Source: an uncultured archaeon (GTDB lineage: Archaea > Asgardarchaeota > Heimdallarchaeia > Heimdallarchaeales > Heimdallarchaeaceae). Taken from it: a DNA stretch of 11,149 nt. A program made the translations under genes and the position numbers. The first letter of the stretch is position 1; every line of letters starts with the position of its first letter. The stretch is from positions 1-11,149 of the forward strand of contig CAZHRF010000069.1 of the NCBI GenBank assembly GCA_964534625.1. Reading direction: 5' to 3'. The notes under the pieces are model-generated. The model was not told the origin of the DNA and ran no database searches. It worked only from the letters and a program-made list of their open reading frames with translations. This document shows positions 1 to 11,149 of the stretch, one piece after another.

Positions 1-39
1 TAGTGTGACCATTGCTAAGTATATATTGGTGAAAACAAA

Positions 40-309
40 ATGGCAGAAAAAAAACCAATCAAAAGTCAAAACCAGAAGAAAAATACACAAGAAGAAAAAC
101 TAGTCAGAAAGATTAACTACTTTGCTGGGTCATTAATCGCAATTTAATTTCTTTTTCTTTTACTTGTATTATTTTTTCATTAGTACCTCCGAAATAGTAC
201 TTTACTTGTATAATGTTAAAGATAGAAATGCTAAAATTTGCTTTAATGGATAAAACACTTAAATATTTTCTTAATTCGGAAGTACTTTCATGAGCGGTTT
301 ACAAAATAG
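40..309 (+). pseudogene. Small single-pass membrane protein gene with an in-frame stop, interrupted by a MITE
   Basis: GGTGA at 28-32 precedes ATG 40. The frame reads MAEKKPIKSQNQKKNTQEEKLVRKINYFAGSLIAI*(145-147)FLFLLLVLFFH. Removing 181-291 continues it as ERFTK* (ends 309). The hydrophobic segment spans the stop. Confidence 0.45.
181..287. mobile_element. MITE-like non-autonomous element (~106 bp)
   Basis: Inverted ends AGTACCTCCGAAAT (182-195) and AATTCGGAAGTACT (273-286) match at 12/14. Flanking direct repeat TTCAT at 176-180 and 287-291. No ORF inside. Confidence 0.6.
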
Positions 310-355
310 CATAGGAATACTTTTTTTAATAATGAGTGAAATTGATTGATAGAAC

Positions 356-1297
356 ATGTCAAAGAGAGGAAAAAAAAGATATTCTAAGAAAAAATCTAAT
401 TATATTCCACATAAAGCAGCAGCTAATTTTAAACCCACATATGATTGGAAGAAAAAGGAAGCCTTGGAAGAATATAATAAAACCAAAACGGAAAAGAATG
501 AATTAGTTTTAGATACTATTTACTATGAAGATTGTATTACAGGTATGAAACGTCTTCCTTCACACTCAATTGATCAAGTTATTGCAGATCCTCCCTTTGG
601 ATTAGACTTTAATAAATTACAAGCATTGTATAATAGAAATGGCGACCATGTGGTCACGGGATATGAAGATGTCAAAATAGAAAATTACAAAGATTTCACC
701 TATAAATGGATAGAACAGCTCCCAAGGATCATGAAAGATCATGCTGGTGTATGGCTATTTAGTGGTTGGTCAAATCTAAAGGATGTACTAAACGCGTTAG
801 ATGATAATAATCTTACAACAGTCAATCATATCATATGGAAGTACCAATTTGGAGCATTTACAAAACATAAATTTGTTAGCTCACATTATCATTTACTCTT
901 CGCTGTCAAAGATGAGAATAATTATTTTTTCAACAAAATTGAACATTATCCCGAAGACGTATGGATCATCAATAGACGATATCATAAAGGTATAAAAAAG
1001 AATGCCACCAAACTACCTATAAAAGTAGTACTACGATGCATAGATTTTGGTAGTCAACCTGGTTCAGTAGTTCTTGATCCTTTTATGGGGAATGGAACGA
1101 CAGCAACAGCTTGCAAGAGTAGTTTTAGGCATTTTATTGGTTATGAAATAAATAGGGAGCTGAAAGAGATAATTGAGAGTAACGTCAATGTAATAAAGTT
1201 AGGACAATTTTATAAGAAGTACTCGAAAAGACCAGACAAAATTGTAATAGAAGCAAGAAAAAAATTTAAAGAGAAAAAAAAGAATACTAAAAGATAA
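356..1297 (+). CDS. Site-specific DNA amino-methyltransferase (N4-C/N6-A), beta class, orphan
   Basis: Catalytic motif IV (IADPPF) precedes SAM-binding motif I (VLDPFMGNGTT). Also IYYEDC and FIGYEIN. This motif order defines the beta class. Confidence 0.93.
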   Translation: MSKRGKKRYSKKKSNYIPHKAAANFKPTYDWKKKEALEEYNKTKTEKNELVLDTIYYEDCITGMKRLPSHSIDQVIADPPFGLDFNKLQALYNRNGDHVVTGYEDVKIENYKDFTYKWIEQLPRIMKDHAGVWLFSGWSNLKDVLNALDDNNLTTVNHIIWKYQFGAFTKHKFVSSHYHLLFAVKDENNYFFNKIEHYPEDVWIINRRYHKGIKKNATKLPIKVVLRCIDFGSQPGSVVLDPFMGNGTTATACKSSFRHFIGYEINRELKEIIESNVNVIKLGQFYKKYSKRPDKIVIEARKKFKEKKKNTKR

Positions 1298-1370
1298 ATT
1301 ATATAATTGTCCTCAAATGGAAAGTATCTTTCAGTAATTTTATCCCTAACGTGAAAAAAAAAGCAATATG

Positions 1371-1378
1371 TTTATTAT
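1371..1378 (+). promoter_or_regulatory. Candidate archaeal TATA box for a leaderless transcript
   Basis: TTTATTAT with an A-rich tract upstream, about 22-29 nt before ATG 1400. Confidence 0.3.
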
Positions 1379-1399
1379 TATTTGCTACTCTCTTATAAT

Positions 1400-1753
1400 A
1401 TGGTAGTTAGAACGATTGATGTCAAAGGTGCTGGATACATTGATAGCATTATTGGCGGAATAATTTTAGTTGTACAGGGTATATTAACCTTTTTTGGTGG
1501 TTTAGGAGTTGTAGGAGGATCAGTTCTAGGATTCTTAAGTGATATTTTTGCTGGGATCATAATGATTATACTCGGTTTACTTGTGCTTCTATTAGTTTGG
1601 GAGCAAGTTCAATATTTATTTAAAACTGGACCTATAATTAGGAATGATCTTATTATTGGAATTGTTGTTACCATTATAGGATTAGTAGCTGGTGGTTCAG
1701 CAGGTTTATTAATTGTAGTTGGTGGTATTCTTTTCATAATAGGTTCTATATAA
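1400..1753 (+). CDS. Small Gly-rich integral membrane protein (~4 TM), unknown function
   Basis: Strongly hydrophobic ORF with GxxxG-like motifs. ATG 1400 (MVVRT) is preferred over TTG 1382. Confidence 0.75.
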   Translation: MVVRTIDVKGAGYIDSIIGGIILVVQGILTFFGGLGVVGGSVLGFLSDIFAGIIMIILGLLVLLLVWEQVQYLFKTGPIIRNDLIIGIVVTIIGLVAGGSAGLLIVVGGILFIIGSI

Positions 1754-1799
1754 GCGAGTCCGTCGAGGAAATTGAAAATACAAGTTAAATGTAATGTGA

Positions 1800-1826
1800 T
1801 TTTTTTTATTTTCATGCTTTATTTTT
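1800..1826 (+). terminator. Oligo-T tracts, likely archaeal intrinsic terminator
   Basis: Several T runs about 50-70 nt after the stop at 1753. Confidence 0.35.
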
Positions 1827-2037
1827 ATGTGAACGTCTTCTTGAAACCCCCCCTTTTTTTTTACATTAAAAACGTATTTAGTAAATGATGATCATTTTCA
1901 CTTCACCTTGCACATTCATTAGCTGTTTTTCTTTACACAACATCATAGGCGATAATTTAATCTTTTTTTCACAATAATTTTATAGTAGTGCTTTTTAGAT
2001 TATTTGATATGAAAATTCTCAGAGAGAGAGCGAAAGA

Positions 2038-3447
2038 ATGAAAAAATTACCATCTTATCTTATATTTTCCGTTCTTTGTATTATTGTTGGAATAGGACTG
2101 TTTTTGTTAGCTCTAAGAAACTTTCTTCTTTTTCATACATTAATTGAGATGCTGATCATTATTGTTATGATACTGATTTCAGTGATTGCTTGGAATGGAA
2201 GAAAATATTTAGAAAATGATTTTTTATTGTTTATTGGTATTTCTAATCTCTTTATATCAAGTATACAACTTTTACACACTTTGTCTTATAAAGGGTTAAA
2301 CATTTTTCCAAATTATATGTCTAATCTCCCTAGCTCTCTATGGGTCTTTGCTCGTTACTTGGAAGCTTGTTCATTCCTTTTTGCTCTGTTGTTTATCAAT
2401 AGGAAACTCAATATCAGTATAACTTTTGTCGTTCTCTCTTCCTTGACTATCACCATGTTAGTTCTTATTTTTACAGGTCATTTTCCAGTTTGTTATATAG
2501 AGGACAAGGGGTTAACTTTATTCAAAATCGTGAGTGAGTATATCATTTCTGCACTTTATTTGATTTCTATTATTCTTTTGATTATTTTGAACCCATTAAG
2601 AAAAAAAATACAAAATTTAGTCGTTTTTTCGCTTGTTTTCAAGATAATTAGTGAACTTTCTTTTACTCTATATGTCGATGTATATGGTATCTTGAACATT
2701 ATAGGCCATTTATCTTTTTTCGCTAGTACCTTTTTAATTTATAGGGCGATAATATATGAAAGCATTCGAAATCCTTATTCTATCATATTTAATGATTTGA
2801 ATGAAAAAAACACGCAAATCAAAGCGATGTATGATTATCATAGAACTTTGTATAGAACAATTAAGCATGACTTACTAAATCAACTTTTTCTAACTCATGG
2901 ATATCTCCAACTTTTTCAAAAAGAACAAAATGAGTTATATTTGCAAAAATCCCTGACACTCATCGATAAGACAGTTGAAACGCTTCAAGGATTAAGCTCA
3001 TTAATAGCAAGTGAAGCTACAGTGACCACTACTCTACACCCTATATCACTTAGAAATGCAATTGAAAAGGTTTTAGAATTGTATAATATAGATTATCAGA
3101 TCAGCGGAAATTGTATGGTTTCAGCCAATTCAACATTAAATTCAGTAATTGATAATATTGTTAACAATGCCATAAAACATGGCAAATCTGAACATGTAAA
3201 ATTCGATATGAAAGAAGAGAATGATAAGTGTTCTTTAACAATTGCTAATGATGGTAAAAAGATACCTTCAGATGAAGCAAAGAAAATACTAAAAGAAAGT
3301 TATACGAAAGAAGACAAAATAAGATTGGGCATGTACATCACTAACAAGCATGTAACCTTACTGAATGGTAAAATTAAACTAAAAGAAAATAAAGATGGAC
3401 AAGTTGCTTTTGAGATACAACTTCAAAAAGCTCAAAATAGTTCATAA
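2038..3447 (+). CDS. MASE3-domain membrane sensor histidine kinase (or kinase-like protein)
   Basis: Multi-TM N-terminus with MASE3-like motifs (FHTLIE, LLHTLSYKG, LWVFARYLEA). H-box IKHDLLNQL, N-box NIVNNAIKHG, C-terminal HATPase-like region. Confidence 0.85.
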   Translation: MKKLPSYLIFSVLCIIVGIGLFLLALRNFLLFHTLIEMLIIIVMILISVIAWNGRKYLENDFLLFIGISNLFISSIQLLHTLSYKGLNIFPNYMSNLPSSLWVFARYLEACSFLFALLFINRKLNISITFVVLSSLTITMLVLIFTGHFPVCYIEDKGLTLFKIVSEYIISALYLISIILLIILNPLRKKIQNLVVFSLVFKIISELSFTLYVDVYGILNIIGHLSFFASTFLIYRAIIYESIRNPYSIIFNDLNEKNTQIKAMYDYHRTLYRTIKHDLLNQLFLTHGYLQLFQKEQNELYLQKSLTLIDKTVETLQGLSSLIASEATVTTTLHPISLRNAIEKVLELYNIDYQISGNCMVSANSTLNSVIDNIVNNAIKHGKSEHVKFDMKEENDKCSLTIANDGKKIPSDEAKKILKESYTKEDKIRLGMYITNKHVTLLNGKIKLKENKDGQVAFEIQLQKAQNSS

Positions 3448-3554
3448 GTTATGAAAAAAGAATAAAAAACTCGCTGATAATAAGGTCAACTGTCCCAGAG
3501 TTAGCTTATGTTATCACAAGAAAATAATAAAATGATAAAATAGTAAAAACAGTT

Positions 3555-3944
3555 TTATACGATAGACTCTTGTATTTCTATTTGATACCCTTCAGGATCA
3601 TTAAAAACGAAAGCTTTAATTTGAAGATCTGTATTGACAAATAACTCAGAAAGTTCATCTACCTTAGCTTGTTTACAATATTCATAAAAAGATTCAACAT
3701 CAGGAACACGCATACAAATCTGTACTGGTTTAATTTCATGCCATTTATGCATGCCTTTTTTTTCATCTACAATACCAATATAAGCAGATTCTGATATACG
3801 ATAGATCTTACAGAAACCTTGATCGATTTCCAATGGAAAACCAAGAAAATCTCCATAAAAATGCATACCTTTTTGCAGATCTCGATAATAAATAAAAGTA
3901 ATTAATTTTTCAACTTTATTTCCTTCTAGTACTGGTCTTTTCAT
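3555..3944 (-). CDS. VOC (glyoxalase/bleomycin-resistance) family protein
   Basis: DLQKGMHFYGDFLGF and FVFNDPEGYQIEI motifs, 129 aa. Confidence 0.88.
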   Translation of the reverse strand: MKRPVLEGNKVEKLITFIYYRDLQKGMHFYGDFLGFPLEIDQGFCKIYRISESAYIGIVDEKKGMHKWHEIKPVQICMRVPDVESFYEYCKQAKVDELSELFVNTDLQIKAFVFNDPEGYQIEIQESIV

Positions 3945-4132
3945 TTAAATCATCTTTAAAGTATAGCTAATAAGGCTTTTTGAATGTAACTTTTTGACAA
4001 GAGAAATTAGCAATCTTTAAAAAGAAATGAGGGAAAAGGTATTCCAATTTGATTATTAATTACCATGACGAGTTTGTCGCAAGAATTACTGAAATGTTCT
4101 GAATAATAAAATGAAACGGAGTATTCGTAAAA

Positions 4133-5566
4133 ATGAAAGAAGAAATGTCAAATACTGAAAGTGATAGGGAAAGCATAGAATTTAAAGAGCACAAAATGAG
4201 CGTAAAATTATCTTATGGTATAGGTAAATTTCAAGCAGAATTTTTCACAGGGGGATTTGCAGCATTAGTGTTCCTCTATTTTGAAACTGAAGTGGGGTTA
4301 AAAGGCTGGTTGACTGCTTTAGGCATTGTAATTTATAGTATCTGGAATGCCATAAATGATCCTCTAATAGGATTTCTAACTGAAAAACCCACCCCTTTAG
4401 CTAAGAAATGGGGGAGAAGATTTCCCTGGATAATTTTTGGCAGCATCTTTTGGGTATTCAGCTTCATACTAATTTTTGCTGTTCCTCAATCTCTTATAGA
4501 TCAAGATATTCAGTGGGCTTTATTTCTCTGGATGGTCGCAAGCACATGTTTGTATGATCTTCTTTTTACTACATGGGAAGTGAATTATCAAAGTACGTTT
4601 CCTGATAAATTCAGAAATGAAAAAGAAAGAAATAGTGTAGCAGGTGTTGCAACGTTTATCGGTGTGTTTGGCATAGCTGCTGGAGCTTTAGTACCCACTT
4701 TTATTGTGAATTATGGCGTGAAAACATCATATGTTCGTAATTCGGTTATTTTTTCTTTGGTTGGCATAATAATGGTTGTTTTTCTTATATCAGGCGTAAG
4801 AGAGGACCCAGATATGATTAATCGATATTTGGAAGCCAAAGAACAGGAAAAAGAAACTCAAACTGAAGAACCATTTTTTGTTCAATTATTCAATGCTTTC
4901 AAGCACAAAAACTTTCTTGCATTTATTCTTCTCTATTTCTTTTACCAAGCAGGAGTAATGAGCATGAATGCTTCTGTTCATTATGTAGGAAAGTATATCC
5001 TATTTGATGTTAGCAAGACAACAGTGATTTTTGCAGCAATGTTGGTAGGAGCTCTTATTTCTATTCCCATCTGGTTATACGTTGCTAAAAAGATTCAAAA
5101 TAATCAAAAATCTTTGACTATTGCCTCTTTACTTATTGCTGCTTCTTCTTTCCCTATGACTTTCTTAAATACTCAATTAGGCTTTAGTATTGCATTAGGG
5201 TTATGGGGTATGGCATTTGGTGGTTTTTGGTTAACAATGACACCAGCTATGGCTGACGTTATTGATGAAATTGTCGTAAAAACGGAAAGGAGAAACGATG
5301 GGATATTTCTTGGATTTCGAGCTTTCTTTGGGAGACTATCTTATGCTGTTCAAGCGATTTCGTTTTGGATAATTCATGCTTTAACAGGATTTGATCAACA
5401 TGCCACTTTACAATCCGATACAGCTATTTTAGGAATTAAAATCCATTTAGCTATTCTTCCATCACTTCTAGTCCTAGTTGGTACATTCATCTTTTGGAAA
5501 CTCAATGATCTAGATAAGGAAAAAGTACAAGCGAACAAAGCTAAACTTGCTGAAATTCAGCTTTAA
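4133..5566 (+). CDS. MFS transporter, glycoside-pentoside-hexuronide (MelB/GPH-like) family
   Basis: About 12 TM segments. IWNAINDPLIGFLTE, WGRRFPWI, MADVIDE and RRNDGIF motifs. Confidence 0.92.
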   Translation: MKEEMSNTESDRESIEFKEHKMSVKLSYGIGKFQAEFFTGGFAALVFLYFETEVGLKGWLTALGIVIYSIWNAINDPLIGFLTEKPTPLAKKWGRRFPWIIFGSIFWVFSFILIFAVPQSLIDQDIQWALFLWMVASTCLYDLLFTTWEVNYQSTFPDKFRNEKERNSVAGVATFIGVFGIAAGALVPTFIVNYGVKTSYVRNSVIFSLVGIIMVVFLISGVREDPDMINRYLEAKEQEKETQTEEPFFVQLFNAFKHKNFLAFILLYFFYQAGVMSMNASVHYVGKYILFDVSKTTVIFAAMLVGALISIPIWLYVAKKIQNNQKSLTIASLLIAASSFPMTFLNTQLGFSIALGLWGMAFGGFWLTMTPAMADVIDEIVVKTERRNDGIFLGFRAFFGRLSYAVQAISFWIIHALTGFDQHATLQSDTAILGIKIHLAILPSLLVLVGTFIFWKLNDLDKEKVQANKAKLAEIQL

Positions 5567-5767
5567 ACACTTTTTGCAAAGTAATTAAATTTAACTTTTT
5601 TGATGCCTTTTAAAGTAATTAATGAAAGTGAGCAAGAGTAAAAAGATTGAACTAAGCATGTTAGGAAAATCAATTAGATTATGATAAATGCATAAAAAGA
5701 AGACAACCATAATAATAGATGATTCCAATGATGTGCAATTTGACTTTTGACTTTGTAGATTATATTA

Positions 5768-6298
5768 TCACAATTCTGAATATTTTGACTTCATAATAAT
5801 CTTCGCTAGTTCTATAAATGTATCGTTTGTATTCGTACCATCCTTGGCTGAAGTAAACTTATACCGAGAGTGAGGAAAACGCTTTACCATATTGTGTATA
5901 TGTTCTTCTTGCACTTCAATCTGTTGCAAATCTATTTTGTTAACTACGAAGATCACAAATTTGTTTCCAACTACTTCACGAAAGCCTTTTACCCATTTAG
6001 GCAAGTTTTCAAAAGATCTAAAATTAGTAACATCACACACTACTAAAGCTCCCTCCGAGCCCTTATAATATTCTGGATGAAATTTTTGAAAGAATTCTTG
6101 CCCTCCTATGTCCCATATAGCAAGAGAGACAGAAAAAATATCTAGTTCAACTTCTTTTTTTGTGATCGCTGTTCCTATTGTAGCAAGATAGTTGGGATTG
6201 AAATTGTTCTCTTTAAAACGAGTGACCAAAGAAGTTTTACCAACGCCTTCATCACCAAGCATAACTATCTTTTTTATAAAATGGTGTTTATCAGCCAT
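5768..6298 (-). CDS. Ras-superfamily small GTPase, Rab-like
   Basis: G1 GDEGVGKTS, G2 YLATIG, G3 WDIGGQ, G4 NKID, G5 SAK. No C-terminal Cys tail. Confidence 0.93.
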   Translation of the reverse strand: MADKHHFIKKIVMLGDEGVGKTSLVTRFKENNFNPNYLATIGTAITKKEVELDIFSVSLAIWDIGGQEFFQKFHPEYYKGSEGALVVCDVTNFRSFENLPKWVKGFREVVGNKFVIFVVNKIDLQQIEVQEEHIHNMVKRFPHSRYKFTSAKDGTNTNDTFIELAKIIMKSKYSEL

Positions 6299-6448
6299 AG
6301 AACAGCCACAAGATAAACTATTAAAGACGATTTAAATTAATTTCTTTAGTTATATAGTAACATAAACAAATATTCATTTGTTCTAATCTATTCTCTCATC
6401 AAGCAAAAGAAGAGATTTCATCACTAAAATTAATAATTAGCCTATCCT

Positions 6449-6946
6449 ATGAATAAAAGTTCAAGAAGCGATATATTTGATGAAAGAACTGCTCTCACCA
6501 CGCACTTATTACAACTTGGAGGACAAATTCATGCTATTGGAGTTACACTTATTGTTGTTGAATATTCCAATAAAGCAGAAAAGTTTGCGAGATCTTTCCC
6601 AGTAAAATATCTTAGACGTTGGTCTATACTTGCTTTATCTGTTTTCGTTTTACAAATATTCGAACTCTTTCCTCGATGGATTATTACACTTTTATTGTCT
6701 AGTTTATTCAGCGTGGAGATTAATCTTTTGCATCATGGAGTTATTAATAATGTTCTTTTAATTATCCCCATTGCAATATTTGTTGTTTTATGCTATGATT
6801 TGCTTTTATGGCTCTGGTCAAAAATAGACTTCATTTGCTCTTTAGAATGGATAATTATCAACTTCCAATCGCTAATTGTTCAAAGGAAGTCCTATAGGCT
6901 TAACTATGATATGTTTGGAAATATAGAATGGATCAAGCTAAAATGA
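6449..6946 (+). CDS. Hypothetical membrane protein, possibly part of an eroded longer gene
   Basis: 165-aa ORF with hydrophobic stretches. Protein-like sequence continues in shifted frames to ~7130. Confidence 0.4.
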   Translation: MNKSSRSDIFDERTALTTHLLQLGGQIHAIGVTLIVVEYSNKAEKFARSFPVKYLRRWSILALSVFVLQIFELFPRWIITLLLSSLFSVEINLLHHGVINNVLLIIPIAIFVVLCYDLLLWLWSKIDFICSLEWIIINFQSLIVQRKSYRLNYDMFGNIEWIKLK

Positions 6947-7192
6947 ACACAAGATGCTTTTTATGTCGTTATTCTTTTGGTTGCTTTCTGCATTATCTAG
7001 GAATTTTCAGAATGAGATCTGTATGCTGATAAAATTGCTTTAGCAATAAAGCAAAAGGCAGCTGGTAATTATTTAATACCAGAAGATAAGAAAATAAGGG
7101 TTATTTTCGTTATGTTTATATACTATATAGATAGATAGATAAACATTTATTACTATAAATAAATTAGTTGTTATGCCCTTGCATACTAACTA

Positions 7193-8080
7193 ATGGTGAT
7201 AAAAATGTTCTGCGATAATTGTGGTATAAAAATTAAAAAAATGGGCAAATTTTGTCAACATTGTGGTCATAAATTAAAACTTGACCAAACTAGAGATCAA
7301 TCTGAAGCAACTAATCCTCCTCCTCGTTGCACAAATCAATCACTAAATTATAACCAAAACAAACCACAAAAAGCAAATTATCCTGCTCAATTGTATTCAC
7401 CTCATCTTTACCGACACACAACTCCAACAGGAGACAAAATTAAAAGTGCTTATATCCAAGCTATCCATTTTATCCTCTCTTCAGCTATTTATTCTCTTAT
7501 TAACATAATTCTATTGATTATAGGAACAAAGCTTCTTTTTGAAAATTACTTATTGGGAGGACTACTAATTTTCTTAACACTTTTGTTTTGGCCAGTTGGT
7601 TCTATAGCAGCTTTATTATATGCTGCATCACGTGGTATAGGAAAAAACCCATTAGACTTCATAGAAGCATATAAAACAGCCCTCAAATTGATTGGTGAGG
7701 TGATATTATCTTTACTAATAGGATTTGGAATCGCTTTTGTAGTTGGAATATTTGGGTTCTTTATACTTTTGATTGAACCAATTGTTGGTTCTTTGTTATT
7801 AATAGGATCTTTCTTAATCTATGTTATCACATTGATAATGGTGCTTTTTTATGTAATAGAATTTATAAACACGATGGAAAGAAAAGAAAGTGAACCGCAT
7901 TCAACTCTTTATTCTAAAAATATGAATTGGAACGGATTTCAAGAAATAGTGAGAATACATACAAAAAAGGCTACTAGATATCCAGCTGATAAAGGGCAAG
8001 ATAAAAAGAAAATATGTCCTGATTGTGGAGAAGAAATTGGAGAGTTTACTTCTTATTGCACTAAATGTGAAAATAGATGA
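7193..8080 (+). CDS. Zinc-ribbon membrane protein (N- and C-terminal CxxC pairs, ~4 TM)
   Basis: FCDNCG...FCQHCG at the N-terminus, Pro/Gln/Asn-rich linker, hydrophobic core, CPDCG...YCTKC at the C-terminus. Confidence 0.85.
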   Translation: MVIKMFCDNCGIKIKKMGKFCQHCGHKLKLDQTRDQSEATNPPPRCTNQSLNYNQNKPQKANYPAQLYSPHLYRHTTPTGDKIKSAYIQAIHFILSSAIYSLINIILLIIGTKLLFENYLLGGLLIFLTLLFWPVGSIAALLYAASRGIGKNPLDFIEAYKTALKLIGEVILSLLIGFGIAFVVGIFGFFILLIEPIVGSLLLIGSFLIYVITLIMVLFYVIEFINTMERKESEPHSTLYSKNMNWNGFQEIVRIHTKKATRYPADKGQDKKKICPDCGEEIGEFTSYCTKCENR

Positions 8081-8200
8081 ACTACCACTACCTAAAGGCA
8101 GATGGTTTCCTGCTTCATCAAAGTAGCCTTAAACAGCTGAGGTCTTATTTTTTCTCAACAAGCGTCGTCTGTAGTTCCTGTCGTTCCGACAATACATTAT
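8078..8200 (-). ncRNA. Putative TnpB omegaRNA (reRNA) scaffold
   Basis: Lies between the tnpB stop and the right end. The terminal hairpin has a G-U pair only on the minus strand. The 5' boundary is uncertain and may extend into tnpB. Confidence 0.55.
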
Positions 8201-8310
8201 ATTGATACACTAGATCCTTCAAGGACTCTACATTCCTCAGAGTACAAGTTACTTGAAGCCTTAACATCTCCGTCATGAACTGTACCACATGTTGGACACT
8301 CCCAGTCCCC
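8197..8310 (-). pseudogene. tnpB: tnpB C-terminal fragment (zinc finger/RuvC-III region), degenerate
   Basis: Translates as GDWECPTCGTVHDGDVKASSNLYSEECRVLEGSSVSI*, compared with the TnpB pattern WxCPxCGxxHDRDxNAAxNI. Confidence 0.8.
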
Positions 8311-8321
8311 TTTAGAGTGTA

Positions 8322-8341
8322 TTTTTCATTAGTACTTCCGA
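8322..8341 (+). repeat. Solo copy of the MITE left end
   Basis: TTTTTCATTAGTACTTCCGA matches 173-192 at 19/20. 8331-8341 is the exact reverse complement of 276-286. Confidence 0.6.
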
Positions 8342-8377
8342 TAGTTTTAAGAAAAAATAAACTGTTTTTTAAATAAC

Positions 8378-9727
8378 ATGAACTGGCTTGACCAAACTAA
8401 AAATTTACTGATTGAATTGATTCAGTCAGAACCGGTTAACCCTACATCTAATGAAGAAAAAGCTGCTAAATTAGTTTATAGTCTCTTGAAAAAACATAAT
8501 ATTGAAGCAGAGCTTTTACATAAAGAAGGACATGATAAACGATTAAATGTTGTAGCTAAACTACCGGGTAAAGATCCTCATGCTGCTAAACTTGCTTTAC
8601 TTGGGCACTTAGATGTAGTTCCTGCTGGAAATCCCAGTAATTGGAAGCATCCCCCTTTCGCGGGAATTGAAGCTGATGGTTGTATTTGGGGAAGAGGGGC
8701 TTTGGATTGTCTTGTTACCGTCGCTTCAGAAGTTATAGCCTTGATTAGACTCAAAGAAGAAGGTTTTCAACCTGAAGGTGACATTATTCTTATCTGCGAA
8801 GCGGATGAAGAAGAAGGAGCGCAATATGGAGCGGAATTTCTTACAAAAGAACACTGGGATCTAGTAGGTGCGGATTATCTCATTAATGAAGGTGGAGGAA
8901 TCCCCATAAAGACAACTGAAAATAAGACACAATATGTCTTTAGTAATGCAGAAAAGGGGCCGTTTTGGATGGATATTAAAATAAAAGGTTCACCTGGACA
9001 TGCATCGGTACCAAATAATAAAAAAAATACCCTTGTCAAAGCAGCCAAGATTATTAATAATATCAGTAAATATACTGCTAAAATTAGAATAACACAAAAC
9101 TATAAGGAGTTTATAGAAGCTTATGGGCTTCCTAAAGTATTAGGCAATAAATATGTATTTTCTGTCATTTATCCTTTATTAAAAATGATCATGCCTGATA
9201 AAGCTGCATTTATTAACGCTATGGTGAGACAAACGTTCAGTCCAACGATGATAAAAGGGGGAGAAAAAGCCAATATTATTCCCGATGAAATTGAATTAAC
9301 AGTGGATTCACGTATAGTACCAGAACAAACTTTTGAAGAAGCAAAAGAAGAGCTTGAAAGAGCTATTGGCAAAAAATATCTTAAAGATGTATTTATTCAA
9401 CCTAAATTACAATCCGAGGGTTCAATAAGCACATTCAATAGTCCTTTAACACACAGTATTCAACAGACAATGAAAAATTTAGATCCTCAAGCAGAATTGG
9501 TACCATTTATACTATCGGGAACGACTGATTCGAGATATTGGAGAGAAAAAGGTAGTATGGCCTATGGATTTGCACCTGTTACAGCTTTTCTTCCTGGAAA
9601 TGAAATAGCGAATCTTGCACATAATAATAATGAACGAATAAGTATTGATTCAATTGAAATGATGCATGAGTTTATGTATCAAGCTGCAAAAAACTTTCAA
9701 TCAGAACAACATGAAAAAATAATTTAG
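8378..9727 (+). CDS. M20/M25/M40 family metallopeptidase/amidohydrolase (ArgE/DapE-like)
   Basis: LLGHLDVVP, IWGRGALD, EADEEEG, NEGG, GSPGHAS, GTTDSR and AHNNNERI motifs. Confidence 0.93.
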   Translation: MNWLDQTKNLLIELIQSEPVNPTSNEEKAAKLVYSLLKKHNIEAELLHKEGHDKRLNVVAKLPGKDPHAAKLALLGHLDVVPAGNPSNWKHPPFAGIEADGCIWGRGALDCLVTVASEVIALIRLKEEGFQPEGDIILICEADEEEGAQYGAEFLTKEHWDLVGADYLINEGGGIPIKTTENKTQYVFSNAEKGPFWMDIKIKGSPGHASVPNNKKNTLVKAAKIINNISKYTAKIRITQNYKEFIEAYGLPKVLGNKYVFSVIYPLLKMIMPDKAAFINAMVRQTFSPTMIKGGEKANIIPDEIELTVDSRIVPEQTFEEAKEELERAIGKKYLKDVFIQPKLQSEGSISTFNSPLTHSIQQTMKNLDPQAELVPFILSGTTDSRYWREKGSMAYGFAPVTAFLPGNEIANLAHNNNERISIDSIEMMHEFMYQAAKNFQSEQHEKII

Positions 9728-9752
9728 ATTGAAGAATTTCGAATCTTTAATC

Positions 9753-9773
9753 TTTTTTCTTTTAAATTTTTTT
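9753..9773 (+). terminator. Oligo-T terminator candidate after the M20 gene
   Basis: TTTTTTCTTTTAAATTTTTTT about 25 nt after the stop. Confidence 0.4.
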
Positions 9774-9777
9774 CTTA

Positions 9778-10027
9778 GTAAATTTGTTATCACGGGCATC
9801 CCTCACTGGAATAGGCACTAATTCGTTTTTTAGGCTCTCAGGGTGTGCTGGGCTTTACGGAATATAATAGTACGTAGTGTAAATCTCAGATTTACTAAAA
9901 GGGCAAAATAAGAGATAGAATGACCCGATACGTCTAAGGTGTGGAGAATAATTAACTTTAGGCACTATTGCGCGAAGGGCTAAGGGGATGAAGAAGAAAT
10001 GAAGACGTCAAAACTTTCTTCACTAAT
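9778..10027. repeat. 250-bp structured non-coding element, copy 1
   Basis: Direct repeat of 10885-11135 with 6 substitutions and 1 indel. Confidence 0.95.
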
Positions 10028-10261
10028 GTTTAAAATATAGCTAAAGTTAGTATTTAAATGAATCATGAATCATTATAAGGTTAAAAATGAGTGTTACTTA
10101 CTTACAATTTTTGCTTCAAGGTCATTGTACAATCTCACTCATTAATAGTCAAATTTTAAGAAAATTCTCCGTCATTTATTTTTAGCTTTTTAATCAATCA
10201 GTTCTCCATTAAATTCTGGTTATTGAAAAGGTTTTTTAGTCTATTTTTCTATTGTTAATCT

Positions 10262-10795
10262 ATGAAAATTTTATATATTTCAGGCAGTCCAAGAAAAAGC
10301 AGCAATACCGATTATCTGCTAAATGTACTACATTCTAAAATAAAAGGTGAGATGATTAAATTATCCGATTATAGGATCGATTCTTGTCATGCCTGTATGG
10401 ATTGCCGTGGAAAAGGCGAATGTGTCATTAAAGATGATATGCAAGAAATAATCATACCCAAGCTTCTTGAAAGTAAGGTTATTGTCCTCGGCTCACCGAT
10501 CTATTTCAATAATGTGTCTTCTCAGATGAAAGCTTTTATAGATCGAACACATTGTTTGATGGGATTGTTGAAAAATAAAATCGGAGGTGCTATAGTCGTA
10601 GGACGGCGATTTGGGGCCGAAAGTGCAATAACTGCAATCAATGCATTTTTCCTTAAACATGAAATCATTCCTAGTAATAGAGGTGTTGTTGGAATCGCAT
10701 TTAACGCAGGGGAAATTGAAAAGGATGTTGAAGCGATAAAAGATACAAAAAAACTTGGAGATCGTATCTTGAATCTCGAGAAGATTTTGGATTGA
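10262..10795 (+). CDS. Iron-sulfur flavoprotein (Isf-like; flavodoxin / NADPH-dependent FMN reductase family)
   Basis: SGSPRKSSNT FMN loop, CHACMDCRGKGEC (CX2CX2CX5C) and GSPIYF...QMKAFIDR. Confidence 0.92.
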   Translation: MKILYISGSPRKSSNTDYLLNVLHSKIKGEMIKLSDYRIDSCHACMDCRGKGECVIKDDMQEIIIPKLLESKVIVLGSPIYFNNVSSQMKAFIDRTHCLMGLLKNKIGGAIVVGRRFGAESAITAINAFFLKHEIIPSNRGVVGIAFNAGEIEKDVEAIKDTKKLGDRILNLEKILD

Positions 10796-10854
10796 TAAAT
10801 TCTGACTAAAAAGAATCCACAATCAAATCAGATATTGACTGTAATCTTCGAATT

Positions 10855-10884
10855 TAATACATAATACATAATACATATACATAT
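10855..10884. repeat. Short tandem repeat (TAATACA)x3 + TATACA + TAT
   Basis: Read directly from the sequence. It abuts the start of repeat copy 2. Confidence 0.8.
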
Positions 10885-11135
10885 GTAAATTTGTTATGAC
10901 GGGCATCCCTCACTGGAATAGGCGCTAATTCGTTTTTTAGGCTCTCAGGGTGTGCTGGGCTTTACGGAATATAATAGTGCGCAGTGTAAATCTCAGATTT
11001 ACTAAAAGGGCAAAATAAGAGATAGAATGACCCGATACGTCTAAGGTGTGGAGAATAATTAACTTTAGGCACTATTGCGCGAAGGGCCTAAGGGGATGAA
11101 GAAGAAAGGAAGACGTCAAAACTTTTTTCACTAAT
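10885..11135. repeat. 251-bp structured non-coding element, copy 2 (candidate ncRNA or non-autonomous mobile element)
   Basis: About 41% GC by hand count, against about 24% in 10028-10260. I saw no long ORF. Several complementary segments, including paired ends. Confidence 0.95.
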
Positions 11136-11149
11136 CAATCTAAAAAAAG

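Follow-up and report, generated by a model that had tools for sequence, protein, structure and literature searches.

A foreign flavoprotein gene between two 250-nucleotide direct repeats in a Heimdallarchaeaceae genome, possibly placed there by one illegitimate insertion

The attC sites of integrons are imperfect inverted repeats of about 60–140 nt, with an R'' box (RYYYAAC) at the 5' end and an R' box (GTTRRRY) at the 3' end. Besides integron cassettes, the described systems with which the locus reported here is best compared are MITEs, composite transposons and IS200/IS605 derivatives, Campbell-type insertion-duplication, and illegitimate gene capture with long target duplication. Integrons have been reported to be enriched in Asgard archaea (PMC9668308). 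The stretch of DNA that we analyzed (the window, 11,149 nt) is the complete contig C69 of a Heimdallarchaeaceae MAG (3.37 Mb in 120 contigs, 32% GC) and encodes a DNA methylase, a MASE3 histidine kinase, a glyoxalase, an MFS transporter, a Ras-family GTPase, a 165-aa ORF, a zinc-ribbon protein, an M20-family peptidase and a flavoprotein, with the GTPase and the MASE3 histidine kinase agreeing with a Heimdall-group Asgard host. At its right end the flavoprotein gene stands between two long direct copies of one element, R. We give an even chance to the explanation that this arrangement results from one illegitimate insertion of an 857-bp fragment, with duplication of 250 bp of target spacer.

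Layout of the locus and copy number of the repeat

The M20-family peptidase gene (8378–9727, plus strand; Pfam Peptidase_M20 and M20_dimer), the native left neighbor, is followed directly on its 3' side by spacer A (9728–9777), equally native, which carries a hairpin and a T-run with a terminator-like match no better than chance. R1, the left direct repeat (250 nt, 39.6% GC), occupies positions 9778–10027 and R2, the right one (251 nt, 41% GC), positions 10885–11135. Segment C between them (857 nt) comprises a 5' non-coding part (10028–10261, 24% GC), an intact plus-strand gene (10262–10795) for a 177-aa flavoprotein of the FMN_red / flavodoxin fold (Pfam FMN_red, E = 1.9e-22), and a 3' non-coding part (10796–10884) ending in an ATACATA-type microsatellite, the gene-to-repeat gaps being 234 and 89 nt. 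At position 10855 a 7-nt length polymorphism is present in two of the four sequencing runs described below. Spacer B takes up the last nucleotides of the window (11136–11149) and extends 38 nt past it, up to the ATG of p126, a 120-aa gene named for its 126-aa homologue in the sister-species contig L067. The order in the MAG is M20, A (50 nt), R1, C (857 nt), R2, B (52 nt) and p126.

The initial annotation had described one flavoprotein gene between two sharply bounded direct repeats, and in this it proved accurate. A repeat search and a MAFFT alignment returned two direct copies, 1107 nt apart from start to start and 97% identical, and the alignment reproduced all six substitutions from R1 to R2 (C>G at 9791/10898, A>G at 9817/10924 and 9872/10979, T>C at 9875/10982, T>G at 10000/11108 and C>T at 10018/11126) together with the one extra C in copy 2, near 11087. 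In the repeat search the match falls into two blocks, 9778–9987/10885–11094 and 9977–10027/11085–11135, interrupted only by this 1-nt indel. The flanks are unrelated, as judged by local alignment against shuffled sequence (50/89 nt upstream, p = 0.12; 14 nt downstream, p = 0.49), and the repeat cannot be extended upstream, the TTCGAAT..TTAAT blocks found there not being significant. The window does end 14 nt past copy 2, this being the end of the contig. As to mobility genes, the statement that the window holds no recombinase, transposase or reverse transcriptase gene stands in that no reverse transcriptase gene was found, and needs amending in that a decayed C-terminal tail of TnpB, a transposon-related sequence, lies on the minus strand at 8197–8325, 1.4 kb upstream.

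Both copies of R are non-coding. Their GC content is 40–41%, compared to 16–24% in the adjoining non-coding DNA and 35–36% in the neighboring genes, and by GC R ranks about 20th to 31st among 510 ORF-free stretches (top 4–6%). Inside R there are four copies of a TTTAGGCACTAAT-like motif, and the pair of differences at 9872/9875 turns the palindrome TACGTA into TGCGCA. A small ORF in R (22 aa, 9843–9911) was considered and rejected, since it shows two synonymous differences only and lacks a convincing start codon or ribosome-binding site. No tRNA that could serve as an attachment site is present.

Copy number was assessed in Logan assemblies (k = 31) of four runs of one microbial-mat study, that of SRR7048219–228, which is probably the source of the MAG. 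The Logan contigs break exactly where 31-mers lose uniqueness: one contig ending at 9847 carries the 5' variants of R1, a contig of 163 nt represents the shared core of R, a further contig (9951–10954) comprises the 3' variants of R1, segment C and the 5' variants of R2, and a last one starts at 11058 and continues 1.9 kb past the window. In this way all four runs tie the copy-specific variants to M20 on the left, to the DNA beyond R2 on the right and, between them, to the flavoprotein segment at either end. The R core is covered at about 1.65 times the depth of the flanks (1.63–1.68x in the four runs), for an expectation of 1.74x with two copies and one popped bubble and of more than 2.5x with three copies, and C is covered at 0.94–0.99x the flanks in four runs of very different abundance. 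The depth fits exactly two copies of R and one copy of the cargo, and no third copy of R was found in the MAG with blastn (word size 7) or nhmmer (--max).

The same data bear on whether an assembler could have threaded into a single chromosomal R a segment C that in fact belongs to a different strain or to a 1.1-kb circle of its own. At k = 31 the 104-nt identical core of R is too long for contigs to connect its 5' variants with its 3' variants, and the phasing of the middle variants does differ between Logan contigs, with L029 on one side and L069 and the MAG on the other, as such an artefact or episome would allow. The integrated arrangement for this reason rests on the MAG contig, which passes from R1 into C and from R2 into B, and on a depth that stays at 1:1, with C within 6% of both flanks in four samples, a pattern that an independent replicon or a minority strain would be unlikely to show. 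It is solely these two observations, the contig and the constant ratio, that counter a single-R chromosome accompanied by a free 1.1-kb circle at 1:1. The contigs of the four runs contain no joints or loose ends of a circle or an empty-site form, rare circles being invisible to contigs. We regard an artefact or episome as barely credible.

Beyond copy 2, the public contig L069, from the mat study of the Logan runs, bridges the end of the window to MAG contig C119. It was reached via an exact-protein look-up of the last gene of L067, which matches the 1.6-kb C119. In reverse complement, positions 1–225 of L069 equal 10925–11149 of the window (100% identical), positions 226–586 are 361 nt missing from the MAG, and positions 587–2141 equal C119; spacer B after R2 (52 nt) lies at 212–263 and the ATG of p126 at 264. 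The MAG assembly can be corrected on this point, contigs C69 and C119 being adjacent with a gap of 361 nt that holds p126. This gene is conserved and single-copy, is present in 23 of the 30 genomes of the archaeon's own family, and is 82.7% identical at the nucleotide level to positions 3625–4000 of L067. Around p126 in other genera no synteny with M20, a flavoprotein or an epimerase is seen, except for a flavoprotein paralog in one genome (G002). The proposal that the window holds the start of a cassette array fails at this junction: R2 is followed by 52 nt and then by p126, also the neighbor in the sister species, with one cargo gene in all and no more R in the MAG. The depth of two R and one cargo, the lack of an attC-like site and the lack of a tyrosine recombinase match in the MAG, both treated below, likewise go against an array.

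Foreign flavoprotein and empty site in a sister species

The flavoprotein is at most 42% identical to paralogs in 30 genomes of its own family. Its closest matches in a large protein collection are metagenomic proteins at 72–78% identity, and dozens of proteins at 60–78% come from metagenomes, Firmicutes, Lokiarchaeota, Chloroflexi, Bipolaricaulota and others. A quick maximum-likelihood tree puts a very long branch with 100% support between the window flavoprotein and 15 own-family paralogs, and the protein is sister (support 93) to a group containing P0002, P0006 and a Firmicutes protein. Such a phylogeny had been put forward in the initial annotation as a test for transfer, and a clade separate from the own-family paralogs with full support answers it in favor of transfer. 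Judged by these sequence comparisons, the flavoprotein gene is foreign and horizontally acquired. The protein has a C-x2-C-x2-C-x5-C motif, which we take to be like that of iron-sulfur flavoproteins of anaerobes.

P0002 and P0006 (75–76% identical to the window protein) are encoded on contigs L055 and L056 among HicB, ParE, Gp49/HTH and HigB genes, all on one strand, with sites of about 100 nt recurring between them, the cores of which read ...ATAAC...GTTAT..., that is, in an attC cassette array. The probable source type is a flavoprotein family that circulates as integron cassettes. At the DNA level, similarity to L055 and L056 is limited to the coding region; R was not found beside the homologues on contigs L050–L059, and C, the 5' non-coding part included, has no match elsewhere in the MAG or in L067.

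L067 is a 6.4-kb Logan contig from another study and the only outgroup for the locus. It is colinear with the window across the Ras gene, the region of the 165-aa ORF and M20, the latter at 2077–3468 with 82.5% nucleotide and 85% protein identity. In L067 M20 and p126 are only 188 nt apart (24% GC), without a flavoprotein gene. Spacer A of the MAG aligns to positions 1–50 of this sister spacer and spacer B to positions 112–188, including a conserved block just 5' of p126 that is probably its promoter, and the 61 nt between occupy the exact position of the 1358-nt R-C-R block. The initial annotation had proposed to search relatives for an empty site with one copy of the repeat and no flavoprotein, and half of this is borne out: L067 lacks the flavoprotein, but a single copy of R is not recognizable there, neither blastn nor cmsearch with filters off detecting it. 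R1 and R2 differ by 2.8%, compared to a nucleotide divergence of 17.5% between M20 and its L067 counterpart, by which the event dates from well after the two species had diverged. Relative to L067 the locus has been generally unstable, with several other illegitimate rearrangements: about 860 nt of an upstream 447-aa gene were lost, truncating it, about 1.4 kb with the zinc-ribbon gene and the TnpB tail were gained, and the body of an epimerase gene was deleted, of which a 51-nt remnant at 92% identity is left.

The 61 nt of L067 align weakly, colinearly and end to end with R. AAATTTG..ATCA corresponds to the first 15 nt of R, with ATCC.TCA nearby; inside, the match reads GTGTKGA.GAATAATTWACT, with GTGTTGATGAATAATTTACT corresponding to R 162–180 (17/20); and at the other end ACTAAAT is matched by the last 7 nt of R (ACTAAT). 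The score of the anchored alignment corresponds to p = 0.013 with dinucleotide-shuffled R, 0.022 with the shuffled 61-mer and 0.043 with random genomic 250-mers, for one outgroup. A looser test with A and B fixed gives p = 0.08, AT-rich pieces of C scoring equally. About 190 nt of R have no counterpart, R measuring 250 nt at 40% GC and the sister segment 61 nt in a spacer of 24% GC. These alignments are moderate evidence, and R is more likely than not local spacer DNA of the lineage. If so, the spacer would have been enlarged, by about 124 and 67 nt relative to the sister, or that of the sister would have shrunk, and the four copies of the TTTAGGCACTAAT-like motif fit a spacer growing via local duplication. 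The ends of the repeat would then be duplication breakpoints and not the ends of an element.

Were R foreign as well, R-C-R could have been imported as one piece, corresponding to 1.23x the unit length of a circular or tandem DNA of 1107 bp, for instance a multimer or rolling-circle product of a small flavoprotein-gene circle, with loss of about 60 nt of native sequence and with repeat ends that are the ends of the captured fragment. The failure of blastn and cmsearch to recognize a relative of R in the sister species, the 40% GC of R compared to 16–24% in native spacers and the non-significant looser test all suit such an import, and the short matches at both ends of R could be the microhomologies by which it was joined. 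Foreign DNA, however, would not be expected to show the 20-nt match inside R or the anchored alignment with the sister spacer (p = 0.013–0.043), R is absent beside the flavoprotein homologues on L050–L059, and no way is known by which a 1.1-kb circle lacking a replication gene could form multimers. Taken together, we consider the import of R along with C unlikely.

R as mobile or functional element

R could also be the recombination site or the end of a mobile system, whether a cassette array whose sites are long, a composite element built from a pair of non-autonomous copies or a derivative of the IS200/IS605 type. The cargo gene belongs to a family that is cassette-borne elsewhere, enrichment of integrons in Asgard archaea has been reported (PMC9668308), and the MAG has TnpB genes, with the TnpB tail 1.4 kb upstream of the repeat. 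The cassette-borne relatives P0002 and P0006, however, bear on the history of the gene and not on the present locus, which has one cargo and two copies of R only. As an attC site R was rejected: it is 250 nt long, and its terminal complementary boxes GTTATSACG...CGTCAAAAC read GTT...AAC on either strand, opposite to the polarity of attC. A crude scan for attC-like sites found none in 9600–11149 and recovered the sites in the control contigs L055 and L056. No PF00589 match, indicative of an integrase or tyrosine recombinase, was found in the MAG (89.8% complete), whereas 14 of 14 control genomes matched.

The other members of this group fare no better. R was rejected as a MITE or as part of a composite DDE transposon, its ends GTAAATTTG... 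and ...CACTAAT not being inverted copies and the flanks not being duplicated. The composite non-autonomous element put forward in the initial annotation has to be abandoned for want of terminal inverted repeats, of a target-site duplication and of a shared target motif, the genome moreover containing these two copies of R only and no relative of R having been found anywhere. As an IS200/IS605-type element or TnpB guide RNA R was discarded as well, the left flanks (...TCTTA and ...CATAT) having no motif in common; nor is there similarity between R and the 11 TnpB-type loci of the MAG, the TnpB tail at 8197–8325 or any other sequence of the MAG. Finally, R1 and R2 do not qualify as the template and variable repeats of a DGR, the differences not being adenine-specific, both copies being non-coding and the window having no reverse transcriptase gene. 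A mobile system with R as its site or end is extremely improbable. A long shot, too, is a Heimdall-group cassette system that works independently of an integron integrase and has R as its long folded recombination site, in which a 1.1-kb circle of R and the flavoprotein gene would have entered a resident R and could leave again; if R were such a site, its GC-rich core, missing in the sister species, would be the functional part.

R might alternatively be a functional element, for instance a regulatory leader or a structured non-coding RNA specific to the lineage, both copies being retained because R1 serves the flavoprotein gene and R2 serves p126. Its GC rank among the ORF-free stretches (top 4–6%), the change of TACGTA into TGCGCA at 9872/9875 and the helices that can be drawn to close its ends, containing G-U pairs on the plus strand only, are all in keeping with such a role. 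Of the seven differences six lie outside the RNAalifold pairs and the remaining one turns G-C into G-U, a placement biased by the way the structure was derived. Set against this, the folding energy of R is no better than that of shuffled sequence (z = +0.66 on the plus and −0.53 on the minus strand), copy 2 is not significantly stabler than random mutants of copy 1 (p = 0.065), and two near-identical copies cannot reveal covariation. The sister species, moreover, does without R despite having p126, the likely promoter block of which is in B and not in R.

Searches for relatives of R were uniformly negative. With a covariance model of R, neither the 46 genomes of the order nor the 150 of the phylum yielded a credible match; the only hit, in genome G177, fell within a 412-aa ORF and was discarded. 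Rfam returned no match at gathering score and only chance matches up to E = 10, and blastn against 60 relatives only chance matches of 28–32 nt. An exact 23-mer of R was absent from genome and metagenome contig collections; 16- and 18-mers of R matched viral contigs in numbers estimated as chance, without a match of the model, and phage and plasmid collections yielded no match. A pseudogene origin was not indicated either, tblastx against the MAG giving nothing below E = 0.37. R as a new RNA is a weak proposition, and a functional role of R altogether appears distinctly unlikely.

Insertion with long duplication compared with known systems

The arrangement A-R-C-R-B, with A and B native, C foreign and R probably native, can be produced in one step, either by tandem duplication with capture or by crossover between a circle and R. 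In the insertion that we favor, the ancestor would have had M20 and p126 parted by a short spacer A-R-B. A foreign 857-bp segment C would have been joined into this spacer via illegitimate repair, non-homologous or by template switch. C carries a gene of the FMN-reductase/flavodoxin type, a kind of gene that, in other organisms, moves about as an integron cassette. About 250 bp of the target would have been duplicated on both sides in the process, amounting to a tandem duplication of R in which C was caught between the copies and giving A-R1-C-R2-B; the route may have been staggered-break repair or template switching during replication, and R1 and R2 would subsequently have diverged by 2.8%. 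The arrangement of the parts, the number of copies, the empty site of L067 and the foreign nature of the gene are shown directly, whereas we infer both that R was the target DNA and that repair of this kind was the mechanism.

Crossover would instead involve a Campbell-type event, in which a 1.1-kb circle of R' and C, looped out for example of a closely related strain, underwent one reversible crossover with a resident R, the recombination being homologous or site-specific. Such a single crossover yields exactly A-R-C-R-B with A and B native, an identity of 97% would be in keeping with a donor strain from within the species, and the direct repeats are long enough for homologous recombination. 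The event presupposes, however, an earlier genome with C beside R, the first formation of which it does not account for, and a circle or an empty-site form was not seen, C being at flank depth in four samples without joints, as far as contigs show, and no recombinase being found in the MAG. We deem it rather unlikely. The initial annotation had listed a circle integrated through the element among its possibilities: the layout fits this, but the resident R that it needs is not recognizable in the sister species. Tandem duplication with capture is preferred over circle crossover because it needs no prior neighborhood of R and C and no recombinase. The empty site of L067 and the phylogeny support the underlying idea of the initial annotation, namely that an insertion brought in the flavoprotein gene and left the repeats behind. 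Neither M20–flavoprotein synteny lacking the repeats nor a demonstrable assembly artefact, the two outcomes it had named as contrary to its proposal, was encountered. A 1.1-kb circle could still be looped out by homologous recombination between the two repeats, but nothing points to this as a designed function. The locus makes visible a route of foreign gene gain in an Asgard archaeon, in which the empty site, the inserted segment, its two junctions and the likely kind of source can all be seen.

With integron cassettes, those of Archaea included (Ghaly et al. 2022, PMC9668308), the locus shares one short gene flanked by direct repeated sites, and the closest relatives of its cargo do reside in attC-bounded arrays among toxin-antitoxin cassettes (L055, L056). 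It differs in the 250-nt length of R, in boxes that read GTT...AAC and not AAC...GTT, in the lack of an attC-like fold, in the single cassette, in the gene-repeat gaps of 234 and 89 nt and in a MAG without an integrase match. MITEs, composite transposons and IS200/IS605 derivatives resemble it in placing short gene-less repeats by a cargo gene, here in a TnpB-bearing genome, whereas inverted ends, a target-site duplication, an insertion motif, other copies and similarity to the TnpB loci are all missing. Campbell-type insertion-duplication has A-R-C-R-B, direct repeats and reversibility by repeat recombination in common with it; what sets the locus apart is that no circle, empty-site allele or donor with R beside C was seen. 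Compared to illegitimate gene capture with long target duplication, the locus is distinguished by a target origin of the repeat that is weakly supported (p = 0.01–0.04) and by an R that is much longer and GC-richer than what corresponds to it in L067, the single outgroup. The likeness comprises a foreign segment between direct local copies of a few hundred bases, with sharp ends, an empty site in a relative and neither a recombinase nor inverted ends. Taken by itself the locus would be an ordinary footprint of illegitimate recombination; it is neither a new mobile element nor an array, and it is a clear case of gene gain.

Rearrangements on either side of the repeats

Window positions 6299-8377, the region upstream of the M20 peptidase gene, were compared with positions 202-2118 of L067, the sister-species contig on which M20 and p126, the conserved small gene beyond R2, flank an empty site without the flavoprotein. 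Relative to this contig, the Heimdallarchaeaceae MAG lacks about 860 nt of a gene of 447 aa, with the ORF at 6449-6946 representing only its C-terminal third, while full-length paralogs of the truncated gene are found on MAG contigs C10, C71 and C4. Some 1.4 kb has been gained, comprising a zinc-ribbon gene (7193-8080) and, between this gene and M20, a TnpB-type nuclease remnant (8197-8325, minus strand; ...CPTCGTVHDGDVKAS...), a decayed C-terminal tail that matches Pfam Cas12f1-like_TNB with E = 1.3e-4, below the family cut-off.

Comparison of the window end, the bridging public contig L069 and MAG contig C119 places C69 (the window) and C119 as neighbours, with C119 reversed. The gap between the two measures 361 nt and holds the p126 gene, and it is for this reason that the MAG is without p126. 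On C119, a 51-nt epimerase gene remnant (L068 1364-1414, corresponding to 755-805 of the reverse complement of L069) shares 92% identity with the 3' terminus of its L067 counterpart. The MAG has lost the remainder of this gene, about 1 kb, and no epimerase ortholog was found elsewhere in it. The locus is a rearrangement hotspot.

Variation within and beside the repeats, and recombinase content

The differences between R1 (9778-10027) and R2 (10885-11135) include a single clustered pair, 9872 and 9875 versus 10979 and 10982, by which the palindrome TACGTA becomes TGCGCA. Both are synonymous within a 22-aa ORF (9843-9911), and the copy-2 bases at 10979 and 10982 create complementarity to GCACTA/TGCGC at repeat positions 185-197. 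Immediately 5' of R2 lies an ATACATA-type microsatellite (10840-10884), the length of which differs by one 7-nt unit among four runs of one microbial-mat study, the unit being present in X1 and X2 and missing from X3 and X4. The whole MAG (89.8% complete) yielded zero matches to the tyrosine recombinase family PF00589, which was matched in all 14 control genomes, four archaea among them.

Flavoprotein relatives in other settings

In G002, a genome of the nearest other genus, p126 and an FMN_red paralog of the family type are arranged head to head (locus C336, 2667-3550). This paralog shares 36-39% identity with the flavoprotein of the window and has no equivalent in our MAG. The p126-adjacent flavoproteins of the two genera belong to different subfamilies and differ in orientation, and their shared position may reflect coincidence or a functional link. 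JGI metagenome contigs L055 and L056, neither of which carries an integrase, are cassette arrays in which the flavoprotein is accompanied by HicB, ParE/antitoxin, Gp49/HTH and HigB cassettes; attC-type sites, nearly identical to one another and about 100 nt long, separate the units.
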